Source: a bacterium
GTDB lineage: Bacteria; Patescibacteriota; Dojkabacteria; SC72; WJKH01
Assembly: GCA_029547225.1 (NCBI GenBank)
Contig: JAKPPS010000042.1
Span: 4,459-68,458, forward strand
Reading direction: 5' to 3'
Length of the DNA stretch: 64,000 nt
In this document: piece after piece, positions 1-64,000 of the stretch
Position numbering within the stretch: the first letter of the stretch is position 1
Layout: every line of letters starts with the position of its first letter
Made by a program: the position numbers and the translations under genes
Notes under the pieces: model-generated
The model's database searches: none
What the model saw: only the letters and a program-made list of their open reading frames with translations
Told to the model about the DNA's origin: nothing

Positions 1-354
1 GTTGAAATTGCAAAAATCTATTCCAACCTTAATATCGTGATAGCTCATTATTTTTGGCCAGAGGTTGAATACTGTTATGATTTAACTTCTGATATTCCAA
101 ATATTTATTATGATACGAGTGGTTTAGGAGATGATGAGGTTATTACTGAAACAGGCTTAGAAAAGATAAAAGATGTCATCATCAAAACTGTTCATAAAAA
201 ACCATATTCGTTTGTATTCGGTACTGATTATGCTATGTGTGATATAGAAAAACATATCAACCTAATCAACTGTTTAAATCTTACTTCTCAGGAAAAGGCA
301 AATATCTTTTCTAAAAATGCGATTAGTTTATTTAAAATTAAGGTTGACGAGTAG
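1..354 (+). CDS. Amidohydrolase-family (TIM-barrel metal hydrolase) protein, C-terminal part; the 5' end lies outside the window
   Basis: Frame 1 is open from base 1 into listed ORF 37..354 (VEIAKIYSNLNIVIAHYFWP...). The tail pattern DTSG...FGTDY...NA resembles amidohydrolase_2 C-termini. Confidence 0.45.
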   Translation, partial: VEIAKIYSNLNIVIAHYFWPEVEYCYDLTSDIPNIYYDTSGLGDDEVITETGLEKIKDVIIKTVHKKPYSFVFGTDYAMCDIEKHINLINCLNLTSQEKANIFSKNAISLFKIKVDE

Positions 355-359
355 ATTAT

Positions 360-1202
360 ATGGAGAAAAATGATATTAACAAAATAGCTCAATATTTCAA
401 CATAGGAATAATTGAAAATATTGAACCTGTTAAGAGTGGTATTTCGAACCAAAACTATTATCTAAAAACATCAAAAGGGCAATTTGTTGTGAAGTTCTTA
501 AAAAATCAAAGCATAGATTCAATTAAGAACGATATTTATATAAATAAACAGCTTAATAGAGTGAATATCAAGAGCCCTAAATATATTTTGTCGAATACCG
601 AAAATTATATTTATAGCAATGGTAAGATAAATGCAGTCGTTTCAAAAAAGTTAGATGGGGAAAACTCTAATGTAATTAGTGATGAATTGGCATATTCCTA
701 TGGATATACTCTTGTACTGTTTCATACGAATGTTAGAAGTCTTCCTTTCAACAACAGTTTAGGACTAATGAATCCGCAAATATCAAAAATTAAGACCGAA
801 ATATTTGATAAACATTTGCCTACAGGGATTATTCATGGAGATTTTCATTCAGGTAATGCATTGGTCAATTCTAAAGAACCAAATAAAATATCCGCTATGC
901 TTGATTTTGAAGAATCTGGGGAAAACTTGTTTCTCGTTGATTTAGCTTTGACGGTAATGGGCGTATGTTCAAAAGATAATGATTCAGTAGATAAAGTTTT
1001 AATTGAATCGACAATTAGGGGTTATCAATGTATTCGGAAATTGACTCACTTAGAAATTGAATGTTTTAATGATGCTATAAACTATGTGGCGAATGCGTGG
1101 ATTAATTGGTTTGTAGCGAATGGATATGAAAAATACTCAACAAGACATCATAATAAGCTCAATATATTTAATGAAGTTAAAGGTCAAATTATTTTTAAGT
1201 AA
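360..1202 (+). CDS. Phosphotransferase of the APH/choline-kinase/homoserine-kinase-II family
   Basis: 280-aa ORF with catalytic-loop motif IIHGDFHSGNALV (HGDxxxxN) and a downstream DFEESG (DFG-like) motif. Confidence 0.7.
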   Translation: MEKNDINKIAQYFNIGIIENIEPVKSGISNQNYYLKTSKGQFVVKFLKNQSIDSIKNDIYINKQLNRVNIKSPKYILSNTENYIYSNGKINAVVSKKLDGENSNVISDELAYSYGYTLVLFHTNVRSLPFNNSLGLMNPQISKIKTEIFDKHLPTGIIHGDFHSGNALVNSKEPNKISAMLDFEESGENLFLVDLALTVMGVCSKDNDSVDKVLIESTIRGYQCIRKLTHLEIECFNDAINYVANAWINWFVANGYEKYSTRHHNKLNIFNEVKGQIIFK

Positions 1203-1268
1203 TAGGTGTAATTAATACAAAAAGAGTATCATTGATAAAAATCAAGATACATTTATTTACGAAATACT

Positions 1269-2039
1269 ATGAATGATATTAATATCGGTGAACAAGGGAG
1301 ATTAAGATTTACGAATTTTGTGAAAGCAATTGATGAGATTGTAAAAGGTGGAACGGTTGATCATTTGGTCTCAGGAGGTAATAGCGGAATATCATTGTCT
1401 GAAATTACCTTAATGATACTTGAGTTACTTGATTGCAAAACTCCGTCTGTACTTCGTGTTCCTTTCTATAGATATTACCCTCCGCATAGGGACGATGAAA
1501 ATTTTAAATTCGATCCAAAATATTACAAAGAACAGATAAACGAATATATTATGAATACTCGAAAAGCAGGTACGTTTTTATTTGTTGATGATGAAATATG
1601 TCAGGGGAATACTGCATTAGGGATTAAAAGATTGTTAGACGAATGTCTACAGGAGAACCATATCCCAAGAATGGATAAATATTATATTGTAGCTGAGGAT
1701 CAAGGTTTTAGAGTTCCTAGTGATCTATCGAATATTATTTTCAAACCAATTGCAAAGGAGATAGATGGATACAATAATTTGATATTCACATTCATTCCCT
1801 ACGAGTTTGAAAAACCTCTTGTAGATTATTTTGGTGATGATGAAAAGCTCGCCTTCCACATAAGAGCAAACTTGCTTCTTAATTTACCTGTTAAGGAATT
1901 TAGCAATGGAAGTCCGATGTTCTCAACAATTCTTTTAGATCAAGCTAAAGCCAATATCAAAGACTTTCAATTATTGCAAAATAGATTTCGAGATTATGTA
2001 AAAGGGGAAATTTCTAAAATTTTGTTTTCGAATAACTAA
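1269..2039 (+). CDS. Hypothetical protein with phosphoribosyltransferase-like motif
   Basis: 256-aa ORF. FLFVDDEICQGNTA resembles the PRPP-binding loop (hydrophobic x4-DD-x-x-x-G-x-T) of type I PRTases. Confidence 0.35.
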   Translation: MNDINIGEQGRLRFTNFVKAIDEIVKGGTVDHLVSGGNSGISLSEITLMILELLDCKTPSVLRVPFYRYYPPHRDDENFKFDPKYYKEQINEYIMNTRKAGTFLFVDDEICQGNTALGIKRLLDECLQENHIPRMDKYYIVAEDQGFRVPSDLSNIIFKPIAKEIDGYNNLIFTFIPYEFEKPLVDYFGDDEKLAFHIRANLLLNLPVKEFSNGSPMFSTILLDQAKANIKDFQLLQNRFRDYVKGEISKILFSNN

Positions 2040-2098
2040 TACTTTTTTCCCAGCTTTGTTAGAACAAAAATTAATATATAAACTGGGAAAAAAAGTAT
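2039..2098. repeat. Long inverted repeat (about 15-bp arms, about 29-nt spacer) directly after the stop of ORF 1269..2039
   Basis: ATACTTTTTTCCCAG (2039-2053) is complementary to CTGGGAAAAAAAGTAT (2083-2098), with one extra A. The spacer holds an inner TTTGTT/AACAAA mini-hairpin. Confidence 0.5.
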
Positions 2099-2704
2099 CC
2101 AACCAATACACCCAAAATTTTTAAAACTAGAACTTCTATATATTTTAGCTCCTCTACCTTTTCTATAATACATGTTTACCCTTTATTGATAACTTAAATG
2201 GCGGTTCGAGCAATGCCAACTCCCCTCAAAATGAAAATAGACAGAAAATCCATTTTGAAAAATATTTTTTATGCAAATATCAATACTTTTCAGCATTCCT
2301 GTTGTCATAAATAACTGTAAACCATTGTTATATAAGCATTCCCCCATAAACTAGGTTGGAATAATGAAATTAGTTTTGACAGAGAACAATTTTTGATTAA
2401 AATCAGTAGTCCAGTTGAAAGATAGCCTTGGTAAACGTATACTTGTGAATGGATACTTAGTGAAATGGTTCTTGAGTTTGTCCAAGACCCCCAACCAGTT
2501 TTTCACATTTTTAAGACCACGTTAAAGCCTTGAATTAATAAGTTATTTCAATTTCGAATCGGTTCGGAGTCCTAATTGCTAGGTTAGTGTTCATATACGA
2601 TTCCACCTGTGTTAATGGTATTTTCATAAGTTCGAATCCAAGTTACTATGCAACCTGTACAGAGTATATGGTTGACTGTATATTGCATCGGTTCGAGCCG
2701 TAGA
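2050..2704 (+). repeat. Modular intergenic element, copy 1 (long form, most diverged)
   Basis: The core block is CCAGTTGAAAGATAGCC...GTCCAAGACCCCCAACCA at 2411-2497. A roughly 190-nt 3' module is shared with copy 2. The element ends in TATGGTTGACTGTATA...GGTTCGAGCCGTAG at about 2668-2701. Confidence 0.7.
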
Positions 2705-2989
2705 TTACCGACACTTTTTAACTTGTGCTTTGGTTCGAGCTCGTTTTATGTCTAATTCATAAGCATTTCTTCTTTCTTGCTCTTTTGCTTGTAATGAAAA
2801 TTCCTCAAACCAAACTTCATATTTATCGCCATATTTTTCTTTTTTGCGTTTGTAGAAGTTTTGAATGACTGTTCCAAAATTAGTAAGGCGTTCAGCAATA
2901 AGTTCAACTTCTTCGTTGGGAAGAGGGCGATTGTACCGTTTATCGAAAATCATACGAATTAGATCGAGGTACTCGTGTGAAAAGTTCAT
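2705..2989 (-). CDS. Small conserved basic protein of unknown function (paralog of 6655..6933)
   Basis: Most residues are shared by eye with ORF 6655..6933 (MNFSHEYLDLIRMIFDKRYNR...KRKKEKYGDKYEVWFEEF...RARTK). I place the start at ATG 2989, which overlaps the upstream stop as ATGA. The ORF track starts at 3013. Confidence 0.6.
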   Translation of the reverse strand: MNFSHEYLDLIRMIFDKRYNRPLPNEEVELIAERLTNFGTVIQNFYKRKKEKYGDKYEVWFEEFSLQAKEQERRNAYELDIKRARTKAQVKKCR

Positions 2990-3936
2990 ATCCGGATTTC
3001 TTTTTCTAACCAATCAAATGTAGTGCCATTGTGTCTATCCCACCACATTTTTTCCCAAAGATAATGAACCGCTAAATGCTTGTATTTGCCAAATTTATTA
3101 ATATATTTCATCAACTTCTCAACAGGTAGTAATTCTTTATTAAAAAATAATCTTGAATATAACTTATGTTCCCATGGTGAGATATGTTCAAATACTTCCC
3201 AATGATGAAAAACATCAAATAGTAAATACCAAACTGTAGCAGGTCCTACACCATATAACGCTAGAAGAGTTTTTTTCTGAGTGATTAAATCCTTTCCCCT
3301 CAGTTCAAACTCATTTATTAGACCTTGTGAAAATTGCTGATCAATTTTAATTATGGATTTTGCTCTATATCCAATCTTTAGATCTCTCAGTTCTTGCTCG
3401 TCAATTTTAGAAAATCTACCAATATCCCACAGACAGAGTAATTTCTTTCCATCAAACTCTAACTCAGTTCCATAGTTTGATAATAAATTTCGAAACATTT
3501 GAATTGATCGACGGACAGAAGCATTTTGCAAAATTATTCCAATTATTAGATATTCATATAGTGAGCTTGGGTGACCAGGTCTCATTCCAATTAGTTCATT
3601 TATTGCAATATCGAGGAGTTTGTCTTTTATTGCTAATTTATAGAATTCATCTAAATCTAAATTTAAGTTGTATCTATAAATTATTTCATTTTTTAAACTT
3701 TCAATAAATTCAAAAGTGGGTTCTTGAATTGAAAAGACTGTAACTTTAATCCCAGGTGAAGCATCTTCATACTTGATACCAAGCATTTGACCTTCCCAGT
3801 TCATTGTCTGCCACCTTACACCTTTTTCATAAATATGATCATCGGTTGTGAAATGGTCAGGTTTAAAAAATGTTGCATCAAAATTAAATGGGGAAATTGG
3901 TCTTATAGAAATTGTTTTTGATTTATTCAACTGCAT
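2986..3936 (-). CDS. HhH-GPD superfamily DNA glycosylase (AlkA/Ogg-like)
   Basis: 316-aa ORF. The helix-hairpin-helix motif LLALYGVGPATVWYLL is followed by a conserved acidic region. Confidence 0.65.
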   Translation of the reverse strand: MQLNKSKTISIRPISPFNFDATFFKPDHFTTDDHIYEKGVRWQTMNWEGQMLGIKYEDASPGIKVTVFSIQEPTFEFIESLKNEIIYRYNLNLDLDEFYKLAIKDKLLDIAINELIGMRPGHPSSLYEYLIIGIILQNASVRRSIQMFRNLLSNYGTELEFDGKKLLCLWDIGRFSKIDEQELRDLKIGYRAKSIIKIDQQFSQGLINEFELRGKDLITQKKTLLALYGVGPATVWYLLFDVFHHWEVFEHISPWEHKLYSRLFFNKELLPVEKLMKYINKFGKYKHLAVHYLWEKMWWDRHNGTTFDWLEKEIRI

Positions 3937-3937
3937 A

Positions 3938-4369
3938 TTAATGATTCCCTAAATGATCAGGCCATGGATATGGCATTAGTTCAGATATCGGAATTTGTTT
4001 AATCTCATTATTTTCTTCAATAATTACTACTGTATCAATTTTGCTTCTAATTGAACTTTCCCAAATCAACTGTTTGCAATTATGACAGTTCGGTCCAGTA
4101 ATCGCTATAATCTCTGTTTCACCATCATTTGCAGACTTGGCTAGTGCAACAGCTTCACTGTGCATTGTTAAGTTATGAGTATCTGAAACATAACTTGCAC
4201 CGTAATAGATTTTGCCATTTTTTGTGAGTAGAGCTACTGCAAAGCCCTTGTTTTTTTCAGGATATGTAAATTTCATAGCTTTTTGGGCTTCTCTCAACAA
4301 CTCCTTACATTCTTCAATGTCTAATAGGTAAACATCAAATCCATTTGTGTTTTTTCCTTTAATTTTCAT
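3938..4369 (-). CDS. Cytidine deaminase-fold zinc deaminase (cytidine or blasticidin-S deaminase-like)
   Basis: 143-aa ORF with HSEAVAL (H/C-x-E) and PNCHNCKQL (PCxxC) zinc-binding motifs. Confidence 0.7.
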   Translation of the reverse strand: MKIKGKNTNGFDVYLLDIEECKELLREAQKAMKFTYPEKNKGFAVALLTKNGKIYYGASYVSDTHNLTMHSEAVALAKSANDGETEIIAITGPNCHNCKQLIWESSIRSKIDTVVIIEENNEIKQIPISELMPYPWPDHLGNH

Positions 4370-4374
4370 ATTAC

Positions 4375-4764
4375 TTATTCCTCAAATTTTTCAGATAATT
4401 CCCAGATGTAGCCTTCAATATCTCTAAAATAAGCAACCTTTTGCCCCCATGGTGTAGTTTTAGGATCTTGAATGAATTCAACGCCTTTCCCTTTAAGCTC
4501 TTTAGTGGCAATTTTTACGTCATCTACTTCAACTGCGAATATGTTTGAAGGCTTATCATCTGATGAGAAGTTGTTGAAACCGCACATGCCTTCAAGTGTT
4601 TCTTTTGTTAATAGGGCTATTACAAGTTCTCCCAGTTTAACTTCTGCAAACTTGTTTTCTTTGTCTATTGTTTTAACGGAAAGACCAAGTACATTAGTAT
4701 AAAAATCAAACGCTTTGTCAAAATCGTTTATTCTTATTCCTACTGCCATATATTTATTAAACAT
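4375..4764 (-). CDS. VOC (glyoxalase/bleomycin-resistance/dioxygenase) family protein
   Basis: 129-aa ORF. Its size and sequence pattern (GIRINDFDKAFDFYTNVLG...GYIWEL) are typical of the VOC fold. Confidence 0.65.
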   Translation of the reverse strand: MFNKYMAVGIRINDFDKAFDFYTNVLGLSVKTIDKENKFAEVKLGELVIALLTKETLEGMCGFNNFSSDDKPSNIFAVEVDDVKIATKELKGKGVEFIQDPKTTPWGQKVAYFRDIEGYIWELSEKFEE

Positions 4765-4782
4765 TTTATTGAAAATAATAAT

Positions 4783-5382
4783 TTAAGATAAAGGAATTTG
4801 TGATTGTGGTAATTTTACTGAATTACCATAATCCTTTACTGTTTTAACAAAAGAATCGTCTTTATTGCTCCCATTAAAGATCTTATTCCGAAAAACTATG
4901 TAAACTTCATCTTTAAAAGATAAATCTGCCCACCAATTTGGAAGTTTCAAATATTTGCTTAGCAAAGTCACAACTTCTTCAATCTTTGCTCTTGTAACCT
5001 CAACTTGATGCAATGTCCATGTAGGTTCTCCTGCATTAGTACTTGGATTATCATCTTGTTCAATTTTTGTTTCGGTAATTTTACATAGTTTTAGCAATTC
5101 TTTGTTTTCTAAGCTTTCCTCAATAATACAACCTTTGAAAATTTGTCCCCAGACTTCACCTTCTAATAACCATTTCTCGGCGGTTTGTTTTCTGTCGTTT
5201 TCAGATATTTCAGGGTGATCTGATTGAATATAATCTAACATACCCTTTAGAACTTCGTCATAGCACTTGAGATTTCCTTTTTTATCAACACAATAAGGAC
5301 AAAAACCATCTTTAATTATCTCTTCAGGTTTGTAGTCACTTAAAGGTCCACTACATGACCTACATAGTTTTGGCTTGTCCAT
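4783..5382 (-). CDS. Hypothetical protein with N-terminal CxxC...CxxC zinc ribbon
   Basis: 199-aa ORF starting MDKPKLCRSCSGPL...FCPYCVD. I recognise no family for the remainder. Confidence 0.4.
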   Translation of the reverse strand: MDKPKLCRSCSGPLSDYKPEEIIKDGFCPYCVDKKGNLKCYDEVLKGMLDYIQSDHPEISENDRKQTAEKWLLEGEVWGQIFKGCIIEESLENKELLKLCKITETKIEQDDNPSTNAGEPTWTLHQVEVTRAKIEEVVTLLSKYLKLPNWWADLSFKDEVYIVFRNKIFNGSNKDDSFVKTVKDYGNSVKLPQSQIPLS

Positions 5383-5383
5383 A

Positions 5384-5953
5384 TTATTTTAAAATTAATT
5401 TAAATAAATTATTAATCATCTTTTCAGGTTCAATTATTTCACCGTTGGCGAAATGAAGAATACCTGTTATATCGTTAGCAATTACAAACGAAGTTGCAAT
5501 TGATTTTGCATCAACCGATTTAAACTCTCCTTGCACAATTCCTTCATTAATGATTTCTGCAACAAAGGTTATATAGTTACTAATGTATTCTGTTGCAACA
5601 TGTGTTCGTAAATCATTATGGGAGCTTAACAAAAGTGCATATGTCATAAGGAATGAATCTCTATCTTGTTTAAGCATTAGACTATTTGCTTTGAATAACC
5701 TTATTAACTTTTCTTTTGGAGAGGATATATTTTTGAGGGCTTCCTTTATTTGGTTTATCCTTGTTTCTGCAGAAAATCTAATAGCGGAAATAAGTAAGTC
5801 ATCTTTGTTTTTGAAATGAAAATAAATACTTCCTTTTGCGACATCTGCTTCTTTAATAATGTCATCAACACTTGTTTTATCTAATCCTTTCTGAGCGATG
5901 ACTTTCGCTGTAGCTTCAAGAATGCTTTGTTTTGAAACTTTTTGGTATTTCAT
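5384..5953 (-). CDS. TetR/AcrR family transcriptional regulator
   Basis: 189-aa ORF. The N-terminal HTH region ILEATAKVIAQKGLDKTSVDDIIKEADVAKGSIYFHFKNKDDL is typical of TetR_N. Confidence 0.85.
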   Translation of the reverse strand: MKYQKVSKQSILEATAKVIAQKGLDKTSVDDIIKEADVAKGSIYFHFKNKDDLLISAIRFSAETRINQIKEALKNISSPKEKLIRLFKANSLMLKQDRDSFLMTYALLLSSHNDLRTHVATEYISNYITFVAEIINEGIVQGEFKSVDAKSIATSFVIANDITGILHFANGEIIEPEKMINNLFKLILK

Positions 5954-5964
5954 ATCTTTTATTA

Positions 5965-6006
5965 GACTAATTAGTCAATTATATACAGGTCTGACCGTTT
6001 AGTCAA
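5965..6006 (-). promoter_or_regulatory. Sigma70-type promoter with a palindromic candidate TetR operator, for the minus-strand operon 5953..2705
   Basis: On the minus strand, TTGACT (6006-6001), a 17-nt spacer and TATAAT (5983-5978). The perfect 12-nt palindrome GACTAATTAGTC (5965-5976) overlaps the expected transcription start. Confidence 0.65.
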
Positions 6007-6023
6007 ATCTATAATTGTTAGTT

Positions 6024-6647
6024 CCTCATTTTGTTCAGAACAAGGGAGTTGTACTTGGAGTACTTTTCAAAAAATATTTTTATGTTTTCACGCAAAGATC
6101 TTGTATCTATGGGTATTTTCATTGTATAGCTGACTATAAATAGCGTAATTATATTGATATTACGCACCTTTTGTACTTGTTAAGAAATTAGTTCTAATTG
6201 AGAATGAATTCAACTCAAAATACTCAACCCAGTTGAAAGAAAGCTGTGGAATACGTATACTTGAGAAGGGATTGAGATGGAAAAAGTTCCTGAGTTTGTC
6301 CAACTCTCTCAATTTGAGCCTGTGCAATGCACAGTTGCAAATTGATAAACTAAAATGAGAAACATTTCATGCGAAGCATGAGTGGGGAGCAAGGTCCTGT
6401 CCACTACAAAGTAGTGGCAGGAAATCCAGGTCCGGCAACCAGTTTTTCATATTTTTAATACCACGTTAAAGCCTTGATTTAATGGGCTATTTCAATTTCA
6501 AATCGGTTCGGAGTCCTAATTGCTAGGTTTATGTCGATATTCGATTTGGTTTGTCTAATAGGTACTTTTCAAAGTTCGAATCCATATCACTATGCAACTT
6601 GTACAGAGTATATGGTTGACTGTATATCGTAGTGGTTCGAGCCGTAG
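6024..6647 (+). repeat. Modular intergenic element, copy 2 (long form; hairpin insert at the variable site)
   Basis: The 5' block and core (about 6025-6310) are nearly identical to copy 3. Insert 6311-6435 holds three perfect hairpins. The 3' module and end, TATGGTTGACTGTATA..GGTTCGAGCCGTAG, are shared with copy 1. Confidence 0.8.
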
Positions 6648-6654
6648 AAAACCG

Positions 6655-6933
6655 TTACTTTTTTACTTTTGATTTGGTTCGAGCGCGTTTTATGCCTAAT
6701 TCGTAGGCATTTCGACTCTCCTCCTCTTTAGTTTTTTCTGAAAATTCCTCAAACCAGACTTCATATTTATCTCCGTATTTTTCTTTTTTGCGTTTGTAGA
6801 AATTTTGAATTACTATTCCGAAGTTTGTTAGGCGTTGGGCGAAAAGTTCCACTTCTTCATTGGTAAGAGATCGATTGTACCGTTTTTCAAAAATTTTACG
6901 GATCAAACCTATATATTCATCTGAAAATTTCAT
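6655..6933 (-). CDS. Small conserved basic protein of unknown function (paralog of 2705..2989)
   Basis: 92-aa ORF, MKFSDEYIGLIRKIFEKRYNR...KRKKEKYGDKYEVWFEEF...RARTK. It starts 13 nt after the alaS stop. Confidence 0.6.
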   Translation of the reverse strand: MKFSDEYIGLIRKIFEKRYNRSLTNEEVELFAQRLTNFGIVIQNFYKRKKEKYGDKYEVWFEEFSEKTKEEESRNAYELGIKRARTKSKVKK

Positions 6934-6946
6934 ATGAATAAGATTT

Positions 6947-8851
6947 TTAAACTAGTGAAGCTTTAATACGCAATATACCACTTCCGATTTTTTCTTGGTT
7001 CAAGATCTTGAATCTTTTTCCATCTGAAACAATTTCATTTGTATTCTGAACATGAGGTCCACCACAAAATTCGGCTGATAAGTAGTCTTTCCTAGAAGCA
7101 TCATTAATATTTACGTTTTCTCTAAGTCCAATAACAAATACAGAAACGGTATCAGGATACTTTTGGCCAAACTCATGTTCAGCACCAATTCGTTCAGCTT
7201 CATTTTTTGGTAGATCAAACTTGTCAACGGAAATTCCTTCGTTGATTTTCTCACTTACAGTTAATTCTATCGTTTGTATTTCATCTTGAGTAATTTTTCT
7301 ATCAAGATTAATATCCAGCCTCAGTCTTTCTGGTGTTATGTTACTGCCTTTTTGATGTATCTCGTCACTAATTGTCAGTTGCAAAGTTCTAAGTAATAAA
7401 TGCTGAAGTGTATGGAGTTTCGTAGTTTCTTCAGAACTATCTGATAATCCACCTTTGAATTTTCCAATTGATGAGTTTCTAGATAGTTCTTGATGTTTTC
7501 GCATACACTCATTAAAGTCGTCTATAATTGTTAGCCTATCCTTTCCATTGACATCCAATGCTTCTAATGAAAGTTCACAAGGAAACCCATAAGTTTCGAA
7601 AATGTAAAACAAGTCCCTACCAGTGATTACTTCTTTTTCTTCACTAAGTTCTTCAATTTTCCTTAGTCCTTTATCAAGAGTTTTATTAAACTTCTCAATT
7701 TCGGAACTCAAAATCTCGCAAATAGACTCTAGTTGACTCTCAAAATGAGTATATTGCAATTTATATGTCTCGAAGAAACTTGTGCCTAATTCGATAATAA
7801 AAGACTTTTCTATACCCAAGACTTTGCCAGATCGCATTACTCTTCGAATTAACCGTCTAAGAATATATCCTCTATCTTTATTACTTGGAATTACGCCATC
7901 TGTTAGTAGGAAAATAATTCCCCTCATATGGTCGAGAATTATACGCAGGTTTTTTATTTCCTCTTTGGTACTGTCTTGAAAAGATTTTCCCGAGAGTTCC
8001 TCTAATAAAGTCCTTTGTGTATCGAAAAGTTCAGTATCATAAACCGAATACTTCATATCTAACGAACCGTCACTTTCCTTAAATTGACTTATGAGTGTAA
8101 TTCTTTCAAATCCTCCACCAAAGTCAATATTCTTCTGAACAAGTGGAACATACGTTTTTTCTTTTGTTTTGTTGTACCCCATAAACACATTATTGGAGAT
8201 TTCAATAAACATATTTGAAGTATCCCAAGGGACAAAACGTCTAAAGTCAGGCTTTTCTTTGCCTCTCCAATAGAATAATTCAGAATCAGGACCACATGGA
8301 CCAGTTTCTCCTGCTGGCCCCCACCAATTTTCTGTTTTCAACAATGGAAAGATTCGAGTATTTTCATTGAAATCTTTGCCGTCCCAAACTTCCGGTTCTA
8401 TCCCGACCGAACGATATAGTTCTTTCCACTTTTCAATTGCAATTCTATCTAGTTCTACATCCGTGTTTCCGACAAATACTGTCGAATAAAGTCTTTTAGG
8501 ATCAAACTTTAGTTTGTTTACAAAATAGTCGAAAGTAATTTCAAGTGACAGTTCTTTGAAGTAATCTCCGAGTGACCAATAACCTAACATTTCAAACAAT
8601 GTATGATGAATCGTGTCTCCAACTTCTTCAATGTCATCAGTTCTGAAGCAACGTTGAACATTTACAAGTCTTTGACCTAATGGGTGCAATTCACCAAGAA
8701 GATATACAACTAAAGGATGCATACCTGCAGTAGTAAACAATACACTTGGGTCATTAACAGGAATTAAAGAAGAATTGGGGATTTCTTTGTGATTGTATTT
8801 TTGAACTAGAAGATTGATAAAATCTTCTTTTATTGATTTTGATAAATTCAT
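6947..8851 (-). CDS. alaS: Alanine--tRNA ligase, short form lacking the C-terminal C-Ala domain
   Basis: The N-terminus (FTTAGMHPL...RCFRTDDIEEVGD..HHTLFEMLGYWSLGDYFK) matches the AlaRS class II core. The editing-domain motif CGGPHV lies near the C-terminus. The ORF is only 634 aa. Confidence 0.9.
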   Translation of the reverse strand: MNLSKSIKEDFINLLVQKYNHKEIPNSSLIPVNDPSVLFTTAGMHPLVVYLLGELHPLGQRLVNVQRCFRTDDIEEVGDTIHHTLFEMLGYWSLGDYFKELSLEITFDYFVNKLKFDPKRLYSTVFVGNTDVELDRIAIEKWKELYRSVGIEPEVWDGKDFNENTRIFPLLKTENWWGPAGETGPCGPDSELFYWRGKEKPDFRRFVPWDTSNMFIEISNNVFMGYNKTKEKTYVPLVQKNIDFGGGFERITLISQFKESDGSLDMKYSVYDTELFDTQRTLLEELSGKSFQDSTKEEIKNLRIILDHMRGIIFLLTDGVIPSNKDRGYILRRLIRRVMRSGKVLGIEKSFIIELGTSFFETYKLQYTHFESQLESICEILSSEIEKFNKTLDKGLRKIEELSEEKEVITGRDLFYIFETYGFPCELSLEALDVNGKDRLTIIDDFNECMRKHQELSRNSSIGKFKGGLSDSSEETTKLHTLQHLLLRTLQLTISDEIHQKGSNITPERLRLDINLDRKITQDEIQTIELTVSEKINEGISVDKFDLPKNEAERIGAEHEFGQKYPDTVSVFVIGLRENVNINDASRKDYLSAEFCGGPHVQNTNEIVSDGKRFKILNQEKIGSGILRIKASLV

Positions 8852-9055
8852 AAATATTGCCTAATAAGTTATATCTACAAGGACGTTTCCGTGGTACCAC
8901 CTTGCTTTGAGTTACTATCACTAATAACTCCTTATTAGGTTTCTATCAAAACCTTTTTGTTTACAGTTTCTATCTGGATCTACTTAGTCACATTTCTGTT
9001 TGTTGTAGTCTGCTCGGGAGTGGCTGGCCTTTCGACCTCTTTCCTTCAATGCATT
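8852..9055 (-). promoter_or_regulatory. T-box riboswitch leader upstream of alaS
   Basis: The minus-strand RNA contains GCAAGG-UGGUACC-ACG-GAAA-CGU-CCUUGU (8905-8877). This gives helix A1 CAAGG/CCUUG, the 7-nt bulge UGGUACC and helix A2 ACG/CGU with a GAAA loop. A Stem-III-like hairpin GAGUUA..UAACUC (8930-8909) sits just upstream. Confidence 0.75.
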
Positions 9056-9061
9056 TATATA

Positions 9062-9090
9062 ATTATAGTATTGATTGCATCTAAAGTCAA
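9062..9090 (-). promoter_or_regulatory. Sigma70-type promoter for the T-box leader and alaS
   Basis: On the minus strand, TTGACT (9090-9085), exactly 17 nt, then TATAAT (9067-9062). Confidence 0.7.
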
Positions 9091-9099
9091 AAAACGTTT

Positions 9100-9431
9100 C
9101 TCATTTTGTTCAGAATAAGGGAGTTGTACTTGGAGTACTTTTCCAAAAATATTTTTATGTTTTCACGCAAAGATCTTGTATCTATGGGTATTTTCATTGT
9201 ATAGCTGACTATAAATAGCGTAATTATATTGATATTACGCACCTTTTGTACTCGTTAAAAAATTAGTTCGAATTGAGAATGAATTCAACTCAAAGCACTC
9301 AACCCAGTTGAAAGAAAGCTGTGGAATACGTATACTTAAGAAAGGGTTGAGGTGGAAAAAGTTAACCATTTTGTCCAACTCCCCCAACCACAACTACCGG
9401 TTGACACTATATAGTAGTGGTTCGAGCCGTC
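9100..9431 (+). repeat. Modular intergenic element, copy 3 (minimal form, about 330 nt, variable site empty)
   Basis: The 5' block and core are nearly identical to copy 2. The core runs straight through CTCCCCCAACCA (about 9378-9390) into GGTTGACACTATATAGTAGTGGTTCGAGCCGT. Confidence 0.8.
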
Positions 9432-9480
9432 ATAAATAGGAACTTTGATCGCAAGAAAGTTCAAAAATTTAATAAAAAAT

Positions 9481-10425
9481 ATGGATAATTCAAAATTGAT
9501 TTACATAACAGCGGATGGTTTATATTCAGATATTGACATATATGCTTGCTCAATTGCCTATGCCGAATTGCTTCGTCTTAGAGGTAAAAATGCTATTGCA
9601 GTTGTAAATACGACTTTTACTGAATCTGTCCCTCAGTTTTTATTAGATCTCGACGTTGAATATTTAAATCAGTCAAATATCGACTGGAACAAGGCAGATG
9701 CACTGATCATATTAGATCGTTCTGATAGTGAAGGTCTACAGAAAAATATCAATATATCTAAAGTAATTGAACTATATGATCATCACTTTGGATATGAAGA
9801 ATATTGGTCGAAACTTTTAGGTAGCAGAGCGCATATAGAAAAAGTTGGCTCATGTGCAACACTAATATGGGAGCAGATAAAGCTACACAATCAAGAAAAA
9901 AAGATTTCAAAGAATAGTCTTATATTGTTGTATTTAGCTATTATCTCCAATACACTAAACTTTAAGTCAGGTGTTACAACAGATAGAGACATTCAGGCTT
10001 CCAAAGAAATTAAAATAATCGCGAATATACCAAACGAATTCTCGAGTGATTACTTTAAAAAAGTTTCAACAAGTATAATTAATGCACCTTATGAAGCTAT
10101 GCTAAAGGATGTAAAATTTGTAGTAATTAATGGTAGTCAGCAAATCGCAATTGGTCAATTAGAAATATGGGATGCTAAAGAGATTCAAAATGCCATAATT
10201 CTCAAATTGGAAACATTTCTGCCTAATTTTGAGAATATTCCGTGGTTTGTTACTATAGCCTCTATAAAAGACGGTAAAACAATTCTAATTTCCAAATCGA
10301 CTGAAATGAAGATTATGTTAAATAAAGCTTTAAGTATTAAGTGGGAAGAGGATATATCTTATATATGTTCATCATTGTTACTACGGAAAGAGATTATTAA
10401 AGCATTACAAAAGGTGCATTTTTAA
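9481..10425 (+). CDS. DHH-family protein resembling family II inorganic pyrophosphatase (PpaC-like), N-terminal metal motif diverged
   Basis: A DHH motif (ELYDHHFG) and overall collinearity with PpaC (VGSCATLIW..., AIISNTLNFKS). I chose the start at ATG 9481; the ORF track starts at TTG 9445. Confidence 0.6.
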   Translation: MDNSKLIYITADGLYSDIDIYACSIAYAELLRLRGKNAIAVVNTTFTESVPQFLLDLDVEYLNQSNIDWNKADALIILDRSDSEGLQKNINISKVIELYDHHFGYEEYWSKLLGSRAHIEKVGSCATLIWEQIKLHNQEKKISKNSLILLYLAIISNTLNFKSGVTTDRDIQASKEIKIIANIPNEFSSDYFKKVSTSIINAPYEAMLKDVKFVVINGSQQIAIGQLEIWDAKEIQNAIILKLETFLPNFENIPWFVTIASIKDGKTILISKSTEMKIMLNKALSIKWEEDISYICSSLLLRKEIIKALQKVHF

Positions 10426-10430
10426 TTGTT

Positions 10431-11046
10431 CATGAGTTTGTTCAGAACTTTCTAGTAAATTTTGAAAACAAAGTTGGATTATCACGCAAAACATATTGAT
10501 AATCCATTGTTTTCAATATACTAGTTTTGATTAAATTGTAAAAGATCCTGATATTGCTAGCTTTTCACCACTTCAAGAAACAACTGCTTGTTTGCAAATA
10601 AACGTTTATCGAAATCCTCACTCCAATTGAAAGATAATGCTGGAATGCGTATACTTAAGAAAGGGTTGAGATGGAAAAAGTTAACCATTTTGTTCAGCTC
10701 CCCCAATGGTTCGACAGGCTCACCATTGCAAGGATATAATAGATTTATGCGGACGGTATATATTCTTCTTTGCGATGACAAAACATATTATGTCGGTATA
10801 ACGACTGATTTAAGTAATCGCCTTTTTCAGCATCGAAATGGCGATTCTTTTTATACTAAACGATTTAAACAATTAGATTTAGTGTATCGAGAGGAATTAG
10901 CAAATCAAATAGAAGCTGAAAAAAGAGAGAGGCAGATAAAGAAATGGAGTAGAGCAAAGAATTGTCGAAGGGAGTCCATGTCCCGCAACCAAGGTGTCCT
11001 GTACAAACACTATGGTTGACCATATATAACAATGGTTCGAGCCGTA
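10431..11046 (+). mobile_element. Modular intergenic element, copy 4, carrying a GIY-YIG ORF at the variable site
   Basis: 5' block TTTGTTCAGAA..CACGCAAAACATATTGATAA. Core at 10622-10705. Hairpin AATGGT-TCGACAGGCTC-ACCATT, then the ORF. 3' end CGCAACCA..TATGGTTGACCATATA..GGTTCGAGCCGTA. Confidence 0.75.
10747..11019 (+). CDS. GIY-YIG (URI domain) nuclease family protein, small stand-alone type
   Basis: MRTVYILLCDDKTYYVGITTDLSNRLFQHRNG...EKRERQIKKWSRAKN carries the GIY/YVG...R...E motifs. The start is taken at internal ATG 10747, because the upstream part of ORF 10588.. is the element core. The last 19 or so codons read through element 3' sequence. Confidence 0.75.
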   Translation: MRTVYILLCDDKTYYVGITTDLSNRLFQHRNGDSFYTKRFKQLDLVYREELANQIEAEKRERQIKKWSRAKNCRRESMSRNQGVLYKHYG

Positions 11047-11128
11047 TGAAATCAACTTTTTCGCATTTCTAAAATCGGTTCGAGTATATTCGATAGAAAA
11101 AAATCATTATTTCTGATAGTATTTAAGC

Positions 11129-11752
11129 ATGATAAAAAAATTAAACTTTTCAAACGAGTTCTTTGAGGTTTCTTATATTAATGATCAGATAATTGAATCT
11201 ATTGATAATTTTACAATTGTTGTAAATTTATCTAAAAATCCAATTAAAGTTGATTTTGTTAGCGAAATTACCCAGGATAAATCATTTATGCTTCATAAAT
11301 GTAACAAACCGTTAAAAGTGAATGAGTGCCTGCTTGTCAAATACAATTTTGATCCATCAATTGTGAATCTAGATCTACAGAAATTCTGCACTTCCAATTG
11401 GAACAATAACAAAATAAGATATCCAGAGGATCCTTCAAAATGGAATTATGCTATTTTACGCTCTCCTATAGATAAATTAGGCAAGTTTGAATTTAACTGT
11501 TGGTATTTACCAAAAAATACAGCAAGTAGTATTCATAATGAACACTCATTTACAGAAGTACACACACAAATTTACGGTTTAGGTATTATGAATAAATTCT
11601 CAGATAATAATAAGGAGTCGCTTTATCAAAGAATGTATATGGCTCCAGGTTTTACCCACGATTACTTCTTCAATAACGAGATTAAATATCCATGGCACCA
11701 ATATGAAGCAGTAAGCGAATGTATTTGGATGGCTATTTGCAAATACAAATAG
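11129..11752 (+). CDS. Hypothetical protein
   Basis: 207-aa ORF bracketed by element copies 4 and 5. I recognise no family. The His-rich stretch SIHNEHSFTEVHTQ could bind metal (speculative). Confidence 0.4.
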   Translation: MIKKLNFSNEFFEVSYINDQIIESIDNFTIVVNLSKNPIKVDFVSEITQDKSFMLHKCNKPLKVNECLLVKYNFDPSIVNLDLQKFCTSNWNNNKIRYPEDPSKWNYAILRSPIDKLGKFEFNCWYLPKNTASSIHNEHSFTEVHTQIYGLGIMNKFSDNNKESLYQRMYMAPGFTHDYFFNNEIKYPWHQYEAVSECIWMAICKYK

Positions 11753-11765
11753 AAGTAAATTGTTC

Positions 11766-12450
11766 ATCATTTTGTTCAGAATGGGTGACCTGAACATGAA
11801 GGTACTTTTCAAAAATAATCCTGTACGTTCACGCAAAACATATTGATAAACCAACATTTCGGCAATGTAACATTTAGCATAAATCGTAAAAGAGCTTGAT
11901 ATTCCTACGTTTTTACGATTTCAAGAAACAATTGCTTATTAGTAAATAATCGTTTGTAAAAATACTCAACCCAGTTGAAAGAAAGCTGTGGAATACGTAT
12001 ACTTGAGAAGGGATTGAGATGGAAAAAGTTCCTGAGTTTGTCCAACTCCCCCAATGGTTCGACAGGCTCACCATTGTATTTGTTTTTAAAATTGATAACT
12101 TTATATATTCTTCTTTGCGATAAAACTTACTATTATGTTGGAATAACATCCGATTTAGAAAATCGAGTTTTTCAACATAGTAATAAATTATCATTTTATA
12201 CAAAAAGATTTAATAACATTGAAGTAGTTTATACTGAAAAGTATTTAAATCTTAAAGATGCTGAAAAGAGAGAAATGCAAATAAAGAAATGGAGTAAAGC
12301 AAAGAAGAAGTCTTTGATAGAAGAGAATATATCTGAATTGGTGAGCTTATCGAAGCATAGTTAAGCCAAAGAGAGAGCCTTATGAGTTTGCATCGAGCAA
12401 ATCCTGAGTTTCTCTAAGGATCGTCGAGGTGAGTCCAGTTTGGACAATTT
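11766..12450 (+). mobile_element. Modular intergenic element, copy 5, carrying a GIY-YIG ORF; the canonical 3' block is missing
   Basis: 5' block TTTGTTCAGAA..CACGCAAAACATATTGATAA. Core at 11970-12052. The same AATGGTTCGACAGGCTCACCATT hairpin precedes the ORF. The post-ORF GTCGAGGTGAGTCCAGTTTGGAC resembles copy 4, but there is no GGTTGAC..GGTTCGAGCCGTA end. Confidence 0.65.
12092..12364 (+). CDS. GIY-YIG (URI domain) nuclease family protein, small stand-alone type
   Basis: LYILLCDKTYYYVGITSDLENRVFQHSN...EKREMQIKKWSKAKK. The start is uncertain: I chose TTG 12092, while the ORF track starts at 11975 inside the element core. Confidence 0.65.
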   Translation: MITLYILLCDKTYYYVGITSDLENRVFQHSNKLSFYTKRFNNIEVVYTEKYLNLKDAEKREMQIKKWSKAKKKSLIEENISELVSLSKHS

Positions 12451-12538
12451 TATTATTTTATAAATCTTTCCCAGTTCAGATATAATCCGATTTACTAATA
12501 TATAAGAAAAGTGATTATTAATAATAATAAAAATTTTT

Positions 12539-13075
12539 ATGATACTAAAAATTGATAAAAATCAACTTTCTCAAATAGATATCAAGTGTTTAGAAATTGC
12601 AATAAAAGAAGCACAAAAAAGCTTTTATTTGGGATCATATCCCGTAGGATCAGTATTATTACTCAACGAAACTGAGATATTTTCTGCTGGCAACACAGCT
12701 CAAATAAAAAATAATTTATTTTTCCATGCAGAGAACTCATTGATTGAAAAATATGGATCAAAAATGTATGAATGTTTCAAAAACAAACAATCTATAAAAT
12801 TATATTCAACTTTAGAGCCTTGTCTTATGTGTTTAGGTGCTGCTATTATGAATAAAGTTAACGAAATTTTTTTTGTCCAACACGATCCGCACGCAGGTGC
12901 ATGTAATATTGATATCAAAGCTCTTGGCATTAGATATTCAGAAAATATGCCTATAATCAAACATGTTGCATATTCCGATATCCCTTATAAATTATTGATT
13001 GAATTTTTCAATTCTGAGATATCAAAGGGTAATCCTTGGGGTAAAAAGATGTTGGAGATTTACGAGAAGAGTTAA
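12539..13075 (+). CDS. CMP/dCMP-type zinc deaminase (TadA/guanine-deaminase-like)
   Basis: 178-aa ORF with HAENSLIE (HAE) and EPCLMCLGA (PCxxC) motifs. Confidence 0.7.
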   Translation: MILKIDKNQLSQIDIKCLEIAIKEAQKSFYLGSYPVGSVLLLNETEIFSAGNTAQIKNNLFFHAENSLIEKYGSKMYECFKNKQSIKLYSTLEPCLMCLGAAIMNKVNEIFFVQHDPHAGACNIDIKALGIRYSENMPIIKHVAYSDIPYKLLIEFFNSEISKGNPWGKKMLEIYEKS

Positions 13076-13099
13076 ATCATAAATCTTCTCCGATAATTC

Positions 13100-14887
13100 T
13101 TACTTTACTGTAACACTTTTTGCAAGATTTCGAGGTTTATCAGGACTATTGCCCAGTTGTATGCCTAAATAATATGAAATTAGCTGGAAGGGAATAATTT
13201 TTGTTAAGCTGTCAATATAATCAGATTTACAAGATGGGATAAAAGTATTAAAAAGCTGATTGTCTTGATCTGAAATGCCGACAACAAAGGCTCCTCTAGC
13301 TTTTACTTGAGCAACTGCGCTCAACATATCTTCTTTATATTCATCATCGCTTATAATTGCAATTACGGGGGTTTCTTTTTCGATAAGAGCAATAACTCCA
13401 TGCTTGAGTTCGCCTGCAGAAAAGCCTTCAAAATGTTTGTAAGTAATCTCTTTTATTTTCAAAGCTCCCTCAAGTGCAATGTAATAATTTTGGCCTTTGC
13501 CAAGTACAAAAAAATGCTCTTTATTAGCGAAATTCTTTGCAATCTCTTTAAATACTTTCTCAGACTTAAAAAATTTTTTCGATCTAAAATAGTTTTCTAA
13601 CATTTCACTTATGCGATAGATTTCGTTGACTGCATCATCATGTTTGCCAACTAAACTCATCGCCAATAAAAAGCCCCAGCTTATCTGTGCAGTGAAAGCT
13701 TTTGTTGATGCGACACATATTTCAGGCCCAGATCTTGAGAGAAATTGATAATCACTAATCCTAGTTATTGTAGAACCTTGCATGTTTACTATGCTTGCAA
13801 TTTTTACACCTTTGTTTTTTGCAATTTCAAGAGCTTCTATTGTGTCAGCAGTTTCTCCACTTTGTGATACAGCAATAATCAGATCTTTGTCACAAAATAT
13901 CTCTTTGTAACTGTCAATATCATAAGATTTTAATTCAGTAACATTGATTTTAGCGATTTTCCGTAGGTAATAAGCAATTTGTCCAGCGGCAAAACCTGCA
14001 GTGCCAGCGCCGACTGTATACACATGATTTGATTTATTTATTGCTTCAATTAAATCATGTAGTTCTTCAATACTGTATTGTACTGCATTTCGGATAGTAT
14101 CTTTCTGCTCAAAAATCTCTTTTATCATGTAATGATCATGTCCTTGTATTTCAATGTCCACATTATCTTGTTCTATTAAGCTTTCTTGATAACTGATTTT
14201 GTTGCCATTATTGACATTATAGATATCTAATTGCTCATTTTCAGTTTTGTAAGCTATCATTTCGTAATTATTGAGGTAGATAACTCGATTTGTATGATTG
14301 CCAAAAGATAATGTATCAGACGCAATAAATATTTCGCCTTGAGCAATGCCGATCACAAGTGGTGAACCGTTTCTTACTGCATATACCTCTTTGCCTGAAG
14401 TAGGAAGTATAATAATTGTATTCCTACCTTTCAGATCAACAAAAGCCTTTTTTATAGCGTCAAAGAGGTTATCAGTGCTCTTTAATTTCTCCTCAATCAA
14501 TCGTACGATTACTTCTGTGTCAGTTTCTGTGATAAATTTGTGATTTTTAGTTATCAATGTATTTTTAAGCTCTTGGTAATTTTCAACTATACCGTTTTGG
14601 GCTACAACAAAAGATTTGTCAGCAGAAAAGTGGGGATGAGCATTTACATTTGAAACACCGCCATGAGTTGCCCATCTTGTATGTCCGATACCAATATTTG
14701 AAAAGGGTAGTTTTTCTAATTCCTCAAAATCACCTATGGCTCCGACCTTTTTGATTACTTCTATACCGTCTTTACTTGCAAGTGCAACCCCCCAAGAATC
14801 ATATCCTCTATATTCTAATCTTTTCAATCCCTCAATTATAACTGAGCCAGCATCCTTTTTCCCTGCATATCCAAATATTCCACACAT
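13100..14887 (-). CDS. glmS: Glutamine--fructose-6-phosphate aminotransferase (isomerizing)
   Basis: 595-aa ORF. It has the N-terminal MCGIFGY nucleophile, two SIS-domain patterns (VSQSGETADT) and the C-terminal KSVTV motif. Confidence 0.95.
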   Translation of the reverse strand: MCGIFGYAGKKDAGSVIIEGLKRLEYRGYDSWGVALASKDGIEVIKKVGAIGDFEELEKLPFSNIGIGHTRWATHGGVSNVNAHPHFSADKSFVVAQNGIVENYQELKNTLITKNHKFITETDTEVIVRLIEEKLKSTDNLFDAIKKAFVDLKGRNTIIILPTSGKEVYAVRNGSPLVIGIAQGEIFIASDTLSFGNHTNRVIYLNNYEMIAYKTENEQLDIYNVNNGNKISYQESLIEQDNVDIEIQGHDHYMIKEIFEQKDTIRNAVQYSIEELHDLIEAINKSNHVYTVGAGTAGFAAGQIAYYLRKIAKINVTELKSYDIDSYKEIFCDKDLIIAVSQSGETADTIEALEIAKNKGVKIASIVNMQGSTITRISDYQFLSRSGPEICVASTKAFTAQISWGFLLAMSLVGKHDDAVNEIYRISEMLENYFRSKKFFKSEKVFKEIAKNFANKEHFFVLGKGQNYYIALEGALKIKEITYKHFEGFSAGELKHGVIALIEKETPVIAIISDDEYKEDMLSAVAQVKARGAFVVGISDQDNQLFNTFIPSCKSDYIDSLTKIIPFQLISYYLGIQLGNSPDKPRNLAKSVTVK

Positions 14888-15377
14888 AAAGATAATCTTA
14901 ATAATTTATTAAACTATTTATCAACACCTGCTTATACTCCGTTGCATGTTTTGATGTGTAATAATTTTCTATGAACTGCAAAATACCCAGTATAATTATA
15001 CTATGTTAATTAGTAAATAATTGCAAGAAATACAAGAATATTACTAATCTTAATATGATAGGGTTTGATTAGTTTGACAAAATAATTAAATAAAAAAGGA
15101 CTCGTTTCGATTTTTCTGACAAGCGAGATTTTTCCTTTACAATTTTTGCATAAAATAATAAATTTCGTAAATAAAGAGAGAAAATTGTACGCTTGAATTA
15201 ATTATCACAACAAATCAGATTATATAAATTAGAAAATGAATCTTAACAATGTAAGAGAATGAGATAATGAGCTTGCTTTGTATGTTTAGTTCAACTTGTT
15301 TAAAACAAGTTTAAATATCTTTTATTTTTTAGGTTTAAAAATGATATTATACTCTAATTAATTTTTGTTATATATTA

Positions 15378-16151
15378 ATGGAACAATTACTTATATTGTT
15401 AGGTATCTCTGTAGGGATAAATCTTATTATGTTTCTAATCGCTTTTAGATTTAAAACAGATAAGTTAACAGATATCTCTTATGCAGTAACATTTGTTACG
15501 CTGGCGTTTTACGGGTTGATAAGCTCTCATGCTTCAATAACATTGATAATACTCACGAGCATGATATGTATTTGGGCTCTAAGATTAGGTTTATATTTAC
15601 TCCAAAGAATTAGAAGGATAGGTAAAGATAGTCGTTTTGACGATAAGAGGGAGAAATTTTGGTCGTTTTTAGGGTTTTGGTTATTGCAGGGTTTTACTGT
15701 CTGGGTAGTTATGCTACCAAGTAATCTGTATTATGTCAGTGGCGGAAGTCAAATCTCAATATTATCTTTGATTGGAATCTTACTTTGGATTTGTGGATTG
15801 ACTATAGAAGCTATTTCAGATATGCAGAAATATAATTTTATAAATAATGAAAAAAACAAGGGCAAATGGATTGAGCAAGGTCTATGGAAATATTCCCGAC
15901 ATCCAAATTATCTTGGAGAGATTATGGTTTGGCTAGGTATATATATTTTCACATTGACAGGCTTGAATACTGTGCAATCGTTTATCGGTTTAATCAGTCC
16001 AATGTATATTGCAACTTTATTGATTTTTGTTAGCGGTATACCATTGCTAGAAAAATCTGCCGACGAAAGATGGGGTAAAGATCCTAAATATCAAACTTAC
16101 AAAAAACAAACAAGCGTTTTGTTGTTATTGCCAAAGCGTAAAATCAAGTAA
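15378..16151 (+). CDS. DUF1295 / steroid-5-alpha-reductase-like membrane protein
   Basis: 257-aa polytopic ORF. WKYSRHPNYLGEIMVWLG matches the family signature as I recall it. Confidence 0.7.
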   Translation: MEQLLILLGISVGINLIMFLIAFRFKTDKLTDISYAVTFVTLAFYGLISSHASITLIILTSMICIWALRLGLYLLQRIRRIGKDSRFDDKREKFWSFLGFWLLQGFTVWVVMLPSNLYYVSGGSQISILSLIGILLWICGLTIEAISDMQKYNFINNEKNKGKWIEQGLWKYSRHPNYLGEIMVWLGIYIFTLTGLNTVQSFIGLISPMYIATLLIFVSGIPLLEKSADERWGKDPKYQTYKKQTSVLLLLPKRKIK

Positions 16152-16285
16152 TACTACCAAAATAAATAATACTGATTACGGAAATATTTTACGTAACCAA
16201 ATAATATTGACAACACGAAAAATCTAGAGAGTAATTTAAAATTAGATTTTATAGTAAATATTTTGATTATTCTTCTTAATTTTTT

Positions 16286-16336
16286 GTTTGCCACCATCCG
16301 TTTTACAGAGCACGAAAATTTACCCATGACTACCCA
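16286..16336 (-). repeat. Box-1 intergenic repeat (diverged copy)
   Basis: The reverse complement reads TGGGTAGTCATGG..(about 28 nt)..GGTGGCAAAC. It shares the 13-mer TGGGTAGTCATGG with copies at 37251, 52786 and 57758. Confidence 0.6.
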
Positions 16337-16494
16337 AGTTATAGTTGTTGCCTAAATTGTGTACCCTTACACTTTTGAGGCGTTATAGATATTAAAGTTA
16401 ATATTGTCAAAGATAAATTTGTCTTTGGCCAGTAAAGAGAACAGGATTAAATGTGATATTTGTGATAGCGCTCAGCGCTTAAGTAAAAGCGCAT

Positions 16495-16542
16495 GGATTG
16501 TAATGGTAGCGGGTGAATTTCCTGAATGGGCATGGTTATATA
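16495..16542 (+). repeat. Box-2 intergenic repeat
   Basis: GGATTGTAATGGTAGCG..GGCATGGTTATATA matches the consensus GGATTGTAATGGTGACG-N12-20-GCRTGGTTAYAT. Confidence 0.6.
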
Positions 16543-16649
16543 AAATTGTAGCTATACGCGAAACTGAAAAGTCCATTTCTTCATTAAATTTTTACAATTT
16601 TAAATAGTTGGTACATTATCGCTAAATATTCTATAATGGTGTTATTAAA

Positions 16650-18251
16650 TTGTTGAATAATATTATGGCTCAAATTGATAAATTCAAAGAAGATATCTCG
16701 CAAGGTTACACTTTTGTGAGTGATAGCATTCTTTTGGGTGCAGCAAAATTACAAGATAGCGTGTACTCCGATCTTAAAATCACTTTACCTCTAAAAACAT
16801 TGAATCGTCATGGTTTGATAACGGGTGCTACTGGTACAGGTAAGACCAAAACTGTGCAAAGATTATGTGAAATGTTATCGGAAAAAAGTATACCTGTCTT
16901 AGTTATGGATATTAAGGGAGATATTTCTGGCATCTCGCAGGTTGGGACATCTAATCCGATAATTGAAGAGAGGATAAAGAGCATAGATTATCAGTGGTCT
17001 CCTAAATCTTATCCTGTCGAGTTTTTATCAATTACTCAAGAAAATGGTATTCGTATGAAAGCAACCGTTTCAGAATTTGGACCTGTACTTTTCGCAAAAA
17101 TATTAGAATTGAACGAGACACAGGAGAGTGTCCTTTCAGTAATCTTTAAGTTTGCTGATGATAATGCTTTGCCACTTGTAGATCTCAAAGATTTAAAGAC
17201 TCTCATCCAACATGTTACAAATGAAGGTAAACAGCAATTTTCTTCACAGTATGGAGCAGTAAGTACTTCTACAACTGGGATAATACTTCGCAAGATAATT
17301 GAGATAGAAAACCAAGGTGCAAACCTTTTTTTTGGTGAAAAATCCTTTGATGTTGAGGATCTTATGAGAATTGATACGCAAGGATATGGATATATAAATA
17401 TACTTAGACTTGCTACTATACAAGATAAACCTAAATTATTCTCTACATTTATGCTTGCATTGTTGGCGGAGATATATCAAAAATTCCCTGAGGAAGGTGA
17501 TATGGATCAACCTAAACTAGTAATGATTATCGATGAGGCACATTTAATTTTCAATAATGCCTCTAGAACATTATTAAATCAGATCGAAACAGTAATTAAG
17601 CTTATCAGATCTAAGGGTGTAGGTATAATTTTTTGTACTCAATCTCCTAACGATATACCGCAAAACATTTTAGGCCAGCTGGGCATGAAAATACAACATG
17701 CTTTGAGAGCTTTTTCTGCGCAAGATAGGACTGCTATACAGTTGATTTCGCGCAATTTCCCAATAACAGAATTTTACAAGACAGATGAAGAGATTACAAA
17801 GTTAGGTATTGGTGAGGCTTTGGTTACAGTACTTAATGAAAAAGGTGAGCCTACTTCGCTTGTGCATACTGTAATTGCTTCTCCACAATCTCGTATGGAT
17901 ACGATTACTTCTCAGGAGCTCGATACTGTAATAAATCTTTCTGCTTTGGTCGGTAAGTACAATACTGTTATAGATCCGATGAGTGCCTATGAAATACTGA
18001 GTGCAAAACTTCAACAAGTGAGTGGTCAGAATGTTAATTCCGATGGTTTTACACAAATAAATGGTGTGCAAAATTACAGTGCAAATCAGCCCAAGTCTTC
18101 GACACCGGTGATCAATAGTCGTTCTTCTTCGAAATCAGATACTAATATGTTTAAATCAATTCTCAAGAGTGCATCTACTTCTTTTGTGCGTAATGCGACT
18201 GGTCAGATTACTAGGTCTGTTCTGGGCTCGATTTTGAAAAAAATGAAGTAG
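16650..18251 (+). CDS. HerA/FtsK-like P-loop ATPase of the DUF853 (YjgR) family
   Basis: 533-aa ORF with Walker A (HGLITGATGTGKTKTVQ) and Walker B (VMIIDEAH). The start may instead be ATG 16665. Confidence 0.75.
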   Translation: MLNNIMAQIDKFKEDISQGYTFVSDSILLGAAKLQDSVYSDLKITLPLKTLNRHGLITGATGTGKTKTVQRLCEMLSEKSIPVLVMDIKGDISGISQVGTSNPIIEERIKSIDYQWSPKSYPVEFLSITQENGIRMKATVSEFGPVLFAKILELNETQESVLSVIFKFADDNALPLVDLKDLKTLIQHVTNEGKQQFSSQYGAVSTSTTGIILRKIIEIENQGANLFFGEKSFDVEDLMRIDTQGYGYINILRLATIQDKPKLFSTFMLALLAEIYQKFPEEGDMDQPKLVMIIDEAHLIFNNASRTLLNQIETVIKLIRSKGVGIIFCTQSPNDIPQNILGQLGMKIQHALRAFSAQDRTAIQLISRNFPITEFYKTDEEITKLGIGEALVTVLNEKGEPTSLVHTVIASPQSRMDTITSQELDTVINLSALVGKYNTVIDPMSAYEILSAKLQQVSGQNVNSDGFTQINGVQNYSANQPKSSTPVINSRSSSKSDTNMFKSILKSASTSFVRNATGQITRSVLGSILKKMK

Positions 18252-18326
18252 ACAAAAAGATATCAGCACAATAAATTCATTCTAGTAAGCATTTATAATG
18301 ATAATTATCTCAAGACCTTCAGAAAA

Positions 18327-19040
18327 CTATTTTTTAACAGTTGATTTCTTAGAAGATCCCTTTGATTTTGCTGTTTTAGTAGACTTTTCAACTTTGCCAG
18401 TAGTAGCTTTTTTCTTTACATCGCTTTTTATGGCTTTTGGGCTTACTTCTTTAGCAATCTTCTTTGTAAAGTTTTTTTTATCAGATGATTGTTTAGCTGG
18501 ACTTTCTGCTTTTGTAGTAGCTTTTTTATCGCTATTTTTATCAATATTAGATGTGTTGTCTTGCATGATAATTGGCTCAAGTAATCTGATGAGTTTGTCA
18601 AGCTTGCCACTAATATTGCTCAAGTGTTCTTTCATCTGTACAAATTCTGCTTTTGAAACGATGTTACTTTCATTGTGAGCTTCAGATTTACCACCTCGAT
18701 CGCTGAAACTATCTCGACTACCAAAACTGTGACTTTGATGTCTGTCAGATCTACGATCATCACCACGATTTCTGTCGCTTCTATAATTTCTATTATCTCT
18801 GTAATTACTTGAATTCTTTTCCTCGCGTCCACCAAATCTATCATCTCGTTCTTTCTCAATTTGTTCAAAACAATCGCTACAATATACAGGTTTGTCATTG
18901 CTTGGCCTAAAAGGAACTTTACACTCTGCACCGCATTGGTCACAGACTGCTTCATACATTTCCTTTTTCCTGTCTCCTCTTGATCTATCACTGAAGTCTC
19001 TACGTCCGCCGAAATTACTTCTACTAAAACTGTTTCTCAT
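18327..19040 (-). CDS. CxxC-x17-CxxC zinc-ribbon protein with R/D/S-rich and K-rich low-complexity tails
   Basis: The N-terminal region CDQCGAECKVPFRPSNDKPVYCSDCF is flanked by RGD/RS repeats, and the C-terminus is lysine-rich. The overlapping ORFs 18298..18678(+) and 18632..18991(-) look like frame shadows. Confidence 0.7.
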   Translation of the reverse strand: MRNSFSRSNFGGRRDFSDRSRGDRKKEMYEAVCDQCGAECKVPFRPSNDKPVYCSDCFEQIEKERDDRFGGREEKNSSNYRDNRNYRSDRNRGDDRRSDRHQSHSFGSRDSFSDRGGKSEAHNESNIVSKAEFVQMKEHLSNISGKLDKLIRLLEPIIMQDNTSNIDKNSDKKATTKAESPAKQSSDKKNFTKKIAKEVSPKAIKSDVKKKATTGKVEKSTKTAKSKGSSKKSTVKK

Positions 19041-19307
19041 ATCTACCTAATCAAAATTATCTTAGGTATTATATCATGGATTTTGTGATTAATGCGTAAA
19101 AAATTAATATAAGATACATATAAGAAAAATGTGCGAGAAACAATATGTAATTATTAGAATAATCTTGCAGAATTTAAGATTTATTTCTTGAGGATTGTTA
19201 TTTAAGAAATATCAGCTGATATACATAAAATTTACTTTGTATTTCAAGCTTTGTTTCTGTACTAGAAAATAGGAGATATATTGTGTCTTTATTTTTCCTT
19301 CAAATTG

Positions 19308-19316
19308 TGATATAAT
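19308..19316 (+). promoter_or_regulatory. Extended -10 promoter (TGATATAAT) for the DEAD-box helicase gene, implying a 5' UTR of about 150 nt
   Basis: TGnTATAAT match at 19308-19316. The UTR contains a 9-bp hairpin, ATATCGGAG/CTCCGATAT, at about 19371-19394. Confidence 0.5.
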
Positions 19317-19473
19317 ACCCACGAATCAAAAAAAGATTCTTCAGGCTTCGGTTAATACATAGTAGTATAGATATCGGAGCTTTGCCTCCGATATGATTTC
19401 CTCATAGGCTTTTCATACGATAAATAGGCGCAAGTCGGTTAAATTTCGACGCTAATTTTTTTTATTTTTTTTC

Positions 19474-21117
19474 ATGGGTAAATTTACATATGGTAATAAA
19501 AGCTCTCAGGAGTTTAAAAGAAATCAGTTTTATCGCAAAAGAAAGAGCGATGATTTTAGGCCGTACACTGGTGGTCGTCGTAATGACAAAAGCAATGATT
19601 CGTCAGTAAATATTGGTCGAGATAATAATACAAAATATCATGGGTACTCAAACAATGAAGGTATGGGTAAGTATCAACAAAGTGGTAGATCAGATAATTT
19701 TACAAGAGATCAGGATAATAATCGTAGAAACAAATCAGATAACAACAATTATGATAGATTTGAGAGGAAGAATAATTATGACAACAAGAAGGGCTTTTCT
19801 CCTACAAAATCTTTTGGAGATGATGGAAAACCAGCAAACGTAAGATCGTACAGTGAAAACAGGTATGGTAGATCAGAAAGAGAACGATTTAATAGAGATA
19901 GTGGAAGAAGATTTGGAAGCGGTTCGGCAAACTCTAACAGGTTTTATCGAGGTAGAGTAGTAGGTGGTCGAGGTAGACGTAAACCTGGATTTGTTTTTGA
20001 TGAAAAAATGTTTGTAAAGAAAGCTATCCCAATTGCTCAAGTTGAGGAGTATGTCCCACAAATTAGATTTAGTGAACTAGATGTGGATCAGGCTTTGAAA
20101 AACAATATTAAAAATAAAGGATATGATATTCCAACGCCAATTCAGGATCAAACATTAGTAAATATTATGGAAGGCAATGACCTTTTGGGAATTGCAGATA
20201 CTGGTACTGGTAAAACAGCTGCTTTTCTTATCCCTATGATTGATAAGATTTTAAAGGATAGAAGTAGCAAGGTTTTGATTATTACACCAACAAGAGAATT
20301 GGCGGATCAAATTAATCAGGAACTTTATACCTTAACCAGAGATATTAAGATATATTCTGTATTATGTATCGGTGGTAGTAATATCAATAATCAGATTTAT
20401 AACCTTAAAAGAGGATATAATTTTGTAATTGGTACACCGGGTCGTTTAAAGGATCTTTTCGATAGAAAATTCCTCGATTTACAAGGTTTTAATACAATTG
20501 TATTGGACGAAGTCGATCGTATGCTAGATATGGGTTTTGTACATGAGATTAAACATCTGATATCATTTTTGCCGGAAAATAGGCAATCTTTATGTTTTTC
20601 TGCTACTGTTGACAAAAAGGTAGAGGAAATAATAAACGCAATATTAAAAGAAAACTATATAAAAGTCTCTGTCAAAACAGGTGAGACTGCTCAGAATGTC
20701 GAACAGGATATTGTTCGTATCGAAAGACATGATGAGAAAATTCCGAAATTAATAGAATTATTAAACAGTGATGGTTTCGAAAAGGTCTTAGTCTTTGTAA
20801 ATACAAAGAGAGAAGTAGATCATCTTGATAGGCAGCTTTTTGATAAGGGGTTTAAAGTTACATCAATACACGGAGAAAAGCGTCAAAGAGAAAGACAAAG
20901 AGCTATTGAGAGTTTTAAAAATGGTAGAGCAAAAATATTAGTTGCGACAGATGTTGCAGCACGAGGTTTAGATATCAAAAATGTTACTCATGTAATAAAT
21001 TATGATATACCTATGAACTATGAGGATTATATTCATCGAGTCGGTAGGACTGGTCGTGCGAACAAAATGGGTGTTGCTTTGACTTTTGTTGAAGGACATA
21101 ACACTTCAGCAAGGTAA
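19474..21117 (+). CDS. DEAD-box ATP-dependent RNA helicase (DEVD variant) with a low-complexity N-terminal extension of about 170 aa
   Basis: Motifs ADTGTGKTAAF, PTRELA, TPGRL, DEVD, SAT and HRVGRTGRA. The N-terminus is rich in R/N/D/S/G. Confidence 0.9.
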   Translation: MGKFTYGNKSSQEFKRNQFYRKRKSDDFRPYTGGRRNDKSNDSSVNIGRDNNTKYHGYSNNEGMGKYQQSGRSDNFTRDQDNNRRNKSDNNNYDRFERKNNYDNKKGFSPTKSFGDDGKPANVRSYSENRYGRSERERFNRDSGRRFGSGSANSNRFYRGRVVGGRGRRKPGFVFDEKMFVKKAIPIAQVEEYVPQIRFSELDVDQALKNNIKNKGYDIPTPIQDQTLVNIMEGNDLLGIADTGTGKTAAFLIPMIDKILKDRSSKVLIITPTRELADQINQELYTLTRDIKIYSVLCIGGSNINNQIYNLKRGYNFVIGTPGRLKDLFDRKFLDLQGFNTIVLDEVDRMLDMGFVHEIKHLISFLPENRQSLCFSATVDKKVEEIINAILKENYIKVSVKTGETAQNVEQDIVRIERHDEKIPKLIELLNSDGFEKVLVFVNTKREVDHLDRQLFDKGFKVTSIHGEKRQRERQRAIESFKNGRAKILVATDVAARGLDIKNVTHVINYDIPMNYEDYIHRVGRTGRANKMGVALTFVEGHNTSAR

Positions 21118-21228
21118 GCCATTCGAGTTAAGTAATAAAGCTGTAATAATACATAGATTTTTCTAGTAGAAGTTTTCCTTTTATAAGAAAATGTTGTAAA
21201 ATCAATACCGTTATATTGAACACAACAT

Positions 21229-22986
21229 ATGAAACCCTTATTCAAATTTATAAAAATTTATAACAACCATTTAAAGGACAAATTATTTTGGAGGATATTA
21301 ATAGGCATTTTAATCCTCGTTTATACTTTTGTTCTGAACTATTCAGTGTGGATTCTCGGTGGCTTGATCGATGGTATTGGTTCAGATCAAAATGTCTTGA
21401 TCCAAAAGCTTACATTAATTCTTGTAGTAATTGCTGCTCCAATTGTTATTGAACCTATTCTATTTACTATAATATCGTATGTCGGCATCATTTTTAATGC
21501 TAGGATGACAAAGAATGTTTTTTCAAAGCTGATGTCTCAAGATTATAGCTTTCATATTAATAAACAAACTGGTAAATTGATATCCAAGGTTTTTAAAGTT
21601 AATGACTTGTCAGGACTTTTTGCATGGGATTTAGGTATATGGCTTTTCCAAAATATCCTTAATTTTATAATTCCTATATTTTTAGTATCAATCATAGATT
21701 ATCGAATTTCTCTAATCCTACTTGCAGTTCTAATCGTTTCTTTTCCCCTTCTTGCACTAATAGTTAAAATAAATGTCAAATATCGTGCGAAAGCGAGAGA
21801 TGAGGAATATGCACGGAACAACGTAATCACTGATGGTTTAGAAAATTTTTCTACTGTGAGAGCATTCGGTCGTGAAAAACAAGAAGTTTATCTTTTGGAG
21901 GAAGCTGCAAAACGTTACGCAAAAGCAGATATGAAATACTCATTATCATGGAGATTAGTTGATTTTGTTTCCCGCTTGCTTGGTATTATTATGTTTATTG
22001 CGGTTTCATTCTATATTGTTAATAGCTATTCAAATGGATTAATTACAATAGGTCAAATTGTTGTAATAATTTCATATATGATTTCATTTTTGGATCGTTT
22101 TGTAAGTCTTTTCTTCTCAATCAGAAATATAATCAAGGATGTACCAATAATGTCTGATATTATTGAGATTCTTGAGGCAAAGGTGACAATTGTTGATCCA
22201 ATACAGCCTAAAGAGATTGAGAAATATCTAGGGCAAATAGATATTGATGATGTTACTTTTGGGTACAAAAAAGAATATCCAGTAATTCAAAGTATTTCAA
22301 TAAAAATCAAGCCTGATAGTAAAATTGCTTTTGTCGGACAATCTGGTGGTGGCAAAACAACTCTTACAAAATTGATTATGCGATACTACGATCCAGATCA
22401 TGGGAGTATAAAAATAGATGGAGTTGATATAAAAGATTTAAAATATGATGAGCTTCGCAAGTATATTGGTTTGGTACCACAGGAACCTGTACTTTTCAAT
22501 AAAAGCATTTTTTATAATGTCGCTTATGGATTGGATTCAGATATTCATGATGAAGAAATAAGGAGAAAATTGGTATGTGATGCTTGCAAAAAAGCACAAA
22601 TACATGATTTTATTGAATCTTTGCCTGAAAAATATGAAACGATAATTGGAGAACGCGGTTTGAAATTATCTGGAGGGCAAAAACAGCGAATAGCTATCGC
22701 TCAGGTTCTACTTAAGAATCCTATGATTGTAATTTTTGATGAGGCTACCAGTCAGTTAGACAGTGAGAGTGAGAAAGCTATTCAAAAGGCATTCGGACAT
22801 ATGAGTCAGGGCAAAACAACAATAATTATTGCTCATAGATTAAGTACCATAAAGAATGTTGATAGGATATATCTTATCGACAATGGAAAAGTTCGAGAGG
22901 AAGGTACTCATGAAGAGCTACTTAAGATCGGCGGTATTTACAAGACTTTATGGGATATTCAGAGTGGTGGTTTTGTGGAAGAATAG
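21229..22986 (+). CDS. ABC transporter, fused permease/ATP-binding protein (exporter type)
   Basis: N-terminal 6-TM region, Walker A GQSGGGKTT, signature LSGGQKQR and Walker B IVIFDEATS. Confidence 0.9.
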   Translation: MKPLFKFIKIYNNHLKDKLFWRILIGILILVYTFVLNYSVWILGGLIDGIGSDQNVLIQKLTLILVVIAAPIVIEPILFTIISYVGIIFNARMTKNVFSKLMSQDYSFHINKQTGKLISKVFKVNDLSGLFAWDLGIWLFQNILNFIIPIFLVSIIDYRISLILLAVLIVSFPLLALIVKINVKYRAKARDEEYARNNVITDGLENFSTVRAFGREKQEVYLLEEAAKRYAKADMKYSLSWRLVDFVSRLLGIIMFIAVSFYIVNSYSNGLITIGQIVVIISYMISFLDRFVSLFFSIRNIIKDVPIMSDIIEILEAKVTIVDPIQPKEIEKYLGQIDIDDVTFGYKKEYPVIQSISIKIKPDSKIAFVGQSGGGKTTLTKLIMRYYDPDHGSIKIDGVDIKDLKYDELRKYIGLVPQEPVLFNKSIFYNVAYGLDSDIHDEEIRRKLVCDACKKAQIHDFIESLPEKYETIIGERGLKLSGGQKQRIAIAQVLLKNPMIVIFDEATSQLDSESEKAIQKAFGHMSQGKTTIIIAHRLSTIKNVDRIYLIDNGKVREEGTHEELLKIGGIYKTLWDIQSGGFVEE

Positions 22987-23143
22987 ACTATAAATAATCA
23001 TTACAGCGGCTAGACTCATTTGACTGTTTTCAGTTCAGTATCAGCGATACTATGATTTTATTCTATTGATAGCCAAAATCGCATCCCTATTGAAAATTCC
23101 TGTAAAAGCTTTATGATTAAATAATAACTTTAGTCAAAAATAT

Positions 23144-24127
23144 ATGGAAAAGCCAAAAAAGAAAACATGGTTGATAGTATTGCTTTCAATATTAGGAGTT
23201 GTTGTGATATGTATTGGGGGAATAATAATTGCAGGGATAACAATATTCAATTCAAGTGAAAATAGTACTATCTCGCGAAGTAGTTATGATTATGATGACG
23301 GTGTAAGTTCTACATCATATTTGAATAAAGCTGCTGGTTCAGCTGATTATGCCTATGAAGAAACTGCAATAGCTCCTGAGTATTATCAATCAGAAGGCTC
23401 TTCAGAAACACTTAACCAAGTTGTACTAAAAAGTGGTAGTTTGAGCATTGTTATAGATGATTTCGATGAATCACAAAAGGCTATCGAAGAAGCAACTCAG
23501 AGATATAACGGTTATGTTGTAAGTATAAGTGATTATGGTATAGACAATGATAAAGTTGTATATATGTCGGTACGAGTTCCGGCTGAATCCTTTGACAGTG
23601 CGATTGAAGAGTTTAAAGCTTTGGGTAATGAAGTAATCGATCTTTCAATAAATACTGACGATGTCACAATGGAATATGTTGATTTACAGGCTAGATTAGA
23701 GAATCTAAAGACTTCCGAAAGACAATTTACTGAAATTATGTCTAGAGCTGTCGATATTGAAGATGTTTTAGCTGTACAAAGGGAATTAACTAATGTAAGG
23801 TCTCAGATTGAGTCTTTACAAGGTCAAATCAATTATTATGATAATCATAGTGAGCTTTCAACAATATCTATAAGTATGTCACTTAATCCTGACAATATTG
23901 TGATCCCAGAAGAACAGTGGAGACCTTTAGGTGTTCTCAAAAATGCATTCCTTGCCTTTGTAGAGTTCTTAAAGGGAGTATTTGTTATGATTGTATGGAT
24001 TGTTGTATTCTCTCCAATTATTATAATCCCTTACATTGTAATTAGATTAATAATCAAGGCAAACAAGAAAAAAGCGAATAAAATGGCTATTGAAGATGGT
24101 GCAAAAGTGGAGAAAAACAACAAGTAG
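23144..24127 (+). CDS. DUF4349-like membrane-anchored protein
   Basis: N-terminal TM segment, a central coiled-coil region (DLQARLENLKTSERQF...LQGQINYYDN) and a C-terminal TM segment. This architecture is typical of DUF4349. Confidence 0.6.
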   Translation: MEKPKKKTWLIVLLSILGVVVICIGGIIIAGITIFNSSENSTISRSSYDYDDGVSSTSYLNKAAGSADYAYEETAIAPEYYQSEGSSETLNQVVLKSGSLSIVIDDFDESQKAIEEATQRYNGYVVSISDYGIDNDKVVYMSVRVPAESFDSAIEEFKALGNEVIDLSINTDDVTMEYVDLQARLENLKTSERQFTEIMSRAVDIEDVLAVQRELTNVRSQIESLQGQINYYDNHSELSTISISMSLNPDNIVIPEEQWRPLGVLKNAFLAFVEFLKGVFVMIVWIVVFSPIIIIPYIVIRLIIKANKKKANKMAIEDGAKVEKNNK

Positions 24128-24241
24128 TGTAATTTGAGAGGATTTTTTTAAAAGCCTTTAGAAATTATAAAAATACTTGTACGGTATAGAGAACAGTCCT
24201 TTTGTACAAACATAATTAATATGCTTTTGATAGGAGGATAA

Positions 24242-25351
24242 ATGGCAATTAGGAAGGTCACATCGTTTGCATATGAAGAAGGTCAACCAGATAAAATGTC
24301 TGACATAATTGCAGATACCGTATTAGATCAAATGTTGGTTGATGATCCGGAAACCATAGCTGATATCAAAGTGTCAATATCGAAAGAAAAGATTGATATA
24401 TTTGGTGAGGTTAATACTTCTGCGAAAAATCATTTTGAGAAATCAGTTCGTGAGGTAATTCGAGAAATAGGTTATATCGATCAGGAATCCGGGATAGATC
24501 CTTATCGCTGTGAGATAGAAAGCAAATTTCAAAAGCAGTCTCAAGATATTAGTCGAGGTATATATTCAGACAACAGTATAAAAGGAAGTAGGATAGGTTT
24601 GATCTATGGTTATGCAACAAATGAGACACCTCAATATGCTCCTTTAGCATATATTCTTGCGAATGGCGTAATTGAAAGGTTAACAATAGCAAGAAAATCT
24701 GGAATAGTTGAAGGATTATTACCTGATGGACAAGTAATGGTTGTGATGAATTACGATGATGATAGAGCACAATCATTGGATAGCATAATTTTGGCTTCCC
24801 ACCATGCACAATCTACAGATACGGATTGGCTCAAACATGATCTTACAGAAAAAGTTATTCGTACAGTATGTAAAAATTATATTACTGATGAAACTAAAAT
24901 CGTAATAAATCCTTCGGGTCGGTTTAGTATCGGAGGACCTGCTGCCGATTGTGGTCAATCAGGAGTAAATATACAAGATGCGACCTGGGGTAGTATTACT
25001 CGCTATAGTGGTATAGGTTTTGCAGGTAAAGATCCGAGTAAAATCGATCGTACTTGTGCATTAATGGCTCGTCATGTCGCAAAAGAAGTAGTATCTAGAA
25101 AAATGGCGCAGAGGTGTGAGATCATACTTACATATTCAATTGGTATAGCAGATCCGTTATCGATAGAAGTTGATACGCAGGGCACTTCCAATGTAGATGA
25201 AATGCAGATTTTAGATATGATAAAGGGTGAATTTTCCTTTAATACCGGTGATATAATTAAACAGTTTGATCTGAGAAGACCAATATATAAAAGTATGACT
25301 GAAGCCGGTATATTTTTATTTCAAGATGATCATAAAAAATCAGCACTATAA
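24242..25351 (+). CDS. S-adenosylmethionine synthetase-like protein, strongly diverged at catalytic positions
   Basis: Collinear with MetK (GQPDK..., GYATNET, GGPAADCG, FAGKDPSKIDR, ARHVAK). GHPDK is replaced by GQPDK, and GLTGRKIIVDTYGG by GQSGVNIQDATWGS. Confidence 0.7.
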   Translation: MAIRKVTSFAYEEGQPDKMSDIIADTVLDQMLVDDPETIADIKVSISKEKIDIFGEVNTSAKNHFEKSVREVIREIGYIDQESGIDPYRCEIESKFQKQSQDISRGIYSDNSIKGSRIGLIYGYATNETPQYAPLAYILANGVIERLTIARKSGIVEGLLPDGQVMVVMNYDDDRAQSLDSIILASHHAQSTDTDWLKHDLTEKVIRTVCKNYITDETKIVINPSGRFSIGGPAADCGQSGVNIQDATWGSITRYSGIGFAGKDPSKIDRTCALMARHVAKEVVSRKMAQRCEIILTYSIGIADPLSIEVDTQGTSNVDEMQILDMIKGEFSFNTGDIIKQFDLRRPIYKSMTEAGIFLFQDDHKKSAL

Positions 25352-25395
25352 ATAATCCGTAAATGTGCATGAGCTAATTCTATGATGAGGCCCTT

Positions 25396-25445
25396 GGATT
25401 GTAATGGTGACGGTGTTGTTTACTGTAAAACGCTTGGTTATATAT
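25396..25445 (+). repeat. Box-2 intergenic repeat
   Basis: GGATTGTAATGGTGACGGTGTTGTTTACTGTAAAACGCTTGGTTATATA. Confidence 0.65.
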
Positions 25446-25576
25446 ATATTGTACACAAAATATCATAGATTTCGCGCGACCTTACTAGTACTAGGTTTCT
25501 TGAACTTTTTAAAACAAGCATGATGTGTTTTACTCTCTATTCTTAGTCATAATTTTCTGCAAAAAACCTCTAAAAA

Positions 25577-25585
25577 TGGTATAAT
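25577..25585 (+). promoter_or_regulatory. Extended -10 promoter (TGGTATAAT) for the RNase P RNA
   Basis: Perfect TGnTATAAT ending 5 nt before the first base of helix P1. Confidence 0.7.
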
Positions 25586-25590
25586 ATTAT

Positions 25591-25964
25591 GGCAAGTATT
25601 CTAGACAGTTGCCCCTCCTTCTAAGTAATTTCTGATTATTTAGGCGGAGGGGAGGAAAGTCCGGACTTCAAGCTGTCTCCAGCAATACGGAGATGATGCC
25701 TGTGAGAGCAGGGTAGGTGTGAGCTTACGGATAAAAGGGCAACAGAAAATTACCGCCTCACGCAAGTGAGGTAAGGGTGAAAAGGTGAGGTAAGAGCTCA
25801 CCGCATCTGCTGTAAAGTAAGATGGCTATGTAACCCCCTTCAGAAGCAAGGTCAAACCGCAGGTATCGGTTGCGATACCGGATATATCGGTAATTTATTA
25901 CTAGGTATTATCCAGATAGATAACTGTCCAAAACAGAATTCGGCTTATTGGATGCTTGCCACTA
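25591..25964 (+). ncRNA. rnpB: RNase P RNA, bacterial type A
   Basis: Universal blocks GAGGAAAGTCCGG, GGTAAGGGTGAAA, GGTAAGAGC, AGCAAGG and ACAGAATTCGGCTTA. P1 pairs GGCAAGTA (25591-) with (T)GCTTGCC (-25960). Confidence 0.95.
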
Positions 25965-25987
25965 TTCTAATAGTTAGCCTCCAATTA

Positions 25988-27337
25988 TTATTTTATCTTT
26001 CTAGCTTCAAGATAGTATCGCTTCTCCTCAGCCTCTCCCATTGAGAAAGTTTTACGAGGAAGTGCACCATCGAGAATGACTGTCTTGAAAAGATCAGATT
26101 TCTCCATTGCTGGAAGTAAAAATCCGATATTATTTGAGCCTTTTTGAGTTGATAAATCTTCGACTTCTGACGCTCCATGAATATAGTCAAGTTTATTTGA
26201 AGTCTGCTTAATATATTCATCAAGGAATCCTTGCAAAGTTCCAACTTCGAGATTTTGTACAGGATTTGTAATAATTATTGTTCCTTTCTCATTCTCAGTA
26301 ATAAATGGGATTTTATGCTTTCCATTTTCTTTTTCCGTATCAAGCTCATTGGTAATTTCGATACTCATACCATTACTGACAAAGTAACTCTTAGCTGATT
26401 CTAGTAGGTTATCTGCGCATCCAAATACGACTCGGTGTATTGGTTCAAATGCTAAGCCATCATCATGGACATTGACTAATTCTACAAGAGCGTATCGAGC
26501 TGGATGATCTTTACGATCTTCTTCTGGAAGATCCTTCTTTATTTCTTCCCATATAGCTTTTGCTGTTGCAAAACTATGATTACCATCGCCCATGGCAAAA
26601 AGTAAAAGTCCAAAATTCTTCTCGTTTCCTTCTAAACTATATCTCTCTAAAAAGAACTCTTTGTTACCCAATTTCTCTAGCGCAAAGAATATTTGCTGCA
26701 GATGATCAGCCTTATCAATTTTATATCCTTTTATGTGTCCACCGTTTTGCATAAGATCAAAGTCATATAGCTTTTCAAGTTGTTCTGTATGATCGAAGAG
26801 TGGCTCTATAACAGATTTATCAGGATCGTCGATAAGTACCATAATATGTGGTAACTCAATAGAAGCATTTTCTCGTATCTTAATGCGTGGTGGTAATCGA
26901 TCAATGATTGTACCTTCAGTAGCACGAATTAATGTTTGAGATCCTTTATTAAAGTCATATGCTTCAAGATCAAGAGCTACGATAAGACCTTTACGAGAAG
27001 CTGTATGTGAGGTCTTACGGTCAACTAAAACGAAACTATTTTTATGCTCAGTAAAAATCTTATTCTGGACATATTCTTCCATTGTACGATTAATATTGGA
27101 TATTCTCTCTTCTTTATTTGGATCCTCAAGAAATATCTCTGGAAGAGTAATTTTAAATGTTGATGGATTATCTCCTACTATAGACGCAACCTTGTCCCAA
27201 TAGGATTTGTTGGAAGTAAACTGATCGCATGCAACAACTGACCATTTTGAATAATCCACAGACTTATTTGGGAGAAGTATATCGGGTATTGTGACGCCCA
27301 TGTTTGAGAATAATCTATTAATTTCTTTAATTTCCAT
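25988..27337 (-). CDS. DUF1015 family protein
   Basis: 449-aa ORF. The N-terminal pattern ...YSKWSVVACDQFTS... and the overall length match DUF1015 as I recall it. Confidence 0.65.
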   Translation of the reverse strand: MEIKEINRLFSNMGVTIPDILLPNKSVDYSKWSVVACDQFTSNKSYWDKVASIVGDNPSTFKITLPEIFLEDPNKEERISNINRTMEEYVQNKIFTEHKNSFVLVDRKTSHTASRKGLIVALDLEAYDFNKGSQTLIRATEGTIIDRLPPRIKIRENASIELPHIMVLIDDPDKSVIEPLFDHTEQLEKLYDFDLMQNGGHIKGYKIDKADHLQQIFFALEKLGNKEFFLERYSLEGNEKNFGLLLFAMGDGNHSFATAKAIWEEIKKDLPEEDRKDHPARYALVELVNVHDDGLAFEPIHRVVFGCADNLLESAKSYFVSNGMSIEITNELDTEKENGKHKIPFITENEKGTIIITNPVQNLEVGTLQGFLDEYIKQTSNKLDYIHGASEVEDLSTQKGSNNIGFLLPAMEKSDLFKTVILDGALPRKTFSMGEAEEKRYYLEARKIK

Positions 27338-27491
27338 GTAAATAAATTAATAACTTATTTAATTAACTGACTTATGTTCTATAAGCCATATGGGATATTA
27401 CATTGGATAAGTAAATAAAGCAACAGAGAAAATAAAAATTTATCTGTAAAAAAGAAAGAATTGCTGATTTAATAATGTCTATCTGTGAATG

Positions 27492-27540
27492 TATATAACC
27501 ATGCGCTGATTTTCAAAAATATCCGACAGCATTACAAACC
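27492..27540 (-). repeat. Box-2 intergenic repeat (variant)
   Basis: The reverse complement reads GGTTTGTAATGCTGTCGG..CAGCGCATGGTTATATA. Confidence 0.55.
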
Positions 27541-27619
27541 TTGCTCGTTGCATAAAATTACCACTTACACTTTTTTATACAATCGAATTAAGACTGAAAG
27601 AAATTTAATCGTTGAATAA

Positions 27620-28579
27620 TTATATCGATAGTAGTGACTTTTTATGACCATTTATGAAATCAATAGGTTTTGTGCGGTTTTTACCTTCCTCTTGTAGATC
27701 AGTAATTTCTAATATTTTATCATCAGCAGATTTTACAAATAAACGATTTTGGGTAGTAAATAATTCTCCAATTTTAGAATCTTTTGCATTTTGAATAATC
27801 TCATTATCATTGAGTAATACAACAGCAAAAAGCTTTATGCGGATTGCACCGTACATAAACCATGCTACTGGCCACGGTATAAATGCTCTTGTCATGCGAT
27901 CGATTGTTATTGAATCAAGCTTGGTGAAATCGATTTCAGCTACTTCTTTGGCGATATCTTTCTGCCAGCAAAATGTTGCTTTGCTGTCGTCTTGCTCTGT
28001 TGTGATAATCTCACCATTGCACCATTTGTAAAGGGTATCAGGCAGTATTTCACCTGTTAGTTTTACCAGTCTTTCTCTCAGGGACTGATTTGTGTCATTT
28101 TCTAGGATTTGTTCAGTATGTTGGGAAAGGATTGGACCTGCATCGAGCTTAGCAACCATCTTGACAATAGAAATACCAGTAATATCCGCTCCGTCTAGTA
28201 TAGCTTTTTGTATCGGTACTGCACCACGATATTTAGGCAATAATGAATAGTGCACATTAATTGCACCGTGCTTTGAATAAGATAAAAAGAAATCAGGAAT
28301 TATTTCACCGAAAGATTTACACAGGATAACATCTGGTTCAAAAATAGACATAGCTTCTTTATATCTTTCGATATCTCCAAGTGTATGAAAGACAGGTATA
28401 TTATTCTCGTTACAAAAAAGTTTTATCTCTGTTGGTAAGATCTCTTGCTTACGACCAACGGGCTTATCTGGTTGTGTTATTACACCAATTATTGAAAATC
28501 GAACATCTTCGAAAAGCACTTTCAAAGTATGTAGTGCCTCCCAATTTGAACCTAAAAATAATATTTTGATTTTTTCCAT
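27620..28579 (-). CDS. fmt: Methionyl-tRNA formyltransferase
   Basis: KILFLGS...VITQPDKPVGRKQ...HYSLLPKYRGAVPIQ motifs. The start is taken at MEKIKILF; the ORF track starts at 28606. Confidence 0.9.
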   Translation of the reverse strand: MEKIKILFLGSNWEALHTLKVLFEDVRFSIIGVITQPDKPVGRKQEILPTEIKLFCNENNIPVFHTLGDIERYKEAMSIFEPDVILCKSFGEIIPDFFLSYSKHGAINVHYSLLPKYRGAVPIQKAILDGADITGISIVKMVAKLDAGPILSQHTEQILENDTNQSLRERLVKLTGEILPDTLYKWCNGEIITTEQDDSKATFCWQKDIAKEVAEIDFTKLDSITIDRMTRAFIPWPVAWFMYGAIRIKLFAVVLLNDNEIIQNAKDSKIGELFTTQNRLFVKSADDKILEITDLQEEGKNRTKPIDFINGHKKSLLSI

Positions 28580-28629
28580 TTTATTTATTGATAAGTAACT
28601 TTGCAATTATAACAGAAATTAGAGATAAT

Positions 28630-29718
28630 ATGGAGATGATTTTTGATTATATTCTGCCAGAAAACTTAATAGCCAATTTCCCTCCAAAAGAAAGAGGTAC
28701 AACTCGTTTACTAGTTATTGATCGTAAGACTGGTGAAATTTCTCATAAGCGCTATTTTAATGTAGTTGATTATATTAAACCTGGAGATGTTGTTGTTCTT
28801 AACCGCACAAAAGTTATTAATGTACGCACATTTCCTATCGTCGCAAGAACGGGCAAAAAAGTACAACTACTTTTCTTAAATAATATTCAAAAAAATAATA
28901 TTGTAGATAATGAAGAAACAAATTCATATTTAGAAAGAAAATTTGGAAAAGATGAAGTTGAATACTGGTATGCTTTGATTGGTAGAGCTAAAAATGTCAA
29001 GATCGGCGACATCCTGCAATTCAAAGATGATGAAGAAGTTGAGATAATACATCGCAATGAAGGAGAAGCCGGATTTATTGTAGCTTGTCACAAAGAAATC
29101 ACATCTACAATATTTTCTAAATATGGTCATGTTCCACTGCCTCCATATATTAAGCGTGATGATAACGAAGATGATAAGATAAGATATAATACTGTATTTG
29201 CTAAGATTGACGGTTCTGTTGCTGCACCGACCGCAAGTTTGAATATTACTGATGAGATATTAAACCAAATAAATGCTAAAGGTGCATTCATTGCATATGT
29301 TGAACTCAAAGTAAGTTGGGGTACATTCTCACCTGTAAATACAAGCGATTATCGAGATTTCAAAATCCATGGCGAATATTACAATGTTATACCTGAAGAT
29401 GCCGATATTATAAATCGTGCAAAGGCAAATGGTGGGAATGTTTTCTCTTTTGGTACGACAGTAACAAGGGTTTTAGAAAGTCTAGCAGAAAATGGAAAAA
29501 TAAAATCTGGGGCGGGGTATACAGATATTTACATTTATCCTGGATACAAGTGGAAATTTGTGGATCATCTTGTAACCAATTTTCACACTCCACGATCTAG
29601 TTTGATTCTATTAGTAAATTCGTTTTTGGGTGAGGGACTCACAGAAAAAGCGTATAATATAGCTATAAAAGAGGGTTATGCATTTTTAAGTTATGGTGAT
29701 AGTATGCTTATTATCTAG
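28630..29718 (+). CDS. queA: S-adenosylmethionine:tRNA ribosyltransferase-isomerase
   Basis: FDYILPENLIANFPPKERGTTRLLV at the N-terminus and HVPLPPYI..., TNFHTPRSSL blocks. The start is taken at ATG 28630. Confidence 0.9.
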   Translation: MEMIFDYILPENLIANFPPKERGTTRLLVIDRKTGEISHKRYFNVVDYIKPGDVVVLNRTKVINVRTFPIVARTGKKVQLLFLNNIQKNNIVDNEETNSYLERKFGKDEVEYWYALIGRAKNVKIGDILQFKDDEEVEIIHRNEGEAGFIVACHKEITSTIFSKYGHVPLPPYIKRDDNEDDKIRYNTVFAKIDGSVAAPTASLNITDEILNQINAKGAFIAYVELKVSWGTFSPVNTSDYRDFKIHGEYYNVIPEDADIINRAKANGGNVFSFGTTVTRVLESLAENGKIKSGAGYTDIYIYPGYKWKFVDHLVTNFHTPRSSLILLVNSFLGEGLTEKAYNIAIKEGYAFLSYGDSMLII

Positions 29719-29735
29719 AATATTTAGAGTTATTT

Positions 29736-30812
29736 ATGAGTAAAATAATCGAAAAATTGAAATATAACATTGAAGATTTTGGTAAAACTCAGATCTTTCT
29801 GCCTGATGCTACCCGTGGAGCGGTAAGATTTGTAACAACCGAACAGTTAAAAAGCACACAAACTAAAGGAGTTGTTATTAACACATTGCATTTACTAATC
29901 AATATCGGTCCTGAAAAAATTATGGAACTCGGGGGGATGCATAGGTTTATGAATTGGGATGGGTATATACTAAGTGATTCGGGAGGCTTTCAAGTATTCT
30001 CGTTATTACATTCAAAGAAGTGGCAGGGTAAAGTAGATAAAGATGGTGCAACATTTAGAGCGCCGATCGATGGAACTGTACATCGATTAACACCTGAGTC
30101 GTCAATTGATATCCAAATCGCACTTGATAGTGACGTGCTTGTTGTTTTAGATGATTGCCGAAGTGCTGATGTAACAAGAAGTGATGCAGAACTTTCAGTA
30201 GATCGTACACTCCAATGGGCATACCGAGCAAAAAATCATTTTGAAAAGAAATATGGTGGTTTTGCAAAAACAAAAAAACTGATTTCTGCAGTTGTGCAAG
30301 GCGGTTCTTATGATGATCTGCGAATCAAATGTGCACAGGAATTGGTTAAAATTGGTTTTGATGGTTACAATTTCGGTGGATTTGTTGTTGATGAAAAAGG
30401 TGAGCTTGTAAAGGATCAGTTGAATGTTGTAGCAGAAAACACGCCAGCGGATAGATTTAAATATGCTATGGGTATTGGAAAACCAGAAGATATTCTTGAA
30501 GCGTATAGGTTAGGGTATAATGTGTTTGATACAGTTCTCGTTACTCGAAATGCGAGACATGGTACTCTTTATTCATTTGATAAAGAAGATGAAAATTATG
30601 CATTGCGGATTAAAAATTCTAGATACAATAAAGATTTAAGTCCTATCGATAGTACTTGCGATTGTGATGCATGCAAAAATTATTCGAGAGCATACTTTCA
30701 TAATATGTTAAAATCAAATGAAGCATCAGCGGTTTCATTGATGAGTGTTCATAATTTAAGATTTTATCAAAGATGGATAGAAAAAATTTCGGAAATGGAA
30801 ATGAAAGCATAA
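29736..30812 (+). CDS. tgt: Queuine tRNA-ribosyltransferase
   Basis: DSGGFQVFSL catalytic block and the zinc site CDCDACKNYSRAYFHN. Confidence 0.9.
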   Translation: MSKIIEKLKYNIEDFGKTQIFLPDATRGAVRFVTTEQLKSTQTKGVVINTLHLLINIGPEKIMELGGMHRFMNWDGYILSDSGGFQVFSLLHSKKWQGKVDKDGATFRAPIDGTVHRLTPESSIDIQIALDSDVLVVLDDCRSADVTRSDAELSVDRTLQWAYRAKNHFEKKYGGFAKTKKLISAVVQGGSYDDLRIKCAQELVKIGFDGYNFGGFVVDEKGELVKDQLNVVAENTPADRFKYAMGIGKPEDILEAYRLGYNVFDTVLVTRNARHGTLYSFDKEDENYALRIKNSRYNKDLSPIDSTCDCDACKNYSRAYFHNMLKSNEASAVSLMSVHNLRFYQRWIEKISEMEMKA

Positions 30813-31591
30813 TAAAAACAATATTCTTCTTACTTATTTTCTCAATAATGAGTGTAATTCTAGTAATAATAAGAATACAGTATTCAAATAGTATTTACTA
30901 TCTATTTATGATATGGAATCTTATATTGGCTTGGATACCTTTAGGTTTATCTTTTGCTATTAATGCTATCATTGAGCGCAATAGACCTCTTGAAAACGAT
31001 ATACAGACTGAAAATAAAAAGAAGCAAAACAAGGAAGAATTAAGAAGCAAGAAAATTATCAGTTCAAAATTTAGTAAAACCCCATTCAAAGTAATCATTG
31101 TAATTATCTTATTTATTATATGGTTATTATTCTTCCCAAATACTTTATATATTGTAACTGATCTTTTTCACTTAAATACTTCATATTATGTTGAAGTTCC
31201 TCGATGGTATGATCTGATTCTTTTGATGTCATTTGTATGGTCTGGATTGTTACTCGGTTTTATGTCATTAAATATGATTCATACAATTATTCACAGATAT
31301 AAGGGACGAATATGGGGATGGATTTCTGTAGCATTAATAATATTAGTCTCGAGTTTAGGAATATATATTGGTCGTTATGAGCGATGGAATAGTTGGGACG
31401 TCTTCTTATCTCCGCAAGAGCTTTTTGTCGATATCTTTACAAAAATCCTTAATCCATTAACCTATCCTGGTATATATGGTGTTACAATAGTTTTTTCGGT
31501 TTTCTTCTTTATGTCATATCTGATTTACTTAAATATCAGAGATAATAGAGTTTTGCACGGAGGAAAAAGGATTGAAGGAAAATCTAAATAA
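30773..31591 (+). CDS. DUF1361-like integral membrane protein
   Basis: Polytopic ORF with the WNLILAWIP signature. The start is uncertain, and the ORF overlaps the tgt 3' end by 40 nt if 30773 is used. Confidence 0.55.
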   Translation: MDRKNFGNGNESIIKTIFFLLIFSIMSVILVIIRIQYSNSIYYLFMIWNLILAWIPLGLSFAINAIIERNRPLENDIQTENKKKQNKEELRSKKIISSKFSKTPFKVIIVIILFIIWLLFFPNTLYIVTDLFHLNTSYYVEVPRWYDLILLMSFVWSGLLLGFMSLNMIHTIIHRYKGRIWGWISVALIILVSSLGIYIGRYERWNSWDVFLSPQELFVDIFTKILNPLTYPGIYGVTIVFSVFFFMSYLIYLNIRDNRVLHGGKRIEGKSK

Positions 31592-31697
31592 CTTAATTAA
31601 GATTGTGAAAAGCATTTTTTATTGATTTTCAAGACAATTCTACCGAGAGCAAGTAAAAATGTTAGAAAAGTAAGTATTTAAATTAATCGCATAAACG

Positions 31698-33509
31698 ATG
31701 CGCCAAGAAAAATCTCGTTTTACAAAAGTATCGTTATACCTGATTACAAAAATTGTGTTAAATCTAGTATTACTTATTTTAGTAGTGTTCGGCTGGACTT
31801 ATGCCATAATTTATAAATTCCCATCAACGATTGATAATGGAGGAAAAATATTTGATTCCATGCTACTTTTTGTTTCTAATAATATATTAGTGATTATTGG
31901 ACTATTAATTCTGTTCATCGCAATCTCACTCTTTGTTACATATTTCTTTTTTCATGAGCAATTCACATATTATAAGATGAAAACTGAAAAAGTCAGTTTA
32001 CGTACAGGCAGAATAGTTGGCGATCTTTTGGTTAAATTATTCCTTATGATGATAATTATTGTAGTAAGTTTTCCTATTTCATCATTAACTACTGAGATAG
32101 TATTGAACAATAGATTAAAAGGTTACTATGAAGATATTATTCAGAATAATATAGAAACAGATATTGATGAAATAATTACTAATATAGATGGTATAAATAT
32201 TCAAGAGGAAAGCTTGCAAGATAATGGTGTGAAGCTATCTGATCAAGATTTACATAATATTTATCTTGACTCAAGACAATGTGAATTTGCAATAGTTGAA
32301 GATTATCTCTTATCACAACAGAAATACTCAGAATTTGTGAGAAAAGACATTTTGTCTATGAGTGACATTAATGAATTATATTATATTGGTAATGAGAGAA
32401 ATTATTATGATGGTTATATTGTTCCTTATGTAATCTCTTGGATATTTGATGTACAGGTTATTAATAATATTGATATCCCAGCTAATTACTCATATACCAC
32501 ACACACTTGTCTTTCGGATATTTCTCATCAAGATTTAGCTGCACTCGGTCCAATAATTAATGAAATTGCTTTTAGACGTGCATTCGAAAACATTGACTTA
32601 TCAGTAAAACCCGAGTACTTCTTACTTGTCGAGAATGAATATATCGCTAAAAGGAAGGTTGAAACGCAAAAGCTTATTGAAGAATATGATCTTATTATTG
32701 CAAGCAATCAAGAAATATTGACTGAAATCTATGAATTTAGAGCAAAGAAGGATTATACGATTTCGATTATGGGGGTTGAATATTGGAACGAATTTGAAGA
32801 ACGGCTTAACGCAGTTGAAATACAAGCAAATAACAATATTGAAAAAACAGAAAGTATCAAAGCAGAATTAGTCGAGTCTGATGACGAAATAGGAGCAGAA
32901 GCAGGAATATTTTTACAGCCCAAAACTATTAATATTGCTTATGTTGACTCAGACAATAATATTAATAGATTCATAACATTTATGCATGAATATCTTCATT
33001 ATGCATCATATATAACTAGTCAGCTCACTCAGGAAGGAGAGGTATTTAGTTATTCAAATGAGGAAAAAGCCTACTCAGGAGATTGGAATGGAGAATATCT
33101 AGAACTCTTTTATGAGGAAGCTATGACCGAGATTTTGGCAGACAAAATGTTGGTGAGCTTAAGTAATAATGGATATGAAACAGGTGAGTTTATACAAAAT
33201 TTGAATCAGTCGTATTATCCGATATCAGGATTATTAGATTTTCTTTACTCAAAAGATCCATCAATAAATGAAAAAGCTTACTTTACTAAAGATTTAGACT
33301 CAGAAGAGGTTGTTTTTGATACGGTGTATGGAGAAGGTTTTTATGCTGCTAATTATGAGCTTTTTTATGTTATATTCGACAAAATCTACTATTATGATTC
33401 TCCTTTTAGTGCCGAAGTAAATGAATTATTGAAGAATATGTCAGTAGATGAGAGTTGTTACTTCGATGAATCCTATGGATTTAGCTTTGAATGCATTCCA
33501 TATCTATAG
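31698..33509 (+). CDS. Membrane-anchored hypothetical protein with an HExxH motif (putative zinc metalloprotease)
   Basis: 603-aa ORF with 3-4 N-terminal TM segments and FMHEYLHYAS (HExxH) at about residue 430. Confidence 0.45.
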   Translation: MRQEKSRFTKVSLYLITKIVLNLVLLILVVFGWTYAIIYKFPSTIDNGGKIFDSMLLFVSNNILVIIGLLILFIAISLFVTYFFFHEQFTYYKMKTEKVSLRTGRIVGDLLVKLFLMMIIIVVSFPISSLTTEIVLNNRLKGYYEDIIQNNIETDIDEIITNIDGINIQEESLQDNGVKLSDQDLHNIYLDSRQCEFAIVEDYLLSQQKYSEFVRKDILSMSDINELYYIGNERNYYDGYIVPYVISWIFDVQVINNIDIPANYSYTTHTCLSDISHQDLAALGPIINEIAFRRAFENIDLSVKPEYFLLVENEYIAKRKVETQKLIEEYDLIIASNQEILTEIYEFRAKKDYTISIMGVEYWNEFEERLNAVEIQANNNIEKTESIKAELVESDDEIGAEAGIFLQPKTINIAYVDSDNNINRFITFMHEYLHYASYITSQLTQEGEVFSYSNEEKAYSGDWNGEYLELFYEEAMTEILADKMLVSLSNNGYETGEFIQNLNQSYYPISGLLDFLYSKDPSINEKAYFTKDLDSEEVVFDTVYGEGFYAANYELFYVIFDKIYYYDSPFSAEVNELLKNMSVDESCYFDESYGFSFECIPYL

Positions 33510-33652
33510 ATACTTTTTTTGAAATTGTTTACAGGCATCAATAGAAAGTTTTTGATTACAGCTTATTCACTTAAAATTTAATAAAATGTCTACTCCTAGA
33601 ACAAGTAAATTTTGTGTAATTACATCTTGATATCAAAATTGTATATATGACA

Positions 33653-35386
33653 TTATGGTTTTGAGGCGTTAAGTAGATTATAAAATTTACCTTTCTGCTT
33701 GATTAACTGCTCAGGCGTGCCAGCTTCTGCAATTTTATTATTTTCGATAAATATTATTTTATCAGCATTTTTAATTGTGCTTAGTCTATGTGCTATTACA
33801 ATAGAAGTAATGTTTTTGGTAGCTTTGTCGATAGCTTGTTGAATTATTTTTTCCCATTTTGAATCAATGTTTGATGTAGCTTCATCAAGAATCAAAATCT
33901 TAGGATCTCTCAATAATATCCGGCAAATAGCTATTAACTGCTTTTGACCGCTACTGAGAATTGTCTGATTATCATCGATTTTCGTATTGATCCCATCTGA
34001 TAATCCGTCAATAATTTTATTTGCGCCAAGACTGCAAAAAATATTCTTTATCTGCTCATCTGTGATTGTCGGATTTCCATATTTTAGATTATTTGCAATT
34101 GTATCGGCGAATAAAAAGTTATCTTGCAATAAATAGCCAATAGATTTTCTGAGAATTTTGATATCCCAATTGCGAACATCTACATCGTCAATTAGTATTG
34201 ATCCCTCAACAACATCGTAAAGCCTTGCAATCAAATTTACAAAAGTTGTCTTACCGCCTCCAGTGGGTCCTACGATAGCAACTGTTTCGCCTGGTTCAAT
34301 AATAAAATTAATATTATTTAATACTTTCTGATTTTTACTATATGAAAAAGAAACATTCTTAAATTCAATTTTTCCTTTTAGTTTTTCTTTTGATATCGAG
34401 TAAGGTTTTTCAATCTGTTTGATACTACTTTCTTCAGACATTATTTCAATAATACGATCAGTAGCGATCAGACCGTTTTGTATTGTTCGCCAGAGGACTT
34501 CAATATTATTTAATGGCTGGTACAACTGTTGTATATAAGACACAAGTGCAACAACTAATCCCAAGGACATTGAGCCGATACTAAATAGATGTAAAGAATA
34601 AACTAAAGTCAAAAGTCGACCTGCAGTAGTCAGTAAAATATTAATAGGGAGAGCTATGGATTCGATGATACCTGCTTTAATATTACTGGAAAACACTTTA
34701 CTGCTACCTCTTTGTAAATTTTGCTCGAAAAGTGCATTATTCCCGAATATTTTAATTATTTCAAAACCGGATAATGATTCTTGGATAGAGGCAGATAATT
34801 CACTCTCAGATTCATACGATCTTTTTATCCTGCTCTTTAGGACTTTTGCTTGTAAATAAAGAACTGAAATAACAAGTACGAAAGGTACCAATCCGACCAA
34901 TCCTATACGATAATCAAGGACTAGTATTGCAATAAGTATTGCAAGACTAGTAGCGATTACTGATATTAATCGGCCAACACCATCTGAAATCATACGATTA
35001 ACAGATTCAACATTACTGATAATTCTGTTGATTAGATCACCAGATTTCGATTCAACAATATATTTCATCGGTAATTCTTCGATTTTCTCGAAAAGATCTT
35101 GTCGTAAAGAAAATAGTAAGTTCTGCCCCAATTTACCCTGAGTTTTAATTGTGATATATCTTGAAATAAATTCTATTATTGCTACAGCTAGTATTAATAA
35201 GGCATATTTTAATAGCTTTGACTGATCATTGGGAGTTATAACATTGTCGATGGTAAGGTTAATAAGGTATGGAATAGCAATTGCGCACACAGAGCCGACA
35301 ATGAGAGCTAATACAATAATAACAATACTTTGTTTATAATTTTTAAGATATTTAATAAAAAAATCTCTTCTACTGATCTTTGCCAT
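33653..35386 (-). CDS. ABC transporter, fused permease/ATP-binding protein (second half of a heterodimeric exporter pair)
   Basis: Walker A GPTGGGKTT, signature LSSGQKQL and Walker B ILILDEATS. It overlaps the upstream partner by 17 nt. Confidence 0.9.
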   Translation of the reverse strand: MAKISRRDFFIKYLKNYKQSIVIIVLALIVGSVCAIAIPYLINLTIDNVITPNDQSKLLKYALLILAVAIIEFISRYITIKTQGKLGQNLLFSLRQDLFEKIEELPMKYIVESKSGDLINRIISNVESVNRMISDGVGRLISVIATSLAILIAILVLDYRIGLVGLVPFVLVISVLYLQAKVLKSRIKRSYESESELSASIQESLSGFEIIKIFGNNALFEQNLQRGSSKVFSSNIKAGIIESIALPINILLTTAGRLLTLVYSLHLFSIGSMSLGLVVALVSYIQQLYQPLNNIEVLWRTIQNGLIATDRIIEIMSEESSIKQIEKPYSISKEKLKGKIEFKNVSFSYSKNQKVLNNINFIIEPGETVAIVGPTGGGKTTFVNLIARLYDVVEGSILIDDVDVRNWDIKILRKSIGYLLQDNFLFADTIANNLKYGNPTITDEQIKNIFCSLGANKIIDGLSDGINTKIDDNQTILSSGQKQLIAICRILLRDPKILILDEATSNIDSKWEKIIQQAIDKATKNITSIVIAHRLSTIKNADKIIFIENNKIAEAGTPEQLIKQKGKFYNLLNASKP

Positions 35387-37070
35387 AATTACTTTGAGAA
35401 ATTAATAATTCTTTATATGTAAAACACCTTTCAGACAACTGTTTATGTGTACCTATATCAACTATCTTTCCGTGGTCAAGGACGATAATCTGATCACAAT
35501 CTCGAACAGATGAGATTTTTTGACTGATGAGTATAGTTGTTAAATCAGGGTAATCACGATTTAGCCTTTCAAATAATAACCTTTCTGTTTTATTGTCTAA
35601 TTTACTAGTACTGTCATCAAAAATAAGAATTTGAGGATTTCTTATCAAAGCTCGAGCAATCATGATTCTTTGTTTCTGACCGCCGGAGATTGTTGTACCT
35701 CTTTCTCCGATTAATGTTTCTAGGCCATCTTTGAGACTAGCTACAAAATCATCAAGTACAACAGTATTCAGGATTTTCTGTAAAGATTTATCATTTTGAT
35801 CAAGTCCGAATTTAATGTTTTCTCTAATTGATGTGTTGAAGATGTATTGCTCTTGTGGTACAAATCCGATCATATCTAAGTAAGACTGCAAGGAATAATT
35901 CTTAATATTCTCTCCGTTAACAATAATTTCCCCTTCATCAGGTTCGACTAACCGGATGAGAGTTTTAAGTAATAGAGTTTTACCAGATCCTGTAGAACCA
36001 ACTACGCCGACACTTTCTCCTTTAGAAATCTTTATTGAAATCGGACCTAATGTAAAATTTCCTTTAACGATAATATCTTTAAATTTCAAATCATGGAAAT
36101 TCTTTAAATCCTTTTCACCTTGTTCAATTTTATCATTGTAATCAAGTACTTCAGACATACGTTTAATAGAAGATAATGATTGCCCAGCAGAAGATACTAT
36201 AAAGCCAAGTATTATAATCGGCGAAGTAAATATTGTTGTGTAATTTATAAATGCAGCTATCTCGCCAATACTCATCTCTCCATTGATTGATTTGAGACCT
36301 CCGATGATGACAATTAATAATGTCGCGATATTAATAAAAATTGAAATTAGTGGTACAAAAATAGAAAATATATTTACTATCTTCAATGAATTTAGTCTTG
36401 TATCATTATTTACATCTCGAAACTTTGTATTTTCAATATCTTCTGTGGTAAACACCTTAATTAAGGCACTACCAATAATAGATTCTGTAATGGTCTTGTT
36501 AAGGTCATCGTTTAGAGTCCTAGATTTCTCAAAGAATTTTTGAGCTTTTTTGAAAACGAATGTGAAAGCAATAAACATAATCGGTATTAATGCAAGGACA
36601 TATAATGTAAGTGTAACATTAGTCCTGAACATCAAAAACAAACTCCCGCATACTAATATCACTCCTGCGGTGAAAACTGGTACAGCCATCGAAAGTATGT
36701 CTTTAACCAAAAAAATATCTGTTGTCATAACATTCAATAACTTTTGTGAGGTTTGATTTTTGACGAATCTTATTGATGAACGGGCGAGTTTACTAGCAAT
36801 TTCATTGCGCAAGTCACGGGCAATGATTTCAGAAGTAATAAGATTGATGATTTTATAAATAAAGTAAATACCAATCGATGAACCAGCGATAATAAATAAT
36901 AAATTTATTTCCTTGAAATCTTGGGCACCGGAAGCGTATTTGTCGATTATAATACCTCCTAAATAGGGCATAATAATATATGAGACATTTGATATCGCTG
37001 TAAAAACAAAGCTTATCGCCTGTAACAACAACACTTTAGGTTTTAATGCTTGTTTGATTACTGAATTCAC
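35370..37070 (-). CDS. ABC transporter, fused permease/ATP-binding protein (first half of a heterodimeric exporter pair)
   Basis: Walker A GSTGSGKTL, signature ISGGQKQR and Walker B ILIFDDSTS. Confidence 0.9.
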   Translation of the reverse strand: MNSVIKQALKPKVLLLQAISFVFTAISNVSYIIMPYLGGIIIDKYASGAQDFKEINLLFIIAGSSIGIYFIYKIINLITSEIIARDLRNEIASKLARSSIRFVKNQTSQKLLNVMTTDIFLVKDILSMAVPVFTAGVILVCGSLFLMFRTNVTLTLYVLALIPIMFIAFTFVFKKAQKFFEKSRTLNDDLNKTITESIIGSALIKVFTTEDIENTKFRDVNNDTRLNSLKIVNIFSIFVPLISIFINIATLLIVIIGGLKSINGEMSIGEIAAFINYTTIFTSPIIILGFIVSSAGQSLSSIKRMSEVLDYNDKIEQGEKDLKNFHDLKFKDIIVKGNFTLGPISIKISKGESVGVVGSTGSGKTLLLKTLIRLVEPDEGEIIVNGENIKNYSLQSYLDMIGFVPQEQYIFNTSIRENIKFGLDQNDKSLQKILNTVVLDDFVASLKDGLETLIGERGTTISGGQKQRIMIARALIRNPQILIFDDSTSKLDNKTERLLFERLNRDYPDLTTILISQKISSVRDCDQIIVLDHGKIVDIGTHKQLSERCFTYKELLISQSNYGKDQ

Positions 37071-37136
37071 AATACAGTATTATACTCTCATTACAGAAAT
37101 TTTGAACTACCTTCTCGTGATAATATTAGTAAATAA

Positions 37137-37184
37137 CTATATATCAGAGCAAAATCCGAACGCGACCTCTAACAATCACTATCC
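37137..37184 (-). repeat. Box-2 intergenic repeat (degenerate)
   Basis: The reverse complement reads GGATAGTGATTGTTAGAGGTCGCG..GCTCTGATATATAG. This only partly matches the box-2 consensus. Confidence 0.35.
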
Positions 37185-37250
37185 AAGGGCCTGTTTTCAA
37201 AAAATGCATATTTATAGTATCGTGCAAGCTGTACTGAAATAACATAATGC

Positions 37251-37302
37251 TTGGGTAGTCATGGATAGCTTTTAACGGAACGCAATTAGGTTGGTGGCAT
37301 AC
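37251..37302 (+). repeat. Box-1 intergenic repeat
   Basis: TGGGTAGTCATGGATAGCTTTTAACGGAACGCAATTAGGTTGGTGGCATACC. Confidence 0.7.
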
Positions 37303-37437
37303 CTAAAAAATATATACTCTATGATGTTAAACTAATTATTTGCTAAAAAATCTACATAATAATAATATAGAGTAAAGTGAGTTCGTTGATCGATCAGATC
37401 TGTTCAAGCAGTTTAAATTTAGTTTCGTTATAGAAAA

Positions 37438-38172
37438 ATGCAAAATATCCGGAAATACCATAAAGAAGATAATTATTCATATTCACTTGGGGTTTTTACA
37501 ACAATAGAGCTTTTACAAAATCGTCCTCAAGATGTACTAAAAGTACTTTTAAGTAATAAAAGTGATAGGAATAAAGGTGTCGATAAGATCAAAGATATTT
37601 GCCAGAAAAACAACATTGAATATGTATATGCTGACGGTCAAATAAATCGTGTTTCCGATAAGGAGAATACTTATGCAGTTGGAGTATTTGAAAAGTATAA
37701 TTCTCAATTGGAAGGTATTGACGAAAAAAATCAGCACTTAGTACTTGTGAGACCGTTGAATGCAGGTAATATGGGCACAAATATCCGCACAGCTGTAGCT
37801 TTTGGTATTAAGAATATTGCTGTAATAAGACCTGCAGTGGACATATTTAATCCTCAAATTATTTCAAGCTCTATGGGGGCAATATTTAGCGTAAATATCG
37901 AATATTTTGACTCTCTTGAGCTTTATATGAAAAAATATAATCCTAAAAATTGTTATTCTTTTGTACTTGCAGAACCCAGCTCCCGAACTTTGTTAAATCA
38001 AGTTACTATAGTAAAACCAGCTTCCTTTGTTTTTGGTAACGAAGGGGAGGGTTTGACAGATAGCGAATTAAAGTTTGGGCAAAAAATAATGATTGAACAG
38101 AGTGATAATGTTGATTCATTAAATTTATCTGTGGCTGTAGGAATCGGTCTTTATAGAGCATATATTAGCTAA
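37438..38172 (+). CDS. SpoU/TrmH-family RNA 2'-O-methyltransferase
   Basis: 244-aa ORF with C-terminal SPOUT motifs (NAGNMGTNIRTA, FGNEGEGL, SLNLSVAVGI). Confidence 0.8.
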   Translation: MQNIRKYHKEDNYSYSLGVFTTIELLQNRPQDVLKVLLSNKSDRNKGVDKIKDICQKNNIEYVYADGQINRVSDKENTYAVGVFEKYNSQLEGIDEKNQHLVLVRPLNAGNMGTNIRTAVAFGIKNIAVIRPAVDIFNPQIISSSMGAIFSVNIEYFDSLELYMKKYNPKNCYSFVLAEPSSRTLLNQVTIVKPASFVFGNEGEGLTDSELKFGQKIMIEQSDNVDSLNLSVAVGIGLYRAYIS

Positions 38173-38251
38173 AATGGTAACAATCCTAGTTCCGTTTTGC
38201 TACGAAACAGATTAATTGGATTTAAAATGTTAAGTATTTTAGGATAAAAGT

Positions 38252-38518
38252 ATGAATAGAGGAGTAATAAAACTGTCCTTATCAGAAGTGGAGGTTTTAA
38301 AAAATAAAAATCTATTAAGTGGTCACAAGCTGTTAGCTCTTGAACAGTATAATGAACAAAATCCAGGAATTACAGAAAATATTTCAGTAGAGTTTTCTGC
38401 CGATGAGGTTGAATATATTCTCGATGAAATTGGAATCCCAGAAGAGAATGAGAGTGACGAAATAAAAATATTGAGAAATAAATTTTTCCTTTTCAACAGT
38501 CAGCTTAGAACTTCTTAG
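38252..38518 (+). CDS. Hypothetical acidic small protein
   Basis: 88-aa ORF with no recognised motif. It converges on the CarD-like gene. Confidence 0.3.
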   Translation: MNRGVIKLSLSEVEVLKNKNLLSGHKLLALEQYNEQNPGITENISVEFSADEVEYILDEIGIPEENESDEIKILRNKFFLFNSQLRTS

Positions 38519-39030
38519 AGGTCAACCTTGATTTTGGTTATCTCTTCAAACTCTTTAACAGCTTCCTCCATTGTAAGATCTTTAATTACTGCAAGCTCAG
38601 CAACTAGATAGATTATTGAATTTTTTATTGATTTAGTAATATTTACAGGTATTATCCTTTTATCTTCAAGGCGATTATCTCGGACACAACCACATTTAAT
38701 AATAATTTCAACAAAATTAGCAGCATTACCAGTGTTATCAAGCTCTTTCATCTCTTCTATGAATTTATTGTAATCCTTTTGGTCCTTTGTTTTCTTGACT
38801 GTTTCGCCAAGTTTCAAGAGAAGTTGATGCATTTTTTCTGAAGAAATTACTTCTCGCACACCAAGAGTATCTAATTTATCTATTGGAGTTGAAATTGTAA
38901 GTGGGCTATTTACAAACTTAAACTCAAAATAATCTTTCTTCTCACCACAAAATTCGATACTTTTCTTTTTTACGATCCAACCGGCTCCGTGTGAAGGATA
39001 AAATATTTTTGAATTTACTTCTAGTGGCAT
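38515..39030 (-). CDS. CarD/CdnL family RNA-polymerase-binding transcription factor
   Basis: N-terminal FYPSHGAGWIVKKKSIEFCGEKKDYFEFKF matches the CarD_CdnL_TRCF domain pattern. Confidence 0.8.
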   Translation of the reverse strand: MPLEVNSKIFYPSHGAGWIVKKKSIEFCGEKKDYFEFKFVNSPLTISTPIDKLDTLGVREVISSEKMHQLLLKLGETVKKTKDQKDYNKFIEEMKELDNTGNAANFVEIIIKCGCVRDNRLEDKRIIPVNITKSIKNSIIYLVAELAVIKDLTMEEAVKEFEEITKIKVDL

Positions 39031-39409
39031 ATTGGTGGGGTATTATTAATTATATGTATTATTATACCACATTTTTTAATATATATCAAACGATAAAACT
39101 GCTATTGATCTCGTACCGGATTCATTGCAGTTGTGATGTCTCAGTGTCGAATACTTGGAATTCTAATATCAAGTTTATAATTTGATTATCCCGATATCTT
39201 TGTAAAACTTTTTTAGATCATTCTATTTAGAATGAATTTTAATAATAAAGTGCGTGGAAAAGCACTAATGTTAACCAAATAATGTTATCAAAATATTGAT
39301 TAACGAGAAAAATATGTTATACTGTACGGAAAGAATCATTATAAGTTAGAGTGCATGTATATTGAATAAATTAGGCAGATTATAAAAAGATAATTTAACT
39401 TACGCTAGA

Positions 39410-40669
39410 ATGAAGAAAATTAAGAATATTCTTATATTGCCTTATAGTCATCAATTGGGTTCAACGCACACTTTGATATCTATAGGAAAACATTTAAAGA
39501 GTCTTGGATATAATGTTATTGTCGCAGGGGAAGGAAGATATATTAATTTAGCGAAGCAAAATGGTTTAAAATCTGTCAATCTAGTTGAGATTCCTATCGA
39601 TACATATCGAAAAAAAACTGATAGCGCAGAATTAACGTATCAAACTGAGGAAGAGATTGAGCTTTTTATTGAGTCTGAAATTGCGTTATACAAGAAACTT
39701 TCTATAGATTTGGTTATTTCAACTCTAAGGCTTACAGCTCCGATATCTACAAAACTTACGAATATTCCGCATATCTCCTTGACATATGCTATTCTTTCTA
39801 ATCACTATGCTTTAAGTATCGTAATACCCGAAACGCATTCGCTTTATAAATTCCATGGCGTTCCAGTATTATTTGGTCTATTAAATAAAATTGCAAATTA
39901 TATATATTTCTATGTAATGAAAAAATTTGCTAAACCATATAATAATATAGCAATAAAACATGGTTTACAGGCGAAAAAGAACCTTCTTTCATATTATGAA
40001 GGTGATATTACATGGCTATATGATATTCAAGAGTTTGCTCCAGTGAAAAGCGCTCCAAGTTCATTTAGGTATCTTGGTACAATTTTCAATAAAGTTGTAG
40101 CTGAGAAACCAAAATGGATAGATGAAGTTAAAGAATTAAAGAAAAAAACAAATACTCGAGTCATATATGTTTCTATGGGTAGTAGTGGCACTTTATATAC
40201 CACAGTAATTGAGAATGTTATTGAATACTGTAAGAAAAACGATTATCTGGTTGTTACCAATAGCCTAAAGCAAAAGGGAAACACGGGTGATATTGAAATC
40301 GAGCAATACAAAGGTTTGTATACTGTTGATTACGCCTCAGCTGAGGATATGTTATCCGTTTCAGATTTGGTAGTATCCCATGGTGGAAGGGGTACTATGT
40401 ATGATAGTTTAGAGATCGGCGTTCCACTTGTAATTATTCCTCACCAATCAGAACAGGAATGGAACACATTAAGACTTGAAAAGATGGGGGCTGGAAAGAA
40501 AGTATCTAAAGCGAATTATTCGAAATCAGAATTGTTTTCTGCACTAGATAATATTTTTGATAACTATAGTACTGTAATGGATAACATTGCGCTGATCAAG
40601 TCCTACATCAAAAAATATGACTGGAAGATTGAAGTTGAGAAGACAATTAAAGACCTCGATGTTGAATAG
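39410..40669 (+). CDS. GT1-family (MGT/UDP-glycosyltransferase-like) glycosyltransferase
   Basis: C-terminal nucleotide-sugar motif VVSHGGRGTMYDSLEIGVPLVIIPHQSEQEWN. Confidence 0.75.
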   Translation: MKKIKNILILPYSHQLGSTHTLISIGKHLKSLGYNVIVAGEGRYINLAKQNGLKSVNLVEIPIDTYRKKTDSAELTYQTEEEIELFIESEIALYKKLSIDLVISTLRLTAPISTKLTNIPHISLTYAILSNHYALSIVIPETHSLYKFHGVPVLFGLLNKIANYIYFYVMKKFAKPYNNIAIKHGLQAKKNLLSYYEGDITWLYDIQEFAPVKSAPSSFRYLGTIFNKVVAEKPKWIDEVKELKKKTNTRVIYVSMGSSGTLYTTVIENVIEYCKKNDYLVVTNSLKQKGNTGDIEIEQYKGLYTVDYASAEDMLSVSDLVVSHGGRGTMYDSLEIGVPLVIIPHQSEQEWNTLRLEKMGAGKKVSKANYSKSELFSALDNIFDNYSTVMDNIALIKSYIKKYDWKIEVEKTIKDLDVE

Positions 40670-40885
40670 TTCCACATCATGTTGAGCAAGAGTGGAATGT
40701 TAAAAATCTTTGGCTTGGGACCATGTATTAAGCTGACTAAAATAGATAATTTAAATAAAGCTTTGGATACGTAGACAGATAATTATGATGCGTATAAAAA
40801 TCGTTGTGTACAGTTTTCTAAAATGCTTGATAAATACTATTGGAGAAAAGCATTTTAGAGACTATGAAAATATTGGAGGATTAGC

Positions 40886-43210
40886 ATGAATGAGTTAATA
40901 TTTGATAGTAAATCGGTTACCTTAATAATTGCTTCAGTATTCAATTTGGTGGTTGGAGTGTATTTGCTAGTTTCTAAATTGAAGGTTCCTAAAACATCCA
41001 GTCGGTATCTCAGTTTTGCTTCTTTTCTTGCTTCTATATGGCTTGTGAGTTCATGGATTAATCATTTTTCTCAAGACGTAGTACTTATTACTTTTTTGAC
41101 ACGTGTAAGTTTTGCCTCTGCAGCAATCATTATTTTGATGCTATATTTGTTTTCTCAATCTTATCGTAATAGAAAGCCTGTTGTACCTGTTTTATTATTA
41201 GGGCTTTTATCTGCTATCTGGGTATTATTTAGTCAACGTATTATTATGGAGGAAGTGCCTGCTATTTTGGGGGTCGTTGATGAAAAACCAATATTTGGGA
41301 ATATGTTCGTTTATTGGGCTGTTCTTATTATAATTCTTATATTTATTCTATTTCTGGATTTTTATAAGTGTTTAAAGGAAACGTATGGGTTCGAAAGAGA
41401 AAGAATTCGTTATGTCATATTTATGATTATTTTGACGATTTTGATAGTGCTATTGTTTAATTTGTTTTTACCTATGGCTGGTGTGAAGGATTTTTATTTT
41501 ATTGGCCAATTCTCGACCTTTTTATTTGGGTTTGGTTGCTTTTGGGTTTTTTTAAAAGAAAAATTTGTATCTTTTAAATATTTTCTTATTAATTTATTTG
41601 CTATCTTGAGTTCTGGATTTGTACTATATACTTTAAGTTGGGGAACGCAAAAGATTGAACAATTTGTTTTCAGATGGGATATAACAAAACCTATTGATAT
41701 AAGAATTCTTGCTTTTGGCCTTTTTGTCGGGACTTTACTCTCTGTGTTGATTCCTATTTGGTTGTTACAGATTAAAAACTTGTATTTTAAAGCTTTGGGT
41801 ATAAGTTCTTATTCAATAAACGGCTTAACTCGCGATCTTATAGATTACGCTAATAGTGAGGTTGATATTGAAAAGTATATTCTTTCGTTTTTAAGGAAGA
41901 TAAAAGAGATTCTTCGTGTTAATAATATAATCTTATATATTAGGGAGTTAGATAGGTCAATAGAGTTAGCGCCTGTTGAGATAGAGTTACATTTAGATAA
42001 TTATAGTAAAAAGAATGTTACATTAATAAACAGCTCTAAAGGTTTATCTAAGGAGGTTTTTCCATTAGTAGTTAATAATAGCTGTGTCGGATTTTTGATA
42101 TTTATTCTCGATGCCGATAAACAGTATATTTCTCTCGATGTTGAGGATGCTATACAGAATTTTAATAAGATTCTAGGAGTTAATGTGAATAGATATGTCT
42201 TATACAAACAGCTTAGAGAGACAAATTTGAATTTGGAAGATAAAATCTTAATTGCTACTAAAGAATTGAATGATAAGATAGCGGCATTAGAAGAATCACG
42301 TAAAAAAGAAAATGATTTGATAGATATCATGGGACATGAATTAAGAACACCCGCAACAGTAGTTAAAATGAATGTAGAATTATTAACAAATTGGCTAAAC
42401 CGAGTCAAAGAACAAATAATGGAAGCAAAAAACATTGAAGATTTTAAGCATTATACTAAACGAATAAAGCAGAGTATTGACAATGAAATCAAAATAATCA
42501 ACACCTTACTTGCATCTGCCAAACTAGAGGGTAATAGGTTAGTTCTTATGAAGGTTCCAGTAAATACAATAAACGCAATAGAGTTAGGAATCGAAGGACA
42601 GCGGGAGAATGTTGAGAAAAAGGGTTTAAAATTAATTTTTGAAAAACCAAAAGACGCTGATAAGTTTCCATTGGCTTTCGCAGATAAGGGAAGATTTCAA
42701 GAAATTGTTGATAACCTTATTAGTAATGCTACTAAATATACGGATGAAGGACAAATTGCTATAACAGCATCTCATGATAAAGATTATATAAAAATATCTG
42801 TTAAGGATACGGGAAAGGGTATTGCCAAAAATGATATTTCAAAATTGGGTAAGAAATTTTTTAGGACAAATCAATATCTCAATACCGATAAAGAAGACTC
42901 AGCTACTCAACTCGTAAGACCAGGTGGGACAGGATTAGGTTTGTTTGTTGTATTTGGTCTTGTTAAGGCTCATGGTGGTGAAATCTCTGTAGAAAGTGAA
43001 CTGGGTAAAGGTAGTACTTTCACATTTACTATACCTATTGCACATGGAGCTTCTGAGGAAGTAAATAAGGGATTATTCACTGGTAACCAGTTCGATAGGA
43101 TAAGAATGCAAATGCAAAATGAGGCATCAAATAAAGAAATATCTCATTCAAAGGGCAAGAATTCTAATGAGTCAGATATTTTTGCTCATGAAATTCACAC
43201 AATGGATTAA
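40886..43210 (+). CDS. Sensor histidine kinase with a multi-TM N-terminal domain (no response regulator adjacent)
   Basis: About 8 TM segments, H-box [12 protein letters not shown]-box LISNATKYT and G-boxes DTGKGI / GGTGLGL. Confidence 0.85.
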
Positions 43211-43448
43211 GTATTATTTTTATGTATATTACCTTAAGATAATGAACTAATCTCGTTTGTCTTGCTTTTTCGTTTTTCTAAAAGAAGATAGCATCATAAA
43301 TGTGCCAAATATCCCCTGAGAACAACCCTTTTTTACTCTCTTATTTATATAATTCTTCTTCCTATTGAATTGTTACAAAATTAGGCTTATAATTCGTTAT
43401 ATACGTTTTGTATAGATTGCCCCAAATAAATTTTTAATAAATGTTTCA

Positions 43449-46400
43449 ATGTCAAAACGCATTAAACACTTATTTAATTTCCTCTCCAAAGTATTGAGTG
43501 TTGTTGTCGTCTTTACGATGGTTTTTCCTTCGTTAAATGCATCTCAGTATGTATTTGCAGCCGATGCTCTATCAGCTCCTACTAATCTAGGCTGGAATCT
43601 AAGAAGTATGTCAGCTACACCTGGCGAAACTGATGTCGATCTACTTTGTGGGTCAACAACAAATGCTGATTATCCTCGATATGGCAATGGCATGATGGCG
43701 CACAATTGGTCTGCCGTAACGAGTGGCTCTGATACAGTATATTATCAGAGAGAGTATCAATTTCCAGGTACATCTTCATGGATAGCTGATGGTACAAAAT
43801 ATACTTCTACATATACGGATTTTGGTACTCTCGGTTCAAATGAAGGTGTTGAGGGTACTTGGCTTACTCGAGTTAGGGCATGGGTTGATACAAATAGTAA
43901 TGGCTCTTTAGATGAAGGAGTTGATAATGTATCTTCATGGAGTGATGAATGTTCTGTTACATATAATCGAGATATTCCTAGTATCGATATCCCAACAGTT
44001 GCAACTGATTATGGTTCAGCTATAAACGGAAAATGGTTTACTATCAGTGCAAATGTATATGGAAGCATTAGTACCGATGCAGATGCTTGTAAAATTTCAT
44101 ATGATTTAGGTTCTACATGGCATTCATACTATTATGACTTTATTAATTCCCAATGTAGTGCTGTTTTCTCACTTACTGATGATACCCTTGATGGCTCTAC
44201 GGCAAACATTCTTGTTTCAGTTAAAGGTACAGATGGAAGCGAAGCCACTTCTCCGATGATTTCGAGACCCATCGATATGTTAGTAAATGGAGTTACAGTA
44301 GATATCGAGCATGACAGTTATACTCCATTAACCTTAGCAGCCGATACAGTTAAAGGTACTTTTGTTGATAATGTCGGGGGTACAACAGAAGGTTTTATTA
44401 TTGTCGCAGATATTACAGATTTGTCTAGACCAGCAGCTCCAACAATATTGTCACCATTACCAGAACAGCATTTCAATACGACTCCGATTTTGAATGATTG
44501 GACTGATGTAACAGATGATACAGGTATAGATTACTATCGTGTTGAATATATCTATGATGATGGTCATTCATTTAGTGGAGGTCCATACAGGACAACTACA
44601 GCGAGTCAAAGAAATCATATACCAGCAACAACTGAACAAGGTGGTGTAACAATCAGAGTTCAAGCTGTTGACAACGAAGGATATGAGGGTATTTGGAGTA
44701 ATCCTGTACATTATTATTATGATTTAACAGCGCCTGCGGTACCTACCAATACAGGTTTTAATTCTACAGTTCCTGATTACGCTACAGAGCCGACACAGAT
44801 AGCTTGTGGTGGATTTACAAATGTAAATTCTATTTCTCATCATTGGAGTGCATATGAGGGTACTGGAGGTATTGATGATGCATCCGTACAATATATGAGA
44901 CAGTGGGTTTTCCCGGGCGGAGATACTACAAATCCAGCAAGTTGGCAAGGTGCGGAAATCTGGAATACAAACTATACGAACTATCGCACTTTTGGTACAA
45001 GTACAGGTATTGAGGGAACCTGGTATGTGAGAGTACAAGCAAAAGACGCTATAGGTAACTGGAGTGGATATAGTGAGCCTTGCGCAATTACACTTGATAT
45101 GACAAAACCTATCACTGTACTTACAAGCGAAGACTTAACTCTTATCAACGATAATACTCCAACTTTTACAGGAACCTCAACGGATGAAAGGTCAGGTTTA
45201 CAGGTATTACAGTACAAGATCGATGAAGGTTTGTGGACAGATTTTTCAAGCTTAACTGGTGAATTAAGTTCAAACTTTGAATTTACATCTCCTGAACTTA
45301 CAGATGGCGAACATACATTATATTTCAGAGCATTTGATAGAGCAGGAAACATTGAGAATACAGCTTCTGATACATTCGTTGTAGATACAACAGCTCCACG
45401 AACCACAGTAAATATCATTGGAGACCTCGATGAAACAAAGAATATTGCAGGTAATGGAGGTTGGCATGGATTTGGTTGGTATGAGTCTTTTGATCTTGTA
45501 CAACTTCAGTTTATCACTTCAACTTTGGGTGATAAAATCGAATATGCTTTACTTGATGGAAATGTTGATTGTTCAGCTGCAGTATATACAGAAATAGCTG
45601 CAGACTCAAATATTAATGCTGAGGTAAACAGTAAAGCAGATGGCATTTACACTTTGTGTTATAGAGGTTTTGATGGATTAGGAAATATCGAACCAACAAA
45701 CTTAATCAATCTAAGAAAAGATAATACAATTCCTCAGTACACATTCAATTCCGTATCAGGAAATGAATATATGGGAGTGTATTACAACAATACTTCGGAT
45801 TTAACATTATCCTTTAATATAACTGATGACAATTCTGGATATTCTAGAGCAAGATATGATCTTTATAGTGCTACGGAAGCTAATGCTTGTTCATCACTGA
45901 TTCGAACAAACCAGGATAATCTATATCCTGCTGATACTGATGTTACACGCGACCTTACTGTGACTGGATTATCTGATGGTCATTACTGTCTGAGGGTTTG
46001 GGTATATGATGATGTACAGAATAAAGCCTGGACACAGGTAAATGGTGATGGTTGGATCAAATTTGTGATTGACAAAGTAGCTCCAACATCTTCAGCAATT
46101 ATTTCTGAGGATTTCTATGGCCCGAAAACATTACAAACTGATACTGTAAACGGTACTGCTTCTGATGAGAGTGGCATCAAAGATTTAACAATTACAATAC
46201 GGAATCAGTTAGGACGTTATTGGAATGGTTCAAGTTGGAGTTGGACAGAAACTGATCTAGCAGTTAATGGTTTAGAGACTTGGGATTATAATTTCTTTAA
46301 TGTCTCGCCGAGATTTAATACTTTCACTTATACGGTAACCCCTACAGCTTGTGATTATGCAGGAAACTGTGCTACTGGAAGTGAAGATTCATTCACATGG

Positions 46401-48665
46401 GATAAAGTTTCTCCAACAATAGACATCGAAAGACCATTGTCAGATTGGCAAATAGCGGGTCCAGTTTCGATAAAAGGTACGTTGATAGATAACGTTTCAG
46501 GTATTGATGAATTACGAATCAGAGTAAGGCAATATGATCCAATGACTTCTACAGAAGGAGCTGTCGTTTATGAGAATAATGTTTGTGCTGAAGATGGAGT
46601 AACATCAGATGGTGCAAGCTGTGACAGTTTATTTGGTATAGAAGGAAAGTGGTCAGCAACTATGGATCCAGTTTCTATGGGTATCCCTGACGGAACATAT
46701 ATGATAAGAGTTCGAGCACTTGATAATGTACAAAATGCTTCTTGGGATAGTGTAATTTATTTTACTCTCGATAATACAAAACCAACAATTACTCAGGTTG
46801 CAGATCAGACATTCAATGAAGGCGATTTTGTCGATCCAAGTTTTGTTGTAGGTACAGAATTGACTGATAATATTCAGATAGATGATCTTTACTTCAAAAT
46901 ATTATTTGAAGGTGTCCAAGGTGAATCATGGGATTCTGGATATCAGATGGTAAGTGTTAATGGTGCTAATACTCATTACATATTGACTCAAGAAGATCTT
47001 GATGATTATCTCATTGATCAAATCGAGTATTTGATTGGTATTAGGCGTATCCCAATGTGGACATATCTCGTCCCAGAGGGTAGATATACAGTCAATTACT
47101 ATATTACAGATGAAGCTGGTAACACGAGTGAATGTATCAGGCCAGAGGACACCGGAATGAAATCATTATCTTTGCTTCCGGCAATAGCAGAGCCAGTTGA
47201 ACCAGAAATTGATGCTTGTGCTACAGTTTTAACTCTAAATAATGTTGCACCTACAACATCACTTACTGCTGATCAAACAATATTTGAAGGAGATACGGCA
47301 TCATTTATCGGTGAGTTTTCAGACCCAAGTTTCAATACGGATATTGTTAAATGGTTAATTGAAGGTTCTACGGAGCCGACAATGACACTTACATCAGAGA
47401 AATCCGATACAAAATTACTTGCAGATTCATTACTACCTTTAGATTTAGAGACAGAATTAGATTCAGATAGCAAGATAGAGTGGAAAGAAATCGGTACAAA
47501 ATCTATCAGTTTACTCGAGGAAGATACTGATGAAGAAGTCGTAATACCTTTTATGGCAGATGATCAATTCTGGACAGCATTTGTTGATTACGGAGATGGA
47601 TCTCCAATATTAGCTGGACAATTTGTTATGCCAACAGATCCTGATATTGATCCTGAAGATTTAGATTTGTTCCCGTATTTCTGGGATCATCTATATATTC
47701 CTGATCATCGATATACTCAGGAAGGTGTTTATACCGTGACTTTACAAGTTATTGAAGGTAGTGATTATACAACATACGATATCTTCGAACTAATCGGAGC
47801 TGTAGGTGACCATATTGACGGAGAAGGTGAATTTTCAAATACTTCATCAGTAATAGTGACAGTGCTTAACAATACTCCAACAGTATCCGTTACACCAGAA
47901 ACGACTACAGTACTCACAAATGCTACAGTAGTGCTTAATTCTAGTATCATTGGAGGAAATGCACCATTAACAAAAGCTTGGTCATGTACAGATGGATACA
48001 GTGCATCAGATGTTGATACAATTTCTTTTGCATCATCAGTGGCAGGTACTTATCAGTGCACACTTACTGTTACAGATGCAGATGGGGATATTGCGTCAGA
48101 TACATCTACGATAATTGTAAATAATCCTCCTGTTATAGACTATGAACTTATCTATTATGGTATAGGTGAGGTACTTGGTGAAGAAACTGAGAAAAAAGAA
48201 GAAACCAAGAAAGATCCAAAACCAGAAGTGTTAGGTGAGTCAGTCTGTGAAAGAACATATAAAGTTGATGGATATGTTTATTACGATAAAAATGATAATG
48301 GAAGTAAAGACGGTAAAGAGAGAGGTATGGCCGGATTAGTAGTTGAGATCACATATACTAATACTGAAGGTGAAACTGTAAAAGTCGCAACTGTGAGTAC
48401 AGCAGAAGACGGCTACTGGAATGCAGATGTGTGTCCAGGTGATTACAATATCTCTATAGATGAGAGTAAGCTACCTAATGGATACAAAATCGCTCAAAAC
48501 GCACTAAGGGATTTCAAAGTCGATGATAATGATATGCTTGGACTCAACATAGAATTAGATAAGGAATTATCTTTCCTAGCCAAGTTCTGGTGGATAATAT
48601 TACTAGCAGTATTAGTACTTGGATTGGGAGGATATATGATTGCAGGAAGACGCCAAAATCAATAA
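43449..48665 (+). CDS. Giant secreted/surface protein with multiple Ig-like repeats, a PKD-like module, an SdrD-B/Cna-B-like domain and a C-terminal TM anchor
   Basis: 1738-aa ORF with a signal peptide (VVVFTMVFPSLNASQYVFA). Recurring domain boundaries VDTTAP, DKVAPT, DKVSPT, DNTKPT and DMTKP. TVTDADGD is PKD-like and GYVYYDKNDNGSKDGKERGMAGLVV is SdrD-B-like. The tail is FWWIILLAVLVLGLGGYMIAGRRQNQ. Confidence 0.85.
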   Translation: MSKRIKHLFNFLSKVLSVVVVFTMVFPSLNASQYVFAADALSAPTNLGWNLRSMSATPGETDVDLLCGSTTNADYPRYGNGMMAHNWSAVTSGSDTVYYQREYQFPGTSSWIADGTKYTSTYTDFGTLGSNEGVEGTWLTRVRAWVDTNSNGSLDEGVDNVSSWSDECSVTYNRDIPSIDIPTVATDYGSAINGKWFTISANVYGSISTDADACKISYDLGSTWHSYYYDFINSQCSAVFSLTDDTLDGSTANILVSVKGTDGSEATSPMISRPIDMLVNGVTVDIEHDSYTPLTLAADTVKGTFVDNVGGTTEGFIIVADITDLSRPAAPTILSPLPEQHFNTTPILNDWTDVTDDTGIDYYRVEYIYDDGHSFSGGPYRTTTASQRNHIPATTEQGGVTIRVQAVDNEGYEGIWSNPVHYYYDLTAPAVPTNTGFNSTVPDYATEPTQIACGGFTNVNSISHHWSAYEGTGGIDDASVQYMRQWVFPGGDTTNPASWQGAEIWNTNYTNYRTFGTSTGIEGTWYVRVQAKDAIGNWSGYSEPCAITLDMTKPITVLTSEDLTLINDNTPTFTGTSTDERSGLQVLQYKIDEGLWTDFSSLTGELSSNFEFTSPELTDGEHTLYFRAFDRAGNIENTASDTFVVDTTAPRTTVNIIGDLDETKNIAGNGGWHGFGWYESFDLVQLQFITSTLGDKIEYALLDGNVDCSAAVYTEIAADSNINAEVNSKADGIYTLCYRGFDGLGNIEPTNLINLRKDNTIPQYTFNSVSGNEYMGVYYNNTSDLTLSFNITDDNSGYSRARYDLYSATEANACSSLIRTNQDNLYPADTDVTRDLTVTGLSDGHYCLRVWVYDDVQNKAWTQVNGDGWIKFVIDKVAPTSSAIISEDFYGPKTLQTDTVNGTASDESGIKDLTITIRNQLGRYWNGSSWSWTETDLAVNGLETWDYNFFNVSPRFNTFTYTVTPTACDYAGNCATGSEDSFTWDKVSPTIDIERPLSDWQIAGPVSIKGTLIDNVSGIDELRIRVRQYDPMTSTEGAVVYENNVCAEDGVTSDGASCDSLFGIEGKWSATMDPVSMGIPDGTYMIRVRALDNVQNASWDSVIYFTLDNTKPTITQVADQTFNEGDFVDPSFVVGTELTDNIQIDDLYFKILFEGVQGESWDSGYQMVSVNGANTHYILTQEDLDDYLIDQIEYLIGIRRIPMWTYLVPEGRYTVNYYITDEAGNTSECIRPEDTGMKSLSLLPAIAEPVEPEIDACATVLTLNNVAPTTSLTADQTIFEGDTASFIGEFSDPSFNTDIVKWLIEGSTEPTMTLTSEKSDTKLLADSLLPLDLETELDSDSKIEWKEIGTKSISLLEEDTDEEVVIPFMADDQFWTAFVDYGDGSPILAGQFVMPTDPDIDPEDLDLFPYFWDHLYIPDHRYTQEGVYTVTLQVIEGSDYTTYDIFELIGAVGDHIDGEGEFSNTSSVIVTVLNNTPTVSVTPETTTVLTNATVVLNSSIIGGNAPLTKAWSCTDGYSASDVDTISFASSVAGTYQCTLTVTDADGDIASDTSTIIVNNPPVIDYELIYYGIGEVLGEETEKKEETKKDPKPEVLGESVCERTYKVDGYVYYDKNDNGSKDGKERGMAGLVVEITYTNTEGETVKVATVSTAEDGYWNADVCPGDYNISIDESKLPNGYKIAQNALRDFKVDDNDMLGLNIELDKELSFLAKFWWIILLAVLVLGLGGYMIAGRRQNQ

Positions 48666-48699
48666 TAAGGCTTATCTAAGCGATTAATATTGCATACCA

Positions 48700-48730
48700 A
48701 GACAGACTCTTAAAAGGGTCTGTCTTTTTT
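48700..48730 (+). terminator. Rho-independent terminator of the giant surface-protein gene
   Basis: 8-bp stem AGACAGAC/GTCTGTCT, 10-nt loop, followed by T6. Confidence 0.8.
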
Positions 48731-48780
48731 ATCTTAGGTACTTAATAAAGTGACGCAAGAAACTTGATAGAGTTTGAATA

Positions 48781-48829
48781 ATGTAACCATGCGTTTACAT
48801 AATAATATTTCTCGTCACCATTACAATCC
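48781..48829 (-). repeat. Box-2 intergenic repeat
   Basis: The reverse complement reads GGATTGTAATGGTGACGAGAAATATTATTATGTAAACGCATGGTTACAT. Confidence 0.6.
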
Positions 48830-48984
48830 GAGTGCTATCCTAAAGTAATCATATTGTTCACATACGGAAAAAAATACATTTAAGTAAAAAATTATTAGCT
48901 CTATCTAAGAAAATGTAATTACAGTAAGGGTGTGTGTAAATTTCGACTTGTAACTTCTTAAAGAATTAATTGTGGAATTATCAA

Positions 48985-49515
48985 CTAATCTAGTGGAATA
49001 CTACTTTCTACCAAGTCATTTATTGCCTGAGAAAATGAGATGTTCTTACTTTTGCAGTATTTTGTAAGTTTAATCTTGGCTGTACTTTGTACCGTAATAT
49101 TTAGCCGATTCTTATTGGCTTTGTGCAAAATATTTTGTATGAATACGTCAATTTTTGTTTCAAGCTCAGCAATATCCTTATATTTACAAAAATCGATATT
49201 TGAAGAGTTTATTATCTTCTGATAGTCTCGATTATTACTCAAACAAAGTGTCGGTAAATTGTATTGGGATATCAATGCTACTTCATAGCCGAGTTGAAAT
49301 GTATCTCCAGATATCTCAAAAACACATGCATCACAGACTTTAATCGCATTTCTTATAAATAGCTCTTTCTCAAGAGGGTCAGAAACATTGCTTTCACAAT
49401 TCTCTAAGCTATAGACTTCGCAATCCAAAGACTTTAGCTTTTTTATTACTGCATCGTAAAAAATTTGATACTTATCTTTACTTCTATATGAAGCTGTAAA
49501 AAATACTTTCAACAA
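48985..49515 (-). CDS. Nucleoside 2-deoxyribosyltransferase/DNPH1-like domain fused to a C-terminal ribbon-helix-helix-like tail
   Basis: VFFTASYRSKDK resembles the (I/V)YF(C/A)GSIRGG start of DNPH1/NDT proteins, and FEISGDTFQLGYEVA their E..S.G.GYE block. The C-terminal NITVQSTAKIKLTKYCKSKNISFSQAINDLVESS looks like a CopG/Arc RHH. Confidence 0.45.
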   Translation of the reverse strand: MLKVFFTASYRSKDKYQIFYDAVIKKLKSLDCEVYSLENCESNVSDPLEKELFIRNAIKVCDACVFEISGDTFQLGYEVALISQYNLPTLCLSNNRDYQKIINSSNIDFCKYKDIAELETKIDVFIQNILHKANKNRLNITVQSTAKIKLTKYCKSKNISFSQAINDLVESSIPLD

Positions 49516-49517
49516 AT

Positions 49518-50225
49518 TTATGAGATAATTTTAGCTATTATTACTGATAATTCTTCATCATCTAGCCGAACCTCTTCTATAATAAATCCTTTCTTACTAA
49601 GTATTCTTCTGATCTTTTTTATTGACTCTTGGCGCGAACGCTTTGCGATAGGGTGGAGTTCAATTATTAAATATGTGGCTTGATTAATCAGCTTACTTTT
49701 CTCAATTATTTTGTATTCTGCACCCTCAACATCAATTTTAATGATATCTGGGCTCTTGTAACAGTTCTCAATTGCTTTATCTAGGGTTATCGCGTTGACT
49801 TTTATGCTCTCCATCTCTATTTTTGATTGCCAACCATCTGTAATAATACTTGATACTGAGGTCCAATTTTGATCTTCAATATTTTTGTCAATATATAAGT
49901 CAATTAACCCATTATTTGCAGAAATGGCATTAGGTGAGATAAATACCTGACTTTGTAATGAGTTTATATTGATGTTGTGCTCAAGAAGTATGAAAGCTGT
50001 GGGGTTTGGTTCGTAAGCATAGATAATTGAATCTCCATTTTGCATATTAAAATACAATGAGGCTATGCCGATATGTGCTCCAATGTCGATGATAACTGGT
50101 TTGGATATTTTAGATAGATAATCGAGGTGGTATATCTTATTGGTGAAAACCTCACTTTTTACTTGATGATATTCTTTCGAGTTATTGTATGCAATAAGAT
50201 ATTTAGAGAGCTTTGTTTCGACCAA
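49518..50225 (-). CDS. FkbM-family methyltransferase
   Basis: IIDIGAHIGIASLYF (SAM motif I) and IKIDVEGAEYKII are typical of the FkbM family. Confidence 0.75.
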   Translation of the reverse strand: MVETKLSKYLIAYNNSKEYHQVKSEVFTNKIYHLDYLSKISKPVIIDIGAHIGIASLYFNMQNGDSIIYAYEPNPTAFILLEHNININSLQSQVFISPNAISANNGLIDLYIDKNIEDQNWTSVSSIITDGWQSKIEMESIKVNAITLDKAIENCYKSPDIIKIDVEGAEYKIIEKSKLINQATYLIIELHPIAKRSRQESIKKIRRILSKKGFIIEEVRLDDEELSVIIAKIIS

Positions 50226-51279
50226 ACTTTTTAATCTTTATCAACTTACTTACGAATAGGTAAATCAAAAAGTGAATGATTGAAAATAGAAATCCAAGAA
50301 AAATCATAAAATAATAACCAATCATGTCACTAAAAATGATATTAATCAGGTAAATATATCCTACAAATTGCAATTTTCCTTTTTCTATTGTCGAGATATT
50401 ACTTAGTACAATTACAAATATAATAGCCGAGATAATCCTGAAGAATGAAATACCCACATAAATATATAATTCAAGCGGAAGAGCAAGATCTAAACGAGCT
50501 GTAAGTATTGGTATGAAATCAAATGTTCCATAGAAATATTGATAAGTTACAAATGCAGAAGCTCCAATGAAAAGAATATATATTACTGCAAAGATTTTTA
50601 TAAGTAATAATAGATAGGGTTTTGAGATGATAGAAAATACAATATTGTCCAAAAAGCCTTTAACTTTATCAAAAAACACAAGATCAACCTTTTCGTCACC
50701 AGTTATTCCTGCTTCACTTATCAATGCACGCATGTTCGTAAGATACTTTGTCTTATCGGGGTCGTCAGTCTTCTTTAGTAACAAATCGATTTCTTGAAGT
50801 GCTGATTTCTTCTCGAAGCTATCAAAATCCTTCTGAGCGATCTCATCAAGCATTTCATGTAGATGGTAAAGCTTTTCAATGTAATCTTTCTTACGACGTT
50901 TCTCAATTAGTTTGATAATCAAATAGATAATCAAAAATATTAAATAGACGATAGCGGCTGTAGGCTTTAAATGGTAATTGTTATCTAATGTGATATATTT
51001 GCCAAGTTCATCTATAAAAAATCCCCAACCGATACCTACAATTATTGCTGAGATATCAATTACAAATTCTCCTTTATACATTAACAGTAATGCTGAACCG
51101 ATAAACATGAATAATCCTCCCCAAAGCATATGTGCAATATGTAAAGTATCGTTTGCTATCATCGGATAGCCTGCAATCTCAAGAAAAATTCTAATACCTA
51201 TTACAGTCAAAGCACCGGAAATTAACATTAATAGTACAGCATCGGTACCACCTCGTCTTAATCGTATATTGTGTTTCAT
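50203..51279 (-). CDS. Polytopic membrane protein, unknown function
   Basis: 358-aa ORF with about 4 N-terminal and about 4 C-terminal TM segments around a charged helical loop. It overlaps the FkbM gene start by 23 nt. Confidence 0.5.
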   Translation of the reverse strand: MKHNIRLRRGGTDAVLLMLISGALTVIGIRIFLEIAGYPMIANDTLHIAHMLWGGLFMFIGSALLLMYKGEFVIDISAIIVGIGWGFFIDELGKYITLDNNYHLKPTAAIVYLIFLIIYLIIKLIEKRRKKDYIEKLYHLHEMLDEIAQKDFDSFEKKSALQEIDLLLKKTDDPDKTKYLTNMRALISEAGITGDEKVDLVFFDKVKGFLDNIVFSIISKPYLLLLIKIFAVIYILFIGASAFVTYQYFYGTFDFIPILTARLDLALPLELYIYVGISFFRIISAIIFVIVLSNISTIEKGKLQFVGYIYLINIIFSDMIGYYFMIFLGFLFSIIHFLIYLFVSKLIKIKKFGRNKAL

Positions 51280-51379
51280 ATCTTAATATATCATGCAAAA
51301 GAAGTTTTTTCTATAATATTATTATTGACCGCATGATAACATCGTTTGGAATATGGTAAACAAGAACTTTTTTCATATT

Positions 51380-52711
51380 CTATTTAACTTTCAAAATTTC
51401 TTGCCATCTTGTAGTATAGCGATTTGATAGTAACTGTTTCTTGTTGTCCCACCTGTGTTTGTTTTCTCCTTCTACAGCGAGTTTGACAATACGAAACCCA
51501 GATTTTTCATTATATCGATCAATCATAGAGACTAGCTTCTCCTCTTTCTGCTCATCAAGATCAAGTTTCCGTAATGTGTTTTCATCTTCGAAAAGATTAA
51601 TCTGGCGGATACAATTAGGAACAAGATTTGTAACCACGACTCCGGATTTTTTGTAATAATAGCCTTTCTCATAAATAGTGTTTAATGCTTTAAGCGCTTC
51701 TTTTGTCATTAATGAAGTACTGTTGGTTGGTATATCAAAATGGATAACTGCGTGATTATGATATTTCGGTCGGGTTCCAAAATTATTTGTCCTGATAAAA
51801 ATAATTAATATATTTGCCTTCGATTTCTGTTTTCTAAGTTGATATGCAACTTGAGCTACATGTCCAGATATTGACTTCTGTAGTTGCTCCAATGTTGTAA
51901 CATCTTCTCCAAAGGATCGAGTTGATGCTATCGATTTCTTTGGCTCTGGGTTATCAGCTAATTTTATACTTGGGATCTCATTTAATTCCAACCATGTCCT
52001 TTCTCCCATAATCGTAAATTGCTTTTTGACAGATTTGCGATCCATCATAGCGAAATCATAAGCAGTTCTAACACCTTGGAGTTGCAATTTAGGCGTATTA
52101 GCTCTCCCAATACCCCATATGTCTCCAACTTCACTATTAATTAGTATATTCTTCTTGGAATCAAAATCTTGGTCATACCAGTTGCATACTCCGTGGAGAT
52201 CAATATTTTTTTTGGCTACTTTTGTACAGATTTTCGCTAATGTCTTTGTCGGTGCTATACCAATACTTACAGGTATCCCAGTGCTCGTTTTTATAGTTCT
52301 GACAAGGTCGCGTGAAAATTCAGATTTATCGCTTTGATAGATATCGGTCAAATCAATAAAGCATTCATCTATCGAATAGATCTCATAATTTTGGACTTTG
52401 TTTTTAATTATGCTCATCACTCTATGTGAGAGATCACCATAAAGTTCAAAATTTGAGGAGAATATTGCGATATTATGCTCTTTGACTAAATCCTTAATTT
52501 TAAAAAGTGGTGTACCCATTTTTATCCCCAATGCCTTTACTTCATTTGAACGAGCAACTACGCAACCATCATTGTTTGATAATACTATTGTTGGTTTATT
52601 GCGTAATTCTGGCCTAAAGACCCTCTCGCAAGAAACAAAGAAATTGTTACAATCTATGACTGCGATGTATTTATTCGGTTTTGTTATGCCTTCTATTTTT
52701 TGTGGGTACAT
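51380..52711 (-). CDS. umuC: Y-family DNA polymerase (UmuC-like)
   Basis: [51 protein letters not shown] matches the UmuC/DinB N-terminus. It lies downstream of a UmuD-like gene. Confidence 0.85.
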
Positions 52712-52785
52712 TTTTTTATACGTTATCTTTTAATAGTATTGAGTATATTTATATCGTGTTAGTGATTATATTACAAAGTATTGAT

Positions 52786-52837
52786 TGGGTAGTCATGGAT
52801 AAATATTAAAGGAACGCAAGTTGGTTGGTGGCATACC
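52786..52837 (+). repeat. Box-1 intergenic repeat, between the umuD-like and umuC-like genes
   Basis: TGGGTAGTCATGGATAAATATTAAAGGAACGCAAGTTGGTTGGTGGCATACC. Confidence 0.7.
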
Positions 52838-52845
52838 ATAAACGA

Positions 52846-53262
52846 TTATTTTGGTTTATGTATGACATAAGTTACAACTCCCCAGACTTCAAAATCTGTA
52901 CCTTCGCGGATTTCGATTATTTCGTAATCGGTATTCTCTGGTTGTAAATATATTCTTTTATCACTTTTGCGTAATCGCTTTACGGTAAATTCTCCATCGA
53001 CTATCGCTAAAATTATACTTTTGTCGCAAGCTTCTTTAGATCTATCAATCACGATTATATCATCAGGAAATATGCCTGCACCTCGCATGGAATCGCCAGT
53101 TACTTTTACATAAAATGTCGAATTGGGGTGTTCGATAATGTATTCGTTGAGATCTAGCTTCTTTTCGATTTCTTCGTCAGCCGGACTTGGAAATCCTGCC
53201 TTAACCTTCGTGGCATACAACGGTAATTTTATATTTTTTTGTTTCTTATTTTCTTTTGTCAT
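52846..53262 (-). CDS. umuD: S24 peptidase, UmuD-like (LexA-family C-terminal domain only)
   Basis: Collinear with UmuD: VKAGFPSPADE..., VKVTGDSMRGAGI (catalytic Ser), AIVDGEFTVKRL (catalytic Lys). The putative Ala-Gly cleavage site lies in KAGFPSP. Confidence 0.85.
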   Translation of the reverse strand: MTKENKKQKNIKLPLYATKVKAGFPSPADEEIEKKLDLNEYIIEHPNSTFYVKVTGDSMRGAGIFPDDIIVIDRSKEACDKSIILAIVDGEFTVKRLRKSDKRIYLQPENTDYEIIEIREGTDFEVWGVVTYVIHKPK

Positions 53263-53265
53263 GGT

Positions 53266-53877
53266 TTATTTCTTTGCTTTTTGTCTTGCGGCAGAAATGC
53301 TCATGCCTCCAAACAGCGAAAACAATTCAGCTTCTTCCCCTGGTATAGATAATCCAATTTTAAACATCATATGATGTTTTACATCATTAATTATTATGGG
53401 TAGATGACTGGGATATGCTATAAATAATCTGTAATTTTTGTCTCCGACATAATAAAAACCTTTTACATTTGTAAATGTTCTTAATGAATTCACTTTTCGA
53501 ACATCTGTAACTATCGCACTACAACTTTGGTAGAATAAAGAATTTGAATTTACTTGTGCTTTTCTTGCCAAACCTTTTGTAGTAGCATTTAGATTAATTG
53601 TTGAAGCGAGTAAAAAATGATTTTTTTTCCCATCTGTACTAATAGCATGGGTCAATTCTAAATCCTGTAAATCTCCAATTTTTATCCAAGGAAGGAAACC
53701 AGATAATAGTCCAAATTGAGGTGTTTTAGGTTCAAATAGGGAAGCTACAGTAATTCGTTGTTTATCAGGTTCAGAAAATAATGCATGAGCAACTGATTGG
53801 GTCTCTGTTGCCGTTTTAACTGTTCGATCAGGATAAGAAATGCTTTTGGGTACGAAAACTTCTCCTTGAGGTGGCAT
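53266..53877 (-). CDS. Hypothetical protein, first gene of the umuD/umuC-like unit
   Basis: About 203 aa from MPPQGEVF. It ends 3 nt before the umuD-like start and has no recognised motif. The ORF-track start at 53928 would overlap the EamA gene. Confidence 0.45.
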   Translation of the reverse strand: MPPQGEVFVPKSISYPDRTVKTATETQSVAHALFSEPDKQRITVASLFEPKTPQFGLLSGFLPWIKIGDLQDLELTHAISTDGKKNHFLLASTINLNATTKGLARKAQVNSNSLFYQSCSAIVTDVRKVNSLRTFTNVKGFYYVGDKNYRLFIAYPSHLPIIINDVKHHMMFKIGLSIPGEEAELFSLFGGMSISAARQKAKK

Positions 53878-53878
53878 A

Positions 53879-54772
53879 TTAAGATTTAATCTTAAATAAA
53901 GTAGGGAAGTGAGGTAATACGGCTGCAAAAGTAATTAAAATACAACCAATTAAAGTGGTAAATGTAATAACCTCACTATAAATCAAATAACCCGCGATAA
54001 CAGCAACAACACTTTCAGTTGTACAAATTATCCCGGCTATCGATACATTTATTTTATAACTAAATCCTTTGATATACAACATATTTGCTACTAAAGCAGA
54101 AATAGCAAATAATACAATCCACATCCAAGAACTATTGAACTCAAATGCGGGTATATTTTCTTTGAAAATCAAAGACAGGATAAAACTGAGTGGTGAAGTA
54201 ATTAAGCATACTAACATATAGATCTGTACGGAGTCATAACTTCCTGAGATTTTCTTTGCTATAACGGCGTAAAGTGAAATGAATATACCAAAGCCGATAC
54301 TGAATAAAGCTCCTATTACATTAAAATTCCCTAGGCTTCCAAGTGAAGTTAATAAAATTCCTGCGATAGAAAGAAATATCGCGAATATGCCTAACCTGCC
54401 TATCTTCTCTTTGAAAAAAATAATACCGAATACTACCGATCCGATTATAGTTAGGGAATAACTAAGAAAAGATGCTATACCAACAGGTAAAAGTGAATAA
54501 GCATTATATAATGAAAAATTCCCCATAGTCGATATGATTCCCATCACAATCAACCATTTAATATCGCTTCTTTGGATTTTCTTCCATTTAACAATCCCAA
54601 TTAGTATAAGTACTAGGCTAAATAATACAGTTAAACCCTCTCTGATAAATGAAGTAGTAAATGATTGAAAATATCCATTAATTAATCTCGTGAATATTCC
54701 GTAAATCCCATAGATAATTGTCGAAAAAAATACCAATAAGTATCCTTGAAATTCTGTTTTATTTGATGCCAT
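53879..54772 (-). CDS. EamA/DMT-superfamily transporter
   Basis: 297-aa ORF with about 10 TM segments in two repeated halves. Confidence 0.75.
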   Translation of the reverse strand: MASNKTEFQGYLLVFFSTIIYGIYGIFTRLINGYFQSFTTSFIREGLTVLFSLVLILIGIVKWKKIQRSDIKWLIVMGIISTMGNFSLYNAYSLLPVGIASFLSYSLTIIGSVVFGIIFFKEKIGRLGIFAIFLSIAGILLTSLGSLGNFNVIGALFSIGFGIFISLYAVIAKKISGSYDSVQIYMLVCLITSPLSFILSLIFKENIPAFEFNSSWMWIVLFAISALVANMLYIKGFSYKINVSIAGIICTTESVVAVIAGYLIYSEVITFTTLIGCILITFAAVLPHFPTLFKIKS

Positions 54773-54855
54773 TATTTTAGCTTCTAAAATTATTTTGAGA
54801 ATATATAACTAAAAAGGCAGATATAAATGAAAATACAAAGATTGAATAAAAAAAA

Positions 54856-54927
54856 CTCCGCGACCAGGATTCGAACCTGGAACCAACCGGTTAACAGCCG
54901 GTCGCTCTACCATTGAGCTATCGCGGA
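54856..54927 (-). tRNA. tRNA-Asn (anticodon GTT)
   Basis: The full cloverleaf was read by hand: acceptor TCCGCGA/TCGCGGA, D stem GCTC/GAGC, anticodon stem ACCGG/CCGGT with loop CTGTTAA, T stem CCAGG/CCTGG with loop TTCGAAT. CCA is not encoded. Confidence 0.95.
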
Positions 54928-55057
54928 TTACAGCGCGTGTCTTGTGTAAAGAACTTTCATATTATACTTGCGTAATCAAAAAAATGCAACCGATAGAAAC
55001 AAAATAGTAGCAATAATTCACCTTCAATAAGGCACCGAATTCAAGTTATAAATTAAT

Positions 55058-56059
55058 CTAGAATTCAAACTTTTTAAAAATACCGTACAAGATATATCCA
55101 AGTTTGTAAGAATCGTGTCTAATCAGGCTTCGTTTTAATTTATCACCTTTAACTTTTTGTATTGGATCTCTAGCGATAATATCACCAGTTAATACAAGAT
55201 AATCTTTGTCATCAGCTATGTCGTTCTGGATAGGATAAGCATATTCTTTTTCGTATCGCTTTAAAATATCTTTTGGTAAAATCCCATCGTGACATATTAC
55301 AATATCTGGCTTTCTTTTAGCATATTTTGTTACTTCCTTAACAAAATCGCTCATTTTCATCCAGTGAGTTTCTCCCATTTTAGTCATAATATTAGTAATA
55401 AGAATGATTTGGGCTTTCGTTTTTGACAATGCCTGCGGGATACCATCTACGATTACATTTGCAAGCGTAGTTGTGTAAAGGTCTCCAGGTCCAATAATAA
55501 TATAATCAGCTTCAAGTATTGCATTTACTGCATCTTTATTAGCTTTAGCTTTAGGATGTAGGAACAATTTTGTAATTTTCGATTTGTCGTTACTTTCATT
55601 TTCACCAATTAAATGTTCTCCTATTATTTTTTTCCCATTATCGTATTGAGCACCTAATTTTACTTTATCAGTTGTAACTGGGATGACTCGATTTTCAATA
55701 TCAAATAATTTAAGAGTTGCGTTTATTGCAGAAACTTCTGAGCCCGTAATGTCAGAAAGTGCCATCATAATAATATTTCCAAGTGTGTGGCCTGAAAAGC
55801 CTTGCCCTTTGTAAAAACGATACATAAATAATTCTCGTAGAATATCGTCTTTATCATCATCGGCAAGACCGATAATTGATTTTCGAATATCGCTTAGTGG
55901 CAATAATCCGAACTCGTCTCGCACAGTTTCATTACTTCCACCATCGTCTGTCATTGCGACAATAGCAGAAATAGATATATCAGGATAGATTTTGATACCA
56001 TTTAAAACTGCGTGTGAACCAGAACCACCTCCTATAACAGCCACTTTAATTTTTTCCAT
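55058..56059 (-). CDS. YvcK/CofD-family (UPF0052) gluconeogenesis-factor-like protein
   Basis: N-terminal KVAVIGGGSGSHAVLNGIK, and size and pattern typical of YvcK. Confidence 0.75.
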   Translation of the reverse strand: MEKIKVAVIGGGSGSHAVLNGIKIYPDISISAIVAMTDDGGSNETVRDEFGLLPLSDIRKSIIGLADDDKDDILRELFMYRFYKGQGFSGHTLGNIIMMALSDITGSEVSAINATLKLFDIENRVIPVTTDKVKLGAQYDNGKKIIGEHLIGENESNDKSKITKLFLHPKAKANKDAVNAILEADYIIIGPGDLYTTTLANVIVDGIPQALSKTKAQIILITNIMTKMGETHWMKMSDFVKEVTKYAKRKPDIVICHDGILPKDILKRYEKEYAYPIQNDIADDKDYLVLTGDIIARDPIQKVKGDKLKRSLIRHDSYKLGYILYGIFKKFEF

Positions 56060-56108
56060 TTTTTGTGTAAAATCAAATTACTTAAAATATTATACAACAT
56101 TTCATAAT

Positions 56109-56717
56109 ATGCATAGCAAGAAAATATATCTGTCATCTTTATATCTTTTTTTGAGTGTAATTCCAATTCTCGGTTTAACGGTAATATCATTTTTTAGCTT
56201 TAGTAGCAAAGGATATGTCAATGCTCAAGAAGTTCAAACTGACATTGTTAATCAAGATGTAATTGAAGAACCAGAAGTTCAGGTAATATCAGCACCTTTA
56301 GATAAAACGATTATATATACACAAACAGGATGTCCTCACTGTGAAAAAGTCGAAGAGTTTGTAAAACTCAACAATCTTACTGAAAATGTATTAATCAAGG
56401 ATATCGCAAAAGATAAGACAGCTTATGAAGAATTTACGAAGATTTATGATAACAATAGTATTGCTGAAACGGATAGATATATCCCGATGACAGTCATATC
56501 GTATAATGACCCTGAAAAAACTAATGAGATTGTAAATGGTGATACTCCGATTATTGATTTATTAATCTCTCGATATAGCGTAACAGATCCAATATATGAA
56601 GAGGCATCAACATTTAGCATTGATACAAATATATTAATAGTCTTTGGCTCTGTCGTTGCAATAATATTTATTATTTACGGTATTTACTTTTTGGTAAGTC
56701 GTAAAAACAGCAAGTAA
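56109..56717 (+). CDS. Membrane-anchored glutaredoxin/thioredoxin-like protein
   Basis: N-terminal signal/TM segment, the CPHC redox motif (TGCPHCEKVEEF) and a C-terminal TM segment. The start is taken at ATG 56109, because the ORF-track start 55992 overlaps yvcK. Confidence 0.6.
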   Translation: MHSKKIYLSSLYLFLSVIPILGLTVISFFSFSSKGYVNAQEVQTDIVNQDVIEEPEVQVISAPLDKTIIYTQTGCPHCEKVEEFVKLNNLTENVLIKDIAKDKTAYEEFTKIYDNNSIAETDRYIPMTVISYNDPEKTNEIVNGDTPIIDLLISRYSVTDPIYEEASTFSIDTNILIVFGSVVAIIFIIYGIYFLVSRKNSK

Positions 56718-56825
56718 GAAGCTTCTTTCGTCAAATATATCAGAATATTCGAGAAGCATTACTTTTTGAGAGTACACATTAGAGTACGAGAGTTCGAGAA
56801 TTAATAAATTTTAACTGGAAAAAGT

Positions 56826-57680
56826 ATGTCTAATCGATATGCAAATTATGCAGGTAAATTTTATCCCTCAGATCAAAATGAGCTTCGACTTAACATAGAG
56901 AAATATCTTACTCCAGAAAGTAATCAAATTTATGCTAATACTCCGGATGGACAGTTAATTACATTACCTACGAAAGATATAAGGCCAAAGGCAATAATTG
57001 TTCCGCATGCAGGATATATTTATTCAGGTGGAGTAGCAGGATGCGCATATTCATATTTAAAAAATAACCTTTATGATGAAGTATTTATTTTAGGCGTTTC
57101 ACACAGTTCAAGAGTAGGCAATTTAGTTATTTCCGATTATCAAGGTTGGGATACACCCTTGGGGACGATGGAACAATCACCGAGAACAGTGGATCTTGCT
57201 AAAGATAATCCCGATATCTTTTCAATTAATAATACGATACATGATAATGAACACGCCCTTGAGGTGCAATTACCTTTTATCCAAACAGTCTTGAGTGAAA
57301 ATACTAAAATATTGCCAATATTAGTTGGAGCTAATAGCCCGCGGATCCTTGCTAATGAATTAATCCCGTTAATCGGTGAAAATGATCTGCTTGTCGTAAG
57401 TACAGATTTGTCACACTATTATCCAAATGAAGTTGCTTTAAAGAAAGATCAAAGTACGATAAAAGCTATACTCAATAATCAAACTGATGATATCGAAGAA
57501 GCTAGTAAGGTTAATTATCAAGGAGATATTGAAGCCTGCGGTCTGTATGCGGTTAACATTTTGGTCCAGATAGCTTTACAAAAGAACTGGGATTCGAGAT
57601 TAATTGGTTATGCGAATTCTGGTACCATATCAGGAGATATGGAAAGAGTAGTGGGGTACGGAAGTATTCTGTATTTCTAA
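56826..57680 (+). CDS. AmmeMemoRadiSam system protein B (Memo-like)
   Basis: YAGKFYPSD...IVPHAGYIYSG...EHALEVQLPF pattern of MEMO1-family proteins, followed by AMMECR1 and radical SAM genes. Confidence 0.8.
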   Translation: MSNRYANYAGKFYPSDQNELRLNIEKYLTPESNQIYANTPDGQLITLPTKDIRPKAIIVPHAGYIYSGGVAGCAYSYLKNNLYDEVFILGVSHSSRVGNLVISDYQGWDTPLGTMEQSPRTVDLAKDNPDIFSINNTIHDNEHALEVQLPFIQTVLSENTKILPILVGANSPRILANELIPLIGENDLLVVSTDLSHYYPNEVALKKDQSTIKAILNNQTDDIEEASKVNYQGDIEACGLYAVNILVQIALQKNWDSRLIGYANSGTISGDMERVVGYGSILYF

Positions 57681-57706
57681 AAAATCATTCTCAATATTTT
57701 TTTTTA

Positions 57707-57758
57707 GGTATGCCACCGAACATATTGCGTTCCAATTATATTTCTCCATGACTACCCA
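57707..57758 (-). repeat. Box-1 intergenic repeat, inside the AmmeMemoRadiSam cluster
   Basis: The reverse complement reads TGGGTAGTCATGGAGAAATATAATTGGAACGCAATATGTTCGGTGGCATACC. Confidence 0.7.
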
Positions 57759-57858
57759 TGCACTTTTTGATTTATTTACTTTGGCACGAAAGTTATAATG
57801 AAATTGCGAAATATTCATTTTGGAATGTGAATGGGGTAATTTTTACAGAATATCGCAA

Positions 57859-57907
57859 GGATTGTAATGGTGACGCAAAGTCGTAAAAATCAGCGCGTGG
57901 TTATATA
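57859..57907 (+). repeat. Box-2 intergenic repeat, inside the AmmeMemoRadiSam cluster
   Basis: GGATTGTAATGGTGACGCAAAGTCGTAAAAATCAGCGCGTGGTTATATA. Confidence 0.65.
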
Positions 57908-58028
57908 TAAATTTTAGAGCTGATGGCTTTAATTATGCTTTTGATATAATCTTTTAGAAGTTATTTATCTATCTGGCTTGCTTTTAGTTGAATACCAATT
58001 TAAGGTAAAAAATGGTATAATTAAGTAT

Positions 58029-58580
58029 ATGGATAATATACCAGAAAAGGTTGTAGGACTTGCTTGGAGAGCGATAAGGCATTATTTAGAGCATGGTGAT
58101 AAATATATCCCTGATGCCAAAGAGTATACTGAAGAGCTATTTTTAAAAGAGAATGGTGTTTTTGTAACCTTAAAGAAATTTAATAAATTGCGTGGCTGTA
58201 TAGGAAATATTGAGGGAAATGATAAGGTTTACTTATCAATAGTGGACAATGCTGTTGCTGCAGCTTTTTTTGATCCAAGATTTCCTCCAGTATTGGCTGA
58301 AGAATTAAGTGAAATTGAACTAGAAGTATCTATCCTTACAAAACCTAGAAGATTCAATTATGAAAACATTGACGAATTAATAGCATTTTTAGAGAAAGAT
58401 AAACCAGGTGTAATCGTCGAACATGACGGCTTAACTGCAACATACCTTCCTTCTGTATGGGAAGAACTACCAAAAGTAGCTGATTTCCTAACTAGTCTTT
58501 GCCTCAAGGCTGGCTTGCCACAAGATATTTGGCAAACTGAGAAAATTACGATAAGAACTTATAAAGCAATAATCTACTAA
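58029..58580 (+). CDS. AmmeMemoRadiSam system protein A (AMMECR1 domain)
   Basis: LRGCIGNIEG core motif and length typical of AMMECR1. The start is taken at ATG 58029; the ORF track starts at TTG 57978. Confidence 0.8.
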   Translation: MDNIPEKVVGLAWRAIRHYLEHGDKYIPDAKEYTEELFLKENGVFVTLKKFNKLRGCIGNIEGNDKVYLSIVDNAVAAAFFDPRFPPVLAEELSEIELEVSILTKPRRFNYENIDELIAFLEKDKPGVIVEHDGLTATYLPSVWEELPKVADFLTSLCLKAGLPQDIWQTEKITIRTYKAIIY

Positions 58581-58619
58581 TTAATTAGCTTAGTGTTATT
58601 TTTAGTTCTATTTCGGGAT

Positions 58620-59798
58620 ATGAAAGAATCAATATTATATTCAAAAGCTATTAATGGAAATGTAATTTGTAATACATGCTCACATTATTGCAATATTCCT
58701 GAAGGCTCTGTCGGTAAATGCGGTCTCCGAATTAACATAGACGGAAAGTTAAACGTATTAAATAGTGGAAAGATAATACATATAGCTGTAGATCCTATCG
58801 AGAAGAAACCACTATTTCATTTTTTCCCTGGCTCAAAAATATTATCAATTTCCGGATTAGGCTGTAATTTTAGATGTCCCTATTGTATTAACTGGGATAC
58901 TGCACAATTTCCAAGTATTTATGTGAAAGAACATAATCGAGAAGAGACAAATGCTCTTATTGAAGATTCTGGATATGATCTTAAACCTGATGAAGTTATA
59001 GAACAATGTAAATCACTTGGTTTAGAAAGTATTGCTTATACATACAACGAACCGACAATAATGCTTGATACATACTTGCCAATCATGAAACTAGCCAGAA
59101 AGAATAATATAAAAAATGTTTGGGTTTCGAATGGATATTTCTCCTTACAGTCATTTAATATATTTTCTCCTTATCTTGATGCAATAAATATTGATCTAAA
59201 ATCGTACAGTGAGAAATTCTATAAGCGACATTGCGAGGGAAATTTAGAGGTAGTGAAAAATAACATCCGACTTTGCTATGAAAACAATATTTGGGTTGAA
59301 GTAACTACTTTACTAATACCCGGTGAGAACGATACTGAACTTGAAATTAAGAAAATAGCTTCATTTGTTAACAACATTTCTTCAAATATTCCGTTACACT
59401 TTACAGCTTTTACTCCTGAATATCGTATGCTTGATAAGTCTATCACTCCAAGTAAAAAACTTAGGAAAGCTCAAGAGATTGCACAAGAGATAGGTCTTAA
59501 GTTTATTTACACAGGTAATGATAGTGAACCTTCTAATACATATTGTCCTGATTGTCACTTACTGATAATTGAACGAAAATACCTTGTTGGAAAAGTTATC
59601 TATGAAAATACTCTTTTAGATAGCAGAAAAGAGTATTCGTATGAAAAGTCTGGTATTGATAAGAGCGTTATTTTGAGAGGGAAAAAAGCGAAGAATATCG
59701 GCAAGAAAATATTACGCGATTCTCAGAAAGCTACTACTGATACTCAGAATCATTTGTTATGCAAAAAGTGCGGATTTGATATCGCTGGTAGATTTTGA
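58620..59798 (+). CDS. AmmeMemoRadiSam system radical SAM enzyme, with a C-terminal Cys-rich extension
   Basis: N-terminal CNTCSHYC...GKCG cluster, radical SAM motif GCNFRCPYCINW, and C-terminal CPDCH...CKKCG. The start is taken at ATG 58620. Confidence 0.8.
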   Translation: MKESILYSKAINGNVICNTCSHYCNIPEGSVGKCGLRINIDGKLNVLNSGKIIHIAVDPIEKKPLFHFFPGSKILSISGLGCNFRCPYCINWDTAQFPSIYVKEHNREETNALIEDSGYDLKPDEVIEQCKSLGLESIAYTYNEPTIMLDTYLPIMKLARKNNIKNVWVSNGYFSLQSFNIFSPYLDAINIDLKSYSEKFYKRHCEGNLEVVKNNIRLCYENNIWVEVTTLLIPGENDTELEIKKIASFVNNISSNIPLHFTAFTPEYRMLDKSITPSKKLRKAQEIAQEIGLKFIYTGNDSEPSNTYCPDCHLLIIERKYLVGKVIYENTLLDSRKEYSYEKSGIDKSVILRGKKAKNIGKKILRDSQKATTDTQNHLLCKKCGFDIAGRF

Positions 59799-59873
59799 TA
59801 AGATATAAATGAGGTCAGATAAAAACTTTCATACTATCTCGATTTCATTATGTAAATTTTTTTATTATCCTGT

Positions 59874-60467
59874 ATGCAAATTGAAGAAATAAAGTTCACA
59901 TTTAATGGTATGGAACCAAGTGATGCCATCAAAAAATATTTTATAGAAAAAATGACGAAATTTGAAACGTTTTTGAGGAAAGTAAATTCATGTGATGTGA
60001 ATTTTATTGATTACAGTTCCAATCGCGGTACTCAGACAGACTTTAAAATCGATATCAATGTGAAAGTACCAAATAGCTTTGTGCATGTTGATGAAACAGG
60101 TGATAACATGTATGCAATAATCGATACAGCTACAGATATTTTAGGCAGAAGGATTAAAAGATATTTTGACAAATTGAATCAGTGGGAGGGAACAAATCCT
60201 TGGACAGTCAGCGATGATCCGATAACAGCTGAAGAAATTGCAGAAAGCTCAGAAGTAGATAATTATTCAGATTATGTTCCGAAAATTGCAAAGCGCTCAA
60301 AAATGCAAGAAATGCGTCCTCTCGAAGAGGCTGAAGCAATTGAATTAATGGAGTTATCTGGTAAGAATCAATTACTCTTTAAGAGTTCCAAGACTTCGAA
60401 GATATCCATGATTTACAAGATGTCAAATGGTCTTTATGGACTTGTCGAGCCAGATGATGAAATTTAG
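59874..60467 (+). CDS. hpf: Ribosome hibernation promoting factor, long form
   Basis: An N-terminal S30AE/RaiA-like domain and a C-terminal dimerisation-domain pattern (KRSKMQEMRPLEEAEAIELMELSGKNQLLFK...GLVEPD). Confidence 0.8.
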   Translation: MQIEEIKFTFNGMEPSDAIKKYFIEKMTKFETFLRKVNSCDVNFIDYSSNRGTQTDFKIDINVKVPNSFVHVDETGDNMYAIIDTATDILGRRIKRYFDKLNQWEGTNPWTVSDDPITAEEIAESSEVDNYSDYVPKIAKRSKMQEMRPLEEAEAIELMELSGKNQLLFKSSKTSKISMIYKMSNGLYGLVEPDDEI

Positions 60468-60756
60468 CCTTTTCGAAATATAGTCTTATCAGGGAGCGCT
60501 ATTTGATAGATATTGCCATTTGCTATTAGATGTGTGATTTGATGGCGTGTTTTTGGGGCTATACTGATTAAGCAGAGATATTGTTGAAAATCATGATCTG
60601 GACGATCAGAAATAGTTACTAAATACTACTCAAGTATTATTCAATAATAAAGCTAATTAATAATAATACTAGGCTTGTACAAGCTGATATTAAGTAGTTG
60701 ACAGCTCTGACTTAATACAATTTCAACAAAGAGTAATATAATTGGAGTTTATATCT

Positions 60757-61494
60757 CTAAATTGTAGTTTCTTCGACAATATCCTTCTTAAGATTATTAA
60801 TAATATTCTTGATTGATCCAAATAAGCTATATTCGGGCTTAGATGTAAGGTTATTCTGAATACGATATTGATTCTGCATCTCCTGTAACCATTGAGCTTC
60901 ATTTGCGGTATATTCTGTTGCTATATAAGCATCTCTTATTTCTTGTGATTTCTCTTCGTATGTCGCGGTTGTACCTTCACCGTAGAAGGCAACTTTGTTT
61001 TCCTCAAAGAAAGCTTTTAAAACGTCTTCTGTGGGATTAATTGATTGCTCATAAAGTTTCATAGTAATTTTTTGTAACTTTATATCTTCTCGTAATTGAT
61101 CTAAGTTTGTATTGTAAAGTTCAAGACTTGCTTCTAGGTTCTCTTGACCGCCTAATTGTTCAGCATACTGTGTAATGATATCATCGACTTCTTGATCTGA
61201 AATTGTAATATTCTGCTTTGCGGCCTCCTGTTGTACGATTTCCTGAGTAATTAACGAATTGACGATAACTGGTCCGTATGAAAGATCAGTAGCTTTATAA
61301 TACTCTTTGCGGGGAATCATAGTACCATTTACGACAGCTATACTGCGATCATTGTTTAAGTATTGAAAAAATAAATCAACTCCGGCGAATATTCCTGTGA
61401 AAAGAATAAGCCAACCAATAAAAAAAATGATGTTTTTAAATGTTTTTGATTTTGTAACATTTGTAACTTTTGCTAATAAATCTCCGATTTTCAT
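60757..61494 (-). CDS. Membrane-anchored SurA-N/PpiD-like chaperone domain protein (no PPIase domain seen)
   Basis: N-terminal TM segment, then AVVNGTMIPRKEYYK...LITQEIVQQEAAKQNITISDQEVDD, which is typical of SurA_N-type domains. Confidence 0.55.
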   Translation of the reverse strand: MKIGDLLAKVTNVTKSKTFKNIIFFIGWLILFTGIFAGVDLFFQYLNNDRSIAVVNGTMIPRKEYYKATDLSYGPVIVNSLITQEIVQQEAAKQNITISDQEVDDIITQYAEQLGGQENLEASLELYNTNLDQLREDIKLQKITMKLYEQSINPTEDVLKAFFEENKVAFYGEGTTATYEEKSQEIRDAYIATEYTANEAQWLQEMQNQYRIQNNLTSKPEYSLFGSIKNIINNLKKDIVEETTI

Positions 61495-61546
61495 AAATTT
61501 TCCTACTTAAATAAATTGGGCATGTAGCTCTGATAATATCAGAAAA

Positions 61547-63250
61547 TTAGAAATTTTTCCATATGTGTAATAACCATATAATTGAATCTAGCTTACGATG
61601 AATTTGATTGAAGAATTTAGTTAATGGATAATAAGAAAACGACGAATTAGCAAGTACTTTTGGCAATATTACCTGATCCGAGTTGAGTAAAATAAGGTAA
61701 TTTACTTGATTACCAAGACTGTCAATGCTAAATCTTGCTGTAATACCAGTTACATTGTATTGACCTAGCACTAATGTATTACTTGAAGATATTACATATG
61801 ATTGTTTATCTTCGTCTGAAAGTAGTCTATTATTTCCAACATATTGTAACTTTTTGTTAATAATAAAATGATTTCGTACTGACTCCTCTTGGTTATCGTT
61901 TCTTAGTAAATTTCGTAAATTGAAGCTCGGTGTTATTGTTTTTACAATGTTTTCTATAAATAATTGATTATTTATTTTGAATCCTGTAAAGGAATAGCAG
62001 TTGTTATTAATTGAGGATATAATCTGATCGAAAGACAGTCCGTTTAAATGCCCTTTTATCTCATTAATAATATTGCATTCAAATGATGATGAAGTATTGC
62101 ATTTATCGTTGAAACTTTCTTTTGAAAATAAGAAAGAATTTTGATCGTCAAATAGTATTATCTCATCGCCATCCGCAATAAAGCATGATTGCACAAATTT
62201 TAATGTGTTCTCAGGACTTTGCATAAAAATATTCAATTTTTCTGGTGTACCAATGTATGGACTATTGCTTGAGTTGTTTGTGGGTTTGCACAATATAAAA
62301 TGTGAATAAATTGTGTTTTCAAGGCGACATAATGAGGATTCTTCGAGCATTTTACCAATGTGTGCAATATCGTAAATTTTGTTGTCAGGTGAGTGAAGTT
62401 CATAAGTATTGTTCTCGATGTATTCATCTATGGCTATCGTAAACAGTGGATAACCGAGATTGTCATCAAAATAATATTTTTTATTATTTTGTAAATCATA
62501 AATATACCAGTTGGAATAATTAGAGTTCTTTAGTGCAATCATCTCGATTAAGTTTTCATGCTGTAAAATTTCAGAAAACATCAAATAGCCTGAGTAATCA
62601 ATAGTATTCTCTTTACCTGGTGTTATTTCATTACAAATGCTGAAATCATTCTGACTATTATTAGTGTCAATAAGATTATTTCTGCAGATAGAAATATTCT
62701 CTGGAGTATCAGAAAACAATTCATTCTCTGACGCAACAAGACCTAAATCGTTAGTAAGATTATTAGTATTAGGTGAGTCATAGAGAAAAGTGTCAAATAT
62801 GCAGGAGTCTATTTTGTTAATTCTTATCGCATCTGTAGCATTTCCACCGTTTTGCATCCCAATTTTAGCAGTATAAATATCACAGTTCTCTACTTCACTC
62901 TCACAGATAAGAGCATATTGACCCTTATCCAGAATGAAATCATCATCGACTTCCTTAACCATTTTATACTGTGTCCCAGCAACGAATACCTTCATACCTT
63001 TAAGATTAATTTCCTTTTCACTATTATTGTATATTTCAATCCACTCTTTACCTAAATCTTCGCCCTCAGGATTAATAAGTACCTCTGTGATAATCACATT
63101 GGTTTGCTCACACTCATCCACATTTGATTGAGCATTAATCCTGAACGATAGTAAAGAGAAGAAGAATATAGTAGAAGTTACAAGAAACATTAGCTTAATA
63201 GTGTATTTAAAAGTATTCTTTGACTCCTGCATAAATAAAGTATATCTCAC
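61547..63250 (-). CDS. Secreted lamin-tail-domain (LTD) containing protein
   Basis: A signal peptide, then VIITEVLINPEGEDLGKEWIEIYNNSEKEINLKGMKV, which matches the LTD signature. Confidence 0.65.
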   Translation of the reverse strand: MRYTLFMQESKNTFKYTIKLMFLVTSTIFFFSLLSFRINAQSNVDECEQTNVIITEVLINPEGEDLGKEWIEIYNNSEKEINLKGMKVFVAGTQYKMVKEVDDDFILDKGQYALICESEVENCDIYTAKIGMQNGGNATDAIRINKIDSCIFDTFLYDSPNTNNLTNDLGLVASENELFSDTPENISICRNNLIDTNNSQNDFSICNEITPGKENTIDYSGYLMFSEILQHENLIEMIALKNSNYSNWYIYDLQNNKKYYFDDNLGYPLFTIAIDEYIENNTYELHSPDNKIYDIAHIGKMLEESSLCRLENTIYSHFILCKPTNNSSNSPYIGTPEKLNIFMQSPENTLKFVQSCFIADGDEIILFDDQNSFLFSKESFNDKCNTSSSFECNIINEIKGHLNGLSFDQIISSINNNCYSFTGFKINNQLFIENIVKTITPSFNLRNLLRNDNQEESVRNHFIINKKLQYVGNNRLLSDEDKQSYVISSSNTLVLGQYNVTGITARFSIDSLGNQVNYLILLNSDQVILPKVLANSSFSYYPLTKFFNQIHRKLDSIIWLLHIWKNF

Positions 63251-63379
63251 AATAATTAAATCAATATGAATTATTTATGAAACATACTTGACATTTGAAT
63301 TAATAAAAATATCGACTTGAAGCCAAGATTTGAAAATGCAATAAATATCGACCAAAAGCTAAAAGCGATGTGAATATTA

Positions 63380-64000
63380 TTACCTCAGATGAACATAAAT
63401 ACTTTTATATCCATTGTCATGAACAATAAGGGCAAATTTTGCACCTCCCCAACTTTCTACGCCGTAGCTTACTACACCAGAGTAGAGAGCATAAACTGGA
63501 GCACCCTCACCTTGTAATGGAAACCATCCTTGCGTGTAAGGATCACATTGTAAATCTCCATAATTTAACCAATAACACTGATTCTCAGTGGGACTATTCC
63601 AACAGTAACCGTAAGTCTGGTAAGATTGATTCCCAGCAGAAAGACTGACAATATCAAGAAATTGACCTGAATGAGGTCCTTGAGTAAGGTAACCGCTATC
63701 CAAAGGTGCAGAACCAGCATTAGAAACGACGAAATTACCACTTAATGAAACATGTCCATTAAATGGACTCTCGGTTGTGTACCAATTATAATCGCTACCG
63801 GGAGAAATTATGCCATAATGTAGGTGAGAACCATATGAACAACCAGTATGACCTTGAAAACCAATTATTTGGCCTTGTTCTACACGAGTTCCGTTTGCAA
63901 GTTGACCTTCATGAAACATACGCATAATCATTTCTGTTGTTTGACGATCAATTTCATTTTGTTGCGCATATAAAGCATTCAGTTGATCCTGATAAGCTGA
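63380..64000 (-). CDS. M23-family metallopeptidase; the N-terminus lies outside the window
   Basis: GFQGHTGCSYGSHLHYGI (the HxH block of M23). The frame stays open upstream of Met 63931 to the window edge (SAYQDQLNALYAQQNEIDRQTTE...). Confidence 0.75.
   Translation of the reverse strand, partial: SAYQDQLNALYAQQNEIDRQTTEMIMRMFHEGQLANGTRVEQGQIIGFQGHTGCSYGSHLHYGIISPGSDYNWYTTESPFNGHVSLSGNFVVSNAGSAPLDSGYLTQGPHSGQFLDIVSLSAGNQSYQTYGYCWNSPTENQCYWLNYGDLQCDPYTQGWFPLQGEGAPVYALYSGVVSYGVESWGGAKFALIVHDNGYKSIYVHLR

Follow-up and report, generated by a model that had tools for sequence, protein, structure and literature searches.

The window, a 64-kb stretch of Dojkabacteria DNA, carries an array of repeats at its gene-block boundaries. 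The core pattern TTGAAAGANNNNNNTGGNANNCGTATACTT occurred five times (at 2415, 6233, 9308, 10627, and 11975), always on the + strand, and had no match over 100 shuffles of the sequence. A profile search with nhmmer placed the module formed by blocks A and B (A+B) at 2188-2503, 6012-6316, 9083-9405, 10415-10725, and 11749-12073. An earlier note on this DNA had described five same-strand copies of a modular element, two of them bracketing the DHH gene and two bracketing ORF 11129-11752; this description was confirmed by the pattern count, the empty shuffles, the nhmmer coordinates, and the window annotation. The near identity of copies 2 and 3 over approximately 290 nt was likewise reproduced (93% across 292 nt). 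Block C (TATGGTTGAC..GGTTCGAGCCGTA), which the note assigned to all copies, was present in copies 1 to 4 and missing from copy 5. The shared opening of block A did not extend to copy 1, which is of a different sequence type and has TTATGCAAA in place of CACGCAAA; the TTTGTTAGAA at about 2055, taken as the opening of copy 1, sits in a terminator-like hairpin loop upstream of the true module start. The note had also passed over the tRNA-like tails, the block B promoter, the GIY-YIG ORFs in copies 4 and 5, a conserved small minus-strand ORF 3' of copies 1 and 2, and a tRNA-Gln gene that lies shortly beyond the window.

Table 1. Features of the repeat array (window coordinates; promoters are predicted).
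Feature	Position	Strand	Basis or remark
A+B, copy 1 (sequence type III)	2188..2494	+	nhmmer, 203 bits
sigma70-type promoter, block B, copy 1 (TTGAAA-17 nt-TATACT)	2415..2443	+	promoter scan
Blocks D (2495-2655) and C (2656-2745), copy 1	2495..2745	+	trailer native to tRNA-Gln genes
Conserved small ORF, 94 aa	2705..2989	-	antisense to copy 1 module; paralogue at 6655-6933
A+B, copy 2 (type I), end ...GTCCAACTCTCTCAA	6024..6312	+	nhmmer, 286 bits
Equivalent block B promoters, copies 2-5	6233-6261, 9308-9336, 10627-10655, 11975-12003	+	
Gene-less 126-nt insert at B/D joint of copy 2	6313..6438	+	sequence reading, tRNA-Gln 3'-half HMM
Blocks D and C, copy 2	6439..6690	+	82% identical to 2481-2780
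Copy 3, minimal form	9100..9432	+	A+B (9100-9387) fused directly to short block C (9388-9432)
A+B, copy 4 (type II, 275 nt)	10431..10706	+	nhmmer profile
Mini GIY-YIG element, copy 4	10707..10988	+	directly after the CAA of block B; PF01541, E 5.6e-15
Block C, copy 4	10989..11090	+	repeat-family match; GGTTCGAG boxes at 11034 and 11077
A+B, copy 5 (type II block A, type I-like block B)	11766..12054	+	nhmmer profile
Mini GIY-YIG element, copy 5	12055..12447	+	20-bp terminal inverted repeats; PF01541, E 6.5e-12

The A+B module is approximately 288 bp of non-coding DNA that lacks both an open reading frame and codon periodicity. In each of the three sequence types, 145 ± 1 nt separate the box T(C/T)A(C/T)GCAAA from the -35 hexamer and 80 nt separate that hexamer from the module end (...CAA), even though spacer identity between types is only about 50%. 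As judged from this fixed spacing and the missing coding signal, A+B is constrained at the DNA level. The promoter hexamers and their 17-nt spacer were invariant among 14 distinct family members, apart from one change of TATACT to TATAAT, and in 17 of 23 copies the next ORF after A+B had the same orientation as the module; on the other hand, copies 1 and 2 face genes on the minus strand. Hexamers of promoter type abound in a genome of 32% GC such as this one (39 seen vs 48 expected from shuffles), and the promoter call therefore rests on conservation and gene orientation and not on the hexamer match. These results suggest that block B contains an outward-facing sigma70-type promoter, with predicted activity.

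The earlier note had called the copies hairpin-rich and proposed that they act through RNA or single-strand structure. A+B would then be a structured non-coding RNA or folded single-stranded DNA; as a large RNA gene it would recur between operons and could host ORFs in peripheral domains that vary. The high cross-species conservation and conserved length fit such an RNA, as do compensatory changes in a few local stems, some of them through G-U pairs on the + strand; among these stems are the block C hairpin (ATAGTG/CACTAT, TATGG/CCATA, and ATATGG/CTGTAT) and the 5' hairpin of type III (CAAAATG/CATTTTG vs AAAAAC/GTTTTT). The pairing level of the core-flanking helix, reached in 5 of 500 shuffles, also fits. 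However, Rfam, the search that the note had itself named, returned no match to the repeats even at E ≤ 10; they match no Rfam, IS, or intron family, in agreement with the note, which could assign them to no known RNA or mobile-element family. The minimum-free-energy z-scores (-1.9 for the + strand, -2.2 for the reverse complement, and -0.9) do not bear out a hairpin-rich element. RNAalifold gave -1.62 kcal/mol and 10 pairs for 18 distinct copies, and -1.55 kcal/mol vs -3.9 kcal/mol for the reverse complement in a nearly gap-free alignment of 17; the per-type consensus folds were weak, and types II and III, the two that vary more in sequence, folded at least equally well on the opposite strand. 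The helix CTCAACCC/GGGTTGAG, said to flank the core in copies 2, 3, and 5, is perfect in copy 3 only; the sequence GGGATTGAG of copies 2 and 5 gives a C.A mismatch. Its supposed compensatory change was barely above controls (paired cells 76.5% vs 72.7% shuffled), and its covariation score was nearly equaled when the partner was slid one column (0.189 vs 0.177). Furthermore, the block A hairpin GCGTAAT/ATTACGC was disrupted without compensation in related loci L004, L007, and L009, and the most conserved stretch of the module is the pair of -35/-10 hexamers at canonical spacing. An RNA or single-strand function is thus very improbable, and the repeats are DNA modules, not a folded RNA.

With regard to the gene location, a tRNA-Gln gene lies upstream of the array on the same strand of the window's contig. 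This gene, a tRNA-Gln(CUG) found by ARAGORN and Rfam at 2333-2406 of L015 (in which base 1 of the window is position 5619), is 3.2 kb upstream of the window and forms the start of an island that ends at window position 12447. Among the A+B copies on related contigs whose retrieved stretch includes the tRNA-Gln gene, all 12 had it upstream on the same strand, at 0.7-3.5 kb. A tRNA-Gln 3'-half HMM matched the + strand of the array at 10972-10991 (E 5e-4), 6423-6441 (E 2e-3), and 2628-2644 (E 0.016); it did not recover the B tails (2480-2497, E 27). When aligned to tRNA-Gln(UUG), these tails gave p < 0.001 for type III, 0.002 for copy 3, and 0.035 for type I, the type I likeness being weak. The end of A+B (...CAA) resembles, in degenerate form, the T-arm and the 3' strand of the acceptor stem of tRNA-Gln. 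Copy 1 begins with a further tRNA-3'-half-like repeat at 2203-2229 (GGTTCGAGCAATGCCAACTCCCCTCAA) and ends in ...GTCCAAGACCCCCAA, and the 126-nt insert of copy 2 ends in a decayed tRNA-Gln 3' end (..CCAGGTCCGGCAA). The position that A+B holds in L015 is taken in haplotype L017 by a tRNA-Gln(UUG) gene, with block C and the amidohydrolase gene behind it as in L015. In view of its promoter, fixed geometry, and tRNA-like end, A+B may be regarded as a stand-in for a tRNA-Gln promoter plus tRNA-Gln. On sequence grounds, the anatomy of the array and its anchoring to tRNA-Gln are established.

The trailers behind the modules have the same connection. The D+C arrangement of copy 1 was also found downstream of tRNA-Gln in L015, L005, L006, and L009, and by this comparison Dojkabacteria tRNA-Gln genes normally have blocks D and C behind them; the direct B/C junction of copy 3 recurs in L009-L011. 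T-loop-like boxes were present on the same strand in copy 1 (GGTTCGAG at 2690 and 2732, with the variant GTTCGAATCC at 2628-2644) and in the trailer of copy 2 (6634 and 6676). All eight occurrences of GGTTCGAG in the window were on the + strand and inside the array, with 0.5 expected. For the small ORF (92-94 aa), on the minus strand directly 3' of copies 1 and 2, the homologues numbered only 29; each came from a Dojkabacteria-type contig and had an identity of at least 72%. Differences among them fell at the three codon positions as 259/182/749, which indicates a real coding gene. AlphaFold2 predicted two helices (pLDDT 88), with no significant fold match in the PDB.

The content of the island differed between strains. 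In L017 and L019, 1.4 kb with a GNAT gene and a 110-aa ORF replaces window positions 2495-12607, and the homology of copy 1 to haplotype L017 breaks off exactly at 2494. L017 and L015 share a stretch of 96% identity over 3.1 kb, from a ...CAA|CCAG junction to ...CCCCCAA|, and at every locus compared the homology ends directly after ...CAA. Where L015 has a 591-aa gene, L009 and L011 have a 262-aa gene and a gene that is NUDIX-like by eye. The end points of this L009/L015 swap were the small-ORF start and the 5' end of block A instead of ...CAA, and homologous recombination within conserved flanking sequence accounts for this better than site-specific joining does. Whole units were 93-96% identical between genomes whose glmS genes are only 66-76% identical; for example, L024 and L015 share a unit of tRNA, D, C, small ORF, 591-aa gene, and A+B with 93.4% identity over 2691 nt, whereas the glmS genes of L024 and the window have an identity of only 66%. 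All related sequences are metagenome assemblies, in which ~300-bp repeats at 90% identity may cause mis-joins, and several independent assemblies concur on the haplotype differences. To judge from these comparisons, island content has been replaced at the strain level, and whole units with end points at ...CAA have been transferred horizontally between diverged genomes.

The blocks could instead be passive relics, now functionless, of repeated segmental duplication of the tRNA-Gln locus (promoter, tRNA, and trailer) or of old integrase-mediated island insertions. Integrase-borne elements classically leave partial tRNA repeats beside the tRNA of an island (10.1101/2020.12.28.424599), and many fragments in the array are clearly decayed. 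However, relics should decay and gain indels, whereas A+B (copy 2, for example) keeps 89-95% identity to copies from other species whose housekeeping genes are 66-71% identical. The exact 145/80-nt spacing over three divergent types and the invariant promoter with its downstream-gene orientation bias also argue against relics, an explanation that we regard as quite improbable.

The ORFs in copies 4 and 5 are intact and belong to mini GIY-YIG elements of ~300 bp each, placed exactly at array joints. In copy 4 the element has a left arm (TGGTTCGACAGGCTCACCATTG), an ORF at 10747-11019, and a decayed right arm, and terminates in a tRNA-Gln(UUG)-like 3' end (GTCCATGTCCCGCAA; HMM E 5e-4). In copy 5 the inverted repeats (12054-12073 and 12339-12358) are 85% complementary, and the right one encodes the C-terminus (..VSLSKHS) of the ORF at ~12092-12364. 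After this element the array is closed by GAGTCCAGTTTGGACAA, a decayed tRNA-Gln(CUG)-like end by eye, with no match to the tRNA-Gln 3'-half HMM. Five of the six relatives examined lay directly behind a tRNA gene or tRNA 3' end (two behind tRNA-Gln, one each behind tRNA-Met and tRNA-Glu, and one behind a tRNA 3' end with which a contig starts), and in L034, L036, L037, and L038 the element was followed by a degenerate 3'-end copy of its neighboring tRNA. Neither a recombinase of any kind, integrases and transposases included, nor a reverse transcriptase turned up among 27 window ORFs searched against Pfam, among the other window ORFs read by eye, or among the called genes of related loci L015-L028, in line with the earlier note, which saw no transposase, integrase, or reverse transcriptase.

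These elements bear on another explanation, in which A+B, D, and the GIY-YIG units are small mobile elements that insert after the discriminator base of a tRNA or pseudo-tRNA. Each insertion would duplicate the segment from T-loop to 3' end, A+B and D would be non-autonomous and mobilized in trans by the GIY-YIG nuclease, and the array would consist of accreted insertions that trapped cargo genes. A+B indeed lies between imperfect direct repeats of the tRNA-like tail, which are GTTCMTSAKTTTGTYCA on the 5' side and GTTCCTGAGTTTGTCCA on the 3' side in types I and II, and GGTTCGAGCAATGCCAACTCCCCTCAA and GGTTCTTGAGTTTGTCCAAGACCCCCAA in type III. GIY-YIG units with ~20-bp terminal inverted repeats abut tRNA-Gln, tRNA-Met, and tRNA-Glu genes, the cognate 3'-end copies in the four loci above look target-derived, L001 and L014 have ORF-less left arms, and the 89-95% identity of A+B between diverged genomes also fits mobility. 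In contrast, A+B has no inverted repeats of the GIY-YIG-unit kind, and for A+B by itself no pair of filled and empty sites came to light. In the GIY-YIG units of copies 4 and 5, the tRNA-like end matches the real tRNA-Gln and not the preceding B tail; these units therefore did not insert in place with target duplication. No GIY-YIG protein is known to us as a transposase. We consider this explanation rather unlikely.

Several known systems share features with the array. Correia elements of Neisseria, or "mobile promoters," are short non-coding intergenic repeats with functional-looking -35/-10 sequences facing a neighboring gene. A+B is likewise a non-coding intergenic repeat with gene-facing hexamers; unlike Correia elements, it has no terminal inverted repeats, is confined to a single tRNA-linked island, and is strictly co-oriented with 145-nt and 80-nt phasing. 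In the rtT region of Escherichia coli tyrT, tandem units downstream of the tRNA gene each end in a tRNA 3'-end copy, as do the Dojkabacteria units; the tyrT repeats are short, local, gene-less duplications, whereas the Dojkabacteria modules are proposed to bound exchangeable gene cassettes. Free-standing GIY-YIG homing endonuclease genes such as segB are also small, lie between genes, and adjoin tRNA genes. Seg and I-TevI enzymes have a long DNA-binding tail that is missing from the mini GIY-YIG proteins, which are ~90 aa and consist of the catalytic domain only (PF01541 spans nearly all), and the putative nuclease gene is, unlike segB, enclosed by ~20-bp inverted repeats. SegB, from the tRNA gene cluster of T-even phages, is reported to promote segmental amplification at repeated sequences (PMC13096335).

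As in integrons, small co-oriented accessory-gene units are split by a recurring recombination-site-like sequence, a promoter is positioned to read into the downstream insert, and content differs between strains. In contrast to integrons, no IntI integrase or attI site was found, every joint has its own promoter, and the anchor is a tRNA gene. The repeats were rejected as attC sites, having neither a conserved imperfect palindrome nor a GTTRRRY core. The tRNA-anchored genomic islands built by integrative elements, with the Prochlorococcus islands and tycheposons as examples, resemble the array in having a full-length tRNA gene at one end, co-oriented partial tRNA 3'-end copies scattered inside, tandem accretion, strain-variable cargo, and a streamlined genome (10.1101/2020.12.28.424599). 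Unlike these islands, the related Dojkabacteria loci contained no tyrosine or serine recombinase, replication, or packaging genes; the units are very small (0.1 to a few kb), and the joints carry a conserved 288-bp fixed-spacing promoter module that is undescribed for those islands.

We consider it probable that the five repeats serve as boundaries and promoters in a Dojkabacteria cassette island that is anchored to tRNA-Gln; its promoter activity, exchange enzyme, and exchange mechanism are what we infer. The array copies would be the joints of a strain-variable accessory-gene island downstream of the tRNA-Gln gene, each consisting of A+B and then the trailer also seen behind genuine tRNA-Gln genes, which comprises D, C, or both and in some cases the small antisense ORF. 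Exchange might proceed by homologous recombination between modules following DNA uptake, by resident GIY-YIG nucleases breaking DNA at the tRNA-like ends, by both, or by a recombinase encoded elsewhere. The module would drive transcription into whichever gene block is downstream, and its tRNA-like end and high conservation would make it a site at which gene blocks are joined or exchanged.

The same-strand repeat with five copies described in the earlier note was real: a 30-nt degenerate pattern for block B gave 5 matches in the 64-kb window, all on the plus strand, and 0 matches in 100 shuffles. Its modular make-up was likewise borne out by repeat finding and multiple alignment, with a non-coding module of ~288 bp (A+B) in each copy and trailer blocks D and C. 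Three A+B sequence types, ~50% identical across block A, coexisted in the window's own contig (L015), copy 1 being of a different type; block C, assigned to every copy, was missing from copy 5, and the core-flanking helix CTCAACCC/GGGTTGAG was perfect in copy 3 only. The string TTTGTTAGAAC, at which copy 1 was said to start, sits in the loop of a terminator-like hairpin. This long hairpin (TTTTTTCCCAG...CTGGGAAAAAA) directly follows the 256-aa gene and resembles a bidirectional terminator. Overlooked until now were a promoter within block B, a conserved small minus-strand ORF past copies 1 and 2, and two intact GIY-YIG ORFs within copies 4 and 5.

The comparative sequences were metagenome assemblies throughout, read over 8-20-kb stretches around the matches, and the genome-collection and metagenome scans used one pattern each. 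Contigs of this set include some from anaerobic digesters (such as ERZ27257436 and JGI 3300010351). The core pattern was confined to Candidatus Dojkabacteria-type assemblies (8 GTDB species genomes, some of them labelled Saccharibacteria, and 6 JGI metagenome contigs), and several contigs had two A+B copies 1-2 kb apart. The B core and block C were not found in viral contigs; five B-tail matches there lay inside phage genes and were set aside as chance.

The earlier note had read a compensatory change in the core helix as a sign of RNA or single-strand structure. A conserved fold with covariation was not supported by RNAalifold with reverse-complement and slide controls. In a set of 18 distinct family members, drawn from the window and from related contigs, the consensus had 10 pairs at -1.62 kcal/mol; an almost gap-free alignment gave -1.55 kcal/mol, compared with -3.9 for the reverse complement. 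Single-sequence folds barely beat shuffles (z -1.9, -2.2, and -0.9), and the opposite strand was equally good. The helix itself was marginal, with 76.5% of cells paired versus 72.7% in shuffles, and sliding its 3' partner by one column gave an almost equal covariation (0.177 versus 0.189). The block A hairpin was disrupted in three species without compensation. No copy matched Rfam 15, including the group I/II intron, HEARO, ROOL, and GOLLD models, at the gathering score or at E<=10, and tRNA was the sole Rfam match in L015 1900-5200.

More specific RNA candidates fared no better. Group I introns located within tRNA genes are a known feature of Patescibacteria (PMC13011429); no intron model match and no split tRNA were found here. 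A tmRNA or tRNA-like RNA formed from the 5' GGGAGTTG and 3' CAACTCYC ends was rejected, as ARAGORN found none and the pairing was limited to some type I copies, with a direct repeat in its place in the related contigs L004 and L006. For blocks D and C, the reverse complement folded better than the consensus itself (-14 kcal/mol over 260 nt). Conservation of the core as protein, which the earlier note had named as a possible refutation, was not seen: there were 1-13 stop codons in each frame of each copy, and differences were spread over the phases without codon periodicity (3203/3270/2960). The frame of a small peptide from an ATG/GTG in block B was broken by a 1-nt indel between sequence types, and block A had no coding potential. 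We take A+B to be a DNA module and not an RNA gene.

Block B of all five copies contains TTGAAA-17 nt-TATACT, a putative sigma70 promoter. Across 14 distinct sequences, the hexamers and their spacing did not vary apart from one change (TATACT to TATAAT), which is toward consensus, and the next downstream ORF was on the same strand in 17/23 copies, with the conserved small ORF accounting for 3 of the 6 exceptions. A sigma70 promoter is expected to have -35 and -10 hexamers with a spacer of 17+-1 nt, conserved in homologues and facing a gene, and block B shows this pattern. Each copy ends in ...CAA exactly 80 nt past the -35 hexamer, and homology between copies stops there in all loci. By local alignment, the B tail is similar to Dojkabacteria tRNA-Gln over the T-arm and the 3' strand of the acceptor (type III, p<0.001; copy 3, p 0.002; type I, p 0.035), and a T-loop-like GGTTCGAG box occurred 8 times in the window, all on the plus strand and only in the array, with 0.5 expected. 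Further tRNA-Gln 3'-end-like stretches were recognized by a profile HMM in block D and in inserts at the joints, the boundaries between gene blocks.

Of 16 copies matched by the search pattern, 15 had a box, T(C/T)A(C/T)GCAAA, at 145+-1 nt upstream of the -35 hexamer, the exception (L002) having a 17-nt deletion; L004 and L012 carry a variant box missed by the pattern and are outside this count. Because the spacing is fixed and neither a fold nor a reading frame is conserved, A+B points to a protein-DNA architecture of roughly 14 helical turns. Candidate binders that we infer are the adjacent 92-aa basic helical protein and a recombinase encoded elsewhere. In the related locus L008, both A+B copies carried extra GC-rich palindromic inserts, such as GCCTGCCTGTCGGCAGACAGG and CCATGCCTTCGCTAAAGCTTCGGCAGGCAGG, one of which interrupts the -35 hexamer; these resemble an invasion of the modules by another small repeat of REP-like kind.

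Coordinates of features at the island and related loci (positions are those of the window unless a contig, L, is named)
Feature	Location	Strand	Remarks
A+B copy 1, type III	2188-2503; block B match 2415	+	nhmmer profile; pattern search of window; module 288 nt
A+B copy 2, type I	6012-6316; block B match 6233	+	as copy 1; module 288 nt; type I also includes the copy upstream of the window
A+B copy 3, type I	9083-9405; block B match 9308	+	as copy 1; module 288 nt
A+B copy 4, type II	10415-10725; block B match 10627	+	as copy 1; module 275 nt
A+B copy 5, type II	11749-12073; block B match 11975	+	as copy 1; module 275 nt
Terminator-like hairpin	2044-2098	+	
tRNA-Gln 3'-end-like stretch in block D	2628-2644	+	tRNA-Gln 3'-half HMM, E 0.016
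Decayed tRNA-Gln 3' end in joint insert	6423-6441	+	tRNA-Gln 3'-half HMM, E 2e-3
Decayed tRNA-Gln 3' end in joint insert	10972-10991	+	tRNA-Gln 3'-half HMM, E 5e-4
92-95-aa basic two-helix protein	2705-2989 and 6655-6933	-	also L005, L006, L009, L011, L015, L023, L024
Segment replaced in L017 and L019	2495-12607		
alaS, short, 634 aa	6947-8851		inside strain-variable segment
T-box-like leader	8876-9058	-	43.5 bits, E 4.5e-7; below Rfam gathering score of 93
Copy 5 unit, left arm ATGGTTCGACAGGCTCACCA	12054-12073		20-bp terminal inverted repeat
Copy 5 unit, right arm	12339-12358		85% complement of left arm
Bacterial RNase P class A	25593-25962	+	181 bits
91-nt direct repeat	37218-37308 and 52752-52842	+	75% identical
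tRNA-Asn	54856-54927	-	housekeeping RNA
tRNA-Gln(CUG)	L015 2333-2406		upstream of window, next after gltX
A+B copies with palindromic inserts	L008 5418-5074 and 4349-3969	-	
glmS-like sequences	L017 3-1046 and 8645-10455		71% and 76% identical to window's glmS
GIY-YIG homologue after tRNA-Gln	L034 5883-6620		inverted arms ~14-22 bp; degenerate tRNA 3' end after
GIY-YIG homologue after tRNA-Met	L035 1398-1803		
GIY-YIG homologue after tRNA 3' end at contig start	L036 1-400		inverted arms ~14-22 bp; degenerate tRNA 3' end after
GIY-YIG homologues after tRNA-Gln	L037 1080-1940		two genes in series; degenerate tRNA 3' end after
GIY-YIG homologue after tRNA-Glu	L038 890-1330		inverted arms ~14-22 bp; degenerate tRNA 3' end after

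The window lies in the 48.7-kb contig L015, with window base 1 at L015 5619. The order upstream of the window is gltX, tRNA-Gln(CUG), D + C + small ORF, a 591-aa gene, and an A+B copy, then block C, a gene for an amidohydrolase, and the first genes of the window; given this order, the array begins with a tRNA-Gln gene and comprises no fewer than six A+B copies. For 12/12 A+B copies whose fetched stretch includes tRNA-Gln, that gene lay 0.7-3.5 kb upstream on the same strand. Behind tRNA-Gln came D, C, plus the small antisense ORF in L015, L005, L006, and L009 and C alone in L017, L013, and L008; blocks D and C are the native sequence 3' of tRNA-Gln genes. The locus has an intact boundary tRNA with repeats of its 3' part inside, as do islands of the integrase-type, tRNA-targeting kind. 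The only other tRNA in the Dojkabacteria stretches, a tRNA-Asn, lies 42 kb past the array; this gene and RNase P are ordinary housekeeping RNAs, confirming the chromosomal context.

The small antisense ORF adjoins tRNA-Gln trailers in every context examined. Its codon-position pattern (259/182/749) indicates a real gene under purifying selection. The protein had 29 homologues in all, each at least 72% identical, and no match in Pfam, PHROGs, or NCBIfam; no PDB match to its fold reached an E below 0.9, and a histone-fold resemblance was weak and not significant.

Whole gene blocks were present or absent between otherwise near-identical strains, and contigs encoding a 100% identical APH protein were split among different haplotypes. 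In L017 and L019, which break exactly at the block B end of copy 1, about 10 kb of the window (table) was replaced by 1.4 kb with a GNAT gene and a 110-aa ORF. L017 has a tRNA-Gln(UUG) gene at the place of the upstream A+B copy; its shared 3.1-kb unit (C, amidohydrolase, APH, 256-aa gene, A+B) was 96% identical, and the downstream deaminase and glmS genes were 72-76% identical only. Two glmS-like sequences flank the tRNA-Gln(UUG) island in L017. The first unit of L024, which begins inside the tRNA-Gln gene, spans D, C, the small ORF, and the 591-aa gene, and takes in A+B as far as B's CAA, was 93.4% identical to that of L015 over 2691 nt, and glmS was 66% identical between L024 and the window. 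Blocks 93-96% identical were shared by genomes with 66-76% identical glmS. A+B alone was 89-95% identical in L004-L007, gltX was 71% identical between L023 and L015, and the cargo between the small ORF and A+B in L009 and L011 differed from that in L015. From these comparisons, the segment is judged to be hypervariable and horizontally exchanged.

By Pfam/NCBIfam, the cargo comprised APH, GNAT, glyoxalase, TetR, deaminases, an Ogg-like glycosylase, peptidases, and a family II pyrophosphatase-like DHH protein; a NUDIX-like gene was judged by eye. These are typical accessory functions, and the inclusion of alaS is unusual. This gene has a T-box-like leader upstream, and both are missing from that position in L017 and L019. 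Elsewhere in the window, a 91-nt direct repeat with no Rfam match at E<=1 was found in unrelated intergenic regions, before a 244-aa ORF (SpoU/TrmH-methyltransferase-like by eye) and between dinB-like and S24-peptidase (umuD/lexA-like) genes.

The ORFs in copies 4 and 5 matched the GIY-YIG domain PF01541 (E 5.6e-15 and 6.5e-12, respectively) with intact catalytic motifs (VYIL..YYVGIT..R..H..E), as in GIY-YIG homing endonuclease genes. Both units start immediately past B's CAA. The copy 5 unit is bounded by terminal inverted repeats, and its right arm encodes the C-terminus of the protein; in the copy 4 unit, the left arm is the same and the right one has decayed. Close homologues numbered 13 in a 5.8-billion-protein collection, and in 5 of the 6 contexts fetched, the gene was directly 3' of the discriminator base of a tRNA gene or tRNA 3' end; the short upstream stretch of the sixth, L040, had no tRNA. 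The degenerate copy that follows the element in L034, L036, L037, and L038 corresponds to the T-loop-to-3' end of the same tRNA. A TTCGACAAGCTCA-like left arm was present in 4 of the 5 tRNA-linked contexts (it was missing from the first unit of L037), three left arms lay in tandem behind one tRNA-Gln in L034, and ORF-less left arms occurred in L001 and L014. By inference from this placement, the units look like tiny selfish elements targeting tRNA gene ends. The 17-mer GGTTCGACARGCTCACC from the inverted repeat also had at least 140 occurrences in IMG/VR contigs, mostly as one arm of unrelated palindromic repeats of the form CCGTTCGCCCTGAGCTTGTCGAAGGG / GGTTCGACAAGCTCACCACGAACGG, and is a widespread repeat family there. 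None of 140 adjoined a tRNA, and among the 129 whose flanks were long enough, none was followed by a GIY-YIG-like ORF, which indicates that the tRNA link holds for ORF-bearing units and not for the motif. No description of the element, of its motif, or of any connection of GIY-YIG genes with the ends of tRNAs was found in the searchable literature.

Integrons are marked by a gene for the tyrosine recombinase IntI, next to attI and Pc, and their attC sites are imperfectly palindromic, 57-141 bp long, with R''/L''-L'/R' cores. Neither the 27 scanned ORFs of the window nor the genes called in L015-L028 matched a recombinase Pfam family, and no element-encoded integrase adjacent to an att site was found in the window or related loci examined. 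An attC-like structure was also missing, as no hairpin was conserved family-wide on either strand. MITEs and insertion sequences are recognized by terminal inverted repeats with a short target-site duplication and by a cognate transposase in the genome. Inverted ends are not shared across the A+B family: the pair AAGGGAGTTGTAC/GTCCAACTCCC is limited to part of type I, a direct version takes its place in L004 and L006, and the module is flanked by imperfect direct repeats of 17-27 nt. The GIY-YIG units do have inverted repeats of about 20 bp. No transposase was found. The locus is similar in function to integron cassette arrays, but neither a recombinase nor attC structure was found. It is also similar in function to tRNA-anchored islands with partial-tRNA scars, such as Prochlorococcus islands and tycheposons (10.1101/2020.12.28.424599), but their defining recombinase was not found here. 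Phage SegB, a GIY-YIG gene inside a tRNA cluster (PMC13096335), is a partial analogue. The combination of a tRNA-Gln anchor, a phased promoter plus pseudo-tRNA module at each joint, GIY-YIG inverted-repeat units, and no recombinase found appears to be undescribed.

We propose that A+B acts as a portable substitute for the tRNA-Gln promoter together with the tRNA-Gln 3' end, one that would drive transcription into the next gene block and, with trailer C/D, would provide conserved sequence where blocks are joined and exchanged. We consider this reading as a whole somewhat more probable than not. Patescibacteria commonly have genes for competence and pili (PMC12455944), and strain-to-strain exchange could largely be explained by homologous recombination between modules after DNA uptake; the cargo swap between L009 and L015 fits this, since its end points lie in conserved flanks. 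New joints at ...CAA would need something more specific, either GIY-YIG breaks at tRNA-like ends or an undetected recombinase. Within the module-and-island reading, we consider exchange by homologous recombination about as likely as joining by a nuclease or recombinase. A stronger version, which we consider improbable, is integron-like gene capture without an integrase: the 90-aa GIY-YIG nucleases in ~300-bp inverted-repeat mini-elements would cut DNA encoding tRNA 3' ends, the phased 288-bp "promoter plus pseudo-tRNA" modules would serve as portable landing and expression pads, and accessory-gene cassettes would stack behind tRNA-Gln and be swapped between distant lineages.

For annotation, these results warn that an intergenic repeat can be highly conserved and have local stems without being an RNA. 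Bacteria of the candidate phyla radiation have tiny genomes, in which few mobile elements are recognizable. Their accessory genes nevertheless move between lineages (PMC12455944), and the module-and-island reading of this locus would offer one concrete architecture for such movement, a tRNA-Gln island whose joints carry a promoter module and a tRNA-like end. If GIY-YIG mini-elements do cut tRNA-gene ends, this would give a role to the very common small GIY-YIG proteins and a recombinase-free route to building cassette arrays.

Follow-up and report, generated by a model that had tools for sequence, protein, structure and literature searches.

Each of the two small GIY-YIG nuclease genes in a 64,000-nucleotide stretch of DNA from a member of the Dojkabacteria (the window) belongs to a short cassette that looks like selfish DNA of a small and widespread kind, apparently undescribed so far, and not like a nuclease gene carried in an intron-like RNA. 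We consider it moderately probable that this is a minimal GIY-YIG cassette of the homing type, delimited by inverted copies of one hairpin motif and targeting tRNA-acceptor-like ends by a mechanism that we infer. Copies 4 and 5 of the repeated element in the window would each hold one such cassette and copy 2 a decayed one. Its parts would be a left repeat forming the hairpin, a 90-codon GIY-YIG gene, a right inverted repeat lying across the end of the gene, whose LVSLS[KN]H tail it encodes, and a short tail resembling a tRNA T-stem and acceptor. The architecture of the cassette, its insertion site, its family-wide association with the motif, the occupied, empty, and decayed states of the site, and a mosaic flank were observed directly (Table 1). 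Searches of the literature on the hairpin motif and its peptides, on UPF0213/YhbQ and COG2827, and on GIY-YIG proteins with REP sequences, tRNA, or CPR bacteria yielded no description of a motif-nuclease-tRNA association.

Table 1. Features of the repeated element and its cassettes in the window, and ORF relatives at tRNA genes in other genomes (a slash marks the joint)
Feature	Position	Strand	Remarks
Empty joint, copy 1 (GACCCCCA/ACCA)	2486-2497	+	Reads GACCCCCAACCA; ortholog in L262 occupied
Empty joint, copy 3 (CTCCCCCA/ACCA)	9379-9390	+	Reads CTCCCCCAACCA, no insert
ORF-less cassette remnant, copy 2	6313-6437	+	125 nt, same joint
Left hairpin (left inverted repeat), copy 4 cassette	10705-10727	+	AATGG-TTCGACAGGCTCA-CCATT; exact match
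GIY-YIG ORF, copy 4	10747-11019	+	ATG start; Pfam PF01541 E = 1.9e-15
Cassette right end, copy 4	10964-10987	+	GTCGAAGG + GAGTCCATGTCCCGCA; second part mimics tRNA-Gln T-stem and acceptor 3' strand
ACCA and 3' block	10988-11102	+	Outside the cassette; homologous to the L264 sequence downstream of a genuine tRNA-Gln gene
Left hairpin (left inverted repeat), copy 5 cassette	12053-12075	+	Exact match; fold -4.5 kcal/mol, z = -2.05
GIY-YIG ORF, copy 5	12092-12364	+	TTG start, full length; Pfam E = 2.4e-12
Right inverted repeat, copy 5 (TTGGTGAGCTTATCGAAGCAT)	12338-12358	+	Inside ORF end; encodes nuclease C-terminal tail LVSLSKH
Cassette right end, copy 5	12423-12446	+	GTCGAGG + TGAGTCCAGTTTGGACA; aligns with right ends of copies 4 and 2
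Small ORF, copy 4 core	10557-10706	-	49 codons, TTG start at joint
Small-ORF paralogs	2351-2494, 6160-6312, 9235-9387, 11905-12054		Opposite-strand core ORF, other copies
ORF relatives at tRNA-Gln			L134 (ctg), L260 (ttg), L263 (ctg)
ORF relatives at tRNA-Glu			L135 (ctc), L261 (ttc)
ORF relative at tRNA-Ser(tga)			L256/257/259

The insertions in the window lie at one joint of the repeated element, which was empty in copies 1 and 3, occupied in copies 4 and 5 (by cassettes of about 280 to 390 bp each), and filled by an ORF-less remnant in copy 2. As the sequence-only reading had claimed, the copy 3 junction contains no insert and copy 4 resumes after its ORF, reading GTCCCGCAACCA (10980 to 10991) and then the 3' block, with the stop codon (11017 to 11019) falling inside the conserved TATGGTTGAC. 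The copy 5 cassette has no 3' block behind it, and its right end also scans as a terminator-like hairpin (site 12433 to 12445). The copy 2 remnant starts with TTGAGCCTGTGCAA, which resembles the inverted motif, ends with GGAAATCCAGGTCCGGCA ahead of ACCA, and shares a CATGCGAAGCATGA module with L261; a similar module is present in L134, and another ORF-less insert in L264. The copy 3 joint resembles the 3' strand of a tRNA-Gln acceptor followed by the discriminator base and CCA (compare TCCCGCA-A-CCA in L260, L263, and L264). At the right end of copy 4, TCCATGTCCCGCAACCA matches the 3' end of the L260 tRNA-Gln(ttg) at 16 of 17 positions, and GTCGAAGGGAGTCC is identical to L134 10369 to 10382. 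The hairpin and ORF together are a discrete insertion at one fixed joint that behaves like a mobile cassette.

That the same hairpin precedes each cassette had also been claimed, and the 23-nt AATGGTTCGACAGGCTCACCATT indeed matched exactly in copies 4 and 5, its 2 exact occurrences in the window, against a chance expectation of 0 even with 3 mismatches allowed. Identity between the two copies extended over 31 nt (CTCCCCCAATGGTTCGACAGGCTCACCATTG), whereas their flanks are merely 73 to 80% identical. The first 1 or 2 bases of the copy 4 hairpin are common to the host joint CTCCCCCAA, and its motif also lies upstream of the homologous ORFs in L134, L260, L262, and L263. A stem of 7 bp is one possible reading, and folded as DNA the hairpin reaches only a modest energy of -4.5 to -4.8 kcal/mol (z-scores, -1.2 to -2.1); the noteworthy property of the hairpin is its conserved sequence rather than its stability. 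A forward motif upstream of the ORF and an inverted motif at or behind its end (12342 to 12354 in the window, 7524 to 7544 in L135, and 10340 to 10354 in L134) make up an anatomy common across genomes. In copy 5, this right repeat matches the loop motif on the minus strand with 1 mismatch, the inverted terminal motifs agree at 15 of 19 positions, and the encoded LVSLSKH tail is conserved in the nuclease family.

The GIY-YIG (URI) ORF of about 90 codons expected after each hairpin was found intact in both copies, with Pfam E values of about 2e-15 and 2e-12 (PF01541, 57.3 and 47.4 bits; cutoff, 22.6). The only additional Pfam domain in the window ORFs was a weak, overlapping T5orf172 match, no NCBIfam model matched either ORF, and TIGR01453 scored merely 16.7 bits (cutoff, 56) against the relative P0004. 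Y5, Y15, G17, R25, H29, and E61 are invariant in the family alignment (A7), in which both window ORFs are included; the catalytic residues are intact in the aligned family members, and dN/dS between the copy 4 and copy 5 nucleases is approximately 0.28. The copy 5 protein is a single domain of the UPF0213/YhbQ/Slx1 type with all invariant family residues present. In copy 4, family homology stops at ...KKWSRAK (approximately position 10961) and the tail diverges thereafter; the last 19 codons (10962 to 11019) read on through the end of the cassette, the tRNA-like end, and the 3' block, and this copy has therefore lost the native C-terminal tail together with the right inverted repeat. A profile search of the kind that had been suggested for subfamily assignment placed the window ORFs in the GIY-YIG superfamily, and their stand-alone 90-aa domain and sole PDB sequence matches, 1YWL and 1ZG2 (both UPF0213; E = 1e-5), placed them in its UPF0213/COG2827 (YhbQ, Slx1-like URI) type. 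At 90 amino acids (aa), the protein stops directly after the catalytic domain; as a bare domain without a C-terminal DNA-binding part, it is, on this comparison, not I-TevI-like. The family comprises 4407 cluster representatives matching at E <= 1e-3. A tblastn search with the nuclease found no match in plasmids and, in phages, only distant Rhizobium-phage GIY-YIG genes.

In other genomes, six independent ORF relatives lie directly behind a tRNA gene (Table 1) and are followed by a duplicate of the tRNA 3' part. These relatives carry the same motif, and tRNA 3'-end duplications of 14 to 44 nt were seen in L135, L256, L260, L261, L263, and L264. The L256 duplicate extends 25 nt beyond the tRNA and so derives from the target. 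The insertion point in these genomes is exactly after the discriminator base, and the duplication keeps the tRNA whole. A seventh relative, L262, occupies the same host joint as the window cassettes, and one (L265/L266) does not adjoin a tRNA. A complete lack of association between the relatives and the core or 3' blocks had been named beforehand as grounds for rejecting the nested arrangement; this lack was seen in the six relatives at tRNA genes and not in L262, which lies at the core. In the window, positions 10972 to 11102 are 80% identical over 131 nt to L264 11192 to 11065, the flank of a genuine tRNA-Gln gene. At the joint, TCCCCCA-ACCA agrees with TCCCGCA-ACCA, the end of tRNA-Gln, in 10 of 11 positions; this likeness is only 11 nt long at the host joint, and acceptor-like sequence in the window generally spans only 11 to 17 nt. 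The window cassettes would use a mimic of a tRNA end, TCCCCCA/ACCA, and their site is the joint of two element halves, the left with an opposite-strand ORF whose TTG start is at the joint and the right being the usual tRNA-Gln downstream sequence.

Duplications such as these of tRNA ends are what integrase-type recombination classically leaves behind. Campbell-type integration, in which a tyrosine or serine recombinase supplied from another locus would act on the tRNA 3'-end mimic as its att site and the GIY-YIG gene would be cargo or have an addiction or maintenance function, would account for the direct repeats of the tRNA 3' end that flank the inserts and for the reading ..CA/ACC(A) at every joint. 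It would likewise suit L264, where a 1.2-kb AT-rich stretch (27 to 34% GC within a 45 to 48% GC contig) lies between tRNA-Gln and a 19/20 duplicate of its 3' end, and the common flanks that surround unrelated cargo ORFs in L264 and window positions 10972 to 12054. However, we judge this explanation unlikely, given that the gene tables of the inspected loci contained no integrase or recombinase gene, that units of just 0.3 to 1.2 kb are too small for an integrase gene, that the duplication length is variable, and that the motif-nuclease association persists away from tRNA genes (L205, L234, and L265).

The copy 4 nuclease is 65% identical to that of copy 5 and 76% identical to that of L260, from a foreign genome, a comparison that argues for separate arrivals of the copy 4 and copy 5 cassettes. 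The ortholog of empty copy 1 (89% identity) was occupied at the joint in L262. The L262 flank is a mosaic, copy 1-like (22 to 30 matches per 30-nt window) until approximately 45 nt before the joint and copy 4-like (24 to 28 of 30) over the last 45 nt or so. This mosaic looks like a co-conversion tract, or it could alternatively have arisen from ordinary recombination between paralogous copies. The empty, occupied, and ORF-less states, the occupancy of L262, and the greater closeness of copy 4 to L260 bore out the proposal of a nested mobile cassette at a fixed site. Among five strain-level contigs (99.7 to 100% identical to the window), there was no presence/absence polymorphism: all carry the same cassettes, and direct movement was not seen.

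The lack of strain polymorphism would be expected if one old insertion had been spread by segmental duplication, the cassettes now being immobile and the identical hairpin being maintained either by selection, for a regulatory role as promoter, terminator, or processing site, or by gene conversion. Copies 4 and 5 are also mutually the closest host copies (80%), both ORFs are intact, and the loop TCGACA with TATAAT 18 nt downstream is the best regional promoter-like match of copy 4 (11/12). Promoter-like sites, however, numbered 20 compared with 20.3 expected from shuffles; moreover, the right ends differ (tRNA-Gln type in copy 4 and TTGGACA in copy 5), and the same cassette is found at unrelated tRNA genes in other genomes. 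Taken with the affinity of the copy 4 nuclease to L260 and with the occupied, mosaic-flanked L262, these observations make a single old insertion distinctly improbable.

The sequence-only reading had taken the host element for a structured, intron-like RNA, and this part of it was not supported. A minus-strand ORF of 44 to 50 aa is open in 7 of 7 copies of the core, with dN/dS of about 0.15 in three independent pairs and 20/12/38 substitutions by codon position, a pattern that fits minus-strand and not plus-strand coding of the core. The ORF was called as a gene (P0010) in L264; its product had no match in Pfam, and an AlphaFold model predicted two helices only (pLDDT 72). Neither the element copies nor the hairpin gave an Rfam match, whether at the gathering threshold or at E <= 10, and the models compared cover group I and II introns. 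RNAalifold of six copies gave -7.2 kcal/mol with a covariation term of +0.28 and thus no covariation support, which is weak negative evidence in so small a sample (six or seven copies); three pairs had double changes among copies, which were broken in L262, and the single apparent compensatory change, in copy 1, was broken in that same ortholog. The minimal copy has an unremarkable minimum free energy (MFE; z of -2.1 on the plus strand and -1.6 on the minus strand). ARAGORN detected neither a split nor a whole tRNA at the element copies, whose flanks are intergenic. A degenerate tRNA as the origin of the core was rejected, the ARAGORN search and the Rfam tRNA model being negative and only the last 11 nt looking tRNA-like by eye. 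Also rejected was the core as an N-terminal domain of the plus-strand ORF, since the family starts M-W-x-[LV]-Y-I-L and the codon bias fits the minus strand. A 21-base core pattern had no match in genome contigs, a looser 16-base pattern gave chance matches in metagenomes, and nhmmer found the core in none of L001 to L128.

The original model, in which the nuclease ORF occupies a loop of a ribozyme-like element as in group I introns, had in its favor the fixed position of the ORF within the repeated element, a stem (CTCAACCC/GGGTTGAG) drawable in most copies, and the fact that tRNA genes of Patescibacteria commonly contain group I introns (PMC13011429). Those introns, however, are anticodon-loop introns (PMC13011429) and do not apply here; the element has no flanking exons, the ORF relatives lie at tRNA ends and not in element RNA, and the nuclease is not I-TevI-like. 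With Rfam silent, MFE z-scores and covariation as given above, and codon bias on the opposite strand, the model is largely refuted and we regard it as highly improbable. The repeated element appears instead to be a composite of an opposite-strand small ORF, a tRNA-like joint, and a tRNA-Gln flank, and it should not carry a structured-RNA annotation.

The motif extends far beyond the nuclease. A 19-mer centered on the hairpin loop has exact copies in over 120 species belonging to many phyla, in most cases with no ORF beside it; the motif was also found in 92 viral-contig stretches. A nuclease gene lies within 100 nt of the motif in 2 of 120 genome loci and occurs anywhere in the stretch in 0 of 92 viral loci. 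The ORF is flanked by inverted motif copies in the window, L135, L205, L234, and L265, of which L205 and L234 are Lysobacterales metagenome-assembled genomes. Motif-encoded peptides occur in the extensions of 23 of 149 cluster representatives, compared with fewer than 1 by chance on a rough residue-frequency estimate made without a shuffle. The motif is probably a frequent source of spurious annotated peptides such as FDKLR, STSSG, LSLSK, and PELVEG. The closing triplet of the hairpin covaries (TGG/CCA versus CCC/GGG); further out than these 3 closing pairs, complementarity holds in only about half of 137 instances (47 to 50%, compared with 26 to 39% in shuffles, at positions 4 to 7). As the right flank (CGAACGG/TGAGG) is a conserved sequence too, a freely covarying long stem proved just partly true of the hairpin family. 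Since most motif copies have no nuclease gene nearby, the hairpin family may have its own biology. Motif doublets elsewhere gave weak matches to Rfam RF02901 (31 bits; gathering score, 97).

Resemblance of these doublets to RF02901, an expressed small-RNA family, is one point for a host function tied to tRNA, in which the GIY-YIG gene would be an ordinary cellular gene (e.g., for a repair or processing nuclease) co-transcribed with the tRNA and the hairpin an RNA processing or terminator element; the very large size of the family and the position of the ORF, always tRNA-oriented and immediately downstream of the tRNA, are others. Against this stand the duplicated tRNA ends, the stacked insertions in L134, the location of the window cassettes at a non-tRNA joint, and a patchy distribution, no cassette being present at the window tRNA-Asn. 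Furthermore, pseudogenes occur along with the ORF-less remnants (in-frame stops in L262 and L263, a deletion in L259, and the lost tail of copy 4), and such decay is typical of selfish genes. We therefore give a host function little credence.

Under the preferred explanation, a selfish homing cassette, the nuclease would cleave either tRNA-like ends that carry no cassette or the motif, and repair of the break from an occupied copy would amount to homing by gene conversion; most hairpins, those without an ORF, would be non-autonomous or decayed. The 14- to 44-nt duplications are unexplained by simple homing. The 90-aa domain contains no obvious sequence-specific DNA-binding module, and we know of no UPF0213 member demonstrated to be a homing enzyme. 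A broader proposal, which we put forward only tentatively and hold to be possible rather than probable, is that the motif ([TGG/CCC]-TTCGACA[AG]GCTCA-[CCA/GGG]) and the 90-aa UPF0213 GIY-YIG protein make up a previously unrecognized class of mobile element in prokaryotes of many phyla, one that is nuclease-only, has inverted hairpin ends, homes to tRNA acceptor ends or their mimics, rebuilds the tRNA by duplication, and leaves abundant ORF-less repeats. If true, the large YhbQ/Slx1-like family would gain a role as a repeat-associated mobility nuclease. The homing explanation, if right, would itself assign selfish mobility linked to a conserved hairpin to the very large, uncharacterized bacterial UPF0213/YhbQ branch. 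It would also account for the presence of one and the same intergenic sequence motif, without a base changed, in bacteria of many phyla and would represent an integrase-free invasion of tRNA genes that leaves the tRNA intact. The copy 3 empty joint and the copy 5 protein would then constitute a testable substrate-enzyme pair.

Among known systems, the nuclease shares its domain and size (E = 1e-5) with UPF0213/COG2827 proteins (Escherichia coli YhbQ, EF2693 [PDB 1YWL], and BH0048 [PDB 1ZG2]) and with the domain of eukaryotic Slx1. Slx1 is a structure-specific nuclease, and specificity of this type would be in keeping with recognizing a hairpin or cruciform, although Slx1 requires Slx4 and has a RING/PHD finger. 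To our knowledge, neither mobility nor association with repeats or tRNA has been described for UPF0213/COG2827/Slx1 proteins. tRNA-targeting integrative elements are similar in inserting at tRNA 3' ends with a restoring direct repeat, as found in the relatives, and in forming stacked tandem insertions, as in L134 and the window; they are, however, many kilobases long and encode an integrase, whereas the units here are 0.3 to 1.2 kb, have no integrase gene, and have repeats of variable length. Insertion sequences and MITEs likewise have inverted terminal motifs (15/19 in copy 5) and ORF-less derivatives that outnumber autonomous copies, and many insertion sequences also have the right repeat within the end of the enzyme gene; the cassettes, however, lack a transposase of the DDE, serine, or HUH type, and the duplications are tRNA-derived and vary (14 to 44 nt) instead of having a fixed length. 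A GIY-YIG nuclease alone is unable to catalyze strand transfer. REP/REPIN sequences and their RAYT (TnpA-REP) enzymes offer a dispersed intergenic hairpin repeat, often in inverted doublets, and a rare enzyme gene flanked by inverted repeats, both of which were found here as well. The RAYT enzyme, however, is an HUH/Y1 (IS200-like) transposase and not a GIY-YIG nuclease, and REPs are lineage specific, whereas the 13-nt loop here is identical across phyla and has a very low copy number in the window. GIY-YIG homing endonucleases (I-TevI and T4 Seg) resemble the cassette nucleases in their catalytic domain, in being small selfish genes at conserved sites, and in decaying to pseudogenes; the T4 Seg proteins, such as SegB in a tRNA gene cluster, are free-standing GIY-YIG homing endonucleases (PMC2330249). 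I-TevI and Seg enzymes are 200 to 250 aa or longer with a C-terminal DNA-binding domain, in contrast to the bare 90-aa UPF0213 domain, and the cassettes differ further in their inverted cross-phylum motif copies, in a tRNA-end target that is duplicated and not merely interrupted, and in having no intron. Finally, GIY-YIG homing endonucleases co-convert flanking markers, and the L262 mosaic suggests that the same occurs here.

The nested arrangement described by the sequence-only reading was largely borne out in the window. The repeated intergenic module (the host) is present there in five copies (copies 1 to 5; see the table), which share a core of ~90 nt terminating in CTCCCCCA. In copies 4 and 5, the 23-nt hairpin sequence AATGGTTCGACAGGCTCACCATT, claimed to be identical in both, occurs right behind the core and nowhere else in the window; the identity spans 31 nt, while the neighboring host and cassette sequence is just 73 to 80% identical. 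The hairpin is modest upon folding (7 bp, 11-nt loop, about -4.5 kcal/mol). As also claimed, an ORF encoding a GIY-YIG domain follows each hairpin, and the joint is uninterrupted (CCCCCA-ACCA, no insert) in copy 3 and likewise in copy 1. After the copy 4 ORF, whose stop codon does lie inside TATGGTTGAC, the host resumes with GTCCCGCA, ACCA, and then the 3' block; this ORF is missing its native tail, its final 19 codons being read-through. Copy 5 has no 3' block, and the hairpin motif recurs in inverted orientation within the end of its ORF; the joint of copy 2 is occupied by a 125-nt insert without an ORF. The host sample comprises seven copies only, and the cassette sample about ten loci. Paralogous ORFs abutting the 3' blocks of copies 1 and 2 belong to a 300-nt repeat (82% identity) and showed weak similarity to UvrD_C alone in Pfam. 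A separate 91-nt direct repeat (75% identity) has its first copy between divergent ORFs, and no Rfam match to that copy was obtained at E ≤ 1 (positions 36900-37700 searched).

Features of the window (repeat copies lie between housekeeping genes) and, by L-number, of loci from other genomes or metagenomes
Feature	Position	Strand	Remark
Repeat copy 1	~2190-2745	+
Repeat copy 2	~6016-6690	+
Repeat copy 3	~9091-9440	+
Repeat copy 4	~10428-11102	+
Repeat copy 5	~11757-12450	+
Small ORF, copy 1	2351-2494	-	opposite core
Small ORF, copy 2	6160-6312	-	opposite core
Small ORF, copy 3	9235-9387	-	opposite core
Small ORF, copy 4	10557-10706	-	opposite core
Small ORF, copy 5	11905-12054	-	opposite core
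Nuclease ORF, copy 4	10747-11019
Nuclease ORF, copy 5	12092-12364
ORF-less insert, copy 2	6313-6437
Inverted motif, copy 5	12338-12358
TTGAAA-17-TATACT	9308-9336, 10627-10655, 11975-12003	+	would be directed towards cassette
Paralogous ORFs	2705-3013, 6655-6933	-	102 aa, 92 aa
alaS	6947-8851	-
T-box leader	8876-9058	-	upstream of alaS; Rfam sub-threshold (43.5 bits, gathering score 93, E = 4.5e-7)
RNase P RNA	25593-25962	+	class A, 181 bits
91-nt direct repeat	37218-37308, 52752-52842
tRNA-Asn(gtt)	54856-54927	-	no cassette or motif adjoining
L134 ORF relative			at tRNA-Gln(ctg)
L260 ORF relative			at tRNA-Gln(ttg); tRNA duplicate GATTCCACGTCCCGCA
L263 ORF relative			at tRNA-Gln(ctg); tRNA duplicate GAATCCTGGTCCCGCA
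L135 ORF relative			at tRNA-Glu(ctc); tRNA duplicate ATCCCGATGGGGTCA
L261 ORF relative			at tRNA-Glu(ttc); tRNA duplicate TCCCGGTAGGGTCA
L256/257/259 ORF relative			at tRNA-Ser(tga); L256 duplicate, 18 nt of tRNA plus 25 nt of tRNA flank

Both nuclease ORFs encode bare 90-aa GIY-YIG domains that retain all family-invariant residues. On whether they are of the UPF0213 or the intron-encoded type, the sole relatives with solved structures were the UPF0213 proteins EF2693 and BH0048, and none of the NCBIfam models, the group I intron endonuclease model included, matched either ORF. The dN/dS ratio between the two was ~0.28; therefore, both have been under purifying selection. Across 1.84 billion representatives, HMMER matched 4407 clusters at E ≤ 1e-3, of which 118 reached E ≤ 1e-10. 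The inverted motif supplies the coding sequence of the family's conserved C-terminal tail, L-x-x-LSK[HS].

A word-index search returned eight relatives of the ORF besides the window's own, and inspection of their contigs yielded six independent tRNA loci. At all six, the ORF shares the orientation of the tRNA gene and lies immediately 3' of it. At the Gln loci, the tRNA ends CCCGCA-A and is directly followed by (A)TGGTTCGACAAGCTCACCATT, which is the window hairpin except for one loop base; at the Glu loci, the loop is identical and the closing bases are of the CCC/GGG rather than the TGG/CCA type. The ORF is followed by the inverted motif and then by a duplicate of the 3' part of the tRNA that begins in the T-loop. 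Insertions are stacked in three rounds downstream of one tRNA-Gln in L134 (9883-10700), where the forward motif hairpin occurs three times and the tRNA 3' end at least four times, comparable to the tandem layout of the window. The L262 and L263 ORFs have in-frame stops, L259 has an internal deletion, and in a more distant relative (L265/L266) the unit of motif, ORF, and inverted motif stands without a tRNA. A host function linked to the tRNA, which would accommodate the constant placement of the ORF, is considered very unlikely.

The host joint itself resembles a tRNA end. The empty joint, TCCCCCA-A-CCA, differs from the tRNA-Gln end, TCCCGCA-A-CCA, at one of 11 positions, and the closing segment of the copy 4 cassette, TCCATGTCCCGCAACCA, matches the T-stem, acceptor, and CCA of the L260 tRNA-Gln at 16 of 17. 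Behind a genuine tRNA-Gln(ttg) of L264 stand ACCA and a sequence 80% identical to the 3' block (window 10972-11102). Therefore, the "element" is a composite. Its right half is what normally stands behind tRNA-Gln, and the cassette occupies the point where a tRNA acceptor end, or a mimic of one, meets ACCA. Farther on, L264 contains a 5' region and core of the copy 4/5 type (83% identity over 297 nt). This core terminates in CAGCTCCCCCA before AC, and after it come a cassette without an ORF and a repeat of the tRNA-Gln end (19/20). Between window 10972-12054 and L264 11192-10004, conserved flanks enclose unrelated ORFs (207 aa versus 247 aa), and the L264 stretch has a GC content of 27 to 34% within a contig of 45 to 48%; that of the source organism of the window is 32.8%. 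The shared flanks look like a horizontally moved carrier with exchangeable cargo.

The part of the reading that was not supported concerns a structured host RNA. No copy had an Rfam match, folding was unremarkable on both strands, and RNAalifold on six copies gave -7.2 kcal/mol with no covariation support; the single apparent compensatory change, in copy 1, was absent from its ortholog L262. An intron-like host, of which a nuclease ORF at one fixed joint would be reminiscent, is hence extremely improbable. Rather, the core probably encodes protein on the opposite strand. A minus-strand ORF of 44 to 50 codons is uninterrupted in each of the seven copies (five in the window, L262, and L264), and in L264 it was predicted by a gene caller (P0010). 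Its product follows the pattern LGELDK..NFFHLNPF.SIRIP.LSFNW..., with nineteen residues invariant in an alignment of the five window copies and P0010 and the same nineteen in a second alignment including L262. The dN/dS ratio was ~0.15 across three independent close pairs, and substitutions at codon positions 1, 2, and 3 numbered 20, 12, and 38 (chi-square, ~15; P, ~5e-4 by our own test). The small protein had no Pfam match and was predicted to form two helices (pLDDT, 72). The small ORF starts with TTG, read from the CAA of CTCCCCCAA; therefore, cassette and small ORF are head to head, the cassette standing precisely in front of the start codon. TTGGACAAACTCAGG encodes the opening residues (ELDKLR) and shares 12 of 15 positions with the forward motif. 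Among the plus-strand bases of the core, the most invariant make up a sigma-70-like pair, TTGAAA-17-TATACT, that coincides with the codons for SFNW and SIR and may be an alternative or additional cause of core conservation; promoter-like matches were not enriched in the region.

The motif extends far beyond this nuclease. In a scan of a genome collection, the 19-mer TGGTTCGACARGCTCACCA occurred in at least 120 species representatives, against a chance expectation of ~9 that we calculated from the information content of the pattern. Hosts included Dehalococcoidia, Alpha-, Beta-, and Gammaproteobacteria, Nitrospirota, Bacteroidota, Cyanobacteria, Elusimicrobia, and one Kaiserbacteria MAG, and the 19-mer was also found in 92 viral-contig stretches. 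It is often adjoined by an inverted sister unit, ccc-TGAGCTTGTCGAA-ggg; the three closing pairs covary (TGG/CCA versus CCC/GGG), and longer stems are complementary only in part. Among the genome matches listed, 2 of 120 lie no more than 100 nt from an ORF of this nuclease clade (L205 and L234, two Lysobacterales MAGs in which motif copies flank the ORF); none of the 92 viral loci has such an ORF. From the protein side, motif and nuclease are strongly linked. The motif is present in every close nuclease relative, L256 having just a degenerate inverted copy, and motif-encoded peptides (GSTGSP, FDKLR, RQAQG, STSSG, LSLSK, GELVEP, and PELVEG) were found in N- or C-terminal extensions of 23 of 149 cluster representatives, with <1 expected by chance by our estimate. 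Motif doublets in a Methylococcales MAG (L150, 3267-3433) and a Gallionella MAG (L180, 591-748) weakly matched RF02901 (Aggregatibacter sRNA 41) at sub-threshold scores of 31 and 26 bits (gathering score, 97), which hints that motif repeats are transcribed in some bacteria.

Together, a left motif hairpin, a UPF0213 nuclease gene, and a right motif form one cassette, which resides at tRNA or tRNA-like acceptor ends with the tRNA end duplicated and has left decay products and a mosaic flank. Of the nested mobile element that had been proposed, it is this cassette that stands, its one joint being found empty, occupied, and decayed. L262, 89% identical to the empty copy 1, carries a cassette, and its flank is copy 1-like but turns copy 4-like ~45 nt before the joint, consistent with the switch expected of a co-conversion tract. 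The copy 4 nuclease is 76% identical to that of L260 and 65% identical to that of copy 5, and the right end of its cassette is of the tRNA-Gln type, unlike the left end of the host, having been brought in with the cassette. These observations are indirectly consistent with movement. Direct cassette polymorphism was absent: five contigs from different samples (five JGI metagenomes) were 99.7 to 100% identical to the window and carried the same cassettes. A single old insertion followed by duplication and domestication, which would agree with this, is regarded as quite unlikely. One strain contig, L133 (4760-5045), joins copy 2 straight to copy 3 (window 6021-6312 and 9096-9387) and is without the 3075-bp segment bearing alaS and its leader; the 292-nt repeats, which are 93% identical, have either recombined or been collapsed in assembly.

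We propose that the nuclease recognizes the motif, the hairpin, or the tRNA-like end and would cut unoccupied sites, with repair off an occupied copy spreading the cassette by homing. Duplication of the tRNA end would preserve tRNA function, CCA being added posttranscriptionally where the encoded CCA is lost, and ORF-less hairpins may be nonautonomous or decayed copies. The weak points of homing are that a domain of just 90 aa offers no evident way to recognize sequence, that the gene is absent from most motif copies, and that the duplications resemble integrase footprints. Such footprints would be accounted for by integration through a trans-acting recombinase, which appears unlikely.

In its working, the cassette is closest to a free-standing GIY-YIG homing gene. 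However, it has neither the DNA-binding domain nor the intron of homing genes of that kind. It is similar in look to the REP/RAYT system, which uses a different, HUH enzyme that the cassette lacks, and its insertion footprint is similar to that of tRNA-targeting islands, although it has no integrase. A fixed target duplication is likewise absent. In openly accessible full-text literature, we found no description of the motif, its peptides, or UPF0213/YhbQ mobility or repeat or tRNA association. There is a fair chance that this putatively selfish nuclease cassette represents a distinct class of element.
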